Notes under the pieces: model-generated | Databases searched by the model: none | Told to the model about the DNA's origin: nothing | What the model saw: only the letters and a program-made list of their open reading frames with translations | Shown here: piece after piece, positions 1-33,498 of the stretch | How positions within the stretch are numbered: the first letter of the stretch is position 1 | How the letters are laid out: every line of letters starts with the position of its first letter | Virus record (IMG/VR): IMGVR_UViG_2711768056_000010 | DNA length: 33,498 bases | Source of the DNA: a virus | Lineage: Duplodnaviria > Heunggongvirae > Uroviricota > Caudoviricetes | Direction: 5' to 3' (one strand) | Translations under genes and position numbers: made by a program

Positions 1-483
1 ATGACGAAGAAAAAAGCACATAAACCTGGTTCAGCGACCATCGCGCTTAACAAGCGCGCCCGTCACGAATACTTTATCGAAGAAGAGTTCGAGGCGGGAC
101 TTGCCCTGCAAGGCTGGGAGGTTAAATCCCTGCGCGCAGGAAAAGCCAATATCAGCGACAGCTACGTCCTTCTGCGTGACGGAGAGGCATTTCTGTTTGG
201 CGCTAACATCACGCCAATGGCTGTGGCCTCCACGCATGTGGTGTGCGATCCTACCCGTACCCGCAAGTTACTTCTCAACCAGCGCGAACTGGACTCATTG
301 TACGGTCGCGTCAATCGAGAAGGCTATACCGTAGTGGCGCTCTCCCTGTACTGGAAAAATGCCTGGTGCAAAGTAAAAATCGGCGTCGCCAAAGGTAAGA
401 AACAGCATGATAAACGTTCAGATATCAAAGAACGCGAATGGCAGGTGGATAAAGCGCGTATCATGAAAAACGCCCACCGTTAA
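1..483 (+). CDS. smpB: SsrA-binding protein SmpB
   Basis: 160-aa ORF from ATG at 1; sequence recognised as enterobacterial SmpB; immediately upstream of the tmRNA gene as in E. coli/Salmonella. Confidence 0.96.
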
Positions 484-697
484 ACCTGCACTGCAATTAT
501 TGACCAGTTCCTCACCGCGCCTCCCTCTCCGGCGGCGCGAATGAACATCTTATTGGCTATCACTTCCGACACAAATGTTGCCATCCCATTGCTTAATCGA
601 ATAAAAATCAGGCTACATGGGTGCTAAATCTTTAATGATAACGCCATTGAGGCTGGTCATGGCACTCATGAATCTGGTATACTTACCGTCACACATT

Positions 698-1060
698 GGG
701 GCTGATTCTGGATTCGACGGGATTTGCGAAACCCAAGGTGCATGCCGAGGGGCGGTTGGCCTCGTAAAAAGCCGCAAAAAATAGTCGCAAACGACGAAAA
801 CTACGCTTTAGCAGCTTAATAACCTGCTTAGAGCCCTCTCTCCCTAGCCTCCGCTCTTAGGACGGGGATCAAGAGAGGTCAAACCCAAAAGAGATCGCGT
901 GGAAGCCCTGCCTGGGGTTGAAGCGTTAAAACTTAATCAGGCTAGTTTGTTAGTGGCGTGTCCGTCCGCAGCTGGCAAGCGAATGTAAAGACTGACTAAG
1001 CATGTAGTACCGAGGATGTAGGAATTTCGGACGCGGGTTCAACTCCCGCCAGCTCCACCA
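698..1060 (+). ncRNA. ssrA: tmRNA (transfer-messenger RNA, SsrA)
   Basis: Begins GGGGCTGATTCTGGATTCGACGG, contains the tag-reading frame GCAAACGACGAAAACTACGCTTTAGCAGCTTAA (ANDENYALAA*) and ends ...GGGTTCAACTCCCGCCAGCTCCACCA; 363 nt, matches enterobacterial ssrA from memory. Confidence 0.95.
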
Positions 1061-1070
1061 AATAAATCAA

Positions 1071-1103
1071 GGGGTTACGTGAAAGCGTAGCCCCTTTTTC
1101 TTT
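1071..1103 (+). terminator. Rho-independent terminator downstream of ssrA
   Basis: Stem GGGGTTACG / CGTAGCCCC (one G-U pair) with 6-nt loop, followed by TTTTTCTTT. Confidence 0.65.
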
Positions 1104-1183
1104 GGTAGTGGCGGCAAAATGGCGACAGACTTTTGCGTCCATCTTGCCTGTCGCCATCTTGAAATCATGCAAAGAGGTTTCAC

Positions 1184-1666
1184 ATGGAAGAACTTCACTT
1201 TGTTTACATCAATGCAAATGGTCGTATCGCTGTTCACTCTATACAGAGCATCAGTTATAGCGAAAATCATATACAGGGCATTTGTAAGAACACCGATCGA
1301 ATAAAAACCTTCCGAAAAGACCGCATTCTTAAACAGTACGATTCACCAGAACAAGCCATTCAGGAATGCGCGTCATTCCTCCCCGAAAGCTACTCACATC
1401 TCACTAAGCAGTCTGGTCCGAAAAAAAATACATTCGATGTGTGTTTCACCGGATTTAAGAAAGCAGATAAAGAAAGATTGGTTGATAAGGCGAATGAACA
1501 AGGATTAACGGTAAGAACCTCTATAACCCAAAGCCTTCAGATGCTCTGTTGCGGTTACAATGCAGGCCCATCAAAAGTATCGGCAGCCAGGATGAAAGGC
1601 ACAATCATCATAGATGAGCCTGGCTTTATACATTTTCTTGAAACGGGTGAGATCCCAGATGAATAA
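1184..1666 (+). CDS. Hypothetical protein with C-terminal BRCT-like domain (prophage cargo)
   Basis: ATG at 1184 preceded by AAGAGG; about 40% GC; C-terminal segment FTGF..ADKERLVDKANEQGLTV...GYNAGPSKVSAARMKGTIIIDEPGFIHFL aligns by eye with the BRCT domain of NAD-dependent ligase LigA. Confidence 0.55.
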   Translation: MEELHFVYINANGRIAVHSIQSISYSENHIQGICKNTDRIKTFRKDRILKQYDSPEQAIQECASFLPESYSHLTKQSGPKKNTFDVCFTGFKKADKERLVDKANEQGLTVRTSITQSLQMLCCGYNAGPSKVSAARMKGTIIIDEPGFIHFLETGEIPDE

Positions 1667-1694
1667 AAACCTGCCGTAGCAGGTTCTCTTTCTC
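1664..1694. terminator. Bidirectional hairpin between convergent BRCT gene and ogr
   Basis: AACCTGC-cgta-GCAGGTT stem-loop flanked by an A-run on one side and a T-rich run on the other, between two convergent stops. Confidence 0.55.
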
Positions 1695-1911
1695 AAAAAT
1701 TCATATGCCCCTGACCACCTGGCAATGGATGTGGAGGAGCAGTAGCAATCAGTGCGGGTGTCACAATAAACCGGACCACTGTTTCATGAGTAACAAAAGT
1801 GCTCCCGCAGTTAATATTTTGGCACTGGCAGTAACGCTCTTTGGTGCTTTCAGTTACTTGAAAACTGCTCCTTGTGTGTGCCGCATGACCACACTTTGGA
1901 CAATTCATCAT
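1693..1911 (-). CDS. ogr: Ogr/Delta-type zinc-finger late-gene transcription activator
   Basis: MNCPKCGHAAHTRSS...ERYCQCQNINCGSTF matches the C-x2-C...C-x4-C signature of P2 Ogr; ORF-track start trimmed to the tandem ATGs at 1911/1908; lies downstream of D as in P2. Confidence 0.85.
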   Translation of the reverse strand: MMNCPKCGHAAHTRSSFQVTESTKERYCQCQNINCGSTFVTHETVVRFIVTPALIATAPPHPLPGGQGHMNF

Positions 1912-1979
1912 ATCCAGATCCCTACCTTTGCTATCAGAATCATTGTAATGATACACAAAATATCAATATTGAGAACACT

Positions 1980-3080
1980 TTATTCCATTTCAAGATCATC
2001 AATCTTCACTTCGAGTTCAATACTGGTTGTAAAACCGTTATCCGGGCTGACGGTATGTGTCAGAGTCGTAATGGTCCATTCCGCATCATCTATCGGCTGT
2101 TTAAAACCACTGACCTTCACAGGCATTTCCGTGTAGAGATCTGCCCGCCCTTCTGCCAGTTGTAGCGAAAATGACGCAACGCCGCGTTGCAGGCGTTCCC
2201 ACTGCATTTTCGCCGCTCGTTCGGCGTTGCTCCGGTTGGCATAAGTGCGATTAAGTACCAGCACGTTTTCATCCGTACCCACCAGGTAATCGCCCTGCTT
2301 CGCTTCTGGCTCTTTCTTCTGCTTCTTAGTTCTGCGCTTACGCTTCACCGTGGTGCTTTCTTTCTTCGCAGGTTCGCGGGTATGCAACCAGCTGGCAATT
2401 ACGCCCGTGTAGGCTCCGCGATCTGCCAGGGTAAATCGGTGACTGTCGCCGTCCTTGCGTGTGATAGTGATCACTGGCAGAGGTTTACCAGTGGCGCTTT
2501 TGCCCTGCCCCTGCCGGATGAATAACAGATTGCCATTTTTCACCGACGCGATGGCACCGTACTGTCGCGCCAGCCGCATCAGAAAATTGCCGTCACTCTC
2601 ATTAGTCTGGTCTATATGCTCCACGGGCTTATCCGACAGGTCTTTACCCAGTGCCATCTTCAGCTTGTGCCGCGCGGCTATTTCCTTCACCACTTCCCCG
2701 ACGGTGGTCTTATGCCACGATTTTTCACGGCGGGTATTCAGCGTTTCCCGAAAATCAGCACTTCGCGCCCGGATAGTCAGGCGGTCCGGTGCGCCAGTGT
2801 GTTCAATCTCGTCCACTGTGAATGCCCCTTTCGGGAAAAGCGGCTGCCCCTTCCAGCCCAGCGCCAGCGTAATAACCGCACCACGGCGCGGCAGCACGAT
2901 TTTTCCGTCAGCGTCATCCAGCTCCAGATCAAGCTGGTCCGCTTCAAAGCCCCGGTTATCCGTCAGCGTCAAACTCATCAGGCGGTTATCCAGCACAGTG
3001 GTGATATCCCTGCCCTCAATACTGATGCTGAATGCGGGAGTTTTGTTGCCTTTGTTAAGCAGTTCAGAGCTGAAATTCAC
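1980..3080 (-). CDS. D: Tail protein D (late control D)
   Basis: 366 aa, position and sequence consistent with P2 gpD; follows U. Confidence 0.85.
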   Translation of the reverse strand: MNFSSELLNKGNKTPAFSISIEGRDITTVLDNRLMSLTLTDNRGFEADQLDLELDDADGKIVLPRRGAVITLALGWKGQPLFPKGAFTVDEIEHTGAPDRLTIRARSADFRETLNTRREKSWHKTTVGEVVKEIAARHKLKMALGKDLSDKPVEHIDQTNESDGNFLMRLARQYGAIASVKNGNLLFIRQGQGKSATGKPLPVITITRKDGDSHRFTLADRGAYTGVIASWLHTREPAKKESTTVKRKRRTKKQKKEPEAKQGDYLVGTDENVLVLNRTYANRSNAERAAKMQWERLQRGVASFSLQLAEGRADLYTEMPVKVSGFKQPIDDAEWTITTLTHTVSPDNGFTTSIELEVKIDDLEME

Positions 3081-3562
3081 GACAGCAGCCCTCCCACCGT
3101 TTTACTGATATCGCTTAAGGCAGACGTTGCCGTGTCCTGCAAATTATTCAGTTGCGCACTGAGATCACCGAACATATCGGACAGGGATTCATCCACTCGT
3201 TTGAGCGACAGGGTGAACTCAATCCGGCGCGGCATACCGTCGCGGAAAAACTCCGTTTTAGTCTGATTCAGTCCCTCAATCACATACATGCCGTAAATCG
3301 TGCCGCTGCCTTCAATCAGGGGCCATGCTTTCCCCTGTTCTGCCATCTGCTCCAGTGCCAGCAACGACAGCCTGCCGCCTGTTATTTCCGGCATAAGAAC
3401 ACCGGAAAGCGTCAGCATGTCGTTTTCCGGTCCCAGAAACTGCGTGGACGGACGTCGGTTTACCCGACTGTTTGCCGCATGTCGCCAGCTGCGTTGATAC
3501 TGCAGTTCCTGATACGGAACGGTGCGCAGCATAAACACGTACAATCCCAGCACCATCATCAT
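3077..3562 (-). CDS. U: Tail protein U
   Basis: 161 aa starting MMMVLGLYVF...; P2 gpU-like; stop overlaps D start. Confidence 0.85.
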   Translation of the reverse strand: MMMVLGLYVFMLRTVPYQELQYQRSWRHAANSRVNRRPSTQFLGPENDMLTLSGVLMPEITGGRLSLLALEQMAEQGKAWPLIEGSGTIYGMYVIEGLNQTKTEFFRDGMPRRIEFTLSLKRVDESLSDMFGDLSAQLNNLQDTATSALSDISKTVGGLLS

Positions 3563-6500
3563 GCGTCGTATCCCCCCTGATCGCTGTAGTTACTCCTGGC
3601 TTTTGCCTTCAGCCTGCGTTCACGTTCATCAAGCTGGCGTGCCACCTCCCGCGCAATATCCTGCGCACTTTGTCCTGGCTGCGTCTGAATGATGATCTGC
3701 GTCGGTGCCTCAATCCGTTGAACGAGCGGCACAGTGGCTGCGCGACTCAAAATTGCTTCTCCACCTTTCGCGGGAAGTGCCAAAGGGTGCAACGGTGGAA
3801 GCTCTGCTGGCGCGGCAGCAACGCCCATCATTCCGGCAACAACGGCAGCCAGTGCAGCTGTATTTCTCCGGCTGGTCACATTTGCCGGGCCGTTAACAAT
3901 TTCCGGCCCGTTTTCACCGACGATGCCAAACTGCCCGCGCGGGATATACCCGCCGCTGTCATACATCCCCGCAAAGCCATATCCCCATGATGGAAAACCA
4001 CCCGATGGCATCATCACTTTACCGTCTGCATTCACCGTCGCAGGTTGCTGACGCGTCACGCTTTCCGGCAGTTTTGCCTTTGCGGCCTCTTTACTGACAA
4101 TGCCGAGCTTCTCCAGCAACCAGGAAACGCCAGATTTCAGGGAGTCCAGCGGATGCATGACCATATTCAGCCCTTCCGCCAGTGCCTCCCCGAATCGCCG
4201 CCCCATTGCCGCTGCGCTCTGCAGTTCGGCAGAGGTCGACTTAACGGGCGTCAGCAGATCAGTAAACCAGCCCCACAGCGCCTGCACTTTGTCGCCAATC
4301 CACTGGAACACGGGCTTAAGCGGTTCGAACGCTGCACTGATGGGACCTGCCGCCGCTTTGAATCCTTCCACCACGCCACCGAGAAATGCGGTGATGGGTT
4401 GCCAGTATTTCCAGACAACCAGCGCCACGCCCGCCAGTGCAGTAACCACAAGACCTATCGGACTGAGCAGAGCACCTAACAGACCAGATATGGCATACAG
4501 GGCAACGCGCAGCATCGCCAGCGGGCCGGATGCGAGCACACGCAGCACCGCGCCTGCGGCAGCCAGCCCACCGCGTAGTGCTGCCAGTGGATTCATAAAC
4601 ATCACAGCAACAGCACGTAAACCGGATAATCCAGACCGCAAAAGTGCAACCGGCGCACCTGCTACAGTTTTCAGGACATTCCCCATCAGTGATACCGTGC
4701 GACGCAAAGACGACAACGGAGCAGTAAGTAAACCCGCTGCGTTGCCCGATGAAGCAAGCCCGCGTCGCAGCAGTGCCAGTGGTGCGCCAGCCAGCCAGGA
4801 CAACGCGCTGCTGGTTCGAGTTACTGCTGCCGTAACGGAAGGTAACGTTTTGATACCCAGCACAGAGAATCCCAGACGGATCACTGCCAGCGGCCCCAGC
4901 ACTGCAGCCAGCGCCACCGCTAAGGTGCCGAGGCCTACGGTAACCGCAGCCACAACAGCCACTACTTTCATCAGTGTGCCTGTCAGTTCCGGGTTAGCTT
5001 CCACCCAGCGGCGCAACGCCCCCGTGACGCTTTTCACCGTGTACAGAATATCCATCAGCGGCTGGCGCAGCGTTTCGCCCAGGCTGCTGAAGGTGTTCTG
5101 CGCTCCGGTTTTGACCAGCAACCACTGAGCAGAAAGTGAGTCTTTGTTGATGTCGGATTCTTTCTGCATCGAACCGAGCGCATCATTGCCCGCTGTCAGT
5201 TTTAGCTGGCGCTGTAGTTCCGGCAGGTTGTTTGCCAGTTTCGCCGCGTCATCGCCAAACTCTTTACCAAACAACATGGTCATGGCAGACAGACGCTTGT
5301 CCTGCGGCAGTGCGTTCACCTTCTCCAGTACACGCTGGATGGTTCCCATCGCATCCTTCGTCATCTGCTTTTCAATCACTTCAGGATTGAGTTTCAGCAG
5401 ATTCATCCCTTCAAAGAAACTCTTGCTTTGCATGGTGGCAATGGACAATTCACGCACCATCGCGTTTGCTGCACTGGCTGCAACCTCCGGCGCAGCGCCC
5501 AGTGTCAGAAAGGTGGAACCCAGTGCCGCCGCTTTACGATAATCCAGACGGTCAGCCACACCGCCCAGACGTTGCATCACATCAATGATGTCCGCCCCTT
5601 TCGACATGGCGTTATCATCCAGATAGTTCAGCGCATCGCCGAGCTGTTCAATATTGCGGGTAGGTATTTTGTAGAGCTGGGCGATTTTCCCCAGACTTTC
5701 TGACAGTTCATCCGCTGGCAGCTCAAAGGCTGTTGCCGCCTTTGCTGCCGTACTGGCGAAGGCCAGCAGGTCACGTTTCTGGTCTTCCCAGCTGTCGTCA
5801 GGGTTTGCCACGTTCATGCGCGCACCACCTTCAACCAGTGCAGCGAAGTCCACCGCACCGTTTTCCATCGGCAACTGTTCGCTGGCAGCCTTGATGGCAT
5901 CCTGCATTTCGTAAAAACGCGCAGTGCGGTTGCCATTATCGTCACGCAGACCATTGACCTGCTTTGCCACACCTTTCATGGCATCTTCCATGCTGGTATA
6001 GCTTTTTACCGCCGCCATCACTGGCGCGCCCATTGCCAGCCCTGCAGCCGTGGTGGTGGCTCCGGCTCCTGCGATACGATCGCGCACTTCAAGCCGTCTT
6101 GAGTATTGTTCTCTGGCAGCGTTCATCCGTGCCTGTTGTTCACCCAGACGTTTAAGTGCTTTTTGCTGGCCCTCCAGTGCCTGCCTTGTTTCTTCAGCAT
6201 TTTTCTTAAGTTCTCGCTGGGCACTACTGAGTTGCCTGGTATCAATCCCTGATTCTTTAAGTGCCTGACGTTGTCTCTGGACCGCCCCCAACAAGCCGTT
6301 ATAGGTCTGCTGAAGTTCCTGTACTCGTGTTTTGGCCTGACTGAATAACTTTGCCTGCGCGGCGGTTGGCCTGTTAGTGGCAGCAAATTGTGTGGCGAGT
6401 TTTGCCGCCTCTTCGCGGGCTGCGTTCAGGTTGTTGGCTGTTATGGCTAGTTGCGAGCGCGTCTTGCGAAACTCATCAATTCTGCCAGCCTGCTTATTCA

Positions 6501-6636
6501 GTTCTTTGAGGCTGTTTCTGGTATTCTGAATTGCGCCAGCCAGCTCTTTCGAACTGGCCTGTGCAGCACGGAATGGGCGGGTGAGTTTGTCAACCGCATT
6601 AAGAATGACCTGCAGACGCAGGTTGTTATCACTCAT
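3559..6636 (-). CDS. T: Tail tape measure protein T
   Basis: 1025 aa, Ala/Leu/Gln-rich with an N-terminal coiled-coil-like region and hydrophobic Gly/Ala repeats; sits between E/E' and U. Confidence 0.9.
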   Translation of the reverse strand: MSDNNLRLQVILNAVDKLTRPFRAAQASSKELAGAIQNTRNSLKELNKQAGRIDEFRKTRSQLAITANNLNAAREEAAKLATQFAATNRPTAAQAKLFSQAKTRVQELQQTYNGLLGAVQRQRQALKESGIDTRQLSSAQRELKKNAEETRQALEGQQKALKRLGEQQARMNAAREQYSRRLEVRDRIAGAGATTTAAGLAMGAPVMAAVKSYTSMEDAMKGVAKQVNGLRDDNGNRTARFYEMQDAIKAASEQLPMENGAVDFAALVEGGARMNVANPDDSWEDQKRDLLAFASTAAKAATAFELPADELSESLGKIAQLYKIPTRNIEQLGDALNYLDDNAMSKGADIIDVMQRLGGVADRLDYRKAAALGSTFLTLGAAPEVAASAANAMVRELSIATMQSKSFFEGMNLLKLNPEVIEKQMTKDAMGTIQRVLEKVNALPQDKRLSAMTMLFGKEFGDDAAKLANNLPELQRQLKLTAGNDALGSMQKESDINKDSLSAQWLLVKTGAQNTFSSLGETLRQPLMDILYTVKSVTGALRRWVEANPELTGTLMKVVAVVAAVTVGLGTLAVALAAVLGPLAVIRLGFSVLGIKTLPSVTAAVTRTSSALSWLAGAPLALLRRGLASSGNAAGLLTAPLSSLRRTVSLMGNVLKTVAGAPVALLRSGLSGLRAVAVMFMNPLAALRGGLAAAGAVLRVLASGPLAMLRVALYAISGLLGALLSPIGLVVTALAGVALVVWKYWQPITAFLGGVVEGFKAAAGPISAAFEPLKPVFQWIGDKVQALWGWFTDLLTPVKSTSAELQSAAAMGRRFGEALAEGLNMVMHPLDSLKSGVSWLLEKLGIVSKEAAKAKLPESVTRQQPATVNADGKVMMPSGGFPSWGYGFAGMYDSGGYIPRGQFGIVGENGPEIVNGPANVTSRRNTAALAAVVAGMMGVAAAPAELPPLHPLALPAKGGEAILSRAATVPLVQRIEAPTQIIIQTQPGQSAQDIAREVARQLDERERRLKAKARSNYSDQGGYDA

Positions 6637-7065
6637 CGTTGGCCCCGCTTCTCTGAATCGCTTTATACCGCCATTCCAGCACTTCGGTCAGCGGCATAAC
6701 GTCAGTAACGGATGGCGGCCAGTGAAAAATGGTGGCGATATCTGCCACCAGATCGTCAACCGTCAGGCTGTCGGTAAACCGGCAAGCACCGACTTCTTCA
6801 ACAAAAAAGTGACAACCTCAACCGACATGGCAGTGAGATCTGCCGGGTCCATCTCTGCAATTTCCTGTGCAGTCAGTGCCGGGCTGGAGATGCGGGGGAT
6901 CACGGTCATCATCGCGTTCACATCCATATCCATAATGGCCTGCAGGCGTGTACCGCGTAGCGCACCAGACTGCGGTTTACGCAGCACAATTTCGGTGATT
7001 TCTGTTTTACCGCGCTTGATGGGGGTATCCAGTTGAATGGTCTTTTCAGTCTGCTTATCGCTCAT
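6629..7065 (-). CDS. E': Tail assembly chaperone E+E' (-1 programmed frameshift product)
   Basis: Minus-strand heptamer T_TTT_TTG (plus coordinates 6802-6808); the -1 frame stays open for about 46 codons and ends at TGA overlapping the T start (ATGAGTGA), the classical P2 E/E' arrangement. Confidence 0.7.
6763..7065 (-). CDS. E: Tail assembly chaperone E
   Basis: 100-aa ORF upstream of T; contains TTTTTTG slippery heptamer near its 3' end. Confidence 0.85.
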   Translation of the reverse strand: MSDKQTEKTIQLDTPIKRGKTEITEIVLRKPQSGALRGTRLQAIMDMDVNAMMTVIPRISSPALTAQEIAEMDPADLTAMSVEVVTFLLKKSVLAGLPTA

Positions 7066-7119
7066 TTTACTGTCCTGTCAATTGGGTTCTGGCGCGGTAT
7101 CCCGCGCCGTTCAGATATA

Positions 7120-7635
7120 TCAGAGGCCGAGGGCGTTGCGGTGCGCTTCCATCAGGTCCACACCGTCCACAGTTTCCACCATGTTGATAAGGTCCACTTC
7201 ATAGAGCACCTCACCATTGATGGTCAGCTTCGCGTAGCTGTTGGTACTGGTCACTTTGGTCGTGTTGCTTTCGCCCGTCTTCCACTCGCCGGAATCCACT
7301 TCTTTGTGACGTCCACGCACGACAAGCTCCACGGCCTGCACTTCCCCGGTATCGTCACGCTGAATAGAGCCGGTAAAGCGCAGCTGGATGCCATCCACCG
7401 TGGCTTTACCCATCTGTTTAAACAGCAGCAATTCAGTACCACCAATGGAAAATTCTGTGTCCAGCGCACTGTCATCAAGCCCCAGATCCACATCCACCGC
7501 ACCCGGCATTCCGCCGCCGCGATACTTCTCATATTTGCGGGTAAATTTCGGCAGCGTCAGCGACTCAACGATCCCCTGCCAGTTGTTCCCGTCGTTAAAC
7601 AGGTTCAGGTGTTTTAATTTGCGTGGTAAAGCCAT
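7120..7635 (-). CDS. FII: Tail tube protein FII
   Basis: 171 aa; P2 FII-like; immediately downstream of the sheath gene. Confidence 0.88.
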   Translation of the reverse strand: MALPRKLKHLNLFNDGNNWQGIVESLTLPKFTRKYEKYRGGGMPGAVDVDLGLDDSALDTEFSIGGTELLLFKQMGKATVDGIQLRFTGSIQRDDTGEVQAVELVVRGRHKEVDSGEWKTGESNTTKVTSTNSYAKLTINGEVLYEVDLINMVETVDGVDLMEAHRNALGL

Positions 7636-7644
7636 GTTGTCCCC

Positions 7645-8817
7645 TTACGCGCTGACCTGGCTGGCGAAATTCACCAGGTACTGATCGGTGATGCGCTGAC
7701 GCAGCATCAGGTTTTCAAGTGGCGGCACTGGCGTGTAGTCGTAGTCGATGGTGAGTTTTCCGGCTTTCAGCGTGTCTTTGTCGTTCACCGACTCATCCAG
7801 CCAGCAATCACCACCAATGAGATAGCCCTGACTGACCAGGCTGCGCATTTTGGCGCGGATACCTTCGATAATGTCGCGGGCCAGCGACGGGTTAAGCGGT
7901 TTATCCACCGCCCACATGTGTGCTTCTGCCATCGTGTCCATCAGCACCTGCGCCGTGCGGGTGTAGTTTTCGAAGGCAAAGAGCGGGTCATCACTCAGGC
8001 AGCGGGAACCCCAGAAGCGGAAACCGTCTTTACGCACAAGCGTGGTGACGTCGTTCTGGTTCAGCAGACCTGCATCGGTTGCCGGGTCCTGCAGATCCCA
8101 GAACACATCTGCAGAAATTCCGGTGACACCGTTCACGCCCACGTTGGACAGGCTTTTGTGCCATCCGGTCTGCTCGTCAATTTTGGCGCGCAGACCAAGC
8201 GCACGGGCGGTGGCATATGCCGTTGCTTCGGCATTCAGCACCGTGTCCCAGCCAGTAAAGTCAGGCCAGATCAGCATCCCTTCGCGCTGGCTGAAGTTTT
8301 CGCGGTAAGTGATCGCCTCCTGCACTGTCTTGCAGCCATACGCTGACAGGTAAGCAAATCCACGCAGGCTTTGCGCCACGCTCAGCAACTCAGTAGCTAC
8401 CGCCTTGGTGTCGTGGCCTGGCACGCCGAGAATGCGCGGTTTAACGCCGAGCTGTGACTGGGCAGATAACAGGGCTTTCATACCTGTTTTTTTACCTTCA
8501 GCAGTCACTGCGCCGATGATATTGGTCGTGGTTTCGTCTTCCGTTTCACCCTGCGGCACACGCACAACAATGGTCACGGGTTTTGCCTGGTCAGCGATGG
8601 CATCCAGCGAACGGGCCAGAGTACCTGACTCACCCGCTTTACCGCTGGCAGTCAGCACATCAGTGATCAGCACGGGTTTATTAAGAGGAAACATTTTTGC
8701 ATCGGCATCATCGCCCGTGCAGACCATACCCACGATGGCGGTGCTCACCGTGGTAATAGATCGGGTGCCTTCGTTGACTTCAACAACGCGCACCCCGTGG
8801 TGGTAATCCTGAGCCAT
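7645..8817 (-). CDS. FI: Contractile tail sheath protein FI
   Basis: 390 aa; P2 FI-like; ATG at 8817. Confidence 0.9.
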
Positions 8818-8893
8818 AGTGGCGAACCTCCTGATTGGATTAGGCTTCGCCCTATGTTGAAGTGATTGTGCCTGACAAACAGCTAAGCGCAGT

Positions 8894-8911
8894 TGTGTCG
8901 TTATTCACACA
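8894..8911 (-). promoter_or_regulatory. Candidate Ogr-dependent late promoter element (TGT-N12-ACA) upstream of FI
   Basis: TGTGTCGTTATTCACACA dyad about 80 bp upstream of the FI start, matching the P2 late-promoter activator-site pattern. Confidence 0.5.
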
Positions 8912-8959
8912 AAATAACGGTATTTGTCTGCTTGCAGGGATAATCAACATAATGCTGAT

Positions 8960-9526
8960 TCAGGGGGATTCATTGATCTTATTTGCCGGAAATTTTCTAT
9001 AAATGGTAGAAACGCCTACATCAAAAATCAGTGCAATACGCTGTCTTGATTCTCCGGCCTCGAGTAAACGCCCAATCTGTGCCCACTGTTCGGTGGTCAA
9101 CTTAGGACGGCGTCCACCTACTCTGCCTTTGGCACGAGCTGCAGCCAGCCCTGCCCTGGTACGTTCAACTATCAGTTCGCGTTCCATTTCAGCCAGGGCA
9201 CCCATGACATGAAAAAAGAAACGGCCCATTGGGGTACTGGTATCAATACTGTCAGTCAGGCTTCTGAAATTCACACCACGCTGGCGCAACTCTTCTATCA
9301 GCGTAACAAGATGCCGCATACTGCGCCCCAACCTGTCCAGCTTCCAGACAACCAGCGTGTCTCCTGCCGATAGTGTCCTGAGTAGTTTTTTCAGCCCCGG
9401 TCTGTCGGACTTAATGCCACTGATTTTGTCCTCAAAAATCCGCTCACATCCCGCGCAGTTCAGTGCATTACGTTGCAAATCGGTGTTCTGGTCATTTGTT
9501 GACACGCGTACATAGCCAATAAGCAT
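8960..9526 (-). CDS. Serine DNA invertase (Hin/Gin/Cin/Pin family)
   Basis: MLIGYVRVSTNDQ...GDTLVVWKLDRLGRS...C-terminal HTH; ORF-track TTG start trimmed to ATG at 9526 with AGGGGA Shine-Dalgarno sequence. Confidence 0.9.
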   Translation of the reverse strand: MLIGYVRVSTNDQNTDLQRNALNCAGCERIFEDKISGIKSDRPGLKKLLRTLSAGDTLVVWKLDRLGRSMRHLVTLIEELRQRGVNFRSLTDSIDTSTPMGRFFFHVMGALAEMERELIVERTRAGLAAARAKGRVGGRRPKLTTEQWAQIGRLLEAGESRQRIALIFDVGVSTIYRKFPANKINESP

Positions 9527-9581
9527 GATCAATCCCCTGAATAAAAACCGGGGATGATGCCAGTTAGCCGTTATCTCTGCA

Positions 9582-9607
9582 TTTTCATAAACGTTCCTAT
9601 TCTGGTT
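9582..9607. other. Candidate Hin-family recombination site (one consensus half-site) between invertase and tail-fibre genes
   Basis: TTTTCATAAACG-TT-CCTATTCTGGTT; left half fits the TTnTCnnAAACC half-site pattern recalled for hix/gix/cix/pix; right half is diverged. Confidence 0.35.
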
Positions 9608-10091
9608 TTTCTGGCCACACTGGCTTTGACGTATCGACGCGCATCAGTAAGACCCGGTATTTTTTCCATTCTGACAAAGCGGCGGTTTCGTCTTCTGTCG
9701 CTATTCCCGCATCAACCGCATCCTGCCGCCATGCAATTTCAGAATCAGCTTTCAGCCTCAGGCTTGCCTTCATAGCCTCTGAATCAGCGATTAACTCGCT
9801 CTGCGATTTTCGATACTCGACCAGTTTTCCACCGATTAATCGCTGTTTATCTGTATCAATCGTTTCAGCATTAATCTCCACCACATAGAAGCCAGCAGGG
9901 TCAGGAAGGCTGGAAACATCGCGTGTAAACGCTGAAATACGGCCGTCATCGTCGTAGAGGATTTTTAGTGTATCTTCAGCAAAGTTATTCTGTTGCTCAT
10001 ACCAGTCGCCGTCTGCGTTTCTGGAATAGCTGACAGTGCCATATTTCAGATTATCTGGTGTGTAACGTTCAAATTTTTTACTGAGTGACAT
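9597..10091 (-). CDS. G: Tail fibre assembly protein
   Basis: 164 aa; P2 G/Tfa-like; start overlaps the end of H. Confidence 0.85.
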   Translation of the reverse strand: MSLSKKFERYTPDNLKYGTVSYSRNADGDWYEQQNNFAEDTLKILYDDDGRISAFTRDVSSLPDPAGFYVVEINAETIDTDKQRLIGGKLVEYRKSQSELIADSEAMKASLRLKADSEIAWRQDAVDAGIATEDETAALSEWKKYRVLLMRVDTSKPVWPEKPE

Positions 10092-11745
10092 TGACCCATG
10101 CTCCGTTAATGTAAGCCTGAAGAGTTGCGACTTTTACTTTGTTAAGTACCCACGCACCACCACCTGGCGTCGGGGTGATATAAATACCCACAACCATTTC
10201 ACTAGTTGTGAAATTCATCCAGGCATCTGCAGTCGTAACAGTTACTTCTCGGGGCGCAGAAAGGCGCAATGCTGAAACCGACTCGCCAGCCAGAGCCATT
10301 GTCCCTGCTTTATCTGGGATGATAATTGCCTTACCGTTAATCCCTGTAATGTTCGCCTGGTTGTTCATGGAATAAATACCAACACGGACAATATTATTGC
10401 TGTCCGTAACCTCTAATCCGTATCTGCATGAAAGTGCATCAGATAACGACTGTTTCATGGTGGCGTCTGTAATGACGTAGTTTCCTTTCGGTTGCAATTT
10501 ATCAATACCGAAAGCGGCTTTAACCCCATCAACAGTTGTTTGACCTGTCCCCCCTTGTGTGACAGGTAGAGCGATAGCGGCTCCGGTGTCGTTATTCCAC
10601 ATTCCCCAACTGGTGTTCGACACCAGGAGAAATTTTTTCAAATCAGGAGAGAAAATCTTCGTGGATACAGGGTCGGGTTTAATGGTCTGCAATCCAAGGT
10701 ATGTGAGAAGACCAGCTACATCCTTTCCACTCAAATTGGTAAGCGTATTGTCCAGCGGTTGTTTACCTGCCAGCGCATTAAGCATTGTCGTGGCAAAGTT
10801 CGGATCATTCCCCAGTGCCGCCGCCAGTTCGTTCAGTGTATCCAGTGCAGCAGGTGCAGAACCCACCATTCCTGCAATCGCCGATTTCACAAAAGCCGTA
10901 GTGGCAATCTGTGTATTGTTGACCGACTGCGCCGCCGTGGGGGCTGTTGGCGTTCCGGTGAGTGCCGGACTCGACAACGGTGCTTTAAGTGCCAGCGCAT
11001 TGTTAATGGTGGTACTGAAATTCGGATCATTGTTAATGGCTGCGGCTATTTCTTTCAGCGTGTCCAGCGTGGCTGGCGCACCATTAATAAGGGCCGTCAG
11101 TGCCGCCTGTACAAACGCAGTGGTCGCAACCTGCGTGGTATTATTCCCCGCCGCTGGCGTTGGCGCTTTGGGGGTTCCGGTAAATGTCGGGCTGGCTTTT
11201 GGCGCGTACTGTGAATGCGGGTCCGGTGCGGCAAGATGTTTTGCCATCTGATCATCCGCGTACACCTTCAGCTCCAGTGCCTTGTCATCCACATACTTGC
11301 GGGTTGCCAGCACTACAGCAGGGTCGATTTTCAGGGTGATATTGTCCGTGCTGCTGGTAATCAGCACCATGCGCACGGTCTGAGTGCGCCCGCTACCTTC
11401 AGCCAGTTGCGGCTTATAGCTTTCCGGGCAGTTGCCCACGGCAATCAATGCCCCGGACTCATCAAACAAGCCCACTTCACGTATCCACCAACCGCCCTCG
11501 TTTTCAGGGATCACCTGTTCGGCAATAATCTGGCTGCTGTTCTGCGGGTCGATATAAAGCATATTCAGCGCAGCCCGGCGTTTCTCATTTACCAGTGCCG
11601 TCTGCTTTGCGTCCGGCGTTGGCAATACTCCACCGCCATCGCCCACCGCCATATGGGTAATTTTTAGCGGCACACCGAGCGCGGCGGCGCTGGCAAGTTT
11701 CGCCGCGCCAATATCCGTCAGCAGGGTATAAAATTTTGTGCTCAT
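10078..11745 (-). CDS. H: Tail fibre protein H
   Basis: 555 aa; N-terminus MSTKF...MAVGDGGG...SYKPQLAEGSGR matches P2 H; internal repeats PALTGTPTAP...NNTQIATTAFV...LNELAAALGNDPNFATTM. Confidence 0.9.
   Translation of the reverse strand: MSTKFYTLLTDIGAAKLASAAALGVPLKITHMAVGDGGGVLPTPDAKQTALVNEKRRAALNMLYIDPQNSSQIIAEQVIPENEGGWWIREVGLFDESGALIAVGNCPESYKPQLAEGSGRTQTVRMVLITSSTDNITLKIDPAVVLATRKYVDDKALELKVYADDQMAKHLAAPDPHSQYAPKASPTFTGTPKAPTPAAGNNTTQVATTAFVQAALTALINGAPATLDTLKEIAAAINNDPNFSTTINNALALKAPLSSPALTGTPTAPTAAQSVNNTQIATTAFVKSAIAGMVGSAPAALDTLNELAAALGNDPNFATTMLNALAGKQPLDNTLTNLSGKDVAGLLTYLGLQTIKPDPVSTKIFSPDLKKFLLVSNTSWGMWNNDTGAAIALPVTQGGTGQTTVDGVKAAFGIDKLQPKGNYVITDATMKQSLSDALSCRYGLEVTDSNNIVRVGIYSMNNQANITGINGKAIIIPDKAGTMALAGESVSALRLSAPREVTVTTADAWMNFTTSEMVVGIYITPTPGGGAWVLNKVKVATLQAYINGAWVNVTQ
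10684..10709. other. Candidate Hin-family recombination site (one consensus half-site) inside H
   Basis: GGTCTGCAATCC-AA-GGTATGTGAGAA; right half fits the half-site pattern; lies at the codons for the conserved LTYLGLQTI junction between constant and variable H regions. Confidence 0.3.
10756..11190 (-). repeat. Two tandem copies of an approximately 72-codon repeat within H
   Basis: Protein segments about aa 186-255 and 259-329 are near-duplicates (PTxTGTPxAPT...NNTxxATTAFV...LDTLxExAAAxxNDPNF.TT). Confidence 0.7.
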
Positions 11746-12347
11746 GGATTCACTCTCATTGTGTCAATAACATGGACCGCCCCGCCTTCATGCGCGGTGC
11801 CACCGGAAATAATCGTTTCGTTGATATACGGATAGATCGTGATTTCTTCGCCAAGATAGCTGGCGGCTCCCACCCAATGCGGGCCGCTGGTCTGCAGATT
11901 GATGGACATGCCGATCATGTGGCGGCTACATGGTTTGGCATCGCTTATCAGTCGCTCAAGTTCCAGATAGGTATCTTCAGTGATGCCCTGGTCCTGCACG
12001 CCGATATCCAGGCGAAACGTGCCCGGTGTTTCTCCGGTCTGCCACCACTCAATAATGCGGATCAGGAATCCGAACGGTTCCACCACCCGCCGCACGGCAC
12101 TGGTGGTTCCTTTATGCTGATGAATATAAAAAGCATCCTTCACTACCTGGCGTTTGACGCTTTCTGTCCAGCCCTCGTCCCAGCGATCCACAGAGAACGC
12201 CCAGGCGAGATAAGGCAGGAAGCTGACCGGACAGGTAGCCGGATTCCACAAGTCACGCAGCGGCACCTGCAAATCAGAAATCCCGCTACAGGTTTGCGCC
12301 AGTCGGCGCTCCAGTGAAGTTGAACCCGGTGGCAGCAGACTATTCAT
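11742..12347 (-). CDS. I: Baseplate assembly protein I
   Basis: 201 aa, P2 gene order; GGAGG Shine-Dalgarno sequence; start overlaps J stop. Confidence 0.85.
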   Translation of the reverse strand: MNSLLPPGSTSLERRLAQTCSGISDLQVPLRDLWNPATCPVSFLPYLAWAFSVDRWDEGWTESVKRQVVKDAFYIHQHKGTTSAVRRVVEPFGFLIRIIEWWQTGETPGTFRLDIGVQDQGITEDTYLELERLISDAKPCSRHMIGMSINLQTSGPHWVGAASYLGEEITIYPYINETIISGGTAHEGGAVHVIDTMRVNP

Positions 12348-13248
12348 CCGTTCCTCCGTTGGTTACGCTCCACTGCGTACATGATGCCGCCTGTGTTTTG
12401 TTCAGGACCACATCCGCCAGCGGAGAAGCCAGTTCCACACGTTGAACACCCTCAACATGCAGAGCAGCAAAGATGGCGCTACGGCGAATATCCCGACCAA
12501 GCCTCGTCTGGCTGGCAATGTACTTCTGCAGACTGGCTTTTGCCGCTGCCATTACCGGCTCTGCTTCCGGTCCCGGATAGAGAAAAATGGTGGCTTCCAC
12601 GCGATACGGGATGATTTCTGCGCTGCGAACCGTAAGACGGTCAGCCACCGGGCGGACGTTCTCACTGTTCAGAGCTTTTTCCACCACGTCCAGCAGGTCT
12701 TTTTCTGCAGTTCCATCGCCTTCGCGGCTAAGGACAGTCAGCACCACCTCTGCAGGTGCCGGGCTGGTTGCACTGGCATCCGCCACCCGACCGTCGGCGC
12801 TTCGGGCATGAAATTCATAAGCTGCAGTTGGCCCCGCAACAGAAAGCCCTTCAAAGGCTGCAGGCACACGCAGGCGCAACGCTTCATCGCTTTCCATCAC
12901 AGCTGCAACGGGCGGCACAGCATCATTATCAGCAGGCGTCACCGTCAGGCGTGTCACGTTGTAGTTGGCAGCGAGCTGGTCAAGATCGCCGCCCATCGCG
13001 TAAGCCACCATCACCGCCTGCGCGGCTTCGTTAATGCGCTGGCGCAGAAGCAACTCACGGTAAGCGTTCTCCTGCAACAATTTAGTGGCAGGTTCAGATT
13101 CCAGTTCCAGCGTGCGGATCACTGCTTCCTGCTCATCTTTCGGATGAAGCGCCACAAATTCTGCCTTGCGTTCGGCAAGCAGCGTCTCAAAGTCCGGCAC
13201 ATCCACAATCTGCGGTGCAGGCAACTGCGAAAGGTCAATCACTGCCAT
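12340..13248 (-). CDS. J: Baseplate assembly protein J
   Basis: P2 gpJ-like; ORF-track GTG start trimmed to ATG at 13248 (MAVIDLSQ) with AGGAG Shine-Dalgarno sequence. Confidence 0.85.
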   Translation of the reverse strand: MAVIDLSQLPAPQIVDVPDFETLLAERKAEFVALHPKDEQEAVIRTLELESEPATKLLQENAYRELLLRQRINEAAQAVMVAYAMGGDLDQLAANYNVTRLTVTPADNDAVPPVAAVMESDEALRLRVPAAFEGLSVAGPTAAYEFHARSADGRVADASATSPAPAEVVLTVLSREGDGTAEKDLLDVVEKALNSENVRPVADRLTVRSAEIIPYRVEATIFLYPGPEAEPVMAAAKASLQKYIASQTRLGRDIRRSAIFAALHVEGVQRVELASPLADVVLNKTQAASCTQWSVTNGGTDE

Positions 13249-13594
13249 TCTCTGCTCCTGTTGATACGGAAAGGGACACAGGCACACCGTTATTCCGCCG
13301 CCCGGTCAGATCCACCACCATTGAACCGTCAAAATTGCTGTTGATGGTGATGGAATCCAGCGTCAACCGTGGCTCCCAGCGACTCAGCGCCACATACACT
13401 GCCGACATGACCTGCAGGCGTAATGCCGGATTTTGTGGCTGATCTATCAGTGCCGACAGCAGGGAACCATATTCCCGGCGGGCAATACGGCTACCCTGCG
13501 GTGTCAGCAGAATGTCCCGCACCGACTGGCGCAGATGATCAATATCAGTAATGACTTTGCCGCTGGTATTGTTCATCCCGCTATAAAGCGTCAT
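13235..13594 (-). CDS. W: Baseplate assembly protein W
   Basis: 119 aa; ATGA overlap with V stop. Confidence 0.85.
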   Translation of the reverse strand: MTLYSGMNNTSGKVITDIDHLRQSVRDILLTPQGSRIARREYGSLLSALIDQPQNPALRLQVMSAVYVALSRWEPRLTLDSITINSNFDGSMVVDLTGRRNNGVPVSLSVSTGAENGSD

Positions 13595-14169
13595 ACCGGG
13601 CCTCCGGTTGTATCGCCGCCTTTCAGGACGCCAGTATGCTGATGCGCATCAACCACGATCCCGTTAGAACTCATCGCTCCGCCGCCCTGGGTAACGCCAC
13701 CATTGATCACCACTTCGCTGTTAATGCGCGTGCGGTCAGCCTCCAGTACAAACTCACTGGTTTTCATGGTGATGTTGTCAGCAGCCTCAATGACCATTGA
13801 TTTGATGCCCCTGACATACCAGCGCCCGGTGGCGGGTTCGTATTCAAACCAGCCACCGTCAGGATGTTCTGTCACGCAGGCGTCCGCCGACGTCGACGGT
13901 GGTGCGAACTGATTCGAATAGACAGCGGGCAGCGCAAAGGCGGTTTCCAGATTGCCGCCCAGACTCAGCAGCACCACCTGCTCACCTTCCGATGGTCGCC
14001 ACCATGTACGGGCATTCCCGGCACGCAGCGTCAGCCAGCTGATCCAGTTGGTTTCAAGCTCGCCCGTTTTCACCCGGCAAAGCCAGTTTTCCCTGTCCAC
14101 TTCGGTGACTACCCCTGTGCGGATCAGGTTGGTGATAAGGCGCATGATTTCGGTTAATTGTGCGTTCAT
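13591..14169 (-). CDS. V: Baseplate spike protein V
   Basis: 192 aa, P2 gpV-like. Confidence 0.85.
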   Translation of the reverse strand: MNAQLTEIMRLITNLIRTGVVTEVDRENWLCRVKTGELETNWISWLTLRAGNARTWWRPSEGEQVVLLSLGGNLETAFALPAVYSNQFAPPSTSADACVTEHPDGGWFEYEPATGRWYVRGIKSMVIEAADNITMKTSEFVLEADRTRINSEVVINGGVTQGGGAMSSNGIVVDAHQHTGVLKGGDTTGGPV

Positions 14170-14215
14170 AGGGAAAGGTTGCCATCAGGGGAAGAAAGGC
14201 GGCAGTGCTGCAACT

Positions 14216-14233
14216 TGTATCAGTGCTGATACA
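14216..14233 (-). promoter_or_regulatory. Candidate Ogr-dependent late promoter element (TGT-N12-ACA) upstream of V
   Basis: TGTATCAGTGCTGATACA, a perfect palindrome in the S-V intergenic region. Confidence 0.5.
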
Positions 14234-14237
14234 AAGA

Positions 14238-14684
14238 TCACCCCGCCAGCCATTGCAGAATCATGTCGCGGGTCATTGCCTCAACATCATCATTTACACC
14301 CAGCAGGCGGCGCTCTGCGTAACGGATCTCCGGCCCTTTACGACTGACGCGATCACGCAGGCCGTAATGGTGAACGCGGGCAATACGCTGCACCTTACCT
14401 TCAAACTGCACGCTGGCAGAATCGGCGCTGGCGGCAGTTTTCAGGTATTTTGTGGTGCGCAGCTTTGCAAACATCTGACGTTTGATACGGCCTTTTTTAC
14501 TGCGTGCTGTTACCCGTCGCGGTTCATAGCTGCTGCCGTCAGGGTTGCGCTGCATCCTGATATTCTGCTGCTGTGTCCGGCGCAGTTCCTGCGCCAGCTG
14601 ACGCATCATGCGGCTTCTTGCGGCTGGCTCCAGATTCGCCAGCAAGGCACTCAGCCAGTCGTCCACCTTCTGCAATTCAGCCAC
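14238..14684 (-). CDS. S: Tail completion protein S
   Basis: 148 aa; GTG start; P2 order. Confidence 0.8.
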   Translation of the reverse strand: MAELQKVDDWLSALLANLEPAARSRMMRQLAQELRRTQQQNIRMQRNPDGSSYEPRRVTARSKKGRIKRQMFAKLRTTKYLKTAASADSASVQFEGKVQRIARVHHYGLRDRVSRKGPEIRYAERRLLGVNDDVEAMTRDMILQWLAG

Positions 14685-15108
14685 GTTTCACCGTCCACAT
14701 TTCTTCAGGTTCATCGGGTTCTGCTACAGCTTCAACGCTCGACACACTGCCGTCAGTGCTGACCAGCACACGCTCCGTCAGTTGCAGGTTGAGGCTGATA
14801 TCACAGACATCGTTGCGCAGAATATCCACCTCAAAGGTGAATAGCTTTTCCCGTAACGCCGGGTTATTGATGGCATCGGGCTGGTTATCACGCAGCCACA
14901 GCAAAACCGGGGCCATCAGCAGATTCTGGTCGCCGCTGAAATCCTCAATCACCACGTTCAGGGTGTAGCGGTACTCCCATGACATGGAGCTGGCCCCCGT
15001 GGCAACCAGCGAACCGTTATCCACAAACAGATGCAGTTTGTCCGGGTTATTGCGGACATAAGGCACCGCTTTATTGAGGGCGTGGCGCAGGGATTGTGGT
15101 TTGTTCAC
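14677..15108 (-). CDS. R: Tail completion protein R
   Basis: ORF-track TTG start trimmed to GTG at 15108 preceded by AGGAG; P2 order. Confidence 0.75.
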   Translation of the reverse strand: MNKPQSLRHALNKAVPYVRNNPDKLHLFVDNGSLVATGASSMSWEYRYTLNVVIEDFSGDQNLLMAPVLLWLRDNQPDAINNPALREKLFTFEVDILRNDVCDISLNLQLTERVLVSTDGSVSSVEAVAEPDEPEEMWTVKRG

Positions 15109-15361
15109 TGTTTCGCTCCTGACACGCAATAATCATGTCCACTTTGTCTGCACAGACCGCCCAGGCGGCCTCAGTTTCATCCAGCAACGCATTCAGATCA
15201 CCGTTAGTGCGCGGTGCTGCCTGCTCCAGCCGACACGGCGTCACTCGCGGACAACCACTGACGGTAAGCTGCACCTCCGGTGAGTGCCGGACGTTCCCGC
15301 AGCCGGATAATGTCAACAGGCAAAGGAGTATCAGCCCAGTGGCGTAAATCCTCGTTCTCAC
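15071..15361 (-). CDS. lysC: LysC (o-spanin-like lipoprotein) nested out of frame in lysB
   Basis: 96 aa with lipobox LTLSGC; embedded within the 3' half of lysB as in P2. Confidence 0.75.
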   Translation of the reverse strand: MRTRIYATGLILLCLLTLSGCGNVRHSPEVQLTVSGCPRVTPCRLEQAAPRTNGDLNALLDETEAAWAVCADKVDMIIACQERNSEQTTIPAPRPQ

Positions 15362-15632
15362 GTTTCAGTTCCTCAATCCGGCGTTGTCGTTGTCTCAGCA
15401 GTGCGCTGGTCTGTTCTGCTTCGGCATAGAGCCGCGCCTGCTCCCGGTTATTGGTTTCAGTCAGAATGGATAGGCTGATAAGCTGGCTGTTGCTCTTTGC
15501 CAGTGCCTGGCTTTTGCTCTGCAGCTCGTCCGCCTGCGTGCTGATGGTCCGGCTGGCATCAGCCAGCCGCCACGTCTGCCAGCCCAGCGCCACCAGTAAT
15601 AACGCCAGCACAACCAGCAGCAACCGGTTCAT
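15204..15632 (-). CDS. lysB: LysB (i-spanin-like, Rz-type)
   Basis: 142 aa, N-terminal signal anchor then coiled-coil-like charged region. Confidence 0.8.
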   Translation of the reverse strand: MNRLLLVVLALLLVALGWQTWRLADASRTISTQADELQSKSQALAKSNSQLISLSILTETNNREQARLYAEAEQTSALLRQRQRRIEELKRENEDLRHWADTPLPVDIIRLRERPALTGGAAYRQWLSASDAVSAGAGSTAH

Positions 15633-16006
15633 GCTGCTACCTGTTGCGCCATCTGGTTACGGGTGATCCAGAAGGCAATAACGGTCAGCAGATAAAGGAC
15701 CAGGGTAATGGTCCCCCCCGTCCAGGCGAGACTGACAACAATCAGCAATCGCATCACCCAGCTGATAAATACGTTTTCTTTTCGGGTAATGGTCTTCAGC
15801 AAAGATGCCCTCAACTCCTGCCAGAGCGGGCCGTTCTTAATTAACGCAGCCAGTGCTACCGGAATTGCCACCCATGTCAGCAGACAGGCTACCCAGACAC
15901 CGGACGCTGCCAGTACCGGAAAAATCCCCTGCGGATACACCATTGCTGCGATCAACAACGCCATCCATAACATCAGAAACAGCCCGCTGATTAATTTCTT
16001 TTTCAT
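15629..16006 (-). CDS. lysA: LysA (membrane protein, lysis timing)
   Basis: Multi-pass hydrophobic protein; start trimmed to ATG at 16006 (MKKKLISG) with GGGAG Shine-Dalgarno sequence. Confidence 0.75.
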   Translation of the reverse strand: MKKKLISGLFLMLWMALLIAAMVYPQGIFPVLAASGVWVACLLTWVAIPVALAALIKNGPLWQELRASLLKTITRKENVFISWVMRLLIVVSLAWTGGTITLVLYLLTVIAFWITRNQMAQQVAA

Positions 16007-16007
16007 T

Positions 16008-16520
16008 TCAGTTTGCTCCCTGTAAGCACCAGGCCATCTCCCGCGCACGGCGGTTATCCAGCCCCTGATTAAAAATACCTTTCACATAAACCCAGCGCGG
16101 CAACTGTCGGCACGCATCCGCCCAGCGCCGCTGGTTAAGTAATTTCACCAGCGTGGAACTGCAGGCATTGCCCGTTCCCACGTTGAAGGCAAACGACACC
16201 GCAGCGTCATACACCTTCTGCGGCGGCTGTTGCTTCACACACCTTTCCAGCGTCCGCTCCACACGCAGTACGTTAGAGATCAGCCCTTCCGCTGCCTGTC
16301 GTTCCGTAATGGTTTTGCCGGGAATGACGCCAGACGTATTACCAATGCCGTCGGTCCAGACACCCGCGCTGCACTGATACGGCTGCAGACGACAGCCTTC
16401 GTAATCGGCAATCAGTTTCAGCCCCTCCACGGAGGTGTGAAGCTGCTGAAAACCCGGCAGCGTGGCAGCAATAGCCAGCACGGCCCCGACAAGGCAGCGT
16501 TTAACGATTGATGGATTCAT
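16008..16520 (-). CDS. Endolysin, phage lysozyme family with N-terminal SAR-like signal-anchor
   Basis: 170 aa; Gly/Ala-rich hydrophobic N-terminus (CLVGAVLAIAATLPG) followed by the E...D...T lysozyme catalytic pattern; differs from the P2 K type. Confidence 0.8.
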   Translation of the reverse strand: MNPSIVKRCLVGAVLAIAATLPGFQQLHTSVEGLKLIADYEGCRLQPYQCSAGVWTDGIGNTSGVIPGKTITERQAAEGLISNVLRVERTLERCVKQQPPQKVYDAAVSFAFNVGTGNACSSTLVKLLNQRRWADACRQLPRWVYVKGIFNQGLDNRRAREMAWCLQGAN

Positions 16521-16716
16521 AGTCCTCCCGCGAGATCTGCCCGTCGCGCAGAAGCTGGTAGGCTTTGTGTTTGTAGTACCAGTTGATAGCCAGCATCAGC
16601 ACACCGATCATCAGGCCGCCCAGCGTTGAGACATCCTTGATGGACAAATCGCCCAGCCAGGCCAGCACGACGGCGATGCAATACGTGATAAAGGCGCTGA
16701 TTCGCTCAAGCGTCAT
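16501..16716 (-). CDS. Small holin (pinholin-sized, two predicted transmembrane segments)
   Basis: 71 aa with two hydrophobic stretches and a charged C-terminus; immediately upstream of the endolysin. Confidence 0.7.
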   Translation of the reverse strand: MTLERISAFITYCIAVVLAWLGDLSIKDVSTLGGLMIGVLMLAINWYYKHKAYQLLRDGQISREDYESINR

Positions 16717-16719
16717 AAT

Positions 16720-16923
16720 TCAGTCCCATAACTGGACGGTCTGCACAGTGGTGGTGGTCGGAATGTCCGGCAGCTCCACCTGCAGCCCGTGAGGTAAAAA
16801 GGGGCCGTATTCGGCAAGCCCCGGATTTGCCTTCAGTACCTGCTCCGTGACACCCTGCGTGCGCCCGTAATGACGCCAGCAAAGCGCGTCCACCGTGTCA
16901 TACTGATGCGCACGCACTTTCAT
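16720..16923 (-). CDS. X: Tail protein X
   Basis: 67 aa, P2 gpX-like (same length and position). Confidence 0.85.
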   Translation of the reverse strand: MKVRAHQYDTVDALCWRHYGRTQGVTEQVLKANPGLAEYGPFLPHGLQVELPDIPTTTTVQTVQLWD

Positions 16924-17387
16924 CAGATAAGCTCCACTGTGCAGTGCGGCGCATCCTGCACCCGGCTGATGGCCCAGCGGGCGTCACGCCATAAATCACC
17001 GCTTGCTTCCGCCAGTTCCTCGCCCCGCTTCACACCGGATGCCGTGGCGTCATAGTCCTGGTAACGTTCGTTGAGCATGGCGCGTGCCCAGCAGTAAACC
17101 GCGTTGAAATAGTGCTGAATGCGCTCACTTTTGCCGTCCAGTTGTTCCGCCGGAACCTCTGCCAGCGAGGCATACCCCAGCATCTGCTGGCGTCTGCGAA
17201 ACTCATACAGCTCAGCGTTGACCTCCGAAATTGCCGACAGGGCAACCTGTTTTAAACGCGGCTGCGTCACCGTGCCGTCAGTGCGCATGACACTGCGAAA
17301 CTCCGACAGGTCCACATCAGGCCAGAACGGCGTATTTCTGATGATTTCCGCCTGTTCCGGTGCCTGTTCTGGCGCAACAAACTTCAT
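16923..17387 (-). CDS. L: Head completion/stabilisation protein L
   Basis: ORF-track GTG start trimmed to ATG at 17387 (MKFVAPEQ) with AGGAGA Shine-Dalgarno sequence. Confidence 0.8.
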   Translation of the reverse strand: MKFVAPEQAPEQAEIIRNTPFWPDVDLSEFRSVMRTDGTVTQPRLKQVALSAISEVNAELYEFRRRQQMLGYASLAEVPAEQLDGKSERIQHYFNAVYCWARAMLNERYQDYDATASGVKRGEELAEASGDLWRDARWAISRVQDAPHCTVELI

Positions 17388-17482
17388 GCTGCTTTCTCCT
17401 GAAATAGAGGGCGGTGGACGGGGTTTTGATGTGGCTGTGCCTTTCGCCACCCCGTGCCGCCCGTGCGCGGGGGCACGTTCTG

Positions 17483-18133
17483 TCAGCGGCTGTCATTGCG
17501 CAGTCTGCGCTCCAGCTGCTGTTTGTCTTTTTTCACGCCACAGCGGGGATCGAGCTGTAACGCATGGTTGAGATGATTAAGGGCGGAAGCCGGATTAGTT
17601 TCACTCAGGACCACGCCAATCGCTTTATGCAGACGCGCCCGTGACTGGTCCGGCATATCCAGACCGTCTGTCAGCTCCAGCGTCTGCAGCAACAGATCCG
17701 CATCAAAGCCGGTGGCGGCAAGCATTGCGCTCTGCGCTGCGTCTGCCATTTCCTCTGCCAGCACGGTCTGCACGTTGCGGTTACCCAGCGGCATCACCCA
17801 GCCATAACGCAGGGCATGACGCCCGATCTCCAGCGCCCCGGCATAATCTCCGGCATCAATGCGCCACAGCATCACGTACATCAGCACGTCATCCTGTTGC
17901 GCGCCTCCGGCACCCAGGACACCCTCTGCCCAGGCGGCGTACTTCGGCAGCAGTTCCACCTTGATTTCCGCTTTTTTGACCGTGGACTGAACGCCCTTGA
18001 GACGGCGGCGGTCTTCCGCCAGTTGCAGCAGCATCAGGTCATAGCCCGACGCGTGGCGAACACTGCCGCCCTCACGGGCGGCCTGTTCAGCCTGAACGCG
18101 CAGGCGATGCTGCCGTGCGGGACTCAGGCTCAT
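17483..18133 (-). CDS. M: Terminase endonuclease (small) subunit M
   Basis: 216 aa; P2 gene order between N and L. Confidence 0.8.
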   Translation of the reverse strand: MSLSPARQHRLRVQAEQAAREGGSVRHASGYDLMLLQLAEDRRRLKGVQSTVKKAEIKVELLPKYAAWAEGVLGAGGAQQDDVLMYVMLWRIDAGDYAGALEIGRHALRYGWVMPLGNRNVQTVLAEEMADAAQSAMLAATGFDADLLLQTLELTDGLDMPDQSRARLHKAIGVVLSETNPASALNHLNHALQLDPRCGVKKDKQQLERRLRNDSR

Positions 18134-18136
18134 GAA

Positions 18137-19195
18137 TTACGCTCCGGCTTCTGCTGCAGCGGCGCTGAAATCGCCAATCTGGATGTTTTCCACCAGTGCG
18201 GCGCAGCGGTAGTCCTCAACCACATAGGCTTCGTTAACGGATTCAAAGTTTTCAATCCGGTCACGTTTCGGGTTGTCGATAACTGAACGGCGGCGGGTGT
18301 CTTCCTGCCAGTAGATGGACAGGTTATCCAGACGGGTGATCAGCAGCGCATTCGGCGGGAAGAACGGCGCACGCACGGCCTGCAGGCCCCCCATGCGTTT
18401 CTGACTGATGATCATATCGGCAGCCAGTTTTTCACTGTTTTCCTGCTCTTTGTTGACCAGCGGGAAATACTTGTCAGACAGCAGTTCACGACCGCAAATC
18501 ACCACCAGATCGTCATCGTCCTGGTAGACCACGTCGATAAGCTCATTGACCGCATCCATCACCACCGCGTCCAGGTTGGCATATTCGCCACCTTTCCCGA
18601 CTTTCACCGCACCCGGTGTGGTTTCACCGCCCGTGGTGGTGCTGCCCATGACGTGATCCGGTGCATCCTCACGGATTTTCTGCAGCCAGCCTTTGTTCAC
18701 ATCCTGCAGCAGCGGATTTTCGCTACGGTTGGAGGTTTTCGCACGCTTCACGCCGTTAAAGCCGATCATGATGCGGTCCAGTGCCTGACGTTTCACGATG
18801 GCGTTACGGATACGCACCTGGAAATCCTGAAACTTCGCCCACAGGTCCAGCTTCGCGTAGGTCAGCACCGTGTCAAAGTTGGTCTGTTCGCATTTGTATT
18901 CCACATCGACCATCAGCGTCGGATCGACAGGTTCACGCTCTTTCGCGGTGGTGTCAGTGGTTCCGGCAATGGTGCTGCCAACACCCAGCCCCAGCAACTG
19001 ACCAGACTGCTCAGTCACTGGCGTGACGTTAATCAGCGTCAGGAAAGAGGCGGACTGCTGGATCTGGTCTTCCAGTGTCTGCTGCACGGACGGCTCTACG
19101 GTGAACTTGCTGGACAGTTCTTCAACTGCCACACCGTTCAGACGCGCCAGCTGCTGCAGGTAAGCGTTAAAAGCAAAGCGGGTATTCTTCTTCAT
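18137..19195 (-). CDS. N: Major capsid protein N
   Basis: 352 aa; P2 gpN-like. Confidence 0.9.
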   Translation of the reverse strand: MKKNTRFAFNAYLQQLARLNGVAVEELSSKFTVEPSVQQTLEDQIQQSASFLTLINVTPVTEQSGQLLGLGVGSTIAGTTDTTAKEREPVDPTLMVDVEYKCEQTNFDTVLTYAKLDLWAKFQDFQVRIRNAIVKRQALDRIMIGFNGVKRAKTSNRSENPLLQDVNKGWLQKIREDAPDHVMGSTTTGGETTPGAVKVGKGGEYANLDAVVMDAVNELIDVVYQDDDDLVVICGRELLSDKYFPLVNKEQENSEKLAADMIISQKRMGGLQAVRAPFFPPNALLITRLDNLSIYWQEDTRRRSVIDNPKRDRIENFESVNEAYVVEDYRCAALVENIQIGDFSAAAAEAGA

Positions 19196-19211
19196 CGGGT
19201 TTTGTGCTCCA

Positions 19212-20045
19212 TCAGCAATTGGTCAGAGTGTCAGCGGGGGCGTTACCGCCCGTTGCACGCTGGCGGTAGTCCTGGCGGCTGTCTTCATGGCTCAGCTTAT
19301 TCACCAGTTCGTTAAAGGCGGTTTGCTGCTTCTGCAGAGCAGACTCCAGTTCAGACAGGCGTTCTTCCTGCTCAGACAGGGATTTTTCGGTGCGTGCGCT
19401 CAGGTTTTGCTGCTCAGTAGCGACCAGCTCCACGGCCTTATGCACATCAGAGAACCGGGCATCGTCTGACTGCTCTTTTTTGGTGAACAGCGCCGTGACG
19501 CGGGAAAACAGGGACGGTTTGTCGTCCTGGACTTCCTCCAGTTCGATCACCGTTTCCTCTGCAGCGGTAAAGAGATTGGCAGGATTTTGCTTGCGGTTTG
19601 CCAGCGGGTTATGGGCTGCACTGGCGCTGAATGTCAGCATTTCAGTGCCCAGACTGGCAGGGTCATCAGTGGCAGCCAGGCCGACCAGGTAGGCTTTGCC
19701 CGTATCAGCAAACTTCGGGCTGACTTCCATAGAGGTGAATAATTTCTGGCCTTTTTTCACCAGTTCCACCAGGGACTCCGTTGGCTCAACGTCGGCATAC
19801 AGTGCCATCTTGCCTGCCAGCGGACCTTCCGTGATTTCCTCAGCAAACAGCGCCGTCACCTTGCCGTAGCGGTTAAAGGTGCTGTCCGGCAAATAAGACT
19901 TGATGTGCTCAAGGTTAATCAGCGCGGTATACACCGCCGGGTTGTAGCTGGCTGCCATCTGTTCCAGCCATTCACGCTGGATTTCGCGTCCGTCGGTGGT
20001 GGCACCTTCCACCCCGATGCGAAAACGCTTTGCTTTCACTGTCAT
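19212..20045 (-). CDS. O: Capsid scaffolding protein O
   Basis: 277 aa; acidic/coiled-coil C-terminus; GGAG Shine-Dalgarno sequence. Confidence 0.88.
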   Translation of the reverse strand: MTVKAKRFRIGVEGATTDGREIQREWLEQMAASYNPAVYTALINLEHIKSYLPDSTFNRYGKVTALFAEEITEGPLAGKMALYADVEPTESLVELVKKGQKLFTSMEVSPKFADTGKAYLVGLAATDDPASLGTEMLTFSASAAHNPLANRKQNPANLFTAAEETVIELEEVQDDKPSLFSRVTALFTKKEQSDDARFSDVHKAVELVATEQQNLSARTEKSLSEQEERLSELESALQKQQTAFNELVNKLSHEDSRQDYRQRATGGNAPADTLTNC

Positions 20046-20122
20046 GAGCCGTGCTCCGTTAGAAAAAACTTACTGGAGCCTTATGGTTGCGGTGATGGGG
20101 GTAGTGAAACAATGCGCGGTAT

Positions 20123-20140
20123 TTGTACCGACAACCACAC
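20123..20140. promoter_or_regulatory. Candidate Ogr-dependent late promoter element (TGT-N12-ACA) in the O/P divergent region
   Basis: TGTACCGACAACCACACA in the 142-bp gap between O and P, about 80 bp upstream of the O start. Confidence 0.5.
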
Positions 20141-20187
20141 AAACCGCAGGCGGGGAAAGCCTTCATTCAAGGCTGTAGGTTTGTGCC

Positions 20188-21954
20188 ATGAACACCACAC
20201 TGACACCCGCAGATCTCGATCCCCGTCGGCAGGCCATGCTGCTGTACTTTCAGGGATACCGCGTAGCCCGCATTGCTGAAATGCTGGGCGAGAAAGTTGC
20301 AACCGTTCACAGCTGGAAAAAACGCGACAAGTGGGGTGATTATGGGCCGCTGGATCAGATGCAGCTCACCACCGCCGCACGCTACTGCCAGCTCATCATG
20401 AAGGAGCACAAAGAAGGGAAAGATTTCAAAGAGATTGACCTGCTGGCGCGCCAGTCGGAGCGCCACGCGCGGATCGGCAAGTTTAACAATGGCGGCAACG
20501 AAGCCGACTTAAACCCTAACGTCGCCAACCGCAACAAAGGCCCGCGTCGTCAGCCGGAAAAGAACGTTTTCACCGATGAACAGATTGAGAAGCTGGAAGA
20601 AATCTTCCATTCCTCCATGTTCAACTATCAGCGCCACTGGTGGGAAGCCGGAAAAACCAACCGCATCCGCAACCTGCTGAAGTCACGCCAGATCGGTGCG
20701 ACCTTTTACTTTGCCCGTGAAGCCCTGATTGACGCCCTGCTTACCGGACGTAACCAGATTTTCCTTTCTGCCAGTAAGGCACAGGCTCACGTCTTTAAGC
20801 AGTACATCATCGACTTCGCCAAAGAAGTGGAGGTGGAGCTGAAAGGCGATCCGATGGTGCTTCCCAACGGGGCCACACTGTATTTCCTCGGCACCAATGC
20901 CCGCACGGCCCAGAGTTACCACGGCAACCTGTATCTGGATGAATATTTCTGGATACCGAAATTCCAGGAGCTGCGCAAAGTGGCTTCCGGTATGGCTATT
21001 CACAAGAAATGGCGACAGACCTATTTTTCCACGCCATCCAGCCTGACACACAGTGCTTATCCGTTCTGGTCCGGTGCGCTGTTCAACCGTGGGCGCAATA
21101 AAGCCGATAAGGTGGACATCGACTTGTCCCACAGCAATCTGGCCCCCGGCCTGCTGTGCGCAGACGGGCAATACCGCCAGATAGTCACCGTGGAAGATGC
21201 GGTACGCGGCGGCTGTAACCTGTTCGACCTCGACCAGTTGCGCATGGAGTACAGCCCGGACGAATACCAGAACCTACTGATGTGCGAGTTCGTTGACGAT
21301 CTCGCATCTGTGTTCCCGCTCAGCGAATTGCAGGCGTGCATGGTGGACAGCTGGGAAGTCTGGACCGACTTTCATGCACTGGCCCTGCGCCCGTTTGGCT
21401 GGCACGAAGTGTGGATCGGTTATGACCCGGCAAAAGGTACGCAGAACGGCGACAGCGCCGGATGCGTGGTGGTGGCACCGCCAGCCGTGCCAGGCGGTAA
21501 GTTTCGCATTCTTGAGCGTCACCAGTGGCGCGGGATGGACTTCCGCGCCCAGGCTGACGCCATCAAAAAACTGACCGAACAGTACAACGTGACCTATATC
21601 GGTATCGACTCAACCGGCGTCGGTCACGGGGTTTACGAGAACGTGAAAGCGTTCTTTCCTGCCGTCCGGGAGTTTGTCTACAACCCCAACGTTAAAAACG
21701 CCCTGGTACTCAAGGCCTACGACATTATCAGCCACCGCCGTCTGGAGTTTGACGCCGGACATACCGACATTGCGCAGTCATTCATGGCAATCCGTCGCGC
21801 CACCACCGCCAGTGGCAACCGCCCGACCTACGAAGCCAGCCGCAGCGAAGAAGCCAGCCATGCCGATCTGGCATGGGCAACCATGCACGCACTGTTTAAC
21901 GAACCGCTGCAGGGCGAGTCCGCCAATACCAGCAATATTGTGGAGATTTTTTGA
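20188..21954 (+). CDS. P: Terminase ATPase (large) subunit P
   Basis: 588 aa; P2 gpP-like; stop overlaps Q start (ATGA). Confidence 0.9.
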   Translation: MNTTLTPADLDPRRQAMLLYFQGYRVARIAEMLGEKVATVHSWKKRDKWGDYGPLDQMQLTTAARYCQLIMKEHKEGKDFKEIDLLARQSERHARIGKFNNGGNEADLNPNVANRNKGPRRQPEKNVFTDEQIEKLEEIFHSSMFNYQRHWWEAGKTNRIRNLLKSRQIGATFYFAREALIDALLTGRNQIFLSASKAQAHVFKQYIIDFAKEVEVELKGDPMVLPNGATLYFLGTNARTAQSYHGNLYLDEYFWIPKFQELRKVASGMAIHKKWRQTYFSTPSSLTHSAYPFWSGALFNRGRNKADKVDIDLSHSNLAPGLLCADGQYRQIVTVEDAVRGGCNLFDLDQLRMEYSPDEYQNLLMCEFVDDLASVFPLSELQACMVDSWEVWTDFHALALRPFGWHEVWIGYDPAKGTQNGDSAGCVVVAPPAVPGGKFRILERHQWRGMDFRAQADAIKKLTEQYNVTYIGIDSTGVGHGVYENVKAFFPAVREFVYNPNVKNALVLKAYDIISHRRLEFDAGHTDIAQSFMAIRRATTASGNRPTYEASRSEEASHADLAWATMHALFNEPLQGESANTSNIVEIF

Positions 21955-22994
21955 TGAAAGAACATATCGCGCCAGGCGAAACCGTAACTGCAGAAGAAAC
22001 TAAAAAACCCGTTGCGGAGGCTTTCAGCTTTGGTGATCCCATTCCTGTACTGGACCGCCGCGAACTGCTGGACTATGTGGAATGCGTACAGATGGATCGC
22101 TGGTATGAGCCGCCCGTCAGCTTTGACGGACTGGCGCGCACCTTCCGCGCCGCCGTGCACCACAGCTCCCCGATCAGTGTTAAGCGTGACATTATCAGCA
22201 GTACCTATATTCCACATCGCCTTCTCAGCCAGCAGGCATTTACCCGTTTTGTGCAGGACTATCTGGTTTTTGGTAACGCCTACCTGGAGAAACGCACGAA
22301 CCGCTTTGGTGAAGTTATTTCGCTGGAGCCTGCACTGGCAAAATACACCCGACGCGGGCTTGACCTTGAAACATACTGGTTTGTGCAATACAGCCTGACG
22401 ACACAGCCGTATCAGTTCACAAAAGGTAACGTCTTCCACCTGATGGAGCCGGATATCAACCAGGAGATTTATGGTCTGCCGGGTTACCTTTCTGCCATTC
22501 CGTCAGCTCTGCTCAACGAATCCGCCACGCTGTTTCGCCGCAAGTATTACATTAACGGCAGCCACGCAGGCTTCATCATGTACATGACCGACGCCGCACA
22601 GAACCAGGAGGATGTGAACAACATCCGCAAGGCAATGAAAAGTGCTAAAGGACCGGGCAACTTCCGCAACCTGTTTATGTACTCGCCTAACGGCAAAAAA
22701 GATGGCATTCAGATTATCCCGTTGTCGGAAGTCGCGGCGAAGGATGAATTTCTGAACATCAAGAACGTCAGCCGCGATGACATGATGGCGGCTCACCGCG
22801 TACCGCCGCAAATGATGGGCATCATTCCCAACAACACTGGCGGCTTTGGGGATGTGGAAAAAGCGAGCCGTGTCTTCGTCCGCAATGAACTGATGCCCCT
22901 GCAAAAGCGACTGCAGGAGCTGAATGACTGGCTGGATGAAGAGGTTATCCGTTTTGAAGCCTATGACTTAGGACTTAAGGGCAAACGAAGCTGA
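21954..22994 (+). CDS. Q: Portal protein Q
   Basis: P2 gpQ-like; ORF-track TTG start trimmed to ATG at 21954 with GGAG Shine-Dalgarno sequence. Confidence 0.9.
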   Translation: MKEHIAPGETVTAEETKKPVAEAFSFGDPIPVLDRRELLDYVECVQMDRWYEPPVSFDGLARTFRAAVHHSSPISVKRDIISSTYIPHRLLSQQAFTRFVQDYLVFGNAYLEKRTNRFGEVISLEPALAKYTRRGLDLETYWFVQYSLTTQPYQFTKGNVFHLMEPDINQEIYGLPGYLSAIPSALLNESATLFRRKYYINGSHAGFIMYMTDAAQNQEDVNNIRKAMKSAKGPGNFRNLFMYSPNGKKDGIQIIPLSEVAAKDEFLNIKNVSRDDMMAAHRVPPQMMGIIPNNTGGFGDVEKASRVFVRNELMPLQKRLQELNDWLDEEVIRFEAYDLGLKGKRS

Positions 22995-23155
22995 CATACT
23001 CATAACATCAATAACCGACCAACTCTCACAACGCCTCAGCAGCATTCTGCGGGGCGTTTCTTTTTGCCCTGACATCTTACCCCCCTCCACTAAATGAGGC
23101 CGCCAGCGGGCCAGAGGCTGTGCCGGATTTTGGCCATTTTACCCCGTTGCGCGCG

Positions 23156-23174
23156 CTCGTATCCCCGCCACGCC
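23156..23174 (-). other. Candidate cos cohesive-end site
   Basis: Minus-strand GGCGTGGCGGGGATACGAG; its first 13 nt match the P2/186 cohesive-end sequence as I recall it (GGCG[A/T]GGCGGGGAAAGCA-); located just beyond Q as in P2. Confidence 0.5.
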
Positions 23175-23217
23175 TGCCCGCTTTGTGTAGTGGTTTTCAT
23201 GCAGGTGCCTGATCCAC

Positions 23218-23243
23218 GCAAAAGCCCGCCAGTTCTGGCGGGC
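23218..23243 (-). terminator. Rho-independent terminator downstream of the 372-aa cargo gene
   Basis: GCCCGCCAG/CTGGCGGGC stem followed by TTTTGC on the minus strand. Confidence 0.65.
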
Positions 23244-23309
23244 CTTAGCAAAAACGATCCTCAAACGGTCATGCAAATTCAGGCAGCATAGGCATGCACT
23301 GTTGTTAGG

Positions 23310-24428
23310 TTAGTTCGTAATGCCAATTTCCTTCAAAACTTTAGCCATTTCCGTCTGACTTAACTTGTTCCTGAACAAAGTGAAATTTTTCATTTTTTCC
23401 GCTCGTTGCCCTTTTGAAATAGTAATCTTTCCTGATGCTGATAACTCAGAGTCAAAAAAATAACATATTGTTGAATTTGAATTCTCCATATTTGACTTGA
23501 TACAATTCCATATGCTTTCTTTTTTCATTTCACACATTCTAGGACCAAAAATGATCCCTTTAACAACATTAGCATCATGATGAAAAATATGTCCAATATT
23601 TCGATTTACGCGTCTTTGAACATGCCGCTCACTCCCTATTCCTGCATTTGCCTCCGGAATAAACATTCGATATTCAGCTTCATATCTCCAAAATCTATTT
23701 TTAGTTAAAAATAACTCTGCAACATTTGCGCTTGGGTCTAGAAGTGAAACCTCTTTAGCCTGATTACTATATTTTATTGGCTTAACTGGAAAATTAAATT
23801 TATCTGATGAAAATAAATTTTCTCTTAGCTTCATTCCAGTATAGGGTATACCATCAATATTAAAATCCTGCGTTTCATAAATCACAACACAACCACTAAA
23901 GCCAGCAGCATAATGCGCCCACATCATACGATCTAACGCATTAGCTGAAAATGACACACTGAATACTGCAGGAACTATTTTCCTATACAACCTTTCTTTG
24001 ATACTGTTCTCGCAAAGTGAAACCAAATATTGGCGTGGTTCAGGAATATTTCCATAAATAGCAGAATTAATCACATTGATAGGTAGTAAACCATCATCTA
24101 TGATCTTACGTATCTCATCAACGTGTGAGTCAAACAGGCTATCTAATGACTCAATGCTACTTTTTATTTTTTTTCCTCTAAAAATACGATTCAATCCCTT
24201 ATGTATTTTCAAATTACTCAAATCCAATATGTGACTCAAATTTTTATAGGATTTATCGCAAGGAGAACGCAATAAAATGTCCCATAATTTCAATTTATTA
24301 TCGAAGCGATAATCTATATTGAGATCATTGGGATCATTCAATTGCGCAGGAGCGGAAAAATATAATTCATTATAACGAATAGCTTTCTCAAAGAAGAAGT
24401 CCGGACGGTAATACTTGAAAAGATACAT
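23310..24428 (-). CDS. Orphan DUF2971-like protein (hotspot cargo; candidate defence/abortive-infection gene)
   Basis: 372 aa, markedly AT-rich; motifs LFKYY...ELYFSAP..LNDPND, MWAHYA and FWRYEAEYR resemble DUF2971 as I remember it; own upstream intergenic region and own terminator. Confidence 0.6.
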   Translation of the reverse strand: MYLFKYYRPDFFFEKAIRYNELYFSAPAQLNDPNDLNIDYRFDNKLKLWDILLRSPCDKSYKNLSHILDLSNLKIHKGLNRIFRGKKIKSSIESLDSLFDSHVDEIRKIIDDGLLPINVINSAIYGNIPEPRQYLVSLCENSIKERLYRKIVPAVFSVSFSANALDRMMWAHYAAGFSGCVVIYETQDFNIDGIPYTGMKLRENLFSSDKFNFPVKPIKYSNQAKEVSLLDPSANVAELFLTKNRFWRYEAEYRMFIPEANAGIGSERHVQRRVNRNIGHIFHHDANVVKGIIFGPRMCEMKKESIWNCIKSNMENSNSTICYFFDSELSASGKITISKGQRAEKMKNFTLFRNKLSQTEMAKVLKEIGITN

Positions 24429-24812
24429 GACATTACCTATAACATTGCAATATTAATAACCGTATGAAAACAGTTTGATTGTATTGATAATATCCTATTC
24501 TGCATATACCACAGTGTAAAGATTAATTTTAAATACCATATCCAACAGTAAATCATGTATCGACCGCCAGATAAGAAGCTTTTGAAAAACTTGGACGATA
24601 ATTAATCAAAAGCTCTTCCCATCCTGTATCCTCTATCTCACTCTTTTGGACATTGAAAGAAGCCCCTCTGATCGGGAATGATTGTTTCCAGCGTTTGACC
24701 ACGATATACAATATGATATTTGATGTCTTTTGATCAGATGGCTAACGCCTCGCATAGCTCGTTGTTCAACCTTGCTGACGCCAGAAGCAAGTTCAGACGC
24801 CAGCAACGTTTC

Positions 24813-25046
24813 TTAATGCAGCCAGCTGTCGTCTTCCCACACCTTCTGCATAATTTTCATCACTTGTTTCCTTTCTTCGTCCAGTTGCAGTCCGGTCAGT
24901 TCCACACCGTTAGAGCTACCTTTACGGATACGAATTACCGTTTTGGGATACAGGGGGCGCAGATTGCGGTAAAGCTCTGATTCAAGGGCGTCCAGGGTAG
25001 ACTGGCTAATCTTCTGCTCTTTATCGATCATTATTTCAATGCGCAT
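24813..25046 (-). CDS. dinI: DinI-like protein
   Basis: MRIEIMIDKEQKISQSTLDALESEL...QKVWEDDSWLH resembles DinI (MRIEVTIAK...WESADDWF); ORF-track start trimmed to ATG at 25046 with GAGGGGA Shine-Dalgarno sequence. Confidence 0.75.
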   Translation of the reverse strand: MRIEIMIDKEQKISQSTLDALESELYRNLRPLYPKTVIRIRKGSSNGVELTGLQLDEERKQVMKIMQKVWEDDSWLH

Positions 25047-25056
25047 AAAAGTCCCC

Positions 25057-25245
25057 TCAGCTGATGACATCCATTGAGCGGTTGTATTCGTGGCTTCTGA
25101 TTTTTGCCATGAGTTCATCTGTCAGTTCAGAAACCCACTGCAGGGCCAGCCCCTTCTCTTCATCACTACACTCACTAGCCGCTACAAGCTTAAGAAAAAA
25201 ATCAATGCGCTGGAGCTTCAAAGACTCCAAAAAATAGTCCTGCAT
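25057..25245 (-). CDS. Small SOS-controlled protein, possible Tum-like antirepressor N-terminal module
   Basis: 62 aa from ATG at 25245 with a strong AGGAGG Shine-Dalgarno sequence; LexA box 45 bp upstream; 10 nt upstream of dinI-like gene; role inferred from position equivalent to 186 tum. Confidence 0.5.
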   Translation of the reverse strand: MQDYFLESLKLQRIDFFLKLVAASECSDEEKGLALQWVSELTDELMAKIRSHEYNRSMDVIS

Positions 25246-25288
25246 CTTTCCTCCTATGACACCACAAGCAATACTGTATGCATAACCA

Positions 25289-25304
25289 CTGTTTATATTT
25301 ACAG
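25289..25304 (-). promoter_or_regulatory. LexA (SOS) box
   Basis: CTGTTTATATTTACAG (CTGT-N8-ACAG with AT-rich spacer), flanked as ACTGT...ACAGTA. Confidence 0.75.
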
Positions 25305-25398
25305 TATATAATAATCTTACTGATGTAAAACGTTTTTTTACGTTCATCAGCCTGATATGCCTGGTATTATTAAGAGCACGAATTGTTAATCCGCGTAA

Positions 25399-27813
25399 TT
25401 AATACAGGTTCCGCCACTTATCATCTTCCTGCAAACGCTGGTTCCGATAGAAAATACGCAGGCCTGCTCCTGACGGAATGCTGCCGCCGCGAAGGAGTAA
25501 ATCGACCTCTTTCTCGCTGCCATCAAATCCTCTGGACTTCAGTTCATAGACGAGCTGCTGTCGTTGATGGTCTGTAATTCGCTGTTTGTAGTCTCTACGC
25601 CGTTTCGGTTTCACCAGGCGTAACCTTGCAGCCAGTTCCCGGCGTTCTTTTTTGTTCATACTGTGCAGGTAATCGTGCAACTCCTTGTCATCCATACGGG
25701 TGATATCCGTTCTGGTATCCCCATCAGCTGATTTGTCTTTCCCTTGTTGGTACAAATTTTCAGCAAGGGGACAGTTATTGCCACGAGTCCAAGGGGCGCA
25801 AGCGCCCTGGTCGGCTGCCGCCTCCTGAACGTCAACGGCTTTACGAACCATTTTCCACTTCACTGCATGAGTGCAGATCTTGCCCTCTGCAATGGGTGAC
25901 CAGATGCCATAAATACGAATGCCGTGATCGCCATAGGCGGTCGGCTCTTCGTTGATTTCATAAGCGGTTCTGATGAGGTGATATTTACGGGGAACCAGTA
26001 CGCCGCCCTGCTTCATGATGTAGGTGGCAAAACAACCAGCATCAGCAGCAGCCAGAATGGCATCAAGACGCGGGTTATCCAGTACCGGCGCACCTGCTTT
26101 TTTGTCACCCTGTTGCCTTGCCGCCTGACCAGCCAGCAAGCGAAGTTCACGGTAAGCCTGACGCCCCGGAATACCAAAGAAGCGGAATTGCTGAACACGA
26201 TGCAGAGACGCCCAGGCATTCACGTATTCAGCGTTATCACGCAGAGATTTACCCGTTTCCTTGCTGATCTCGCCAGCCAGACCACGACCGTCAATGTTCT
26301 TACTGATATATTTCGCGATGTAGCTTGTCGGCGTTCCTTTGCGCGGGTTAATCAACTCAGACTTAAAGCGCGGCCCAGTGTTATTGCCCAGCTCCTCGCG
26401 GTCTTCACGGATGGCAAACTTACGCAGTAATGCAGTGATGGCACGGCGGTCTTTTTTGCGCATGAAACACAACAGGTGCCAGTGAACTGTGCCATCATGA
26501 TGCGGCTCAGCCACCCGCACGCCATACCAGCGCAACCCGGCTTTGTGCATCGCCTTACGAAATGCAGCAAACATGCCGACCAGATAATCGCTGCTTTGTC
26601 TTACCGTCGCGTTTGTCCAGGTCGGGTTTGGTCTGCCGTTATTTAGCGTGGAATGGAAACGCGACGGACAGGTGATAGTGTAGAAAACGGCGCAGTCACC
26701 GCGCATTTCCGCGATAAGCTCCAGACCTTTAACACAGGCCATCATCTCATTGCGGCGATGCGCAGGGTTGCTGCTGCTGGCGTTTACCACATCCTCCATG
26801 TCCAGCGTGTCGCCGTCTTCGTTCACCAGTTCATGAGAACGGAAAAACTCCAGCGACTTACGGCGCTGCTCACGTTTATGCATCACGGCTTCATAGCTGA
26901 CATAAGGAGATGCTTTTTTGCTGACCAGGCAAACAGCGCGCAACTGCTCTTCCCGCCATTCGCAACGCATCTTCCATAATTTCCGATACCACCAGTCGGC
27001 GCACAACATACGCGCCAGCGAACCCGGAATGAGTTCATAGAGCACGGGTTTACGGCGGTTTCTTTTCCGACGGAGTTGCTCAAACGCAGGTGGGATGACA
27101 TCCAGACGCAGGGTTTCCGCTGCCACCTTTTCCCATGTCTTGCGGATTTCTTCTGGCTTAACGTCATCGGTGGCATACAAATCACCACAAGCTGCATCAA
27201 GGCACATACTCATATGCGCAGCTACCAGGGTGGACAGGCGTTTCACCTGATCCTGACTCATTTCAGGCAGGATCAGCAGGCCGTCCAGCCCTTCATGGCT
27301 TGCCATAAAGCGAAAAGATGCAGATAGCTGACTGTCGCGTACATGCTCCAGTCGTTCCAGGCATGGCTTAATCGTCTCACGTAAATAGCGGGAATAAGCC
27401 TTTGGCCTGCCCAGGCTGCTGAAGTATTCAATACGTTGCATCAGCGGCTTGCTGATATGGGAAGGCTGGGCGTTGACGTCCGCCAGAATGACCATGTCTG
27501 AATTAAAACGCTGCTGCTCATGCGCCAGCTTTGCCCGGCTAATGAGCTTATCCTGCTCCATTTCGCGCTGGACAGGATCACGTGATTCATTAAAGAAATA
27601 ACGCTCCCAGACCTGATCACTCAGTGCCTCGCGGCGCAACTGTTCCTGCTCGTTATCGGCAGCGTACAGAGTGATCAGGTTTGAAAGCGTAGAAACCGGC
27701 GCAACTTCCGCCGGGTCCAGATAAGGGTTAATGGCCTTTTTCGGGCTGTTCCATGAGAATGCTGCGGCAGCCTCGTTAAAGCCGCAGCAGTTGTTCATAT
27801 CGGCATGACTCAT
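25399..27813 (-). CDS. A: Replication initiation endonuclease A (rolling-circle)
   Basis: 804 aa, in the position of P2/186 gpA; start ATG overlaps dam stop (ATGA). Confidence 0.85.
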
Positions 27814-28667
27814 GCACGTACTCCGTACACGGCAGAACTATCCACGCCACGCGAATAATCAAATCCCATCCAGCAGCGCGGCCCGGAAACAGCAATGATT
27901 TCTGTTGCTGATTTACCCTCGCCAGCTGCCACACCGATGCTGCGTTTTACCTTGATATAGTGGTGAGTAAAATTGCGATACAGCGAACGGATCAGGGATG
28001 TGTCACTGTTAGAAACAATGACCGGATGTCCTTCAGATGATCGATGTTCAAGAACGGATGCCAGGTGATACTGGTCATCTTCAGTGAAACCATCAGTGTG
28101 ATAGCCGGAAAACGTACCGTCATACGGCGGATCGCAATACACCACATCCCCCGCCTTCAACATCGCCAGCGTTTCATCAAAGCTGGTGCAGATAAACGTT
28201 GCCCGCTGGGCTTTTTCTGCAAATGCGCGAATTTCTTTTTCAGGGAAATACGGATTTTTATAATTACCGTAGGGAATGTTGAAATGCCCACTCTTGTTAT
28301 AGCGACATAAACCACGGTAACCGTGACGATTGAGATACAGGAAATATACCGCTTTCATGAAATCAGTAATTTCAGTTGAGTAATTAAACTCCTGCCTTAT
28401 GTTGTAATAAGCTACCTCCCTGTTTGCGATCTCAAATAAAACTCTGGCGCGAGATATAAACGATTCACAATCAGCGGCAACCTTTTTATAGAGGTTGATT
28501 AAATCAGGATTAATATCCGCAACCAGATAGCTGGGGTAATCCGTCTCCATCATCACAGCACAAGAACCCGCGAAAGGTTCAACCAGTCGCGGGCCAGCAG
28601 GAAGATGTTTTTTCAGTTCGGACATTATGGCAGTTTTATTTCCCGCCCATTTCAGGATGGTGCTCAT
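27810..28667 (-). CDS. DNA adenine methyltransferase (Dam family)
   Basis: [15 protein letters not shown] and DPPY motifs; start trimmed to ATG at 28667 with GGAGG Shine-Dalgarno sequence. Confidence 0.85.
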
Positions 28668-28891
28668 ACAGCACCTCCGTTGTAATGTTTGCCTTTCAGC
28701 TCTGCAATTTCCTGACAGGTAATGCAAAGCTGCACACCTGGAATGGCACGGCGGCGTGCTGGCGGAATTGGCGCTTCACACTCAATGCAAAGCACGCGGG
28801 ACACGCCCGGCGTTTTGGCACGGGCAGCACGGATATGGCGTTGGCGTTCTTCTTCAACGCGCTGCTGTACGAGATCCATTGCATCAGCCAT
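28664..28891 (-). CDS. TraR/DksA-type C4 zinc-finger protein
   Basis: 75 aa with CIECEAPIP...CITCQ; stop overlaps dam start. Confidence 0.7.
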   Translation of the reverse strand: MADAMDLVQQRVEEERQRHIRAARAKTPGVSRVLCIECEAPIPPARRRAIPGVQLCITCQEIAELKGKHYNGGAV

Positions 28892-29130
28892 TAGTGAATC
28901 TCCTGCGCTTCGTTCTGGATTGCTTCAGCAGTCACACGAAGCAGTTCTGCCGCTTCGACGTGGGTTAGCTGGCGGGATGTGATATGACACGCCAGGCTAT
29001 CAAGGCGAGCTGCCATTGCTTCAGCCCTTGCCCGGCGTTCTTCCAGACGAGCCTCTGTCAGTAAAATATTAAGCCCTGCGTCATCCGGTCCGGTTTTAGT
29101 CGTGAGGGTTTCAATATTACGCATAATCAA
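28891..29130 (-). CDS. Hypothetical early protein
   Basis: 79-aa ORF translationally coupled (TAATG) to the zinc-finger gene. Confidence 0.5.
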   Translation of the reverse strand: MIMRNIETLTTKTGPDDAGLNILLTEARLEERRARAEAMAARLDSLACHITSRQLTHVEAAELLRVTAEAIQNEAQEIH

Positions 29131-29191
29131 TTCTCCTGAATTTAGATAAAGGGATGCCCGGCGGGTTTACGCCATTAATTTCATTAGTTGG

Positions 29192-29533
29192 TTAATTCGG
29201 CATGGTTAGCCGTCTGGGAAATAAGCTCACCACTGCACGAAAATGATTCATTGCTTTAATCAGCTCCCGCTTTTCGTCAGTGGTCAGCTCATTAATGCTG
29301 ATGCTATGACGTTCAGCTGGAATTTTTGCCATAAAGAATATGGCAGCCAGTGCCCGTTTATTTTGTTCGCTATTAATATCCCGTGGATCACGCATATCTT
29401 TAATAAACCGTTCAAGCTCTGACTCAATATTCAGACCAAAAACTTTCGCCCTTAACTCCGCAATGTGATTAAGTCCATTCAGGCGTTCACCGGGGCTTAA
29501 TGGAACAGTCGCCGCAGCGCCTTCAATAGCCAT
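29192..29533 (-). CDS. Hypothetical early protein
   Basis: 113-aa ORF with GGGGGA Shine-Dalgarno sequence. Confidence 0.55.
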   Translation of the reverse strand: MAIEGAAATVPLSPGERLNGLNHIAELRAKVFGLNIESELERFIKDMRDPRDINSEQNKRALAAIFFMAKIPAERHSISINELTTDEKRELIKAMNHFRAVVSLFPRRLTMPN

Positions 29534-29697
29534 TTGTTCCCCCGTTTTTTCGTAGATAGTTCTGCCAGCAATTCATCTTGTGAACGGCACGGATGCCAGC
29601 GTTTACCATCCTCACCCATGATCCAGCCGTGACCGTAGTGCATTGCCGGGCTTTGTTTAACAAGCAGCGATGCAAATGATGGTTCTTTCGTAAGCAT
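29497..29697 (-). CDS. Hypothetical small early protein
   Basis: 66 aa from ATG at 29697 (GAGGTG Shine-Dalgarno sequence); overlaps next gene by 37 nt, so uncertain. Confidence 0.35.
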   Translation of the reverse strand: MLTKEPSFASLLVKQSPAMHYGHGWIMGEDGKRWHPCRSQDELLAELSTKKRGNKWLLKALRRLFH

Positions 29698-29704
29698 AAG
29701 CACC

Positions 29705-30214
29705 TCACAGCAAACCGAATGAAGCACCGAGGCCAGTCACGGTATCAACTGCACTCGCCATCGCAGGATTAGCCTGTAAACGGGCCTGCAATGAAACAGC
29801 GGCCAGCGCCATCAGTCGTGTTACAGAGTTAATGCTGCTGATAGCATCACGACGACCTGCACTGGTTTTTACATCGCCGGATACCGCACCTGCAGCAACA
29901 CGCCCGATCTCTGCGGTTGCACTCATGACGTAATGCGGCAGTTTCTCTTTTGCCACCTCATTAATCGGTACACATGGCAGACAATGAATCTGTGCCAGAA
30001 AACCATCTACCAGTGTTGAGTCTTCTGTCAGATCAGTAAGCAGCCAAATTTCTGGTGCAGTAAGCTGATGCGGTTGTTCTGGGTTGAGTTTGTTTCGCAG
30101 TGTCTGAACATTCATTTCTGCACGTTCTGCCAGCTTCGCCATATTGTGACGTAATGCAAAAGCTCTACAGGCTTCATCAAAATGCGGGTGTTTGGAAATC
30201 TTATAATCAAACAT
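29705..30214 (-). CDS. cII: CII-like lysogeny establishment regulator
   Basis: 169 aa (same length as 186 CII), MFDYKISKHPHFDEACRAFALRHN...NVQTLRNKLNPEQPHQLT resembles 186 CII from memory. Confidence 0.8.
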   Translation of the reverse strand: MFDYKISKHPHFDEACRAFALRHNMAKLAERAEMNVQTLRNKLNPEQPHQLTAPEIWLLTDLTEDSTLVDGFLAQIHCLPCVPINEVAKEKLPHYVMSATAEIGRVAAGAVSGDVKTSAGRRDAISSINSVTRLMALAAVSLQARLQANPAMASAVDTVTGLGASFGLL

Positions 30215-30246
30215 GCTCCCCCCTTAGAAAGTTCTCATAATTGAAC

Positions 30247-30489
30247 TTACTTACCAACAATGACGCGGAAGTTGGAATGACCGAGGGATTCACGGACCTG
30301 ATCGGTTTTGTACATTAAATAACGCAGGCTTACGCGGCCTTTGTTTTTTTCCTTCTTGACCATGTATTTAGCAAGCTGACCATGGTGAATTTTTTGATAC
30401 ACAGAGCCGCGGGAGATACCTTCCCATTCAGCGAACTCAGCAGGCGTTGCCATCTCTTTTGGTACACGAATTGAAATATCAGTACTCAT
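30247..30489 (-). CDS. apl: Apl/Cox-like excisionase and lytic-switch regulator
   Basis: 80-aa HTH protein, first gene of the lytic operon divergent from cI. Confidence 0.7.
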   Translation of the reverse strand: MSTDISIRVPKEMATPAEFAEWEGISRGSVYQKIHHGQLAKYMVKKEKNKGRVSLRYLMYKTDQVRESLGHSNFRVIVGK

Positions 30490-30610
30490 AGTGCAGTATC
30501 TCTTACTTTGTGTGCGTGTTAGTTCGTTTTAGCCCGTCTCTTAAACTCTCACATCAAGAGACACGAAGACATTACGATCTTGATTCAAGATTGTCAAATG
30601 GAGATTACCA
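30490..30610. promoter_or_regulatory. Lysis-lysogeny switch region (divergent promoters and operators)
   Basis: 121-bp gap between divergent apl and cI containing inverted repeats GTCTCTT-N13-AAGAGAC (30536-30562) and the palindrome ATCTTGAtTCAAGAT (30577-30591). Confidence 0.6.
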
Positions 30611-31243
30611 ATGTTAAACATCAGAATGGGTTCCGATACGGGAGGTAAAGCAGCTATTGAGAGGCTGCTTGCGGCTTATGGATTTACAACTAAGCAGGCA
30701 TTAAGCGAGCACCTGAATGTCTCAAAAAGCACTATGGCGAACAGAGTGTTACGTGACAGTTTTCCTGCTGACTGGATAATTCAGTGCGCACTAGAAACCG
30801 GTGTTTCGTTACTTTGGTTAGCTACAGGACAGGGAAGCATGAAAGGAGGAAGTGAGCCTGAAAAAAGTTCTCACAATGAGAACAAACAAGCAATTAAACC
30901 GTTATCCAAACTCATAACTCCATCTATTCCTAAAGGAACCTTGGAGAATGGACAACTCAGTATTGATGAAGAGATTTTCTTAGACCACAGCATATTACCT
31001 GCAGATTATGAAGAATCGATGTTCTTAGAAACCCCTACTGATTGTTATCTCATCGATAAATCAGTTAAACAAGTCAGCAATGGATTCTGGCTTATCAATA
31101 TTGATGGAATGATTATTATTGCAAAAATCATGCGGATTCCCGGCAATAAGATTGTAGTAAATCAAGATGAAGCGTCTTTCGAGTGCTCTGCTGATGATGT
31201 GGAAGTTATTGGGCGTGCAGTCAAAGTAATAAAGAGTATCTAA
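30611..31243 (+). CDS. cI: CI-like immunity repressor
   Basis: 210 aa; N-terminal HTH region (ERLLAAYGF...CALETGVSLLWLATGQG) resembles 186 CI; directly upstream of int. Confidence 0.8.
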   Translation: MLNIRMGSDTGGKAAIERLLAAYGFTTKQALSEHLNVSKSTMANRVLRDSFPADWIIQCALETGVSLLWLATGQGSMKGGSEPEKSSHNENKQAIKPLSKLITPSIPKGTLENGQLSIDEEIFLDHSILPADYEESMFLETPTDCYLIDKSVKQVSNGFWLINIDGMIIIAKIMRIPGNKIVVNQDEASFECSADDVEVIGRAVKVIKSI

Positions 31244-31245
31244 AC

Positions 31246-32268
31246 ATGACTGTCAGAAAACAGCCAAACGGTAAATGGTTGTGCGAGTGCTATCCCAATG
31301 GACGCAATGGCAAGCGCGTGCGTAAGCAATTTGCTACGAAAGGCGAAGCCATTGCTTTTGAAAGCTTCACAATGGAAGAGGTAAATAAGAAACCTTGGCT
31401 AGGAGAAAAAGAAGATCGGCGACAACTGTCAGAAGTGATTGAGCAGTGGTATTCCCTGTATGGTCAGACACTCGCTGACCCAAAGCGTTTGATGGCAAAA
31501 TTAAAAATTATTTGTACCGGTCTCGGCAATCCTATTGCCTCGGAACTGACAGCAGGTGATTTCACAAAATATCGGGAAGCCAGATTAAAGGGGGAGGTCA
31601 AAAATGAAGACGGTGTTTTCATGTCCCCCGTAAAACCTCGCACGGTTAATCTTGAGCAGCGTAACCTGTCATCTGTATTCGGCACATTGAAAAAACTAGG
31701 ACACTGGTCAGCACCAAACCCATTGGCAGGGCTTCCAACATTTAAAATTGCTGAAGGTGAATTGGCATTCCTATCTCAGGAGGAAATTAAACGCCTACTT
31801 GACGCCTGCGCAAACTCTCAAAATCCAAGTCTGTTGATGATCGCAAAGGTATGCTTGGCTACCGGCGCGCGCTGGAGTGAAGCGGAAAACTTACAGGGCC
31901 ACCAATTATCAAAATACCGTATTACCTATACAAAGACGAAAGGAAAGAAAAATAGGACAGTACCGATATCTCAGGCTCTCTATGACGAACTCCCCAAAAA
32001 CAGAGGGAAGTTATTCACGCCATGCAGAAAGGCTTTTGAACGAGCGGTCAAACGGGCTGGTATTGAACTGCCTGAAGGTCAGTGTACCCATGTTCTGCGC
32101 CATACATTCGCCAGTCATTTTATGATGAACGGTGGAAACATACTCGTTTTGAAAGATATTCTTGGGCATTCAGATATTAAAATGACTATGATTTATGCAC
32201 ATTTTTCCCCTGATCATTTAGAAGATGCAGTAACTAAAAATCCACTTTATTCGCTATTAAAGGACTAA
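31246..32268 (+). CDS. int: Tyrosine integrase (P2/186 family)
   Basis: 340 aa with C-terminal catalytic motifs (...HVLRHTFASHF...LGHSDIKMTMIYAH...). Confidence 0.9.
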   Translation: MTVRKQPNGKWLCECYPNGRNGKRVRKQFATKGEAIAFESFTMEEVNKKPWLGEKEDRRQLSEVIEQWYSLYGQTLADPKRLMAKLKIICTGLGNPIASELTAGDFTKYREARLKGEVKNEDGVFMSPVKPRTVNLEQRNLSSVFGTLKKLGHWSAPNPLAGLPTFKIAEGELAFLSQEEIKRLLDACANSQNPSLLMIAKVCLATGARWSEAENLQGHQLSKYRITYTKTKGKKNRTVPISQALYDELPKNRGKLFTPCRKAFERAVKRAGIELPEGQCTHVLRHTFASHFMMNGGNILVLKDILGHSDIKMTMIYAHFSPDHLEDAVTKNPLYSLLKD

Positions 32269-32271
32269 ATA

Positions 32272-33498
32272 ATGACTCTCCATCAAACTTTATCTAAAGA
32301 ATTAAGAGATTTATTTGTTAGTATTTTAAGACGTTCTCTTTTTCGCCCCCCCATCAAAATAAATGGGGATATAGTCTCTGATTTTTCAAACAGATGCGAG
32401 CAGTTCAAAGAGTGCCTAAATGAATACATTTGTGATAACAATAATGCTGCTTCCGAAAGAGTTAAGCCAAGAATTAAAACTATTGAAAAAATACAACATG
32501 GATTAACTAATTCTCTTAAAGCATTTTTATCTGGCGACATTAAAGGAGCCTACGATATTTTTGATGAAGTTTTATCATACCCTACTGTCTATAGACATCT
32601 AAGAAGAATATCCATTCCACTAAAAGAAATATGTAATAAGCACAAGCCTTTATTCAGGGTAAGAAAGTCAGATAGACCAGTCGTAACAAGAAAGGAAATA
32701 TTTCATATCCCATTCACTCATCGACATCTTGTCAATGCTCAACGCTACTCCGTTGCAGGTTTGCCATGCCTTTACTTAGGTTCATCTCTCTATATATGCT
32801 GGCAGGAAATGGATAAACCTGACTTTGATAAATTATACCTATCATCATTTATATCTTGGGATGAGGAATCTTATATTTTAAATTTAGCTGCAGATTTTCT
32901 TTACAGTAGAACCGCTAAAGGATTTTACGGTGATATTAGTAATAGAGATAACCTCATTAAAATATCATATTTAACTTTATGGCCTCTGATAATTGCATGT
33001 AATTATTTAAAGCAGAATGAAAACTCTTCATTTAATCAAGAATATATCATCCCAAATTTGTTAATGCAGTGGATAAGTCGACTTGAAGATAGAGCTATTG
33101 TCGGCATAGCATATCGCTCAACAAAAATAAAAAGAACAGCAAACTCACACTTAGCAACTAATGTCGTCTTGCCTCCAAAAGTAAACTATGAAGATACAAT
33201 CACAAAACCTTATTGTCAGAAACTATTGTCAATGTTTGAGTTTACTCAACCTGTATCATGGCAGGTTTTGAAAACATTAGACTATAAAATTGATAATGAA
33301 ATAAATCAAGAGCAAGAAAAAGCAATTCATTTACTAAAACAGAAAGAAAGATTAAGTGGCATACAAGATTTAAATGAAGATCTTATAAACCTTTATCCTT
33401 TAACAGACTTCTACAAGCTAGAACAGTGCATGGATCGCCTGCTGCAGTATGATGTACTTGAGATAAAATCTGGCGGCACTTTGGCGGCAGAGCATTAA
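32272..33498 (+). CDS. Hypothetical cargo protein with RES-like motif
   Basis: 408 aa, strongly AT-rich; starts 4 nt after int stop with AAGGA Shine-Dalgarno sequence; RYSVAGLPCLYLGSSLYICWQE resembles the Arg...Glu...Ser core of RES domains; stop codon is the last triplet of the window. Confidence 0.55.
   Translation: MTLHQTLSKELRDLFVSILRRSLFRPPIKINGDIVSDFSNRCEQFKECLNEYICDNNNAASERVKPRIKTIEKIQHGLTNSLKAFLSGDIKGAYDIFDEVLSYPTVYRHLRRISIPLKEICNKHKPLFRVRKSDRPVVTRKEIFHIPFTHRHLVNAQRYSVAGLPCLYLGSSLYICWQEMDKPDFDKLYLSSFISWDEESYILNLAADFLYSRTAKGFYGDISNRDNLIKISYLTLWPLIIACNYLKQNENSSFNQEYIIPNLLMQWISRLEDRAIVGIAYRSTKIKRTANSHLATNVVLPPKVNYEDTITKPYCQKLLSMFEFTQPVSWQVLKTLDYKIDNEINQEQEKAIHLLKQKERLSGIQDLNEDLINLYPLTDFYKLEQCMDRLLQYDVLEIKSGGTLAAEH

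What the first reader, a model, noticed from the sequence alone, without database searches (positions are those of the whole stretch)
1184..1666. AT-rich BRCT-domain protein between ssrA and the ogr end of the prophage
Seen: a 160-aa ORF with a good Shine-Dalgarno sequence and about 40% GC lies between the tmRNA terminator and ogr, separated from ogr by a bidirectional hairpin. Its C-terminal 70 residues align by eye with the LigA-type BRCT fold. Established: BRCT domains bind phosphorylated proteins or nicked DNA. Inference: a small stand-alone BRCT protein at a prophage terminus, possibly interfering with host ligase/repair or with incoming phage DNA; it may equally belong to a separate islet at ssrA.
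Basis: partly seen in the sequence, partly recalled or inferred. Interest (0 to 1): 0.45.

Follow-up and report, generated by a model that had tools for sequence, protein, structure and literature searches.

The report
Prophage WYL–BRCT DNA-sensor protein at attL
A real 160-residue gene just inside the left end of a P2/186-like prophage at ssrA encodes an ssDNA-sensor-type WYL barrel fused to a ligase-type BRCT domain; its family is widespread but uncharacterised, travels with the immunity-repressor operon of temperate phages, and is probably a DNA nick/gap reader used in phage-phage conflict, though its function is untested.

Summary
ORF 1184-1666 (+) is a real gene under purifying selection, with an AAGAGG ribosome-binding site and 41% GC against 51.5% for the prophage. 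It lies between a strong ssrA terminator and a two-way hairpin shared with ogr.

Two points need correcting:
- **Not a bare BRCT.** Residues 1-75 form a WYL domain; the best structural matches are PafBC, CapW and DriD.
- **Not a separate islet.** The 48-bp att repeat (1016-1063) places the gene inside the prophage. The isolated phage Cartapus carries it 124 bp from attP.

The family (phrog_2561, mislabelled "DNA ligase") has at least 197 distinct representatives. In Mannheimia, Vibrio, Xenorhabdus, Serratia and Burkholderia P2-like phages it sits in the CI repressor operon. Sister phages carry a retron reverse transcriptase or a membrane protein in the same slot.

Best reading, inferred only: a phage accessory protein that reads 5'-phosphate nicks or gaps plus ssDNA and acts in superinfection exclusion. 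A role in the phage's own lysis-lysogeny control is the main rival. No experiment addresses this family.

The parts
698..1060 (+). Host ssrA (tmRNA) gene. Its 3' end is re-created by the phage att core.
   Evidence: ARAGORN finds a tmRNA with tag ANDENYALAA. It is 100% conserved in E. coli genomes.
1016..1063 (.). attL core: 48 bp identical to the repeat at attR, and to attP in phage Cartapus.
   Evidence: The same sequence occurs at L001 8585-8632, about 90 bp after the orf408 stop. A 45-bp ssrA match lies in the Cartapus genome between the orf408 homolog and the WYL-BRCT gene. Host homology ends at about 1061.
1069..1096 (+). Phage-supplied intrinsic terminator for ssrA: a 12-bp stem, GAAA loop and U-run.
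   Evidence: dG -19.8 kcal/mol, z -5.7. It is conserved, with pair-preserving changes, in diverged loci.
1109..1127 (+). Direct repeat TGGCGGCA-AAA-TGGCGACA, likely P' arm-type integrase sites of attP. A third, inverted copy lies at 1149-1156.
   Evidence: 14 matches in the window against 3.7 expected, and an identical 11-bp-spaced pair at 33471-33489 beside attR. It is invariant across diverged loci, including the sister prophage with different cargo. That these are Int binding sites is inferred.
1172..1177 (+). Shine-Dalgarno sequence AAGAGG, 6 nt upstream of the ATG.
   Evidence: Read directly from the sequence. An AAAGGTGA equivalent is conserved in diverged loci.
1184..1666 (+). WYL-BRCT protein gene (160 aa), the subject of the finding.
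1190..1402 (+). N-terminal WYL domain: aa 3-52 form a five-stranded Sm-like barrel, followed by two helices to aa 73. It carries the KTFRKDRI motif (aa 41-48); Y8 and T42 are invariant.
1436..1645 (+). C-terminal BRCT domain (aa 85-154) of the LigA/RFC1 class. T89, G90, F91 and K131 are invariant and K96 nearly so, which together form the phosphate pocket.
1668..1685 (.). Two-way hairpin terminator shared by the WYL-BRCT gene and ogr.
   Evidence: dG -10.8 on the + strand; -17.5 with a UUUUAUU tail on the - strand.
1693..1956 (-). ogr (late-gene activator). It marks the end of the prophage's convergent late operon.
   Evidence: Pfam Ogr_Delta E 1.5e-20.
30611..32268 (+). CI repressor (30611-31243) and integrase (31246-32268): the lysogeny operon that lies upstream of the WYL-BRCT gene on the circular phage map.
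   Evidence: Pfam Phage_CI_repr, Phage_CI_C, Int_N and Phage_integrase. Cartapus has the order CI-int-X-attP-WYL-BRCT.
32272..33498 (+). orf408: variable cargo gene between int and attR (33% GC). On the circular map it lies directly upstream of attP and the WYL-BRCT gene. It is not a conserved partner.
   Evidence: No Pfam or PADLOC hit. It is 50% identical to Cartapus gp33. Only 7 E. coli genomes carry it, against about 170 carrying the int type and the WYL-BRCT gene. Other prophages have unrelated membrane proteins in this slot.
33471..33489 (+). Direct repeat TGGCGGCA-CTT-TGGCGGCA, likely P arm-type integrase sites. It lies inside the last codons of orf408.

Best explanation
SHOWN
- The ORF is a genuine accessory gene of a P2/186-like (Peduoviridae) prophage integrated in ssrA. 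It lies inside the att-delimited element, between the attP P' arm and the ogr terminator.
- Its product has two domains joined by a linker of about 10 residues. The first is a divergent WYL barrel, the fold that binds ssDNA in CapW, DriD and PafBC. The second is a LigA/RFC1-class BRCT with an intact Thr-Gly...Lys phosphate pocket.
- There is no HTH domain, no enzymatic domain and no conserved partner gene.
- The family is widespread. In most genera it is encoded in the immunity operon, directly after CI or between CI and int. In the enterobacterial ssrA lineage it follows int and attP on the same strand.

INFERRED
- The protein reads a composite DNA structure: an ss/ds junction, nick or gap carrying a 5' phosphate. 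The WYL domain would bind the single strand and the BRCT domain the 5'-phosphate duplex end.
- My preferred function is a moron-type factor of inter-phage conflict, that is, superinfection exclusion or defence. It would occupy nicks or gaps in an invader's DNA, such as annealed cos ends or replication and recombination intermediates. That would deny them to host LigA and repair enzymes, or flag them.
- In relatives fused to transmembrane or unknown C-terminal domains, the same module would act as the sensor for an attached effector.
- How the gene is transcribed in this prophage is unresolved. There is a strong terminator upstream and no recognisable sigma-70 promoter.
For: Identity and boundaries:
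- Cartapus has the contiguous order CI-int-X-attP-gene-ogr.
- The arrangement is syntenic across enterobacterial genera, with the protein at 59-72% identity and gene D at about 87%.

Real gene.

BRCT domain:
- Searches support the assignment.
- The invariant T89, G90 and K131 align with the Thr-Gly and Lys of the Rfc1 BRCT.

WYL domain:
- Searches support the assignment.
- The KTFRKDRI motif matches the Pfam-type RtFrldRI signature.
- CapW, DriD and PafBC bind ssDNA through this domain (PMC11662680, PMC10853764, PMC11804915).

Lysogeny-operon position:
- Mannheimia PHL101: CI then the gene, 3-nt gap.
- Vibrio PV94: CI-gene-hyp-int.
- Xenorhabdus: CI-gene-int.
- L098: CI-gene, 2-nt gap, then int.
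- Serratia and L099: HTH-Flk_N-gene-int.
- Burkholderia: XRE-hyp-gene, then convergent D.

Cargo-slot behaviour:
- A sister ssrA prophage has a retron-type RT at the same attL-ogr slot.
- Burkholderia phiBP82.2-type phages have a 299-aa membrane protein in the same slot, between homologous flanking genes.
- That slot is highly expressed in lysogens, and the phiBP82.2 gp36 deletion lysogen is viable (PMC13026187).
- The Vibrio cI-int interval was called a defence hotspot (PMC9122126). A hotspot between a tail protein and CI, and another between int and att, were reported for P2-like phages (10.1101/2024.10.15.618418; PMC13586616).

Other support:
- The ORF is 10 points lower in GC than the prophage.
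- Sensor-plus-effector architectures exist, with TM-fused, C-terminal-domain-fused and multi-BRCT relatives.
- One homolog sits in an island with Mrr, a methylase and an integrase.
- The gene is dispensable: IS1-disrupted and frameshifted copies exist.
Against: - No experiment addresses this family. No paper in the searchable library links WYL+BRCT to any phenotype. Makarova et al. 2014 only list the architecture.
- The protein has no effector domain, so the exclusion mechanism is conjecture.
- The gene is not highly variable within its lineage. About 170 E. coli prophages with this int type nearly all keep it, and it is syntenic across genera. That looks more like a lineage-conserved phage function than fast-turnover defence cargo.
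- The tight 2-3 nt spacing to CI or int in several phages would equally suit a regulator of lysogeny.
- In this window the gene is cut off from the CI-int operon by attP and a strong terminator, and no sigma-70 promoter was found in 1097-1183. Expression in the lysogen is therefore unproven.
- PADLOC has no model for the family; the PDC-S48 match covers only the BRCT part.
- DNA binding and the 5'-phosphate preference are inferred from homology and predicted structure only.
Confidence: 0.38

Rival explanations
1. The protein is a lysis-lysogeny or recombination modulator. It would be a built-in, RecA-independent DNA-damage sensor of the phage. Its WYL domain would bind damage-generated ssDNA and its BRCT domain would dock on CI, Int or a gapped DNA site. 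The effect would be to modulate repressor activity, induction, or integration and excision.
For: - The gene is encoded immediately after CI or before int, with 2-3 nt gaps, in several genera. That suggests co-translation with those proteins.
- It is conserved within the lineage rather than rapidly exchanged.
- All characterised ssDNA-binding WYL proteins are DNA-damage signal transducers (PMC11662680, PMC10853764, PMC11804915).
- It lies 28 nt from a putative Int arm site.
- In Burkholderia phiBP82.2, the neighbouring genes of the same operon (gp37, gp38) control the lytic switch (PMC13026187).
Against: - There is no DNA-binding HTH and no known output domain.
- The prophage already has a Tum/DinI-like gene for SOS induction.
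- Sister phages replace the gene with a retron RT or a membrane protein without losing lysogeny functions.
- In phiBP82.2, the occupant of the equivalent slot (gp36) could be deleted in the lysogen without killing it, unlike gp37 and gp38 (PMC13026187).
- P2 and 186 do not appear among the 28 phage records that carry a homolog.
- IS-disrupted copies persist in intact-looking prophages.
Confidence: 0.27
2. The protein helps the phage's own DNA metabolism. It would bind the 5'-phosphate nicks left when the 19-nt cos ends anneal, or rolling-circle intermediates. There it would protect them from nucleases or recruit host LigA or Pol I to seal them.
For: - The BRCT is closest to the nick- and gap-binding class: LigA, Rfc1 and phage PR1 ligase subunit B.
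- All carriers identified are cos-type P2-like phages.
- On the circular genome the gene is transcribed in the direction of the establishment operon.
Against: - The gene sits on the lysogenic (CI) strand, not in the early lytic or replication operon.
- It is absent from most P2-like phages, with only 28 of 50,697 phage records carrying a homolog, so it cannot be needed for cos sealing.
- The incoming genome must circularise before any phage protein is made.
- It is replaceable by unrelated cargo.
Confidence: 0.12
3. The protein is an anti-defence or host-takeover factor. By masking ssDNA and nicks in phage DNA, it would hide the signals that host WYL-regulated or DNA-end-sensing immune systems and repair nucleases detect.
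For: - It uses the same ssDNA-sensing fold as the host regulators CapW and BrxR, which switch on CBASS and BREX (PMC11662680). It could therefore compete for their ligand.
- It is small and non-enzymatic, as many anti-defence proteins are.
Against: - Its position in the lysogeny operon is unlike that of typical early-expressed anti-defence genes.
- TM-fused relatives look like sensor-effector defence proteins rather than inhibitors.
- There is no match to any described anti-defence family in the libraries searched.
Confidence: 0.08
4. It is not a functional phage gene. It would be either a conserved host gene or separate islet next to ssrA, or a decayed fragment of an NAD-dependent DNA ligase, as the 'DNA ligase' labels in PHROGs and RefSeq suggest.
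For: - PHROG and RefSeq phage records label homologs 'DNA ligase' or 'putative exonuclease'.
- Weak NCBIfam hits fall on the C-termini of LigA and of a DEDDh exonuclease.
Against: - The gene lies inside the att repeats and inside an isolated phage genome, and is absent from about 97% of E. coli genomes.
- Length is conserved at about 155-185 aa across hundreds of representatives.
- It is under strong purifying selection.
- The matches to ligase cover only the BRCT and linker. No adenylation, OB, Zn or HhH domains are present.
- The N-terminus is a folded WYL domain, not ligase sequence.
Confidence: 0.01

Closest known systems
LigA / RFC1-class BRCT domains (bacterial NAD+ ligase C-terminus; Rfc1 N-terminal BRCT; phage split-ligase subunit B)
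   Different: No catalytic or clamp-loader modules are attached. Here the BRCT is paired with a WYL barrel in a 160-aa protein. Binding to 5'-phosphate DNA is inferred, not measured.
wHTH-WYL-WCX regulators that sense ssDNA (CapW, BrxR, DriD, PafBC)
   Different: The protein lacks the wHTH DNA-binding domain and the WCX dimerisation domain. The W-Y-L tripeptide itself is not conserved (N-H-I here). The output module is a BRCT, so it cannot act as a classical transcription factor.
Repressor-operon 'moron' exclusion genes (lambda rexAB downstream of cI; mycobacteriophage prophage-mediated defence genes next to repressor and integrase), cited from my own knowledge
   Same: The gene is co-directional with, and usually directly downstream of, the immunity repressor. 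It has low GC, is dispensable, and is exchangeable with other cargo.
   Different: There is no sequence or structural relationship to those genes, and no exclusion phenotype has been shown. In this E. coli lineage the gene lies beyond attP, so integration separates it from the CI-int transcript.
P2-like phage accessory and defence hotspots (Rousset 2022 PMC9122126; iLund4u 10.1101/2024.10.15.618418; NAR 2026 PMC13586616)
   Same: The gene falls in the interval between CI and the tail-end genes (D, ogr), which contains int and attP. Those papers report hotspots 'between a tail protein and CI', 'cI-int' (Vibrio) and 'int-att'. A sister prophage carries a retron RT in this slot.
   Different: Neither paper's main text mentions ogr or BRCT. 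The att-ogr side is not singled out. The gene is much more conserved than typical hotspot cargo.
PADLOC candidate system PDC-S48
   Same: It shares a homologous C-terminal BRCT (E 4e-7 for this protein; up to 1.9e-13 for family members).
   Different: The match covers only profile positions of about 297-406 of 411. The WYL domain and the rest of PDC-S48 do not correspond, so this is not the same family.
phrog_2561 and RefSeq 'BRCT domain-containing protein' (for example WP_000391794.1 in E. coli S88)
   Same: Full-length membership, E 2.4e-76. It is annotated as such in some RefSeq genomes.
   Different: The PHROG functional label 'DNA ligase' is not supported, and no function is known for the cluster.

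Membership tests
BRCT domain (PF00533) | Pfam gathering score (21.3 bits) reached | tested here: not met
   This copy scores 18.6 bits, E 0.0022. However, 29 of 44 homologs hit at E <= 0.01, best 1.2e-7, and distant members pass clearly, e.g. P0151 at 74.6 bits and P0163 at 37.0 bits.
BRCT domain (PF00533) | beta-alpha-beta-beta-alpha-beta-alpha fold | tested here: met
BRCT domain, phosphate-binding (LigA/RFC1) class | Ser/Thr-Gly after beta1 and Lys at the start of alpha2, forming the phosphate pocket | tested here: met
   T89, G90 and K131 are invariant and K96 is nearly invariant. They align to the Thr-Gly and Lys of the yeast Rfc1 BRCT. That these residues contact the 5' phosphate in RFC1 is from my own knowledge and was not checked here.
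BRCT domain, phosphate-binding (LigA/RFC1) class | Binds 5'-phosphorylated nicked, gapped or recessed DNA | not testable with these tools
   This needs EMSA or anisotropy with defined substrates.
WYL domain (PF13280) | Sm-like five-stranded barrel most similar to known WYL domains | tested here: met
WYL domain (PF13280) | Pfam gathering score (21.8 bits) reached | tested here: not met
   Pfam reports no WYL hit for this copy, and the PADLOC WYL model gives E 0.041. Homologs found with the family profile do pass: P0139 28.5, P0238 27.8, P0203 27.6, P0151 25.1 and P0197 22.8 bits. The PADLOC WYL model scores 3.7e-9 for P0139.
WYL domain (PF13280) | Signature motifs: the W-Y-L tripeptide and R-t-F-r-l-d-R-I | tested here: inconclusive
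   KTFRKDRI (aa 41-48) matches the second motif, with T42 invariant and F43 and R44 conserved in at least 90% of members. The W-Y-L position reads N-H-I, and only the H/Y is conserved. The mapping was done by eye against the consensus, not by structural superposition.
wHTH-WYL-WCX transcription regulators (CapW, BrxR, DriD, PafBC) | N-terminal winged HTH and C-terminal WCX domain | tested here: not met
   The protein begins with the WYL barrel at aa 3 and ends with the BRCT. There is no HTH hit in Pfam, NCBIfam or PADLOC, and the model shows no such domains. It is therefore not a member, although it may sense the same ligand.
NAD-dependent DNA ligase (the label on phrog_2561 and RefSeq phage records) | Adenylation domain plus OB, Zn-finger and HhH domains | tested here: not met
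   Only the last ~70-115 positions of the LigA models (up to 106 residues of this protein) align (TIGR00575 positions 548-650, E 9.6e-4; phrog_3869 positions 532-651). The protein is 160 aa with no catalytic domain.
phrog_2561 | Full-length HMM match | tested here: met
   E 2.4e-76, protein residues 1-159 against profile positions 2-167 of 167.
PADLOC PDC-S48 | Match over the whole 411-position model | tested here: not met
   Only positions 334-406 match. The same holds for longer fused relatives.
Prophage cargo (moron) gene in a P2-like hotspot | Lies inside the att-delimited prophage and packaged genome | tested here: met
Prophage cargo (moron) gene in a P2-like hotspot | Unrelated alternative genes occupy the same slot between conserved flanks in sister phages | tested here: met
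   A retron-type RT (RT_VI, 7.8e-18) sits between the conserved P' arm and ogr in NZ_CM125665.1. In Burkholderia, a 299-aa membrane protein replaces the WYL-BRCT gene between the gp37 homolog (46% identity) and D (98% identity).
Prophage cargo (moron) gene in a P2-like hotspot | Confers a phenotype on the lysogen (phage exclusion or fitness) | not testable with these tools
   This needs plaque assays with the cloned gene and with deletion lysogens.

The most novel reading that the evidence does not exclude
WYL-BRCT proteins would be a new class of effector-less DNA-structure readers that temperate phages co-express with their repressor. One small protein would recognise ssDNA together with a 5'-phosphate junction, the signature of gapped, nicked or cos-annealed DNA. 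It would then do one of two things. It could block ligation or repair of a superinfecting genome, which would be immunity by occlusion without any enzyme. Or it could couple DNA damage to prophage induction independently of RecA, LexA and Tum. In the ssrA-integrating lineage the gene lies beyond attP, so integration itself would rewire its expression.
Probability: 0.2. Interest if true: 0.7.

Novelty: new variant of a known kind. Interest (0 to 1): 0.45.

Why it matters
Characterised WYL proteins that sense ssDNA work through an attached HTH (CapW, BrxR, DriD, PafBC). BRCT domains in bacteria are known almost only as the tail of LigA. A minimal WYL+BRCT protein with no enzyme and no HTH, kept next to the immunity repressor of P2-like phages from Pasteurellaceae to Burkholderia, suggests a different use of the ssDNA signal. 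If it excludes phages by occupying nicks or gaps, that would be a simple, portable, non-enzymatic immunity principle. If it feeds DNA damage into the lysis-lysogeny switch, it would explain induction routes in phages whose repressors are not RecA-cleavable.

There is also a practical gain. Public annotations of this family as 'DNA ligase' or 'exonuclease' are wrong and should read WYL-BRCT.

Tried and rejected
- **PDC-S48.** I asked whether the family equals the PADLOC candidate system PDC-S48. Only the BRCT part matches, including for 400-aa fused relatives, so I rejected this.
- **A two-gene system with orf408.** I asked whether the gene pairs with orf408, the neighbour across attP. orf408 and its Cartapus homolog (50% identity) occur in only 7 E. 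coli genomes, against about 170 with the WYL-BRCT gene. Other prophages carry unrelated membrane proteins there. No partner is conserved in other genera either. Rejected.
- **phiBP82.2 gp36 as experimental evidence.** I tested whether Burkholderia phiBP82.2 gp36 (PMC13026187) is a WYL-BRCT homolog. The published deletion primers place gp36 in the same slot next to D. The phiBP82.2-type gene, however, is a 299-aa membrane protein. It therefore informs only about the slot (expressed in lysogens, dispensable), not about this protein.
- **The 37-kb 'plasmid' p13P477T-2 as an excised phage circle.** It contains recN, bamE, smpB and ssrA host flanks. It is probably an assembly artefact, so I did not use it.
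- **Fusion partners as functional clues.** The extensions have no Pfam domains apart from extra BRCTs. Some are transmembrane, and one recurrent C-terminal domain of about 230 aa is unknown.
- **A sigma-70 promoter in 1097-1183.** None was found by the scan or by eye.
- **Sequence-only search of the N-domain profile against the PDB.** It returned nothing significant; only the fold comparison identified the WYL domain.
- **AFDB fold search.** The library was unavailable.
- **Literature searches.** Searches for WYL+BRCT, BRCT+prophage and PDC-S48 found no functional study.
Full report
**What is in the window.**
- The window opens with the host genes smpB (1-483) and ssrA (tmRNA, 698-1060).
- A P2/186-like prophage follows: ogr (1693-1956, -), gene D (1980-3080, -), the tail, head and replication genes, then CII, CI (30611-31243), integrase (31246-32268) and a 408-aa ORF that ends at the window edge.
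- The finding is the ORF at 1184-1666 (+).

**Checking the observation.**
- The ORF is 160 aa with an ATG start. AAGAGG lies at 1172-1177, 6 nt upstream.
- GC is 41.4% against 51.5% for the prophage.
- Upstream is a strong hairpin with a U-run at 1069-1096 (dG -19.8, z -5.7).
- Downstream is a hairpin at 1668-1685 that folds on both strands. It is followed by UUUUAUU on the ogr strand.
- The ORF is a real gene. It matches phrog_2561 end to end (E 2.4e-76) and has 112 homologs.
- Against 59-72%-identical homologs, synonymous sites are saturated (pS about 0.8) while pN is about 0.2. The close Cartapus pair gives dN/dS 0.18.

**Is it inside the prophage?** Yes.
- All 5426 complete E. coli genomes match the window up to about 1061 and then diverge. 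Only 165-177 genomes carry the ORF.
- In a genome with the identical prophage, the sequence of window 1016-1063 (the ssrA 3' end) recurs about 90 bp after the stop of the 408-aa ORF. The prophage therefore runs from attL at 1016-1063 to just beyond the window's end.
- The isolated phage Cartapus (Peduoviridae, Elveevirus) has the contiguous order CI, int, orf408 homolog, 45-bp ssrA core (attP), 124-bp spacer, this gene, ogr (convergent). The gene is therefore part of the packaged phage genome.
- The spacer holds the phage-supplied ssrA terminator and a direct repeat TGGCGGCA-AAA-TGGCGACA at 1109-1127.
  - This repeat is invariant in diverged loci, and even in a sister prophage with different cargo.
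  - An identical 11-bp-spaced pair sits at 33471-33489 beside attR.
  - I read these as the P' and P arm-type integrase sites; this is inferred.
- Cargo-specific sequence starts at about 1131.
- The 'separate islet' alternative is refuted.

**What the protein is.**
- *The BRCT call holds.*
  - Pfam is sub-threshold for this copy (18.6 against 21.3 bits).
  - 29 of 44 homologs hit PF00533.
  - The family profile finds the Rfc1 BRCT (6.5e-6) and the LigA BRCT (2e-5) among solved structures.
  - The invariant residues T89, G90 and K131, with K96 nearly invariant, sit at the Thr-Gly...Lys phosphate-pocket positions.
- *The N-terminal half is a separate WYL domain, not a linker.*
  - Modelled alone (pLDDT 91.5), aa 3-52 form a five-stranded barrel.
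  - Distant family members pass the Pfam WYL threshold and the PADLOC WYL model.
  - The KTFRKDRI motif matches the WYL signature.
- The WYL domains of CapW, DriD and PafBC bind ssDNA (PMC11662680, PMC10853764, PMC11804915).
- The protein has no HTH, no WCX and no enzyme domain. It is not a ligase, despite database labels.
- Makarova et al. 2014 list WYL+BRCT among observed architectures without comment. I found no functional study.

**Family and context.**
- An exhaustive profile search found 2586 cluster representatives at E <= 1e-3 and 197 at E <= 1e-30.
- Most are stand-alone proteins of 155-185 aa. Some are fused to N-terminal transmembrane segments, to extra BRCTs, or to a recurrent unknown C-terminal domain of about 230 aa.
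- The genomic position is consistent.

| Host or locus | Gene order |
|---|---|
| Mannheimia PHL101 | CI, then gene (3-nt gap) |
| Vibrio PV94 | CI, gene, hyp, int |
| Xenorhabdus | CI, gene, int |
| Metagenomic P2-like contig L098 | CI, gene (2-nt gap), int |
| Serratia and L099 | HTH, Flk_N, gene, (YebY), int |
| Burkholderia vB_FUB5a | XRE, hyp, gene, then convergent D |
| L101 (BRCT-only relative) | in a CI/S24 repressor operon |

- In enterobacteria of several genera the order is ssrA/attL, gene, convergent ogr, D.
- On the circular map all of these fall in the same interval, from CI to the D/ogr end, and always on the CI strand.
- Two contexts are not phage-like: an island with Mrr, a methylase and an integrase, and a chromosomal site.

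**Cargo behaviour.**
- A sister ssrA prophage (NZ_CM125665.1) keeps the att core, terminator and arm repeats. It carries a retron-type reverse transcriptase instead of this gene.
- In Burkholderia, published deletion primers for phiBP82.2 gp36 map to the same slot next to D.
  - That phage type carries a 299-aa membrane protein there. Its flanks are a gp37 homolog (46% identity) and a D gene (98% identity).
  - The paper reports that the gp38-gp37-gp36 cassette is highly expressed in lysogens. It also reports that the gp36 deletion lysogen is viable, unlike the gp37 and gp38 deletions (PMC13026187).
  - This informs about the slot, not about the WYL-BRCT protein itself.
- Published surveys place P2-like hotspots 'between a tail protein and CI', at 'cI-int' in Vibrio phages, and at 'int-att' (10.1101/2024.10.15.618418, PMC9122126, PMC13586616). 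Neither the Rousset 2022 nor the NAR 2026 main text contains 'ogr' or 'BRCT'.
- Against a pure fast-turnover picture, nearly all of the roughly 170 E. coli prophages with this integrase type keep the gene. The neighbouring int-attR slot is the truly variable one.

**How it most likely works.**
- *Shown:* a two-module protein with an ssDNA-sensor fold and a 5'-phosphate-pocket BRCT. It is encoded as a phage accessory gene associated with the lysogeny operon.
- *Inferred:* it reads nicks, gaps or ss/ds junctions that bear a 5' phosphate.
- *Preferred function (confidence about 0.38):* inter-phage conflict. The protein would occupy such structures in an invader's DNA, for example annealed cos nicks or replication and recombination intermediates. 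It would compete with LigA and repair enzymes. The TM-fused and domain-fused relatives would use the same module as a sensor for an attached effector.
- *Main rival (about 0.27):* a RecA-independent damage sensor that modulates the phage's own switch or recombination. The tight coupling to CI and int and the lineage conservation favour this. The replaceability of the gene and the presence of a Tum/DinI-like gene argue against it.
- *Lesser rivals:* a helper for cos sealing or end protection (about 0.12), and an anti-defence decoy for ssDNA-sensing host regulators (about 0.08).
- *Unresolved:* expression in this prophage. Integration separates the gene from CI-int. A strong terminator lies upstream in both the integrated and circular forms. 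No sigma-70 promoter was found.

**Verdict.**
BRCT and the prophage terminus are correct. 'Stand-alone' is wrong, and the 'separate islet' alternative is refuted.
- The gene belongs to an existing but functionally blank family. It combines two known DNA-signal modules in a way not yet studied. I rate it a new variant of a known kind, with moderate interest (0.45).

Noticed in passing
window 32272-33498 (+): orf408 is a 33%-GC gene between int and attR with no Pfam or PADLOC hit. It is 50% identical to Cartapus gp33, which its depositors call 'putative RES protein, NAD+ binding domain'. Only 7 of 5426 E. coli genomes carry it, and other prophages have unrelated membrane proteins in this slot. 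This looks like the int-att hotspot reported for P2-like phages.
   Followed up: partly
window 23310-24428 (-): A 372-aa, 33%-GC gene matches the PADLOC candidate defence family PDC-S31 (E 7e-24) and, weakly, DUF2971. It sits in the replication-gene-to-portal hotspot, where P2 carries old and tin.
   Followed up: partly
window 1109-1127, 1149-1156 and 33471-33489: The octamer TGGCGRCA occurs as 11-bp-spaced direct pairs next to both att ends, with 14 copies in the window against 3.7 expected. These are probably integrase arm-type sites. The attR-side pair lies inside the last codons of orf408, and a third, inverted copy lies 28 nt upstream of the WYL-BRCT start codon.
   Followed up: partly
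L001 8814-14174 (NZ_OY754453.1, beyond attR): Directly after the prophage's attR there is a second integrase with psu and delta genes. This is a P4-like satellite integrated in tandem at the regenerated ssrA site.
   Followed up: no
L002 3570-4485 (NZ_CM125665.1): A sister ssrA prophage carries a 257-aa retron-type reverse transcriptase (best PADLOC match RT_VI, 7.8e-18) plus a 57-aa ORF in place of the WYL-BRCT gene. I did not look for an msr/msd ncRNA or an effector.
   Followed up: partly
window 24813-25118 (-): A DinI-like family ORF (Pfam 1.3e-22) resembles the 186 Tum antirepressor type. The prophage therefore probably has an SOS-linked induction route of its own.
   Followed up: no
NZ_CP020835.1 (hit H84) and NZ_CP019275.1 (L102 4551-5034): One strain has an IS1 inserted in the WYL-BRCT gene, and another record annotates the gene as frameshifted. 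The 37-kb 'plasmid' p13P477T-2 contains chromosomal genes (recN, bamE, smpB, ssrA) next to the prophage, so it is probably an assembly artefact rather than an excised phage.
   Followed up: partly
L003 4001-4483; L004 3980-4498; phrog_2561: Public annotations of this family are misleading: 'putative exonuclease protein' in Cartapus, and 'DNA ligase' in Mannheimia phages and PHROGs. Only the BRCT tail resembles LigA.
   Followed up: yes
P0150, P0156, P0171, P0172 (residues ~170-400): A recurrent unknown C-terminal domain of about 230 aa (motif ...LRTLPRRQALIA.F..GYA.GW.FAV...WTQGH.F.F..G...) is fused to the WYL-BRCT module. It probably corresponds to phrog_36782. It has no Pfam match and could be the effector of a single-protein system.
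   Followed up: no
L083, L085-L088 (between the WYL-BRCT gene and ogr): In some diverged enterobacterial prophages, an extra 1-2.4 kb lies between the WYL-BRCT gene and ogr. This indicates additional cargo in the same slot.
   Followed up: no

Follow-up and report, generated by a model that had tools for sequence, protein, structure and literature searches.

We think it rather probable that the tail-fibre locus described here is a Pin-type inversion module of a P2-like prophage that carries one cassette, a variable fibre tip (Hv) with a tail-fibre assembly gene (tfa), instead of two, and that this cassette was acquired recently and acts as a rarely used ON/OFF switch. Tail-fibre inversion systems are the textbook either/or host-range switches. 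In the window, by which we mean the whole stretch of 33,498 nucleotides that was analysed, the ORF listing gives one tfa, one Hv and one invertase, and a tblastn search of the whole window reveals no second tfa, Hv or invertase; the single set without an opposed alternative that the initial annotation had described is thus borne out. The locus, with one Hv-tfa set and not the two opposed sets of an either/or host-range switch, is not such a switch: the machinery is the same, but with one cassette only, inversion can only turn the fibre off.

The genes of the locus lie on the minus strand in the tail module of the P2-like prophage (Table 1). The invertase has an intact catalytic domain with the YVRVST serine motif and a C-terminal helix-turn-helix, belongs to the DNA-invertase subfamily, and adjoins the segment. 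It shares 86% identity with e14 PinE, matches the Gin structure 3uj3 from one end to the other (E 3e-91, residues 1-183 aligned), and differs by a single residue (I38T) from the invertase of dual-cassette relatives in which both orientations are seen. The tail-fibre gene H consists of a constant part (Hc) and the variable tip; in the translation of the junction, Hc ends in LLTYL and Hv begins with GLQT. Hv has no match in Pfam. The stop codon of tfa lies 1 nt from the core of the neighbouring crossover site and is overlapped by the weak inner half of that site.

Table 1. Features of the tail-fibre locus, in coordinates of the window.
Feature	Position	Strand	Basis
Sheath gene	7645-8817	-	tail module
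Pin-type serine DNA invertase, 188 aa from ATG at 9526 (mechanical ORF start TTG at 9532)	8960-9526	-	Pfam Resolvase (E 7e-53) and HTH_7
Site I, invertase-proximal crossover site, TTTTCATAAACG-TT-CCTATTCTGGTT; outer half strong, inner half weak; core TT at 9594-9595	9582-9607	.	pixR match, PWM, relatives
Predicted antisense-of-tfa frame, fused in frame to Hc on inversion; 60 codons, then stop	9596-9775	+	in-silico inversion
Single Hv-tfa cassette, 1,100 bp between the two core dinucleotides; portable, potentially invertible	9596-10695	-	comparison with relatives
tfa, tail-fibre assembly (chaperone), 164 aa	9597-10091	-	Pfam Caudo_TAP (E 5.5e-24)
Tail-fibre gene H, 555 aa	10078-11745	-	Pfam Phage_tail_fib N-terminal domain
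Variable tip of H, Hv	10078-10695	-	H gene
Site H, Hc/Hv junction crossover site, GGTCTGCAATCC-AA-GGTATGTGAGAA; inner half weak, outer half strong; core AA at 10696-10697	10684-10709	.	PWM, relatives
Constant part of H, Hc	10698-11745	-	H gene
Gene I	11742-12347	-	tail module

The two 26-bp elements that bound the cassette are, judged from the comparisons that follow, genuine crossover sites of the Din family (Pin type), because of their position, their TT and AA cores, an extended match to the pixR-pin region of e14, and the breaks in homology that fall exactly at the cores. Site H lies within H at the constant/variable junction, and site I between the tfa stop codon and the start of the invertase; their cores are complementary, so that the sites are inverted and compatible. 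Comparison with curated Din sites (Table 3 of PMC3241671) shows 12 of 12 identical positions between the outer half of site I, taken in the sense of H (CGTTTATGAAAA), and that of pixR, and 9 of 12 between the outer half of site H (GGTATGTGAGAA) and that of cixR. The spacer from site I to the invertase start also resembles the spacer between pixR and pinE in e14. With a position weight matrix (PWM) built from 19 curated half-sites, the outer halves of sites I and H score 12.0 and 11.8 bits, within the top 0.01% of the 12-mers in the window, whereas the inner halves score -2.2 and -1.6 bits, a background level equalled by 4-5% of the 12-mers. In each site, the half towards the backbone (outer) is therefore of consensus grade and the half towards the cassette (inner) at background level, in agreement with the earlier remark that the outward-facing halves are the conserved ones.

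An alternative explanation is that the half-site matches are coincidental and have no tie to recombination. The degenerate half-site pattern, with one mismatch allowed, is found 13 times in the window against 7.9 expected, a count reached in 6 of 100 shuffles and so no enrichment, and three unrelated 12-mers elsewhere in the window score higher. Other strong half-sites with AA or TT cores at 31815 and 33380 were judged to be chance matches, and a generic inverted-repeat search around the segment returned chance-level pairs only, since the two sites have too little sequence in common to be caught in this way. A match to the pattern alone therefore proves nothing, and we rejected pattern counting as proof in favour of comparative breakpoints. 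The comparative data refute the coincidence, which we consider practically impossible: the complete identity to the pixR outer half is accompanied by the similarity of the adjoining spacer, homology with dozens of relatives stops at the cores, and the relatives have complete pix sites at the same positions.

The flanks of the segment are matched in 1,768 of 5,426 complete E. coli genomes, whereas its middle is matched in none of these 1,768. Homology with the best relatives (L001-L003, 99.9% identity) spans 8700-9595 and 10690-11900, and breaks at 9595/9596 and at 10690-10697, i.e., at the core dinucleotides. Between the breaks these relatives carry a dual cassette of about 1.86 kb, an Hv-tfa set and an opposed tfa'-Hv' set, bounded by two complete sites. 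The invertase-side site reads TTTTCATAAACG-TT-GGTTTGGGAGAA, which is exactly pixR, and the Hc-side site, at the same position as site H, reads TTCTCCCAAACC-AA-GGTATGTGAGAA. The comparison with related prophages that the initial annotation had called for thus yields complete invertible segments with homologous sites in the same places. Twenty relatives that have both flanks were sampled, and their segments measure 1,446-1,930 bp, never 1.1 kb, as against 1,100 bp here. As a positive control, we searched all 5,426 genomes for the alternative invertase-side junctions of the dual cassette and found one orientation in 873 genomes and the other in 857. The presence of both orientations in a ratio of about 1:1 indicates that the same invertase, one residue different, is active in this lineage.

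The 1,100 bp between the cores are a portable module that also occurs, core to core, in unrelated Mu-like and e14-like prophages. Among the complete E. coli genomes the 1.1-kb segment is found at 96-97% identity in only four, all of them with other backbones, and IMG/VR and the protein collection supplied additional copies (L007, L009, L013). Three copies (L004, L006, L007) belong to an e14-like prophage at dusA, whose backbone carries StfP/YmfQ-type genes in L004 and L006; the other three (L005, L009, L013) belong to Mu-like prophages, that of L005 with a different baseplate and adjoining tonB/yciI. All copies are single cassettes in which Hv continues the constant part of the respective backbone and tfa ends 1 nt from the core beside an invertase gene. 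The similarity of the copies to the window ends at both core dinucleotides, and the outer halves vary between backbones. Hv has 62 homologues, which are fused to different constant parts. In a search of one-genome-per-species genomes and of metagenomes the Hv tip was not found, and the cassette is rare outside E. coli collections.

The Mu-like copy in L013, from ERR3970631, differs from the window by 1 nt in the 1,100 between the cores, and its flanks are unrelated. This points to a recent site-specific exchange of the cassette; a crossover at the cores is the most economical explanation because homologous recombination cannot set both breakpoints there. By an alternative route, the cassette could have come through homologous recombination in the flanks from a P2-like donor that had it beforehand and is not among the genomes sampled, in which case the site-specific event would be older. 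The initial annotation had also considered a decayed or locked switch. There are better descriptions than decay: the cassette is undamaged, it sits core to core in three other backbones, and the dual cassette appears to have been replaced recently. Locking is a separate matter and is weighed below against the evidence for inversion.

In-silico inversion of 9596-10695 predicts an H protein of 409 aa in place of 555 aa and leaves Hv-tfa pointing away from the late operon; the flipped state would therefore lack the receptor-binding tip. The inverted junctions predicted for the window are TTTTCATAAACG-TT-GGATTGCAGACC and AACCAGAATAGG-AA-GGTATGTGAGAA, and the marker sequences of the predicted inverted molecules are TTTTCATAAACGTTGGATTGCAGACC and AACCAGAATAGGAAGGTATGTGAGAA. 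The predicted OFF fusion peptide has no match in 5.8 billion protein clusters, and no flipped cassette of the window type was found, all of about 38 protein clusters having the cassette fused to a constant part. A check for both orientations likewise gives the window-type cassette as ON only, while a variant cassette (73% aa identity) is OFF in L012 and P0064.

Nearly all of the 62 Hv homologues are fusions of 300-349 aa to a constant part, i.e., in the ON state, and two homologues of 219 aa start with a peptide from the invertase flank (MMPVSR...). One of the two belongs to the silent half of the dual cassette in L011. The other, in L012, comes from a P2-like relative (E. coli GCA_014468095.1) with the gene order of the window (sheath, invertase, segment, Hc, I), in which the variant cassette is single and oriented opposite to that of the window. 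Its invertase-side junction reads TTTTCTTAAACG-TT-GGTTTGCAAACA and its Hc-side junction CCTGTATAGG-AA-GGTATGCGAGAA; these are the exact reciprocals expected from inversion at the cores, including a tfa-end half of 0.3 bits, and H is truncated to 280 aa, ending in AYLPIQV. The flipped orientation, the reciprocal junctions and the truncated H together suggest that single-cassette segments do invert, as ON/OFF switches, and lend direct support to the ON/OFF reading that had been offered beside the locked one. A second assembly, P0064, carries the invertase-side junction peptide of L012 but may be the same isolate. In principle, L012 could have arisen by deletion from a dual cassette instead of by inversion; simple deletion from an L011-like dual cassette is unsupported, since the sequences at the 3' end of tfa stop matching some 19 nt short of the core. 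The L012-type cassette is absent from the complete E. coli genomes, and no ON partner in the same backbone was found among them. Two further lines were set aside. P0065 (214 aa) is better explained as a frameshifted ON gene, with an A5 in place of an A4 run in the half-site, than as another OFF isoform, and contigs ending at the cores or close to them (L014, L017, L018) are ambiguous as signs of mixed orientation, because repeats common to co-resident prophages would break contigs in the same way.

Among database instances the ratio of ON to OFF is about 50:1 for single cassettes and about 1:1 for dual cassettes, which suggests that inversion of single cassettes is rare. Rare inversion fits sites with one good half each. 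For this particular window, we infer inversion. It is possible, though we consider it unlikely, that the segment is instead a locked relic, in which the sites are dead without inner halves and the cassette is permanently ON, the intact invertase being kept through recency or through trans action on other segments of the host. The background scores of the inner halves would be expected of such a relic, as would the lopsided orientation count, the ON state of every window-type cassette and the absence of the OFF fusion peptide from the protein collection; moreover, the invertase gene is broken in some single-cassette relatives (an internal stop in L006, a truncation in L007). The Hv-side inner half of the window is also weaker than that of L012 (-1.6 against 7.4 bits). 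Against a relic speaks the tfa-end half of the L012 site, which is equally poor and nevertheless recombined exactly at the core. The cassette of the window type was, in addition, swapped core to core between unrelated backbones, and with a divergence of 1 nt the hybrid sites must have been substrates very recently. Finally, natural functional sites contain halves that are just as weak: by the same PWM, the left half of hixR scores -4.7 bits, the right halves of the p15B mix sites 0 to 0.8 bits, also given as 0 to 5 bits, and the 3' outer half of EC958 Phi2 -0.5 bits, so that one half as poor as the inner halves of the window is present in hixR, in most mix sites of p15B and in the Phi2 sites. 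The Phi2 sites have been observed to invert by PacBio sequencing (PMC4134206). One good half-site appears to be enough for a site to take part.

A further explanation, which we regard as improbable, is that the architecture was selected as a programmed ON/OFF phase variation, for example with some lysogens releasing fibre-less particles or silencing their fibre genes. One OFF isoform exists, and the combination of a single cassette and an invertase recurs in several backbones and, in L020, with a different Hv type. However, the OFF state is a truncated fibre with a nonsense tail and brings no apparent benefit, it is very rare among assemblies, relatives tolerate invertase pseudogenes, and the weak inner halves give the impression of having arisen incidentally where cassettes were joined, not of having been tuned. 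The ON/OFF switch is probably a by-product.

The mechanism that we favour starts from a P2-like prophage with the usual dual cassette, which would have been replaced by recent Din-catalysed crossovers at both cores, possibly through two successive recombinations between co-resident prophages. In Hin-family systems, invertase dimers bind each 26-bp site and join a Fis-bound enhancer as an invertasome, in which the 2-bp cores are cleaved and strands are exchanged by subunit rotation (PMC3798978). At each of the hybrid sites, one subunit would make specific contacts with the outer half and the other would sit on non-cognate DNA, so synapsis would be possible, if inefficient. If the sites of two co-resident prophages reacted in this way, the prophages would trade whatever lies between their cores, by two crossovers in succession, and the reciprocal product would be a Mu-like or e14-like prophage in which outer halves CTCTCACAAACC and CCTTTTTTATAA enclose a dual pix-type cassette. 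Since hybrid sites with a strong and a weak half are comparable to hixR and to the mix sites of p15B, the resident invertase may still synapse them and flip the segment on rare occasions, with the help of Fis and of a presumed enhancer in the 5' part of its own coding region. The flank 8700-9595, which contains this coding region, is 99.9% identical to that of relatives whose dual cassette occurs in both orientations, an indirect sign in favour of the enhancer. A flip would join Hc to the 60 antisense codons, giving the truncated fibre, and would turn Hv-tfa away from the late operon, so that the particles would be fibre-less and non-adsorbing (OFF).

Among known systems, the locus is closest in several respects to the P segment of e14 with its invertase Pin. 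Besides the similarity of the invertases, and of the invertase-proximal outer half and spacer to pixR and its flank, in both loci one site falls where the constant and variable parts of the fibre gene meet and the other beside the invertase, and the invertase has the same orientation with respect to the fibre operon. However, e14 carries two opposed cassettes (stfP'-tfaP and tfaE-stfE') between two complete 26-bp sites that have the inner half TTCTCCCAAACC in common, whereas both inner halves of the window are non-consensus and its backbone is P2-like, not e14. With the G segment of Mu (Gin) and the C segment of P1 (Cin), the locus has in common a Din-family invertase, 26-bp sites with a 2-bp core, a site at an Sc/Sv-type junction, and a tfa that is inverted together with the tip; those segments alternate two functional tips, whereas the window would switch between a functional tip and a truncated fibre. 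The p15B Min system (mix sites) and Salmonella hixR resemble it in that their functional sites combine one consensus half with one very weak half, but there the strong half is repeated inside the invertible DNA, while in the window the strong halves are on the side of the backbone and the weak halves belong to the cassette.

Recombination of Cin at a quasi-site (cixQ) was reportedly described by Iida and Hiestand-Nauer in 1986 and 1987, and a model of the exchange of tail-fibre modules at crossover sites is said to have been put forward by Sandmeier in 1994; PMC4134206 cites these works. Recombination with secondary sites should yield hybrid sites, one half bona fide and the other unrelated, and cassette boundaries that coincide with the cores across unrelated phages fit the horizontal exchange proposed in the model. 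The exchange seen in the window differs from these precedents in being near-identical (1 nt in 1,100) and in joining P2-like with Mu-like prophages, and its product has a single cassette. EC958 Phi2 is also a P2-like E. coli prophage with a Din invertase, and its active sites have poor outer halves (TCCTCAATTACC and GAGAGATAAACG); its cassette is, however, dual, with a length of 2,067 bp, and its inner halves are consensus (PMC4134206).

A receptor-binding module moved, with almost no divergence, between unrelated prophage families, and the cores of the two sites are precisely its boundaries; this lends support to the old proposal that fibre tips are exchanged horizontally with the help of invertase sites. 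A broader reading, which we put forward tentatively and hold to be almost evenly balanced, is that Din sites with one consensus half act as portable junctions, that invertases drive the exchange of Hv-tfa cassettes between co-resident P2-like, Mu-like and e14-like prophages, and that single-cassette ON/OFF segments are intermediates between dual-cassette switches. If this is true, then the cassette that a P2-like and a Mu-like prophage share in nearly identical form up to the cores would be a recent instance of a market in fibre tips. These observations bear on the prediction of host range from genomes, on the annotation of "orphan" invertases, and on the engineering of fibre swaps with serine invertases.

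The window invertase carries isoleucine at residue 38 (9414 region), the position at which threonine is found in the dual-cassette P2-like relative L001, in the e14 invertase PinE and in the Mu invertase Gin; this is the sole amino acid by which it differs from the invertases of the dual-cassette relatives. The terminator-like hairpin that separates site I from the start codon of the gene might insulate the invertase against read-through from the late operon. In the single-cassette relatives L006 and L007, which belong to the e14-like prophage integrated at dusA, the invertase genes are inactivated.

In short-read assemblies the cassette is occasionally recovered as a contig of its own (L017, 1,098 bp; L018, 1,069 bp), and in L014 a contig ends at or near a core. 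The ends of the L017 contig fall at most 1 nt from both cores, and other contigs break off 12-17 nt within Hv, the variable tip of the tail-fibre gene H. Such breaks at or near the cores could reflect mixed orientation in culture, or they could be due to repeats common to co-resident prophages. Both cassette variants are present in one genome (GCA_018166695.1).

The motif at the 3' end of the fibre-assembly gene tfa, ...ATAGG-AA-CCTTTGA(A/T)AGAA, also occurs in P2-like phages lacking an invertase (L019/L008, L022 and L029). In these a terminator-like hairpin lies behind the motif, as does the sheath gene in L019 and L029. The motif contains a half-site-like sequence (reverse complement TTCTATCAAAGG), and it represents either what remains of an invertase module since lost or a cassette end that has been conserved. 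Elsewhere in the window, strong Din-like half-sites with AA or TT cores stand isolated at two places, about as many as are expected by chance.

At the left end of the window the 160-aa ORF is followed by the ssrA tmRNA and then by the P2-like prophage genes; judged from this gene order, the prophage therefore appears to have integrated adjoining ssrA. Within the constant part of H, a stretch of about 106 bp is directly duplicated with 68% identity. The constant part is shorter in L012, a P2-like relative with a flipped single cassette (275 aa vs 349 aa in the window), and the repeat number may thus vary among relatives.

Coordinates of the features discussed (window positions unless another genome is named)
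Feature	Position	Strand	Details
160-aa ORF	start of window (within 1-1100)		enters from left edge
ssrA tmRNA	698-1060		Rfam 295.8 bits; tag ANDENYALAA
Terminator-like hairpin	9546-9565	minus	AACTGGCATCATCCCCGGTT, then T run
Direct repeat in H, copy 1	10753-10858		
Direct repeat in H, copy 2	10975-11080		
Isolated half-site	31815-31840		CTCTCAAAATCC-AA; ~10 bits
Isolated half-site	33380-33405		ATCTTATAAACC-TT; ~10 bits
L006 invertase gene	L006 3364-3927		internal stop (annotated)
L007 invertase gene	L007 5175-5420		truncated past ~80 codons

In a further P2-like phage with a single cassette, L020 (IMGVR_UViG_2874309032_000003), a tfaP-like tfa accompanies an Hv of another type (35% identity). 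The 3' end of this tfa, ...CCAGAATAGG-AA-CGTTTACGAAAA, adjoins an invertase that is 85% identical to the window invertase. The different Hv of L020 shows that the single-cassette architecture is not confined to one tip type.

Follow-up and report, generated by a model that had tools for sequence, protein, structure and literature searches.

Genes and features of the tail-fibre locus

The window, the whole stretch of 33,498 nucleotides that was analysed, is a Peduoviridae (P2-like) prophage. Of its first 25 kb, 87% align with Escherichia phage 500465-1 at 97% identity and 81% with phage Cartapus at 96% identity. The tail-fibre gene H lies on the minus strand (Table 1), between an upstream gene encoding a homologue of P2 gpI (Tail_P2_I) and downstream genes encoding a tail-fibre assembly protein (Caudo_TAP) and a DNA invertase of the Gin/Cin/Hin family. 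Translation of the invertase probably starts at the ATG at 9526, which gives 188 amino acids, and the gene is also called as 188 amino acids in L088 and L089. Both of these loci show the same gene order as the window, with GpV, GPW and Baseplate_J.

The N-terminal domain of H, a tail-collar or baseplate-attachment domain, matches the whole 150-position profile of PF12571 (positions 1-150; E = 5.9e-65). There are 57 PHROG families that match the H frame, among them phrog_327 (1.8e-166), and the majority carry a tail-fibre or tail-protein annotation. The name "tail fibre H" is justified by the PF12571 match together with the P2 gpI, assembly protein and invertase neighbours, and H belongs to the P2 gpH-type fibres, since it shows both PF12571 and a P2-type baseplate neighbourhood (V, W, J, I, H, G). 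The identical 555-residue protein is encoded on four contigs from public assemblies.

Table 1. Position and strand of the tail-fibre features in the window, with the evidence for each
Feature	Position	Strand	Evidence or remark
Tail-fibre gene H, P2 gpH type	10078..11745	-	ORF, 555 aa; PF12571; PHROG tail-fibre families
H N-terminal tail-collar/baseplate-attachment domain, aa 1-150	11296..11745	-	PF12571 Phage_tail_fib
Repeat copy 1, aa 181-254, 74 codons, homologue of P1 b1	10984..11205	-	Unit HMM 1-74, 138.5 bits
Repeat copy 2, aa 255-328, 74 codons, homologue of P1 b2	10762..10983	-	Unit HMM 1-74, 138.8 bits
Conserved linker after the repeats, aa 329-352, QPLDNTLTNLSGKDVAGLLTYLGLQ	10690..10761	-	Ends at constant/variable junction
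26-bp invertase crossover-type (cix-like) site	10684..10709	.	GGTCTGCAATCC AA GGTATGTGAGAA; only outer half-site at consensus
Variable C-terminal, presumed receptor-binding part of H, aa 353-555 + stop	10078..10689	-	Diverges from close relatives
Tail-fibre assembly protein, 164 aa	9597..10091	-	PF02413 E = 5.5e-24; phrog_136 2.1e-38
Gin/Cin/Hin-family DNA invertase	8960..9532	-	PF00239 7.1e-53; PF02796 1.4e-15
Antisense shadow ORF, 230 aa, not a gene	10559..11251	+	No PHROG match; mirrors H repeat

The H protein of 500465-1 is identical to that of the window up to the motif GLLTYLGL, and that of Cartapus is nearly so, and beyond this motif both are unrelated to it. The variable part of H shows only weak PHROG tail-fibre matches. 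The site of L001, TTCTCCCAAACC AA GGTATGTGAGAA, was used for comparison with the crossover-type site at this junction. The close relatives have two fibre tips and two assembly genes, which together form a complete invertible segment bounded by 26-bp crossover sites. The window shows a single tip-plus-assembly cassette at 9596-10695, and on both sides of the cassette its likeness to the relatives stops exactly at the 2-bp core, so that the outer half-sites alone are at consensus. This cassette is also found, 96-97% identical in DNA and joined at the same cores, beside invertase genes in two E. coli prophages of unrelated background, and the arrangement of the window recurs on contigs with the identical H gene. 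Among 5,426 complete E. coli genomes, no place covers at least 80% of window positions 8900-10800, the stretch that spans the cassette arrangement. The arrangement looks like the result of an exchange or a deletion through the invertase crossover sites.

Two adjacent 74-codon units in the shaft region of H

The shaft region of H contains two units of 74 codons (222 nt) that are directly adjacent, gap-free and in register, and the whole span extends from 10762 to 11205. Each unit is formed by two parts: part A, the N-terminal 40 or so residues, with the motif SPxLTGxPxAPTxxxxxNxTQ[IV]ATTAFV, and part B, the C-terminal 34 or so residues, with the motif APxxLDTLxELAxALxNDPNFxTT..NAL..K. The two copies, aligned without gaps, are identical at 45/74 amino acids (61%) and 138/222 nucleotides (62%). 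With filters off, the unit HMM detects these two copies in H and no others.

The DNA repeat finders are silent at this site. Neither Tandem Repeats Finder (TRF), which returns 0 rows at a minimum score of 30, nor a seed-based repeat finder, the two run over 9500-12500 and 10000-12000, detects the H repeat, because the copies are too diverged. At 62% identity they lie below the likeness of at least about 70% that a DNA-level tandem repeat in the TRF sense has. An ungapped offset scan and Smith-Waterman comparison against shuffled sequences were used in place of these finders. The scan of H at offsets from 30 to 600 nt shows a sole outlier at 222 nt, with 63% identity, and all other offsets reach 39% at most. 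The Smith-Waterman score of the two copies is 232 in protein, against 37 +/- 7 for shuffled sequences (maximum 71; z = 27.8), and 51 in DNA, against 17 +/- 2 (maximum 28; z = 15.6).

A first-pass annotation of this DNA had proposed two consecutive repeats of about 72 codons in the H shaft, at 10756-11190. The repeats are there, at amino acids 181-254 and 255-328, but the unit has 74 codons, and the span, although it marks the same feature, has ends that shift by 6-15 nt. That proposal would have fallen if a self-comparison of the DNA had given no significant repeat, and both the peak at offset 222 and the DNA Smith-Waterman score show a significant one. The unit pair is a true tandem duplication inside a conserved shaft region.

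The b1/b2 pair of phage P1 and other related fibres

A tblastn search of phage records with the 148-residue pair matches GenBank M81956.1, which contains the R gene of phage P1 and the constant segment of gene S, over exactly nt 1783-2226. The annotation of this record shows a "repeated element b1" at 1783..2004 and a "repeated element b2" at 2005..2226, both inside the constant segment, Sc, of gene S. We take the b1/b2 record to belong to Sandmeier, Iida and Arber (1992, J Bacteriol 174:3936-3944).

Copy 1 of H shows 80% amino acid identity to b1 and 62% to b2, and copy 2 shows 81% to b2 and 66% to b1. At the DNA level, b1 is 73% identical to copy 1 and 62% to copy 2, and b2 is 61% identical to copy 1 and 70% to copy 2. 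Within P1, b1 and b2 share 68% of amino acids and 63% of nucleotides, values that in H are 61% and 62%, respectively. P1 gene S and H have in common two adjacent in-frame 222-nt units with identical boundaries, the position of the pair in the constant part of an invertase-switched fibre gene, just upstream of the constant/variable junction, and a QPLD.TLT...YLGL motif after the second unit. They differ in two respects: the H pair is fused to a P2-type PF12571 domain, whereas P1 has the N-terminus of S with a0/a1 elements, and the linker to the junction has 54 amino acids in P1 (where Sc ends at 2388) and 24 in H. The identity of 80-81% over the full 74 residues excludes that the P1 and H units are non-homologous. 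With its 222-nt adjacency, its unit-for-unit homology and its place upstream of the crossover junction, the H pair falls within the P1 b1/b2 type. Since M81956.1 annotates b1 and b2, the H repeat is an ordinary case of the already known P1 b1/b2 shaft duplication. As a whole, H is a mosaic in which a P2-type attachment domain is followed by a P1-type b1/b2 shaft pair, a short QPLD...YLGL linker and an exchangeable tip.

Two Peduoviridae phages show the same constant part. In 500465-1 (NC_049342.1) amino acids 1-352 of H, including both repeats, are identical in protein, and in Cartapus (NC_070909.1) they are near-identical; the DNA of the matched part of H shows 96-99% identity to these two phages. 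Both differ from the window in their C-terminal ends and in having two fibre ends and two assembly genes within a complete invertible segment. A more distant likeness is found in the LtfA fibre of the T5-like phages DT57C and DT571/2, which contains tandem 19-residue repeats whose copy number changed in a selected mutant (PMC4728585). LtfA shares with H a tandem shaft motif and gives a precedent for copy-number change in fibre shafts, but its sequence is unrelated, its unit is much shorter and it is a siphovirus lateral fibre.

Copy number and spread of the module

The number of units was counted in two sets of H-like genes. The near-identical set contains the best 120 database clusters matching H amino acids 1-353: 106 proteins show two units, 13 show three, and one, a protein of 616 amino acids from Enterobacter roggenkampii, shows four. 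The units of the constant part keep an exact 74-residue register from amino acid 181 in all of the 20 rows inspected. One group with three units has its third, diverged unit downstream, in the variable part, at amino acids 357-430. The cross-species set contains 66 complete genes of other species with the same N-terminal domain: 45 show no unit, 17 show one (including those with about 1.5) and four show two. Several of the 17 contain "one and a half" units, in which a unit largely devoid of its C-terminal part precedes a full one. The expectation that copy number may vary among relatives of H was thus correct: comparison with homologous H genes gives two, three or four copies among the near-identical proteins and none, one, about 1.5 or two across species.

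A search of 1.84 billion cluster representatives (50% identity) with a profile of the two window copies gave 46,198 matching proteins at E <= 0.001, of which 14,329 reached E <= 1e-10 and 2,006 reached E <= 1e-30. The largest number of matched stretches in one protein in this search is 23. Among the best 150 matches there are up to 11 full units per protein, the commonest start-to-start spacing is exactly 74, and part A alone (the first 34-47 residues) occurs up to 22 times per protein. In the phage records, tblastn finds the pair or part B in P1, P7, D6 and lambda stf (orf-314), and also in Pseudomonas, Mycobacterium, Gordonia and cyanobacterial phages, there as part of a fibre or a minor tail protein. 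The H unit pair matches 33 PHROG families.

No model for the 74-residue unit was found in Pfam (2025 copy), and no NCBIfam model covers it in a scan of H. The obvious curated candidate is presumably PF03406, the phage tail fibre repeat, a short repeated shaft motif. Neither PF03406 nor any other tail-fibre repeat family matches the units alone in Pfam at E <= 10, where only chance-level matches appear, and PF03406 is absent from the Pfam scan of the whole of H at E <= 0.01. A full-text literature search for the peptide motif of the module found no paper.

Probable role of the module in the fibre shaft

The modules lie between the N-terminal domain, which would attach the fibre to the baseplate, and the junction where an interchangeable and presumably receptor-binding end joins. 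The most likely role of the module is that of a length-setting segment of a trimeric fibre shaft. Each module would add a fixed stretch of rigid shaft to the assembled trimer, and copy number would then set the length and reach of the fibre, not its receptor specificity. A generic shaft segment is suggested because the modules belong to a constant part with swapped tips, occur in phages of very different hosts and are tolerated in anything from zero to several copies; the 46,198 clusters, with up to 23 stretches in one protein, also fit a generic building block.

The structures that match the module cover part A or part B only, never the whole unit. For part A the matches are the modelled N-terminal region of the phiTE long tail fibre (9cuy) and gp24 of cyanophage A4 (9k09), the latter aligned twice, at residues 151-223. 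According to the A4 paper, gp24 consists of a long trimeric stem with a terminal domain at either end, one head-binding and the other cell-wall-binding; both this paper and that on phiTE describe the fibre stem in general terms only. For part B the matches are a collar fibre (9d93) and FibU of 80alpha, in which the region matching part B is not modelled (80alpha paper). These partial matches, together with the stem of gp24, lend indirect support to a trimeric shaft segment. A literature search by the PDB code 9D93 gave nothing relevant. AlphaFold2 predictions of H amino acids 149-352 from the single sequence and of the 148-residue pair from a 17-row alignment have pLDDT values of 42 and 38, respectively, too low for either model to be relied on, as is expected when an obligate trimer is predicted as a monomer.

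The same modules might instead be binding domains, for lipopolysaccharide or for a virion protein such as the assembly chaperone, and their copy number would then alter avidity. The high conservation of the sequence, with 45 invariant positions between the copies, speaks for such a function, as does the fact that very different phages have part B in their collar fibres and minor tail proteins. However, the modules sit in the constant part and are common to fibres with unrelated receptor-binding ends, they occur across phages of hosts with differing cell surfaces (Escherichia, Klebsiella, Pseudomonas, Mycobacterium, Gordonia and cyanobacteria), and many genes with the N-terminal domain of H have zero copies. 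On this balance binding domains appear improbable.

Unequal exchange between the units

Apart from the group whose third unit is in the variable part, the three-copy proteins examined show a chimeric middle unit, with an N-terminus of copy-2 type and a C-terminus of copy-1 type, and the switch points differ among them. At the DNA level the switch is single and clean, and is located at unit nt 147-153 in L082, 87-90 in L083 and 15-19 in L084. Within L082, one part of the middle unit matches the gene's own copy 3 at 149/150 positions and the other part matches its own copy 1 at 70/72, and in L084 the corresponding values are 17/17 and 203/205. The crossovers of L082 and L084 sit in microhomologies of 8 nt and 6 nt, respectively, that are common to both units, and microhomology at the observed switches ranges from 2 to 8 nt. 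The exchanges in L082 and L084 appear to be recent and to have taken place within the gene, because the match to the gene's own copies is near-perfect and the switches lie at microhomologies.

Such hybrid middle units are evidently the signature of an unequal (out-of-register) crossover between copy 2 and copy 1, in which an exchange between two 1-2 genes would give 1-[2/1]-2. Read in this way, the exchange has happened at least three separate times, twice recently. The one-copy genes show the copy-1 type in their N part and the copy-2 type in their C part, and the nucleotides are biased in the same direction, with noise. This pattern is consistent with the reciprocal deletion products, copy-1/copy-2 hybrids, but it could instead reflect constraints from the flanking domains. 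Taken at the level of sequence, the units demonstrate that copy number changes between lineages via out-of-register recombination between them.

At least three independent expansions among close relatives, together with an invertase-based switching system that adjoins H, could also suggest that copy number is switched within a population at high frequency, in a programmed, phase-variable manner. A DNA identity between units of only about 62%, with 2-8 nt of microhomology at the switches, predicts rare events instead, two copies are kept in 106 of the best 120 near-identical proteins, and nothing places an invertase site inside the repeats. Programmed switching is rejected as very improbable on the low unit identity, the short microhomology and this constancy.

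Beyond this, it may be proposed that the A+B unit is among the commonest uncurated building blocks of tailed-phage fibres, with a copy number adaptively tuned to the thickness of the host surface layer by recurrent microhomology-mediated unequal exchange between units of about 62% identity. This extended proposal is speculative and, taken as a whole, rather doubtful.

Age of the duplication and reading frame

The two copies of H are identical at 68, 82 and 36% of codon positions 1, 2 and 3, respectively. Synonymous sites have thus reached saturation, whereas the protein has been conserved, so the duplication is ancient and held by selection on the protein in the H frame. An ancient origin is also indicated because gene S of P1 has the same b1/b2 pair; since this pair is shared unit for unit, the duplication predates the split between the shaft of P1 S and that of H.

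The equal length and exact adjacency of the H units, and the recent gain of extra copies in relatives, are what a recent, unstable and transient DNA-level tandem duplication, or an assembly artefact, would also produce. Such an origin has a negligible probability and is rejected, since copies that are 62% identical in DNA and 36% at third positions, and on which TRF is blank, are not fresh, and the pair is orthologous to that of P1. In addition, the same two diverged copy types are found in 500465-1, Cartapus, other genera and P1, and four contigs from public assemblies bear the identical gene.

The repeated motifs that the first-pass annotation had noticed in an antisense ORF do show a periodicity of 74 residues, with 58% identity at that offset in ORF 10559..11251, but they are merely a shadow of the H frame. 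A second plus-strand ORF, of 151 residues, is located at 10759..11214. That the repeat belongs to a real plus-strand gene overlapping H is scarcely credible and is rejected, for although both frames are long (230 and 151 residues) and periodic, neither has a PHROG match, as opposed to the 57 families of the H frame, the wobble positions of the 230-residue ORF coincide with those of H by coordinate arithmetic, in the frame where shadow ORFs are expected, and conservation is highest at codon position 2 of H. Both plus-strand ORFs are shadows of H.

Taken together, the pair is very probably formed by two tandem shaft modules of 74 residues in a P2-type fibre, an ancient pair of the P1 b1/b2 type with a conserved protein sequence, whose copy number shifts by recombination and whose role would be to set length.

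Significance

The H repeat alone has little weight: it is real and ordinary, it was annotated in P1 decades ago, and its protein is already present in deposited phage genomes in an identical (500465-1) or near-identical (Cartapus) form. The additions that it allows are only mildly useful, namely nucleotide-level evidence of repeated unequal exchange and a common 74-residue module without a curated model. Since the copies of Pfam and NCBIfam scanned contain no model for it, annotation pipelines miss this widespread unit. The three-copy genes, with their hybrid middle units and 2-8 nt of microhomology, provide a clean natural example of change in shaft length, and the unit boundaries could serve as natural splice points for engineering the fibres of P2-like phages or tailocins.

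Tail-fibre switching segment of the window

The tail-fibre switching segment of the window appears to be frozen, judging from its gene content and its crossover-type sites. In the relatives L001 and L002, a pair of 26-bp cix/gix-like sites encloses two tips together with two assembly genes, whereas the window shows only one of each, and its two sites agree with the consensus only in their outer half-sites. On both sides of the cassette, the 2-bp core marks the exact point at which the window ceases to resemble these relatives. The variable C-terminal domain of the tail-fibre protein H, which forms the tip, shows no match in Pfam.

Location of the switching segment features and adjacent invertase gene in the window
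Feature	Window coordinates	Description
Half-consensus crossover-type site	9582-9607	TTTTCATAAACG TT CCTATTCTGGTT
Half-consensus crossover-type site	10684-10709	GGTCTGCAATCC AA GGTATGTGAGAA
Cassette between the sites	9596-10695	single tip and single assembly gene
Variable C-terminal domain, H aa 353-555	10078-10689	PHROG tail-fibre families match only weakly, with E = 1.2e-05 at best
Invertase gene	8960..9526/9532	intact

Distribution of the 74-aa unit

Seven genes sharing the N-terminal domain of H (L004, L008, L011, L015, L018, L019 and L024) contain a "one and a half copy" form of the 74-aa shaft unit at aa 181-300. Their first unit retains part A and the last ~8 residues (LNNALALK), and ~28 residues of part B are missing. 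This partial first unit shows that the 74-aa unit is made up of two separable sub-modules. The 543-aa relatives of H, P0007-P0013, contain a third, diverged unit at aa 357-430, with 53-54% identity to the two copies of the window. Since this unit lies in the variable part, past the crossover junction, the module is not confined to the constant segment.

Invertase gene and possible cassette exchange

Contigs encoding an identical H (L088 and L089) show the same order of H, assembly and invertase genes as the window. Among the close relatives with three copies, L083 and L084 have the sheath gene directly after the fibre assembly gene (region 4737-5474) and lack an invertase gene altogether, and L082 has one assembly gene followed by ~380 nt without a called gene and then an invertase gene. 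Thus, gain, loss or truncation of the invertase module has occurred repeatedly across this phage group.

The tip-plus-assembly cassette (window 9589-10709) shows 96-97% DNA identity to cassettes of two unrelated E. coli prophages: L085 (4001-5112) and L086 (4001-5121). One of these prophages is e14/Mu-like, annotated stfP/ymfQ, and the other has a DUF2612 baseplate gene. Each of these cassettes is adjoined by its own invertase gene, and the outer half-sites to which they are joined differ, with the junctions at the same core dinucleotides. Recombination at "quasi-sites" has been described for Cin. The shared cassette, with the same cores and differing outer half-sites, suggests that the crossover sites may serve as a route for cassette movement or flank exchange.

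Follow-up and report, generated by a model that had tools for sequence, protein, structure and literature searches.

What does a solitary, AT-rich gene encode that is located in the cos-proximal cargo slot of a P2-like prophage, and does it serve defence? The preliminary description had interpreted it as a candidate for single-gene defence or abortive infection. The core of this interpretation is supported by the match of the protein to the candidate defence family PDC-S31, the variable content of the slot, the genomic contexts of the relatives and the precedent of the DUF2971 protein Aristaios.

The cargo cassette and its expression signals

The gene (23310-24428, minus strand) is a real open reading frame with an ATG start, as had been proposed, and it encodes an intact, basic protein of 372 aa (pI 9.2). 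Its GC content is 0.333 and its GC3 is 0.287, while the neighbouring genes (DinI, A, portal, terminase) have GC contents of 0.46-0.56 and GC3 values of 0.53-0.70. The average GC content of the window, i.e., the whole analyzed stretch of 33,498 nucleotides, is 0.513. The AT-richness in comparison to the flanking genes, noticed already in the preliminary description, was confirmed by these values, and the low GC3 indicates that the gene is of foreign origin and was horizontally acquired. The reading frame is unbroken in all alleles examined, and dN/dS values of 0.07-0.22 revealed purifying selection. Because of these values, and because 41 positions are invariant in an alignment of 47 sequences, the gene is counted as functional.

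The order of the features in the window is gene A (25399-27813), a DinI-like gene (24813-25118), the DUF2971 gene, a cos-like core (GGCGTGGCGGGG, 23163-23174, minus strand, the single match in the window) and the portal gene (21951-22994). Positions 23162-23203 align with the right end of P2 and overlap the annotated cosR. The proposed location between the SOS/replication module and a candidate cos site was therefore correct, with A and the DinI-like gene on one side and the cos-like core on the other. The gene is thus positioned between gpA and gpQ beside cos, and the occupancy of this position varies among related phages. The cos-proximal locus of P2 is a defence hotspot (Rousset et al. 2022, PMC9122126), and DUF2971 is named among the P2-hotspot arrangements in the supplement of that study (PMC9122126). 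The P2 record and PMC9122126 also agree with the earlier statement that this is the hotspot at which P2 carries tin and old.

The boundaries of the cassette were established in this analysis. The insertion comprises 1,442 bp (23300-24741, GC 0.336). In the Yersinia phage MLG42 the site is empty, and blastn placed the positions 23299 and 24742 of the window just 7 bp apart. MLG42 and a Klebsiella phage with other cargo share the anchor sequences CATGCA(C) and CTAACGCCTCGC at the junctions. The slot contains no gene in MLG42, three other genes in the Klebsiella phage, and tin and old in the equivalent region of P2. The distal part of the cassette (24530-24745) was found in 26 E. coli genomes and only there; all of these have the DUF2971 gene as well. 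The gene itself is present in about 26-27 of 5,426 E. coli genomes, 1,260 of which match the flanks. The comparison of the locus in related phages, which had been suggested as a check, therefore revealed variable occupancy, and the gene does not belong to the core. A search of Rfam over positions 22900-25500 gave no match.

Upstream of the DUF2971 gene, at about 24606-24739 (minus strand), the cassette contains the remnant of a small phage gene of the phrog_2100 family (E 1.5e-39). Its start codon has changed from ATG to ATC, it contains in-frame stops, and about 100 nt are deleted. An alignment with other alleles revealed an intact ORF of 86 aa (L010), a nonsense codon (L009) and a frameshift (L012). 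Only one of the four contexts thus has an intact phrog_2100 gene, whereas the DUF2971 gene is intact in all of them; from the ICE and island contexts the phrog_2100 gene is missing. The remnant is not a partner of the DUF2971 gene, which is the sole intact gene of the cassette. An ORF of 52 aa (24553-24711) was considered as an antitoxin or regulator and was rejected, because it runs in the wrong frame over the decayed phrog_2100 gene. This ORF is labelled "hypothetical protein" in two RefSeq genomes.

A sigma-70-type promoter of the DUF2971 gene is predicted at 24492-24520 (minus strand; TTTACA, 17 nt, TAGGAT). Five alleles, which stem from P2-like prophages, a Salmonella ICE and a chromosomal island of Lonsdalea, were aligned; they all retain the sequence CTTTACA and the -10 element, but differ in the flanking sequence. 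The 5' leader, as read from the sequence, occupies 24429-24491 (minus strand), with a putative ribosome-binding site (AGGTAA) a few nucleotides before the ATG. Next to it, the element TTAYRGGT is conserved in four of the five alleles and missing in the L009 allele. The upstream region of 385 bp, which had been attributed to the gene as a whole, turned out to be composite. The gene-proximal part with the promoter (about 24429-24605) can be retained, but positions 24742-24812 are phage backbone and about 24606-24739 are the phrog_2100 remnant. Between the A-DinI operon and the DUF2971 gene, a terminator scan detected no terminator.

On the other side of the gene, between the slot and cos, a hairpin is found at 23218-23243 (minus strand), which has a GC-rich stem of about 11 bp, a loop of 4 nt and a TTTT tract. 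It had been described as the gene's own terminator. The hairpin is real, but it does not belong to the gene because it is part of the conserved backbone outside the insertion: its stem is identical in the Klebsiella phage and in E. coli relatives, and the surrounding segment (23141-23299) is 82-87% conserved in phages with an empty slot or other cargo. In addition, the T tract consists of only 4 T and the hairpin was missed by the terminator scan. It probably ends transcripts leaving the slot, whichever cargo is present.

Family membership and predicted fold

For the single sequence, the proposed similarity to DUF2971 is borderline. The Pfam model DUF2971 (PF11185) matched residues 169-255 over its full length (1-89 of 89) with 21.7 bits (E 5e-4), 0.3 bits below the gathering cutoff of 22.0. 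At the family level, the assignment is solid. PF11185 matched 47 of 47 aligned relatives (best E 2.6e-8), many of which have a precomputed PF11185 assignment, and DUF2971 is also the RefSeq name of the gene. The DUF2971 signature (NDP, W-x-H-Y, K..W.YExExR, GxxFG) is present. In a broad alignment with 44 DUF2971 proteins, which have 17-62% identity to the 372-aa protein (most of them 17-31%), the residues N31, D32, W170, Y173, G179, Y220, K243, W247, E250, E252, R254 and G295 are invariant. The family alignment of 47 sequences, which contains the 41 invariant positions, covers identities of 29-82%. The term "orphan" had to be abandoned, as about 67 full-length relatives exist. A sharp isolation of the family of about 370 aa was an artefact of a word-indexed search; an exhaustive HMMER search revealed that it is continuous with 6,845 DUF2971 cluster representatives, i.e., that it merges into the DUF2971 superfamily.

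The profile-HMM search that had been recommended resulted in matches to the PADLOC candidate PDC-S31 with four models, namely PDLC04990 (E 1e-23, residues 3-312), PDLC04994 (8.8e-17), PDLC04991 (1.3e-14) and PDLC04992 (1.2e-5). At E<=1, PADLOC yielded nothing but PDC-S31, and thus no match to DarT. DarT was also absent from the Pfam results of all 47 members at E<=10, which comprised DUF2971 and noise only. Searches of PDB chains with the sequence and with the profiles of the family alignment and the broad alignment returned noise, and NCBIfam returned no family. A confident match to any non-defence protein, which would have spoken against a defence gene, was looked for and not found. In the literature, including the supplements of Vassallo et al. 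2022 and a 2026 P2/P4 preprint, no experiment on the gene, the subfamily or PDC-S31 was found.

The mechanism, listed as unknown in the preliminary description, could be narrowed to a predicted ADP-ribosyltransferase (ART) fold of the DarT/Tpt1 type. According to the structural model, the core of the protein has the ART core fold, and it is nearest to the nucleic-acid-directed enzymes DarT and Tpt1/KptA. The ART signature that was sought consists of H or R on beta1, of Y or S-x-S on beta2, and of E, ExE or QxE on beta5. The candidate for motif III (ExE) is Y249-E250-A-E252-Y-R254 (codons 23667-23684, minus strand) at a helix-to-strand junction; in the model, helix 245-250 is followed by strand 252-259, which together span E250-x-E252. 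The family alignment shows no variation at E250, E252 and R254, nor does the broad alignment, even at 17-24% identity. The candidate for motif II is W170-A-H172-Y173 (codons 23910-23921, minus strand), which contains the superfamily-conserved Tyr. Across the broad DUF2971 alignment, W170 and Y173 do not vary, and the conservation of H172 is at least 90%. A survey of the family lists ExE as motif III and a strictly conserved Tyr as motif II (PMC12522546). A second candidate for motif II, S157-x-S159 on strand 154-161, is confined to the subfamily. Motif I could not be assigned clearly; within the subfamily, but not beyond it, K5 and R8 on or after strand 2-7 are invariant. From the sequence conservation, Y173 and E250-x-E252 form an active-site-like signature and are candidate catalytic residues. 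The likeness to ARTs could, on the other hand, be superficial, and N31, D32, K243, E250, E252 and R254 could form another active site, e.g., of a nuclease or hydrolase, in a defence or toxin gene that does not encode an ART. We regard this as unlikely.

Residues 45-150 (23979-24296, minus strand) form a basic insert (pI 9.45) with the modelled helices H46-54, H74-83, H92-112 and H131-148. In the alignment these residues are gapped in DUF2971 proteins of 250-280 aa. The insert is a candidate sensor or regulatory module.

The relatives are found on various elements. Alleles with 69-71% identity occupy the same P2 slot, a 62% allele is part of a Salmonella ICE, and a 41% allele was found in a lambdoid prophage that has nuclease-type cargo (GIY-YIG and HNH) next to it. 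A 63% allele is found in a chromosomal island next to SIR2 and DUF87/HerA-like genes, together with IS elements and integrase fragments. In the ICE, lambdoid prophage and island contexts the gene is likewise solitary and has no partner gene. Among the carriers are E. coli strains from wastewater, rivers and animals as well as commensal ones, the plant-associated Lonsdalea and Pectobacterium, and Pseudomonas; no linked secretion-system gene was present at the loci viewed. The DUF2971 gene is thus a mobile, self-contained unit on several kinds of mobile elements. Tblastn searches yielded one weak partial match among phage records, on an unannotated metagenomic contig. Among PLSDB plasmids they yielded only distant DUF2971 genes with marginal E-values and no Lactococcus match.

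Proposed function and alternative explanations

The explanation that we favour, with modest confidence, is that the 372-aa protein is a single-protein, NAD-dependent abortive-infection effector that is encoded in a horizontally acquired cassette; its catalysis, target, trigger and defence phenotype are what we infer. As the gene has its own conserved promoter, its expression would be possible in the lysogen while the early operon of the phage is repressed, and the transcript would probably end at the hairpin supplied by the backbone. The protein would be inactive in the lysogen, and infection by another phage would activate it. It would then use NAD+ to ADP-ribosylate a nucleic-acid target or a target associated with transcription or replication. 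After this modification phage gene expression or replication would stall, and the infected cell would arrest or die, i.e., undergo abortive infection. Because there is no antitoxin gene, control must reside in the single protein, plausibly via the subfamily-specific basic helical insert of about 100 residues.

A one-protein sense-and-kill ART is put forward more tentatively, as possible rather than probable. It would be DarT/Tpt1-like, would modify DNA or RNA and would be free of an antitoxin, and the insert would hold off the activity until a phage-derived cue switches it on. If true, the control logic would differ from that of DarTG among the nucleic-acid ARTs, and the first biochemical function in Enterobacteria would be assigned to the DUF2971 superfamily, which comprises thousands of proteins.

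An ART-fold enzyme could also serve the mobile element in another way, i.e., in counter-defence, as a host-takeover factor, or as a toxin for competition or addiction. The same predicted fold applies, and Alt, ModA and ModB of phage T4 are ARTs that modify host proteins. The gene is carried by phages and an ICE, where anti-defence and takeover genes also gather. It has the same strand as the A-DinI early operon and follows downstream without a scanned terminator in between, and therefore expression during lytic growth would also be possible. However, the own promoter is conserved also in non-phage contexts, one relative in a chromosomal island has SIR2 and HerA-like genes as neighbours, and PDC-S31 was defined by its occurrence inside BREX, DISARM or RM loci. 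Furthermore, the slot in P2 is a known site of exclusion genes (PMC9122126), and the sole tested DUF2971 protein, Aristaios, is a defence gene product (PMC11381338). A role outside defence is thus improbable.

Still less credible is a virulence effector acquired by lysogenic conversion, i.e., an ART toxin against eukaryotic host proteins. Such a role has been suggested for several DUF2971 proteins of pathogens. A Legionella survey predicts that about 18% of DUF2971 proteins are secreted effectors, and it mentions homologues in EHEC, Salmonella and Vibrio (PMC12522546). The N-terminus (MYLFKYYRPDFFFEK...), however, contains by eye no hydrophobic stretch resembling a signal peptide and is predicted to form the first core beta strand, the carriers include environmental, commensal and plant-associated bacteria, secretion-system genes are not linked, and the contexts of the relatives are of the defence type. 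A decaying or functionless passenger (selfish moron) in a recombination hotspot, as could be suspected from the visible decay of the phrog_2100 gene within the same cassette, can practically be dismissed in view of the intact alleles, the low dN/dS values, the invariant residues and the conserved promoter.

The favoured function as an abortive-infection effector would concern a very large family. DUF2971 is reported in thousands of species (survey, PMC12522546), none of its members has a demonstrated biochemical activity, and an anti-phage block was shown for Aristaios alone. The cassette is compact, with 1.4 kb, a mapped (predicted) native promoter and no partner gene, and it is located in the best-understood hotspot of a model phage family. 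It is therefore a convenient entry point to the questions of whether DUF2971 proteins are ARTs, what their target is, and how they are kept under control in the absence of an antitoxin. Should they prove to have a DarT-like activity that is triggered by phage, a large family would be annotated and PDC-S31 would be raised from a candidate to a validated system, which would be useful, albeit not field-changing.

Comparison with known systems

The cargo genes tin and old of P2 occupy the same region between gpA and cos, and they are lysogenic-conversion genes that are not essential and provide exclusion of other phages (PMC9122126). In contrast to this shared location, the proteins are unrelated, Old being an ATPase-TOPRIM nuclease. 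In addition, the P2 cargo is transcribed from a cos-adjacent promoter towards A, while the DUF2971 gene is transcribed towards cos.

Tpt1 uses a catalytic tetrad of Arg-His-Arg-Arg. Tpt1/KptA has no sequence similarity to the 372-aa protein, and Tpt1 is a housekeeping enzyme of tRNA splicing, whereas the 372-aa protein is mobile cargo. DarT, the toxin of the toxin-antitoxin defence system DarTG that modifies thymidine in single-stranded DNA, has 8-12% identity over the aligned residues. The 372-aa protein is about 160 residues longer than DarT and has the helical insert and extra C-terminal strands. Unlike in DarTG, neither a DarG macrodomain antitoxin nor another partner gene is present; the cassette is flanked by the DinI-like gene and by cos/portal. 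Judged from the model, the 372-aa protein may work like DarT, but outside the DarT family.

Aristaios (316 aa), encoded on a Lactococcus plasmid, is a single-gene DUF2971 abortive-infection system that blocks the transcription of Skunavirus (PMC11381338, PMC13064643), and no other DUF2971 protein has been shown to act against phages (PMC11381338). Shared features are the single gene, the mobile element, the DUF2971 domain and the predicted ART fold. The differences, with Aristaios compared by description only, are an Enterobacterales prophage versus a Firmicutes plasmid and a length of 372 aa versus 316 aa. The short DUF2971 proteins that were compared (250-280 aa) lack the helical insert of about 100 residues.

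PDC-S31, which was matched with four HMMs, is likewise a single-gene system. The PDC set comprises 145 families, which are candidates by their authors' own description and were inferred from their position within BREX, DISARM or type I RM loci, in contrast to the prophage hotspot described here. The 372-aa protein is a further member of a catalogued candidate defence family and does not represent a new kind of system, and it is therefore a good target for experiments.

The DUF2971 cassette and its boundaries

The open reading frame of the preliminary description was confirmed at 23310-24428 on the minus strand; it starts with ATG and encodes 372 amino acids. Its AT-richness was also verified (GC 0.333 and GC3 0.287, versus a window mean of 0.513), and the adjacent DinI-like, replication gene A, portal and terminase genes have GC contents of 0.46-0.56 and GC3 values of 0.53-0.70. 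These neighbours are arranged as had been supposed. Upstream, on the same strand, are the DinI-like gene (24813-25118, minus; PF06183, E 1e-22), a small phrog_698 ORF and the gene for a P2 A-type replication endonuclease (25399-27813); portal Q (21951-22994, plus) and terminase P lie beyond the 3' end. The cos-like core GGCGTGGCGGGG occurs once in the window, at 23163-23174, and matches the annotated P2 right cohesive end in an alignment. The whole window is a complete P2-like prophage adjoining smpB and ssrA. Just downstream of ssrA (tmRNA 698-1060), a 160-aa ORF was observed at 1184-1666 (plus), which had no Pfam match; its C-terminal half weakly matched the C-terminus of the PADLOC candidate PDC-S48 (E 4e-7), and the match to SspE was marginal.

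The Yersinia phage MLG42 (Peduoviridae), in which the cargo slot is essentially empty, was used to define the insertion. Window positions 23299 and 24742 are just 7 bp apart in this phage, and, thus, the insertion comprises 23300-24741 (1,442 bp, GC 0.336). The insertion is bounded by the junction anchors CATGCA(C), towards cos, and CTAACGCCTCGC, towards DinI; a Klebsiella Gegevirus has the same anchors around another cargo, made up of three genes.

The hairpin reported at 23218-23243 does exist, but it is not the gene's own terminator, since it lies in a backbone segment (23141-23299) whose conservation in MLG42, the Klebsiella phage and another P2-like prophage is 82-87%, the hairpin stem being identical. 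The stop codon of the DUF2971 gene is 10 nt from the cargo boundary, and thus the cassette brings in no terminator and probably relies on the hairpin of the backbone. The T-tract of this hairpin is only four nucleotides long, and a consensus terminator scan missed it.

Likewise, the 385-bp upstream region that had been assigned to the gene turned out to be a composite of backbone (24742-24812), the remains of a small gene of the phage family phrog_2100 (about 24606-24739, minus), and a gene-proximal rest; only the proximal 180 nt or so belong functionally to the DUF2971 gene. The phrog_2100 remnant, situated between DinI and the DUF2971 promoter, has an ATC in place of the ATG, in-frame stops and a deletion of about 100 nt. 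The full gene encodes 86 aa and was intact only in the related locus L010 (5576-5836), while it has a nonsense codon in L009 and a frameshift in L012. A 52-aa ORF annotated in two RefSeq genomes ('hypothetical protein', WP_239812891.1) covers the remnant in a different frame and is unlikely to be a genuine gene.

A sigma-70-type promoter is predicted at 24520-24492 (TTTACA, 17 nt, TAGGAT). It is kept in five alleles from P2-like prophages, a Salmonella ICE and a Lonsdalea chromosomal island amid diverging surroundings, and, thus, the gene takes its own promoter along. After the stop codon of the DinI-like gene, an imperfect hairpin of about 9 bp (TTGCTGGCG ... CGTCAGCAA; 24770-24812, minus) was seen by eye in the conserved backbone. 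It has a long loop, lacks a T-tract and was not called by the terminator scan, so that early-operon transcripts may extend into the cargo slot when the phage grows lytically.

Protein family, genomic contexts and frequency

The gene had been described as an orphan, which was not borne out, as about 67 clusters of full-length relatives of about 370 aa were found, with identities from 99% down to 30%, in Enterobacterales, Pseudomonas and Paraburkholderia. An exhaustive HMMER search revealed that this subfamily grades into a superfamily (438 representatives at E<=1e-10, 6,845 at E<=1e-3). The assignment to DUF2971 is based on signature residues and family-level HMM matches, the protein's own Pfam score of 21.7 bits being 0.3 bits short of the cutoff of 22.0. 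The protein is a member of the PADLOC single-gene candidate family PDC-S31 (E 1e-23); it belongs to phrog_1762, a PHROGs family of unknown function, its RefSeq name is 'DUF2971 domain-containing protein', and an NCBIfam search gave no match. The gene is under purifying selection (dN/dS 0.07-0.22; dN 0.11 and dS 0.65 for the least saturated pair).

In other prophages, one of them in Citrobacter, the same P2 slot holds alleles with 69-71% identity. A 62% allele is flanked by conjugation modules in the Salmonella ICE, a 63% allele in Lonsdalea adjoins SIR2 and DUF87/HerA-like genes, IS elements and integrase fragments, a 41% allele in a lambdoid prophage lies beside DUF7380/EMARD_N, GIY-YIG and HNH genes, and a Pseudomonas allele is found amid ordinary chromosomal genes. 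No conserved partner gene was present in these contexts.

The cassette is rare, occurring in 26-27 of 5,426 complete E. coli genomes, while the flanks were matched in 1,260. The upstream segment (24530-24745) was in two pieces in nine of the 26 cassette-bearing genomes (H109-H117), spanning 337 bp versus 216 bp, which points to a further insertion, of about 121 bp, on the upstream side of the promoter. In E. coli CH4794 an IS4-like ISVsa5 element lies beside the DUF2971 gene. The exact order of the window (portal, cos segment and DUF2971 cassette, with the portal directly next to the cos segment) was present in none of the complete E. coli genomes compared. When window 22900-23146 was compared, all 27 carriers diverged at about 23146-23150, and thus the cassette and the portal-side module recombine independently. 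At least in some cases the divergence is due to cargo in a second slot.

Related P2-like prophages have this second slot between the portal gene and cos, across cos from the DUF2971 cassette. The slot is empty in the window (22995-23140) and corresponds to 4342-5316 in L001, 7526-9179 in L009 and 4851-5120 in L008. It contains DprA in E. coli TKEC21-59 and a SinR-like gene in a Klebsiella phage; L009 and L012 have a pair there, a weakly HipA_C-like protein together with one that has a HIRAN domain. Another strongly AT-rich ORF (32272-33498, plus, 408 aa, GC about 0.32) begins 4 nt past the integrase stop and runs to the final base of the window. It had no Pfam or PADLOC match, and no att repeat was found within the window; if inside the prophage, it may represent additional cargo near the integrase, with an accessory or defence role.

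Predicted fold and proposed mechanism

An AlphaFold2 model from a 47-sequence alignment was very confident (mean pLDDT 93.1, pTM 0.86). The nearest solved folds were Thermus DarT (at 7.3), Thermosipho DarTG (6.8) and E. coli DarT1 (6.3), together with Tpt1/KptA RNA 2'-phosphotransferases (7.2, 6.6 and 5.5); TreX, SopF, PARP15, scabin, CARDS, LT and pertussis toxin were among many ADP-ribosyltransferase (ART) toxins lower in the list. About 25 of the top 60 structural matches were ART-fold proteins, with about 130 of the 372 residues aligned. Foldseek searches of the model against PDB and BFVD gave no significant match, and profile searches reached no solved ART by sequence. The support for an ART fold is moderate.

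The conservation pattern fits this fold. The subfamily alignment has 41 invariant positions, and N31, D32, W170, Y173, G179, Y220, K243, W247, E250, E252, R254 and G295 are invariant across DUF2971 proteins with only 17-24% identity to this one. In the model, K5 and R8 are on or just past the first strand, strand 154-161 with the subfamily-conserved S157-x-S159 is followed by the W-A-H-Y helix, and E250-x-E252 is where helix 245-250 meets strand 252-259. This modelled succession agrees with that expected of an ART core; individual residues, above all those of motif I, are placed only tentatively in the NAD+ pocket. Short DUF2971 proteins lack an insert that is present here at residues 45-150 or so, which is largely helical and basic (pI 9.45).

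We propose that the protein would be a single-protein abortive-infection effector, made in the lysogen from its own promoter. When another phage infects the lysogen, the protein would transfer ADP-ribose from NAD+ to a target that is either a nucleic acid or associated with transcription or replication. Control would be intrinsic to the protein, because an antitoxin is absent, and, speculatively, the subfamily-specific insert is the obvious candidate for it. This chain as a whole is considered somewhat probable; we are more confident that the gene is defence-type cargo, and less so about the specific target. The same fold could serve counter-defence or host takeover, which we regard as improbable, and a defence protein with a chemistry other than ADP-ribosylation is equally improbable. 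An effector directed against eukaryotes is very improbable, and a functionless passenger is hardly credible, as it is contradicted by the selection on the gene.

Comparison with known systems

In its mode of action, the protein may resemble DarT most; the substrate of DarT is ssDNA, and those of Tpt1/KptA are RNA or DNA phosphates. The gene does not belong to DarTG, as it has neither a DarG partner nor a DarT model match. DUF2971 is among the P2-hotspot arrangements in the supplement of Rousset et al. 2022, the main text of which reports no test of one (PMC9122126), and PDC-S31 is one of 145 candidates, all regarded as untested by their own authors. By domain and single-gene architecture, the closest validated system is Aristaios, a lactococcal abortive-infection DUF2971 system that interferes with phage transcription (PMC13064643). 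Taken together, the gene is not a new category, but of a kind that is already known and catalogued and largely uncharacterised, and it offers a convenient, well-delimited system for assigning a function to DUF2971.

Follow-up and report, generated by a model that had tools for sequence, protein, structure and literature searches.

The window, as we call the whole 33,498-nt stretch of viral DNA analysed here, carries on its minus strand a predicted LexA operator and promoter followed by two small genes, and together these very probably form the SOS-induction operon of a Fels-2-like prophage, in which the phage 186 paradigm is split over two polypeptides. The first gene (tum, tumA-type; 25057..25245, minus strand) encodes a 62-amino-acid (aa) protein that profile comparison relates to the N-terminal half of 186 Tum, and the second (tumB-type; 24813..25046, minus strand) encodes a 77-aa DinI-like protein. 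A split tum/dinI SOS operon is already known for Fels-2-type prophages, and the small gene is identical in its product to one tested in the prophage DuoHS of Escherichia coli HS. Our results leave the current understanding of this established biology unchanged; what they add, an optional DinI part and a Tum that tracks the N-terminal domain of the CI repressor, are modest leads.

The window belongs to the P2/186 family (Peduoviridae), in which it resembles Fels-2, and about 80% of a 24.5-kb stretch is approximately 95% identical to Escherichia phage Cartapus and to Klebsiella prophages. A tmRNA gene (ssrA) lies at one end, and genes for an integrase, a 186-type CI and Apl/Cox-like and CII-like proteins lie at the other. 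Replication gene A (25399..27813, minus strand; Pfam Phage_GPA, 1.9e-127) is directly upstream of the module, and convergent portal and terminase genes are downstream of it, placing it between gpA and the cos/portal end of a P2-family genome. Along the minus strand the order is gene A, the hexamer TTTACA, the LexA box, AGGAGG, the 62-codon open reading frame (ORF) and the 77-codon ORF. An earlier note on this DNA, made from the sequence alone, had put the tum gene of 186 at the equivalent position, and the 186 record indeed places promoter p95, a LexA site and tum after A and before cos. The succession of gene A and module is common to 186, PSP3, Fels-2, E. coli HS and 16 of the 19 distant loci discussed below. 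The module is also present in 1125 of 5426 complete E. coli genomes (about a fifth), in which RefSeq labels its genes ‘hypothetical protein’ and ‘DinI-like family protein’. Rfam reported no known RNA in or near it.

The near-consensus LexA box that the earlier note had described is present on the minus strand, where its core, CTGTAAATATAAACAG at 25304..25289, is the sole CTGT-N8-ACAG in the window. The bare core is not rare by itself, because 0.38 copies are expected per window and at least one occurs in 34 of 100 shuffled sequences. The predicted 20-mer operator TACTGTAAATATAAACAGTG (25287..25306, minus strand; conserved in relatives) matches the LexA consensus TACTGTATATATATACAGTA at 17 of 20 positions, a quality found in 0 of 100 shuffles. 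From box to ATG the distance is 43 nt, close to the ‘about 45 bp’ given before. When the promoters of the window, Fels-2, 186, PSP3 and two distantly related loci, one of Citrobacter and one of Plesiomonas, are aligned, TACTGTA...ACAGT is the only invariant block, with a −35-like hexamer at a fixed distance upstream of it.

This hexamer is TTTACA in the window (25324..25329, minus strand), 17 nt upstream of TACTGT, and it aligns with the −35 element TTCACA of 186 p95, a promoter for which the 186 record also gives TACTGT as the −10 element and a LexA site overlapping that −10. By analogy, TTTACA would be the −35 element of an SOS promoter equivalent to p95, and TACTGT (25306..25301), the first six bases of the operator, its presumed −10 hexamer. 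The predicted operator would then overlap the promoter of the 62-aa gene in the same way as at p95, although the stretch from the box to the ribosome-binding site is about 25 nt longer in the window and Fels-2 promoters than in 186. A generic consensus promoter scan reported no promoter at the LexA box, missing TTTACA/TACTGT because TACTGT matches TATAAT at only three of six positions.

The 62-aa ORF lies at 25245..25057 and has the perfect AGGAGG Shine–Dalgarno sequence reported for it (25255..25250, minus strand), 4 nt before its ATG at 25245. The ORF listing gives longer ORFs (96 and 101 aa) that start at upstream ATGs. We prefer the short starts because of the Shine–Dalgarno sites, of which GGAGG-type examples occur at the same place in 19 related loci, and because the N-terminal pattern M-x-D-(Y/L)-(F/L)-x-E is conserved across the small-protein family. 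The protein is 100% identical to ECHS_RS04495 of E. coli HS and 96.8% identical to STM2728 of Fels-2. A word-indexed search found 484 close relatives. An exhaustive profile search, run over 1.8 billion representative proteins, yielded 84 relatives (clusters at 50% identity); every one is small, and in none of the 84 does the match stand at the N terminus of a longer fusion protein that contains DinI.

Family databases say little about this protein: it matches phrog_698 (unknown function; 6e-38), PHROGs returned unknown-function families only, and Pfam, NCBIfam and PADLOC returned nothing. The name ‘levan regulatory protein’, scattered through database records, found support in no family search. 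An AlphaFold2 model (pLDDT 89.7) shows a two-helix hairpin, with helices at residues 2–22 and 28–61 and a conserved cysteine in the turn. Compared with the PDB by Foldseek, the model retrieved generic helical hairpins only, none at E <= 0.001, and sequence searches found no solved structural relative.

The earlier note had proposed an alignment with the N-terminal 72 residues of 186 Tum. Pairwise this fails, as BLASTP against full-length 186 Tum returned no alignment, but at the level of profiles it succeeds (97% probability, E 5e-11). We built one profile from the relatives of the 62-aa protein and another from those of the first 69 residues of 186 Tum; comparison by hhalign gave probabilities of 97–98% and E values of 1e-12 to 5e-11. 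Over-extended ORFs that translate the LexA box were trimmed in both alignments before the control run. The trimmed profiles aligned residues 4–44 with residues 4–44 without gaps (97.1%, E 5.1e-11), at a score of 52.6 compared with 9.8 ± 2.1 (maximum 19.6) for 200 column shuffles and 9.0 for a reversed profile.

Identity between the two proteins is about 20%, seen only with profiles, and the shared pattern is E-x5-R-(I/V)-x-(L/M)-x2-(R/K)-L-x5-C-x3-(D/E)-(K/R)-x2-A-(L/I)-x-(W/L)-(I/V)-(A/S)-E-(L/I). Yersinia phage loci annotated ‘tum protein’ are weakly matched by both queries at the same place, and the 186-type N-terminal half also exists as a stand-alone protein of 63–78 aa. On the profile evidence, the homology between the 62-aa protein and the N-terminal half of 186 Tum is remote but real. 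TumA of PSP3 (60 aa) belongs to another branch, with an hhalign E of 1.2e-5 to 186 Tum versus 8e-4 to the window family, the latter at a score that equals the shuffle maximum.

The second ORF (25046..24813) begins 10 nt after the first, as had been noted, and its product covers the Pfam DinI profile (PF06183) from position 1 to 63 of 63, scoring 81.3 bits against a cut-off of 24.2 (6.6e-23). It also matches phrog_189, ‘RecA filament binding protein DinI’ (1.5e-29). Its score against the NCBIfam DinI equivalog model, 42.7 bits, is below the cut-off of 111, and we therefore regard it as a DinI family member and not as the host dinI orthologue. With phmmer it aligns over its full length to the E. 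coli DinI structure 1GHH (E 2.7e-6, residues 1–75 with 1–77), and its C terminus, ...MQKVWEDDSW, aligns with ...LQETWESADDW of DinI, an acidic C-terminal helix ending in W. Identity is 100% to the Fels-2 and 813R9 proteins, 78% to PSP3 TumB and 41% to residues 71–145 of 186 Tum. The last value agrees with the statement in the earlier note that the C-terminal half of Tum is DinI-related, a resemblance also described by Lemire et al. 2011 (PMC3121763). The antirepressor-like and DinI-like parts are separate genes here, as had been suggested, each ORF being homologous to one half of Tum. Most likely the DinI-like protein is not the inducer but an accessory: it would bind RecA filaments, modulate their co-protease activity and adjust how strong or how long the SOS signal is. 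This role is taken from E. coli DinI and from the 186 record, which annotates the DinI-like truncated Tum as a modulator. In Gifsy prophages, induction was not measurably changed by non-polar deletions of dinI (PMC3121763).

Published genetics bear directly on the small gene. In DuoHS, a P2-like prophage of E. coli HS, the DNA from the promoter and its LexA box through to the end of the second gene is 97% identical to that of the window, and the module (ECHS_RS04495 and the DinI-like ECHS_RS04500) also sits after gene A; DuoHS differs in a CI that is only 40% identical and in the unrelated cargo that follows its DinI-like gene. In the Phollow study (Nat Microbiol 2025), tum of DuoHS was deleted in frame, and Δtum and lexA(Ind-) each abolished mitomycin C-induced lysis and viral foci, with the host SOS reporter still firing in the Δtum strain (PMC12055606). 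The deletion primers NHR24 and NHR28 join ...GTGGTGTCATAGGAGGAAAGATG to TGAGGTGACTTTTATGCGCATTG (PMC12055606). Both primer sequences are present in the window (25243–25265 and 25037–25053), where they fuse the start codon of the small ORF to its stop (TGA) and keep the DinI-like gene with its ribosome-binding site; an in-frame Δtum could in principle lower translation of this closely following gene. The published experiment thus shows, for an identical small gene product, that tum and a cleavable LexA are required for induction by mitomycin C. The proposal in the earlier note that the module makes its prophage SOS-inducible rests on these Δtum and lexA(Ind-) data for a 100% identical protein (PMC12055606). 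In a Fels-2 lysogen, STM2726-2727-2728 were treated as one operon that responds to the mutagen MX, and STM2727, raised 5.5–14.8-fold by MX, was listed among the genes of the LexA regulon (PMC2225428).

The sequence supports the operator, the promoter geometry, the gene order and both homologies, which suggests the following course of events. In an undamaged lysogen, host LexA would sit on the operator over the −10 element of the p95-type promoter and keep the operon off; after DNA damage, activated RecA would prompt LexA to cleave itself and the promoter would fire. The first product would be a 62-residue helical-hairpin Tum that corresponds, as a stand-alone protein, to the N-terminal half of 186 Tum, and also to PSP3 TumA and DuoHS Tum. 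By extension from 186, this small Tum would inactivate the 186-type CI without cleaving it, so that the early lytic promoter opens. The second product, a DinI-family protein whose counterparts are PSP3 TumB and the C-terminal half of 186 Tum, would act on RecA, as judged from E. coli DinI. According to Shearwin et al. 1998, as cited in PMC3121763, 186 Tum binds CI and reversibly blocks its binding to operators without cleavage; we infer that Fels-2-type Tum likewise acts by binding CI and blocking its binding to DNA.

The core of this module is the LexA box and the small gene, and the DinI-like gene is dispensable in evolution. We compared 19 distant loci from other Enterobacterales and Plesiomonas, in which the small protein is about 40–50% identical to that of the window. 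An exact CTG-N10-CAG lies 33–55 nt upstream of the small gene in 16 of them; of the remaining three, two have a decayed copy of the LexA box and one has had the region replaced. A DinI gene was found within 3 kb in 0 of the 19, either by tblastn or by running the DinI HMM on all ORFs. At one further locus, ogr and the portal gene come immediately after the small gene, and one 45% identical relative of the small protein does keep DinI. These DinI-less loci and the stand-alone N-terminal halves of 186 type show that fused, split and solo forms all occur: the DinI part is fused in 186, split off in Fels-2, PSP3 and the window, and lost in many Enterobacter, Citrobacter and Plesiomonas relatives.

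Just past the stop codon of the DinI-like gene, the transcript could form a G+C-rich RNA hairpin that has no U tract (24772..24806, minus strand; for 24830..24740 the predicted fold is at −35.1 kcal/mol, z = −2.46). The terminator scan reported none after the DinI-like gene, and the hairpin is a possible partial terminator or transcript end; the equivalent position in 186 is taken by t95a, a partial terminator. Exactly at the stop codon of the DinI-like gene, the similarity between the window and E. coli HS breaks off. Beyond this codon lies a cargo gene (23310..24428, minus strand) within a low-GC island (0.31–0.37), encoding a 372-aa DUF2971-like protein that matches the PADLOC candidate PDC-S31 (1e-23). 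A separate promoter-like site is found at 24520..24492, and the gene may be co-transcribed from the SOS promoter; at the cargo position 186 has orf97, which is part of its SOS operon. The region between A and the portal gene is variable, with STM2726 in Fels-2 and a Ymh-domain protein in phage 813R9. In the window this variable, defence-type cargo begins directly after the module.

The presumed target of Tum is the CI immunity repressor of 186 type (30611..31243, plus strand; 210 aa). It shares 30% identity with 186 CI along its entire length (E 6e-34), matches the transcriptional repressor families phrog_4 and phrog_34054, and is flanked by the Apl/Cox-like, CII-like and integrase genes. In phages whose Tum is near-invariant (90–100% identical), CI is 40–97% identical overall; its N-terminal helix-turn-helix domain is 68–80% identical, and its C-terminal domain falls to about 30%. 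Across 13 phages, which are not phylogenetically independent, Tum identity correlates with the identity of the CI N-terminal domain (Spearman 0.78, p 0.0016), whereas for the C-terminal domain of the same 13 the value is 0.11, no correlation. Because these points are not independent, we treat the tracking as a lead rather than a result. It suggests a Tum that recognises the DNA-binding domain and cross-induces related prophages, as Gifsy antirepressors do. A broader proposal, in which Fels-2-type Tum recognises the conserved CI N-terminal helix-turn-helix domain and not the divergent C-terminal domain of oligomerisation, the operon is modular and its cargo, like orf97 of 186, is switched on by SOS read-through, is possible but rather doubtful at present. 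If true, one SOS-induced Tum could serve as a ‘master key’ and cross-induce co-resident Fels-2-like prophages, even where their CI proteins are strongly divergent outside the N-terminal domain.

Other readings of the module differ from ours in the inducer, its target or its control. The small protein might be needed for induction and yet not be a CI-binding antirepressor, acting instead through another regulator or route, for example by titrating out a factor of the host, by speeding the turnover of CI or by way of Apl or CII. A near-invariant Tum beside CI proteins that are only 40% identical overall is indeed unusual for a specific protein pair, and the fold is a generic helical hairpin without an informative structural neighbour. 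We nevertheless hold this reading to be improbable: the profiles relate the protein to the N-terminal half of 186 Tum, the 186 record and the literature (PMC3121763) describe Tum as inhibiting or binding CI, and the relation with the CI N-terminal domain (68–80% identical; Spearman 0.78) argues that a conserved target surface exists.

It is less probable still that the DinI-like protein is the real inducer or a co-inducer, with the small ORF serving only as a leader or accessory. The published Δtum removes the small ORF only and leaves the DinI-like gene in place, and induction is abolished (PMC12055606), although expression of the two genes, being 10 nt apart, may be coupled. Database records do name the DinI-like product ‘SOS operon TUM protein’ or ‘SOS induction modulator’, and both parts reside in one polypeptide in 186; the 186 record, however, calls the DinI-like truncated Tum a modulator only, and the 19 related loci keep the small gene without DinI, as does the one that runs straight into ogr and the portal gene. 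Least likely of all, and very nearly negligible, is a LexA-box match that is fortuitous, with the ORFs expressed constitutively or by read-through from gene A. An expectation of 0.38 bare cores per window and a generic promoter scan that called none there would fit such a coincidence. Against it stand the 20-mer match (0 of 100 shuffles), the box being the only invariant block across divergent promoters, the block of induction by lexA(Ind-) at the 97% identical E. coli HS locus (PMC12055606), and the induction of Fels-2 genes by a DNA-damaging mutagen (PMC2225428).

Read as a split SOS-induction operon, the module explains how common prophages of E. coli, Salmonella and Klebsiella are induced by DNA damage despite a repressor that is not cleaved. 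It also has value for annotation. In RefSeq, as in most phage records, the small gene goes under ‘hypothetical protein’, often with a start so far upstream that the ORF runs through the LexA box, and the name Tum is often given to its DinI-like neighbour; this is put right by placing the 62-aa gene in the Tum/TumA family.

The closest known systems share the layout of the module and differ around it. In 186, the p95 operon (tum, orf97) occupies the same position, with the LexA box over a TACTGT −10 and a variable downstream gene in the same orientation. Tum is there a single reading frame of 146 aa, internal starts of which also yield a separate DinI-like product of 76 aa; the 186 record states that Tum inhibits DNA binding by CI and that the DinI-like truncated Tum ‘modulates SOS induction’. 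PSP3 has two separate genes, tumA and tumB, behind a LexA box downstream of A, and its record annotates tumA with ‘UV induction of prophage’. A literature search on TumA, TumB and PSP3 found nothing; in PMC3121763 the upstream PSP3 gene is given as the antirepressor and the downstream one as a DinI homologue, with a personal communication as the cited source. PMC3121763 cites Bunny et al. 2002 for the ‘split tum’ of Fels-2. Fels-2 and the window both have ssrA at one end, and the LexA box and promoter are identical, as is the DinI-like STM2726.1 (older tag STM2727; 100%), next to an STM2728 that is 96.8% identical; Fels-2 differs in its CI (60% identical) and in its downstream gene, a 243-aa ORF in place of the DUF2971 gene of the window. 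The antirepressors GfoA, GftA and FsoA of the Gifsy and Fels-1 prophages offer a wider parallel. There too a small antirepressor and a DinI homologue share one LexA-repressed operon, the repressor is left uncleaved and the antirepressors act in trans, with cross-talk between prophages (PMC3121763), but these prophages are lambdoid and the gene order is reversed, with dinI first.

The small tum antirepressor gene of the window is preceded by a promoter of the type carried by Fels-2 (L003), in which the LexA box is separated from the ribosome-binding site by an additional stretch of about 25 nt (25262-25286, − strand). This stretch is shared with Fels-2 and the E. coli HS locus (L033), whereas the promoters of 186, PSP3 and the distant relatives lack it; within it lies ATACAGTAT, which resembles a LexA half-site. 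At the 19 distant Tum-family loci, no DinI gene was found within 3 kb (19 of 19), and 16 have an exact LexA box 33-55 nt before the start of the small gene. Two further boxes are visibly decayed, with one base lost in L018 and CTT replacing CTG in L020, and in L010 a G+C-rich sequence stands in place of the promoter region. These three may be prophages that are no longer SOS-inducible.

In database entries (P0001-P0120), the small gene is often called as 84-106 aa long, with the start codon chosen too far upstream. Such over-long calls run translation across the LexA box, reading TACTGT as ‘YTV’ (25057-25347, − strand, in the window). The resulting false N-termini align between families, and they inflated our first profile comparison until the alignments were trimmed.

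The presumed Tum target, the repressor CI (30611-31243, + strand), is mosaic among phages with nearly identical Tum (compared with L025-L030, L033 and L035-L039): identity is 68-80% in the N-terminal helix-turn-helix domain and falls as low as 29% in the C-terminal domain. One Klebsiella phage, ST11-OXA48phi15.3, encodes a 311-aa CI with a duplicated N-terminal domain. A complete tmRNA gene, ssrA (698-1060, + strand; Rfam, 295.8 bits), and the integrase gene lie at opposite ends of the window; in the Fels-2 annotation, integrase and CI are likewise at the far prophage end (STM2738-2739). Immediately beyond the integrase gene is a 408-aa ORF (32272-33498, + strand) whose final base is that of the window. 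It matches phrog_7835, a phage family of unknown function (7e-179), and has no match in PADLOC.

Gene A and the portal gene bracket a variable cargo site, occupied here by a low-GC island (about 23250-24750; 31-37% G+C) that begins immediately after the SOS module. The island holds a gene for a 372-aa DUF2971-like protein (23310-24428, − strand), which scores 21.7 bits against Pfam DUF2971, slightly below the cut-off, is assigned to phrog_1762 and matches the PADLOC phage-defence candidate PDC-S31 (1e-23). On the other side of the module, a DNA adenine methyltransferase gene (27810-28727, − strand) runs into the beginning of gene A, an arrangement shared with Fels-2 and E. coli HS; in 186, a PAPS reductase-like gene occupies this position. 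For the cargo, a parallel with 186 is proposed: orf97 of that phage is SOS-controlled by read-through, and by analogy read-through could place the DUF2971-like gene under SOS control.

Follow-up and report, generated by a model that had tools for sequence, protein, structure and literature searches.

What does a temperate phage carry directly behind its integrase gene, and what might the product do? The question is raised by the last open reading frame of a prophage in Escherichia coli DNA (ORF408; IMG/VR record IMGVR_UViG_2711768056_000010), whose RefSeq record (WP_024143611.1) is labelled 'hypothetical protein'. The initial annotation, made from the sequence alone, described an AT-rich gene with a RES-like motif and suggested a toxin or exclusion factor expressed from the lysogenic promoter. 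Here we examine where the gene lies, to which protein family its product belongs and which function fits both.

ORF408 is the final gene of a 186-like prophage

The window (the whole stretch of DNA analysed, 33,498 nucleotides) consists of E. coli chromosomal DNA with smpB and ssrA and of a 186/Fels-2-like prophage that is integrated in ssrA (Table 1). This P2/186/Fels-2-like element runs from position 1061 to the window end, and its gene set comprises ogr, tail, capsid and terminase genes, the replication protein gpA, a Dam methylase, cII, an apl-like gene, cI and int. The last base of the window is also the last base of the ORF408 stop codon, and the locus was therefore extended into complete genomes, as had been proposed for locating the attachment site. 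Two complete E. coli genomes carry DNA identical to the window, and the identity runs for 130 bp further to a stretch that is closed by a second copy of the ssrA 3' end, GGAATTTCGGACGCGGGTTCAACTCCCGCCAGCTCCACCA. Beyond this copy the two genomes differ, with ypjA in one and a P4-like satellite in the other. The second copy is attR, with its core ~90-130 bp past the ORF408 stop in both genomes, and ORF408 is therefore the prophage's final gene, between int and attR. A position of ORF408 in conserved host DNA is thereby excluded, and a homologue is likewise placed in the phage Cartapus.

ORF408 is tightly packed behind the lysogeny genes. The stop codon of int (TAA) occupies positions 32266-32268 and the ATG of ORF408 begins at 32272, which places the start at the fourth nucleotide after the stop, as first described, with three nucleotides between the two genes; the gap between cI and int, on the same strand, is 2 nt. 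The Shine-Dalgarno sequence attributed to the gene was found as AAGGA, 7 nt upstream of the ATG. On the plus strand, the stretch from the cI start to the ORF408 stop showed no terminator-like site, and promoter-like sites from cI to ORF408 were no commoner than in shuffled sequence. Given this packing and the lack of a terminator-like site, co-transcription of ORF408 with cI and int from the lysogenic promoter is plausible and fits the anatomy of the locus. In phage 186, cI and int are transcribed from pL, and from this operon together with the gene packing we infer that ORF408 is transcribed in the lysogen. The cI product has a helix-turn-helix domain, but its gene sits two genes from ORF408 and it carries the 186 CI C-terminal domain.

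The sharp difference in composition between ORF408 and int that was pointed out at the start is borne out by the numbers: G+C content is 33.2% in ORF408 (26% at third codon positions), 43.9% in int, 40.1% in cI and 52.6% in the remaining prophage. ORF408 is intact and 99.5-100% identical in seven complete E. coli genomes.

Table 1 Features of the window and of the ORF408 locus.
Feature	Position	Strand	Basis or remark
Host SmpB	1-483		
Host ssrA (tmRNA)	698..1060	+	ARAGORN
attL core, ssrA 3' end	1029-1060	+	Pattern search, alignment; second copy (attR) just past window end
cI repressor (186 type), first gene of putative cI-int-ORF408 unit	30611..31243	+	Pfam Phage_CI_repr, Phage_CI_C
int, 186-type tyrosine integrase, left border of slot	31246..32268	+	Pfam Int_N, Phage_integrase
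Shine-Dalgarno AAGGA, within last codons of int	32260..32264	+	7 nt before ATG, read from sequence
ORF408, 408 aa, predicted stand-alone RES-domain protein, ATG start	32272..33498	+	ORF list
N-terminal domain, aa 1-122, five-helix bundle, candidate sensor or regulatory domain	32272..32637	+	AF2, pLDDT ~89-98
RES (ADP-ribosyltransferase-fold) catalytic domain, aa 123-306	32638..33189	+	
Codon R131 (LFRVR motif)	32662..32664	+	Aligned with aRES R184; R in 46/47 relatives, aRES column invariant
Codon R158 (QRYS), R of R-E-S triad	32743..32745	+	Aligned with aRES R215; 47/47
Codon Y168 (LYLG)	32773..32775	+	Aligned with aRES Y225; 47/47
Codon E179 (WQEM), E of triad	32806..32808	+	Aligned with aRES E236; 47/47
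Codon S283 (YRST), S of triad	33118..33120	+	Aligned with aRES S334; S 42/47, T 3/47
Codon N297 (NVVLPP)	33160..33162	+	Aligned with aRES N349; 44/47, invariant in aRES
C-terminal helical domain, aa 307-408	33190..33495	+	AF2 secondary structure
Two direct repeats TGGCGGCA, 11 bp apart, in last codons of ORF408, right border of slot	33471..33489	+	Alignment A6

A divergent RES domain below the Pfam threshold

To place the protein, we compared ORF408 and its relatives with family collections. Searched as a single sequence, ORF408 matched the Pfam RES family (PF08808) with 11.6 bits (E 0.29), below the 23.2-bit gathering threshold, although in the correct register (aa 142-180 against profile positions 10-48). 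Similarly weak matches were obtained for 13 of 25 close relatives (best E 0.006) and 14 of 47 diverse ones (best E 2e-5). PADLOC 2.0 and NCBIfam gave no match to ORF408, and PHROGs matched only families of unknown function (PHROG 7835, E 7e-179).

Stand-alone RES proteins with a role in defence were described in January 2026 (Osterman et al., bioRxiv 10.64898/2026.01.28.702374). These aRES proteins defend E. coli by depleting NAD+, and mutations in the active site abolish defence (same source). We aligned 47 diverse relatives that are 25-47% identical to ORF408 and compared the resulting family profile by hhalign with the aRES side, represented by three validated sequences (Table S4 of the same preprint) and later by a 30-member alignment. 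The profiles matched over aa 121-304 with probabilities of 94.2-94.8% and E values of 5.6e-8 to 1.2e-7. The aRES sequences themselves carry PF08808 at 53-55 bits, which sets them apart from ORF408 with its 11.6. The RES suggestion of the initial annotation thus proved right by a different route from the one proposed: the single-sequence search of PF08808 fell short, yet the profile-profile match to the aRES RES domain, together with the conserved residues described below, supports it. ORF408 also has the three-dimensional fold of RES and ADP-ribosyltransferase enzymes, so that neither a missing RES match nor an unrelated structure speaks against the assignment. Judged by these comparisons, the assignment of the ORF408 family to RES is solid.

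Structure databases added little. Searches of PDB sequences with the family profiles (hmmsearch) returned nothing, or only designed helical bundles that matched the N-terminal domain, and the aRES profile returned only noise; the predicted structures of viral proteins in BFVD yielded no Foldseek match with E < 0.6.

Within the RES domain, R131, R158, Y168, E179, S283 and N297 fall in alignment columns that are invariant or nearly so in aRES, and they are kept in 42-47 of the 47 relatives (Table 1). In RES domains, Tyr and Asn replace the Ser and Glu of other ADP-ribosyltransferases of the R-S-E clade (PMC9503650), and Y168 probably corresponds to this RES-typical Tyr. The segment originally singled out as the Arg/Glu/Ser core (aa 150-180) contains R158 and E179, and the serine of the triad, S283, lies outside it. 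As far as conserved residues can tell, the enzyme core of ORF408 looks catalytically competent.

Two helical domains flank the RES core

We modelled ORF408 with AF2 from the 47 diverse sequences. This model replaced an earlier one, built from 25 close sequences, in which the catalytic loop had low confidence. The protein divides into three parts, aa 1-122, aa 123-306 and a helical part from aa 307 to ~393, and the long N-terminal extension remarked on initially is real, with the RES domain beginning at ~aa 123. Among close family members, mean identity is 64% in the RES domain, 51% in the C-terminal domain and 41% in the N-terminal domain, which is the most variable.

The flanking domains were compared with those of aRES. 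By definition, aRES proteins combine RES with PF18870 (HEPN/RES N-terminal domain 1), are 300-600 aa long and have no antitoxin operon (bioRxiv 10.64898/2026.01.28.702374). PF18870 matched neither ORF408 nor any of 72 relatives scanned one by one, and two aRES proteins used as positive controls did match (E 3.6e-4 and 2.7e-10). Whole-protein hhalign against aRES extended weakly into the N-terminal domain. A divergent HEPN/RES-NTD1 was considered for this domain and rejected, as hhalign with the domain by itself gave a probability of 0.5%. ORF408 also lacks the four cysteines that are invariant in the N-terminal part of aRES. For the C-terminal domain, hhalign against the parts of aRES gave no match, and relatives outside the family were not detected.

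The family is widespread, with some members near defence genes

An exhaustive profile search returned 2,677 clusters (50% identity) at E <= 1e-3 and 923 at E <= 1e-30. The best 150 of the 2,677 clusters are mostly 340-420 aa long, with a match that spans most of the profile. With 1227 nt in DNA of 33% G+C and homologues in ~2,700 clusters at 50% identity, ORF408 is, on sequence grounds, not a chance ORF. The breadth of the family also bears on whether the gene is a mere remnant that is decaying or has lost catalysis and no longer serves a function. Such a remnant would agree with the 'hypothetical' annotation found everywhere and with the Pfam RES score below threshold, but we consider it very improbable: the frame is intact and nearly identical in the seven E. 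coli genomes, the full architecture is kept across the ~2,700 clusters, the catalytic residues are near-invariant and the AF2 model is confident.

Scanning a genome collection with the close alignment yielded seven loci. The Salmonella allele occurs in > 6,000 blocks of the assembly collection, and wherever it was examined the order was cI-int-RES. Phages carry the gene as well: the isolated Escherichia phage Cartapus and the Salmonella phages RE2010 and SopEPhi each have a homologue between int and attP, and these proteins are 43-50% identical to ORF408 (31% for YopC of SPbeta).

More distant relatives were found in other surroundings. One has as neighbours Cas3g and an HNH protein that belongs to a candidate defence family; another, in which RES is fused to a restriction-endonuclease-like domain, lies beside a Gabija-like OLD-TOPRIM ATPase and a UvrD helicase. 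At two loci the relative adjoins a type I restriction-modification operon, and at two more, on the border of another mobile element, it lies by the integrase. A role in defence is consistent with these neighbours, in a sample of a handful of loci.

These neighbourhoods help to weigh a role in the lytic cycle or in counter-defence, in which the protein would serve the phage itself by reshaping host NAD+ metabolism or by destroying NAD+-derived immune signals. The gene is indeed present in virion genomes (Cartapus, RE2010, SopEPhi and, as yopC, SPbeta). Its orientation and packing are nevertheless those of the lysogenic cI-int unit and not of the lytic operons, relatives outside phages lie beside CRISPR, restriction-modification and Gabija-like genes, and NADase-type domains are under-represented in viruses (PMC9503650). 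We therefore regard this role as improbable.

A variable slot between int and the attachment site

We next aligned the locus with related prophages. DNA similarity stops ~18 bp before the int stop. It returns in the final 30 bp of ORF408, where two direct repeats (TGGCGRCA, 11-bp spacing) are kept at five loci whatever the cargo, including one locus without a RES gene. The repeats are probably Int arm-type sites of attP. As similarity resumes at these conserved repeats, the reading frame of ORF408 runs on into the conserved attP arm, which supplies the C-terminal tail GGTLAAEH; other RES alleles end earlier.

The content of the slot varies between closely related prophages. int is 91-94% identical between prophages whose RES proteins are just 49-55% identical, and beside int genes of this similarity we observed the slot in four states: two of them hold different RES alleles, the third a gene for a membrane protein, and the fourth such a gene together with RES. 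In the third state, an unrelated 352-aa membrane protein replaces the RES gene, and a homologue of this protein accompanies RES in the fourth. The 352-aa protein was itself considered as a RES relative and rejected (hhalign probability 0.2%). At one further locus, in which attR was not found, a gene for an 'anti-phage dCTP deaminase' lies beside int. cI-int at 80-90% identity was matched in 149 E. coli records, and among the matches listed similarity reaches only to the end of int.

ORF408 is thus cargo of a P2-like element, in a variable slot flanked by the integrase gene and the att site. The int-att region is a minor P2 defence hotspot, with 3% of systems, according to a 2026 survey of thousands of P2-like prophages (PMC13586616). 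New here is that the ORF408 family forms an exchangeable cassette between int and att in 186-like prophages that integrate in ssrA.

The borders of the slot also speak to the idea that ORF408 stabilises the prophage. As an addiction toxin it would be held in check by an antitoxin that escapes recognition (a small RNA, cI, Int, or its own N-terminal domain with a labile factor), and loss of the prophage would kill the cell. Several observations make this quite unlikely. An Xre/COG5642 (DUF2384-type) antitoxin gene is absent beside ORF408, which has int upstream, attR downstream and no conserved small ORF adjoining it; the lack of an adjacent Xre-type partner had been recognised from the start. 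The 90 bp from the ORF408 stop to the att core are conserved attP arm, which is also present at cassettes without RES. No antitoxin-like fold was detected within the protein, relatives outside prophages are, at the loci examined, also single genes with no recognisable antitoxin, and the validated stand-alone aRES proteins require none.

A candidate single-protein defence enzyme of the lysogen

We propose that ORF408 is a single-protein abortive-infection or superinfection-exclusion NADase that is expressed in the lysogen, a reading that draws on analogy and to which we give slightly better than even odds (roughly 55%). ORF408 would be made by read-through of the cI-int lysogenic transcript and kept inactive by its own accessory domains until an infecting heterologous phage activates it. 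The active enzyme would then destroy NAD+, and the loss of NAD+ would arrest the cell and block the invading phage. MbcT, Res, NatT and aRES cleave NAD+ by phosphorolysis to nicotinamide and ADP-ribose-1''-phosphate, and the reaction of ORF408 would probably be the same. Lysogen expression, NADase chemistry, auto-inhibition, a phage trigger and a defence phenotype are all predicted elements of this model. The notion of an exclusion factor made by the lysogen, put forward in the initial annotation, has a direct precedent in aRES.

Other chemistry is conceivable for the same fold. The RES toxin ParT ADP-ribosylates a protein, Prs, instead of degrading NAD+, and the RES fold alone therefore does not settle the chemistry of ORF408. 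By this example, ORF408 could be a defence or exclusion effector that ADP-ribosylates a macromolecule and is not an NAD+-depleting phosphorylase, which we think unlikely.

The NADase reading can be extended to the family as a whole. Its members may be NAD+-phosphorolysing single-protein immune sensors whose evolution was independent of aRES, in which the helical N-terminal domain, new to the literature, perhaps with the C-terminal one, senses a component of the phage and frees the RES site; alleles would be swapped between P2/186-like prophages as a cassette bounded by int and the arm sites, and the lysogen would gain a defence with the chemistry of aRES. We offer this wider model tentatively, as somewhat less likely than not.

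Whatever its function, the family is a widespread group of RES proteins with a separate architecture, not reported before and missed by Pfam, NCBIfam and PADLOC 2.0. If it defends cells, RES-based NAD+-depleting immunity extends far beyond the aRES architecture, and PADLOC 2.0, NCBIfam and the Pfam thresholds miss such immunity. A single allele is found in thousands of Salmonella assemblies, and prophage RES genes could therefore influence how susceptible Salmonella, E. coli, Klebsiella and Enterobacter are to phages, and through this the typing and treatment of these bacteria with phages. The locus is tractable, with a single gene, a precisely bounded cassette slot and a well-understood phage, and ORF408 could reveal how a RES enzyme stays silent without an antitoxin and what triggers its activity. 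Should it be ordinary cargo with no phenotype, the annotation is still corrected from 'hypothetical protein' to RES-domain protein.

Comparison with known RES and P2-like systems

RES domains, the branch of the ADP-ribosyltransferase fold that cleaves NAD+, are also known from RES-Xre toxin-antitoxin pairs (MbcT/MbcA, Res/Xre, NatT/NatR, VPA0770/VPA0769 and ParT/ParS). The toxin chains of these pairs are 144-250 aa long, whereas ORF408 has 408 aa and two extra domains, and it is encoded in a phage lysogeny operon and not in a two-gene toxin-antitoxin operon. Two to three times the size of these toxins and with no antitoxin gene, ORF408 is not a RES-Xre toxin.

The old, tin and fun genes of P2 exclude other phages. 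ORF408 belongs to a different protein family; it resembles these genes and the cargo of P2-like defence hotspots (PMC9122126, PMC13586616) in being AT-rich and foreign, and in occupying a slot that holds different genes in otherwise almost identical prophages. The accessible part of the hotspot survey mentions no RES protein (PMC13586616), and the description of DefensePredictor does not mention RES domains (PMC13092281).

The closest counterparts are members of the same family, YopC of the Bacillus phage SPbeta and the genes of RE2010, SopEPhi and Cartapus. In the latter three, which are P2-like, the gene directly follows int, as ORF408 does, and the Cartapus and Salmonella alleles share only ~50% identity with ORF408, against ~92% for int. 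The RES identity had already been hinted at in the annotation of the Cartapus and RefSeq SPbeta copies (putative RES) and in some UniRef names. Literature searches found no functional study of the YopC, RE2010, SopEPhi or Cartapus RES genes.

Among validated systems, aRES is the most similar. Both are stand-alone, with the 408 aa of ORF408 falling in the 300-600 aa range of aRES and no antitoxin gene; both have a homologous RES domain in which the aligned R, R, Y, E, S and N are kept; and both are found among Enterobacteria and in defence contexts. aRES is insensitive to NARP1, a common phage pathway that rebuilds NAD+ (bioRxiv 10.64898/2026.01.28.702374). The differences are equally clear: ORF408 is prophage cargo beside int, its RES domain is only ~16-17% identical to that of aRES, its N- and C-terminal domains are dissimilar to the aRES ones, and NCBI names close aRES homologues 'RES family NAD+ phosphorylase' and ORF408 'hypothetical'. 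With PF18870 and the four invariant cysteines lacking and the N-terminal hhalign comparison null, ORF408 is therefore not a member of aRES, and as its N-terminal domain is unrelated to the aRES counterpart, regulation and trigger cannot be transferred from one to the other. Compared at the level of sequence, ORF408 is aRES-like in outline, a predicted stand-alone RES enzyme that stands outside the aRES family as defined.

Prophage ends and the attachment arm

The window does not represent a phage genome: it opens on host smpB and ssrA (positions 1-1060), and the prophage begins only after that. It also stops 130 bp before attR, the repeat of the ssrA 3' end, so the right end of the prophage and the att repeat are visible in full genomes only. 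The two direct TGGCGRCA repeats at the end of ORF408, the gene for the RES-domain protein, are kept in related prophages irrespective of the gene that follows int (alignment of loci L001, L003, L005, L006 and L014) and are probably the Int arm-type sites of attP. The tail of the ORF408 protein, GGTLAAEH, is read-through into the conserved attP arm; other RES alleles end ahead of this arm.

Coordinates of the repeats, cargo genes and distant relative
Feature	Location	Strand	Details
Two direct TGGCGRCA repeats	window 33471-33489; L001 8472-8499		11 bp apart, within the final ORF408 codons
ORF of 160 aa	window 1184-1666	+	just inside attL
Second AT-rich cargo gene, 372 aa	window 23310-24428	-	local G+C 31-35%
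Slot membrane protein, 352-375 aa	L006 4810-5937; L003 5268-6326		predicted N-terminal membrane helices
AT-rich DNA 3' of int, then 'anti-phage dCTP deaminase' gene	L004 5264-7376	opposite (deaminase gene)	strain CV839-06
P0151, 611 aa	L019 3522-5357		distant ORF408-family member

Variation around the int-att slot

The slot between int and the attachment site has other occupants. In two related prophages (L003 and L006), a membrane protein with no match in Pfam or PADLOC was found as an alternative or extra occupant; the start of its gene in L006 overlaps the int stop, and a RES gene comes after it. In strain CV839-06, the attR core was not found within the retrieved stretch, so the annotated dCTP deaminase gene may be either prophage cargo or part of a rearranged ssrA island. 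An IS1A insertion in E. coli strain PK5 (NZ_CP074024.1 1139795-1143069; hit H37) splits in two the match to window 31000-33498, which runs from the 3' part of cI through int and the RES gene.

In several genomes, the DNA directly past attR is a second element, inserted in tandem at ssrA (L002 8814-14174; L014 7572-13227; L016; L018). This is a P4-like satellite with an integrase, psu and ogr/delta, and it brings cargo of its own, for example proteins of SIR2-like and DUF87 type or, alternatively, an N6 methylase. QatB, QueC and TatD genes occupy this position in another genome.

Distant relatives and further cargo

In the distant relative P0151, a restriction-endonuclease-like domain follows the ORF408-family part as a C-terminal fusion (Pfam RE_LlaMI; the match to MvaI_BcnI is weak). 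The genes beside its own encode a UvrD-like helicase and a Gabija-like OLD-TOPRIM ATPase. At the other end of the prophage, the 160-aa ORF matched BRCT below threshold and, weakly, the C terminus of PADLOC family PDC-S48; its homologue in the isolated Escherichia phage Cartapus is annotated as a 'putative exonuclease'. The 372-aa cargo protein matches PDC-S31, a candidate defence family of PADLOC (E 7e-24), and DUF2971 below threshold only. Its gene lies in the interval from the gpA replication gene to the portal/terminase genes, where P2-like phages have their main defence hotspot.
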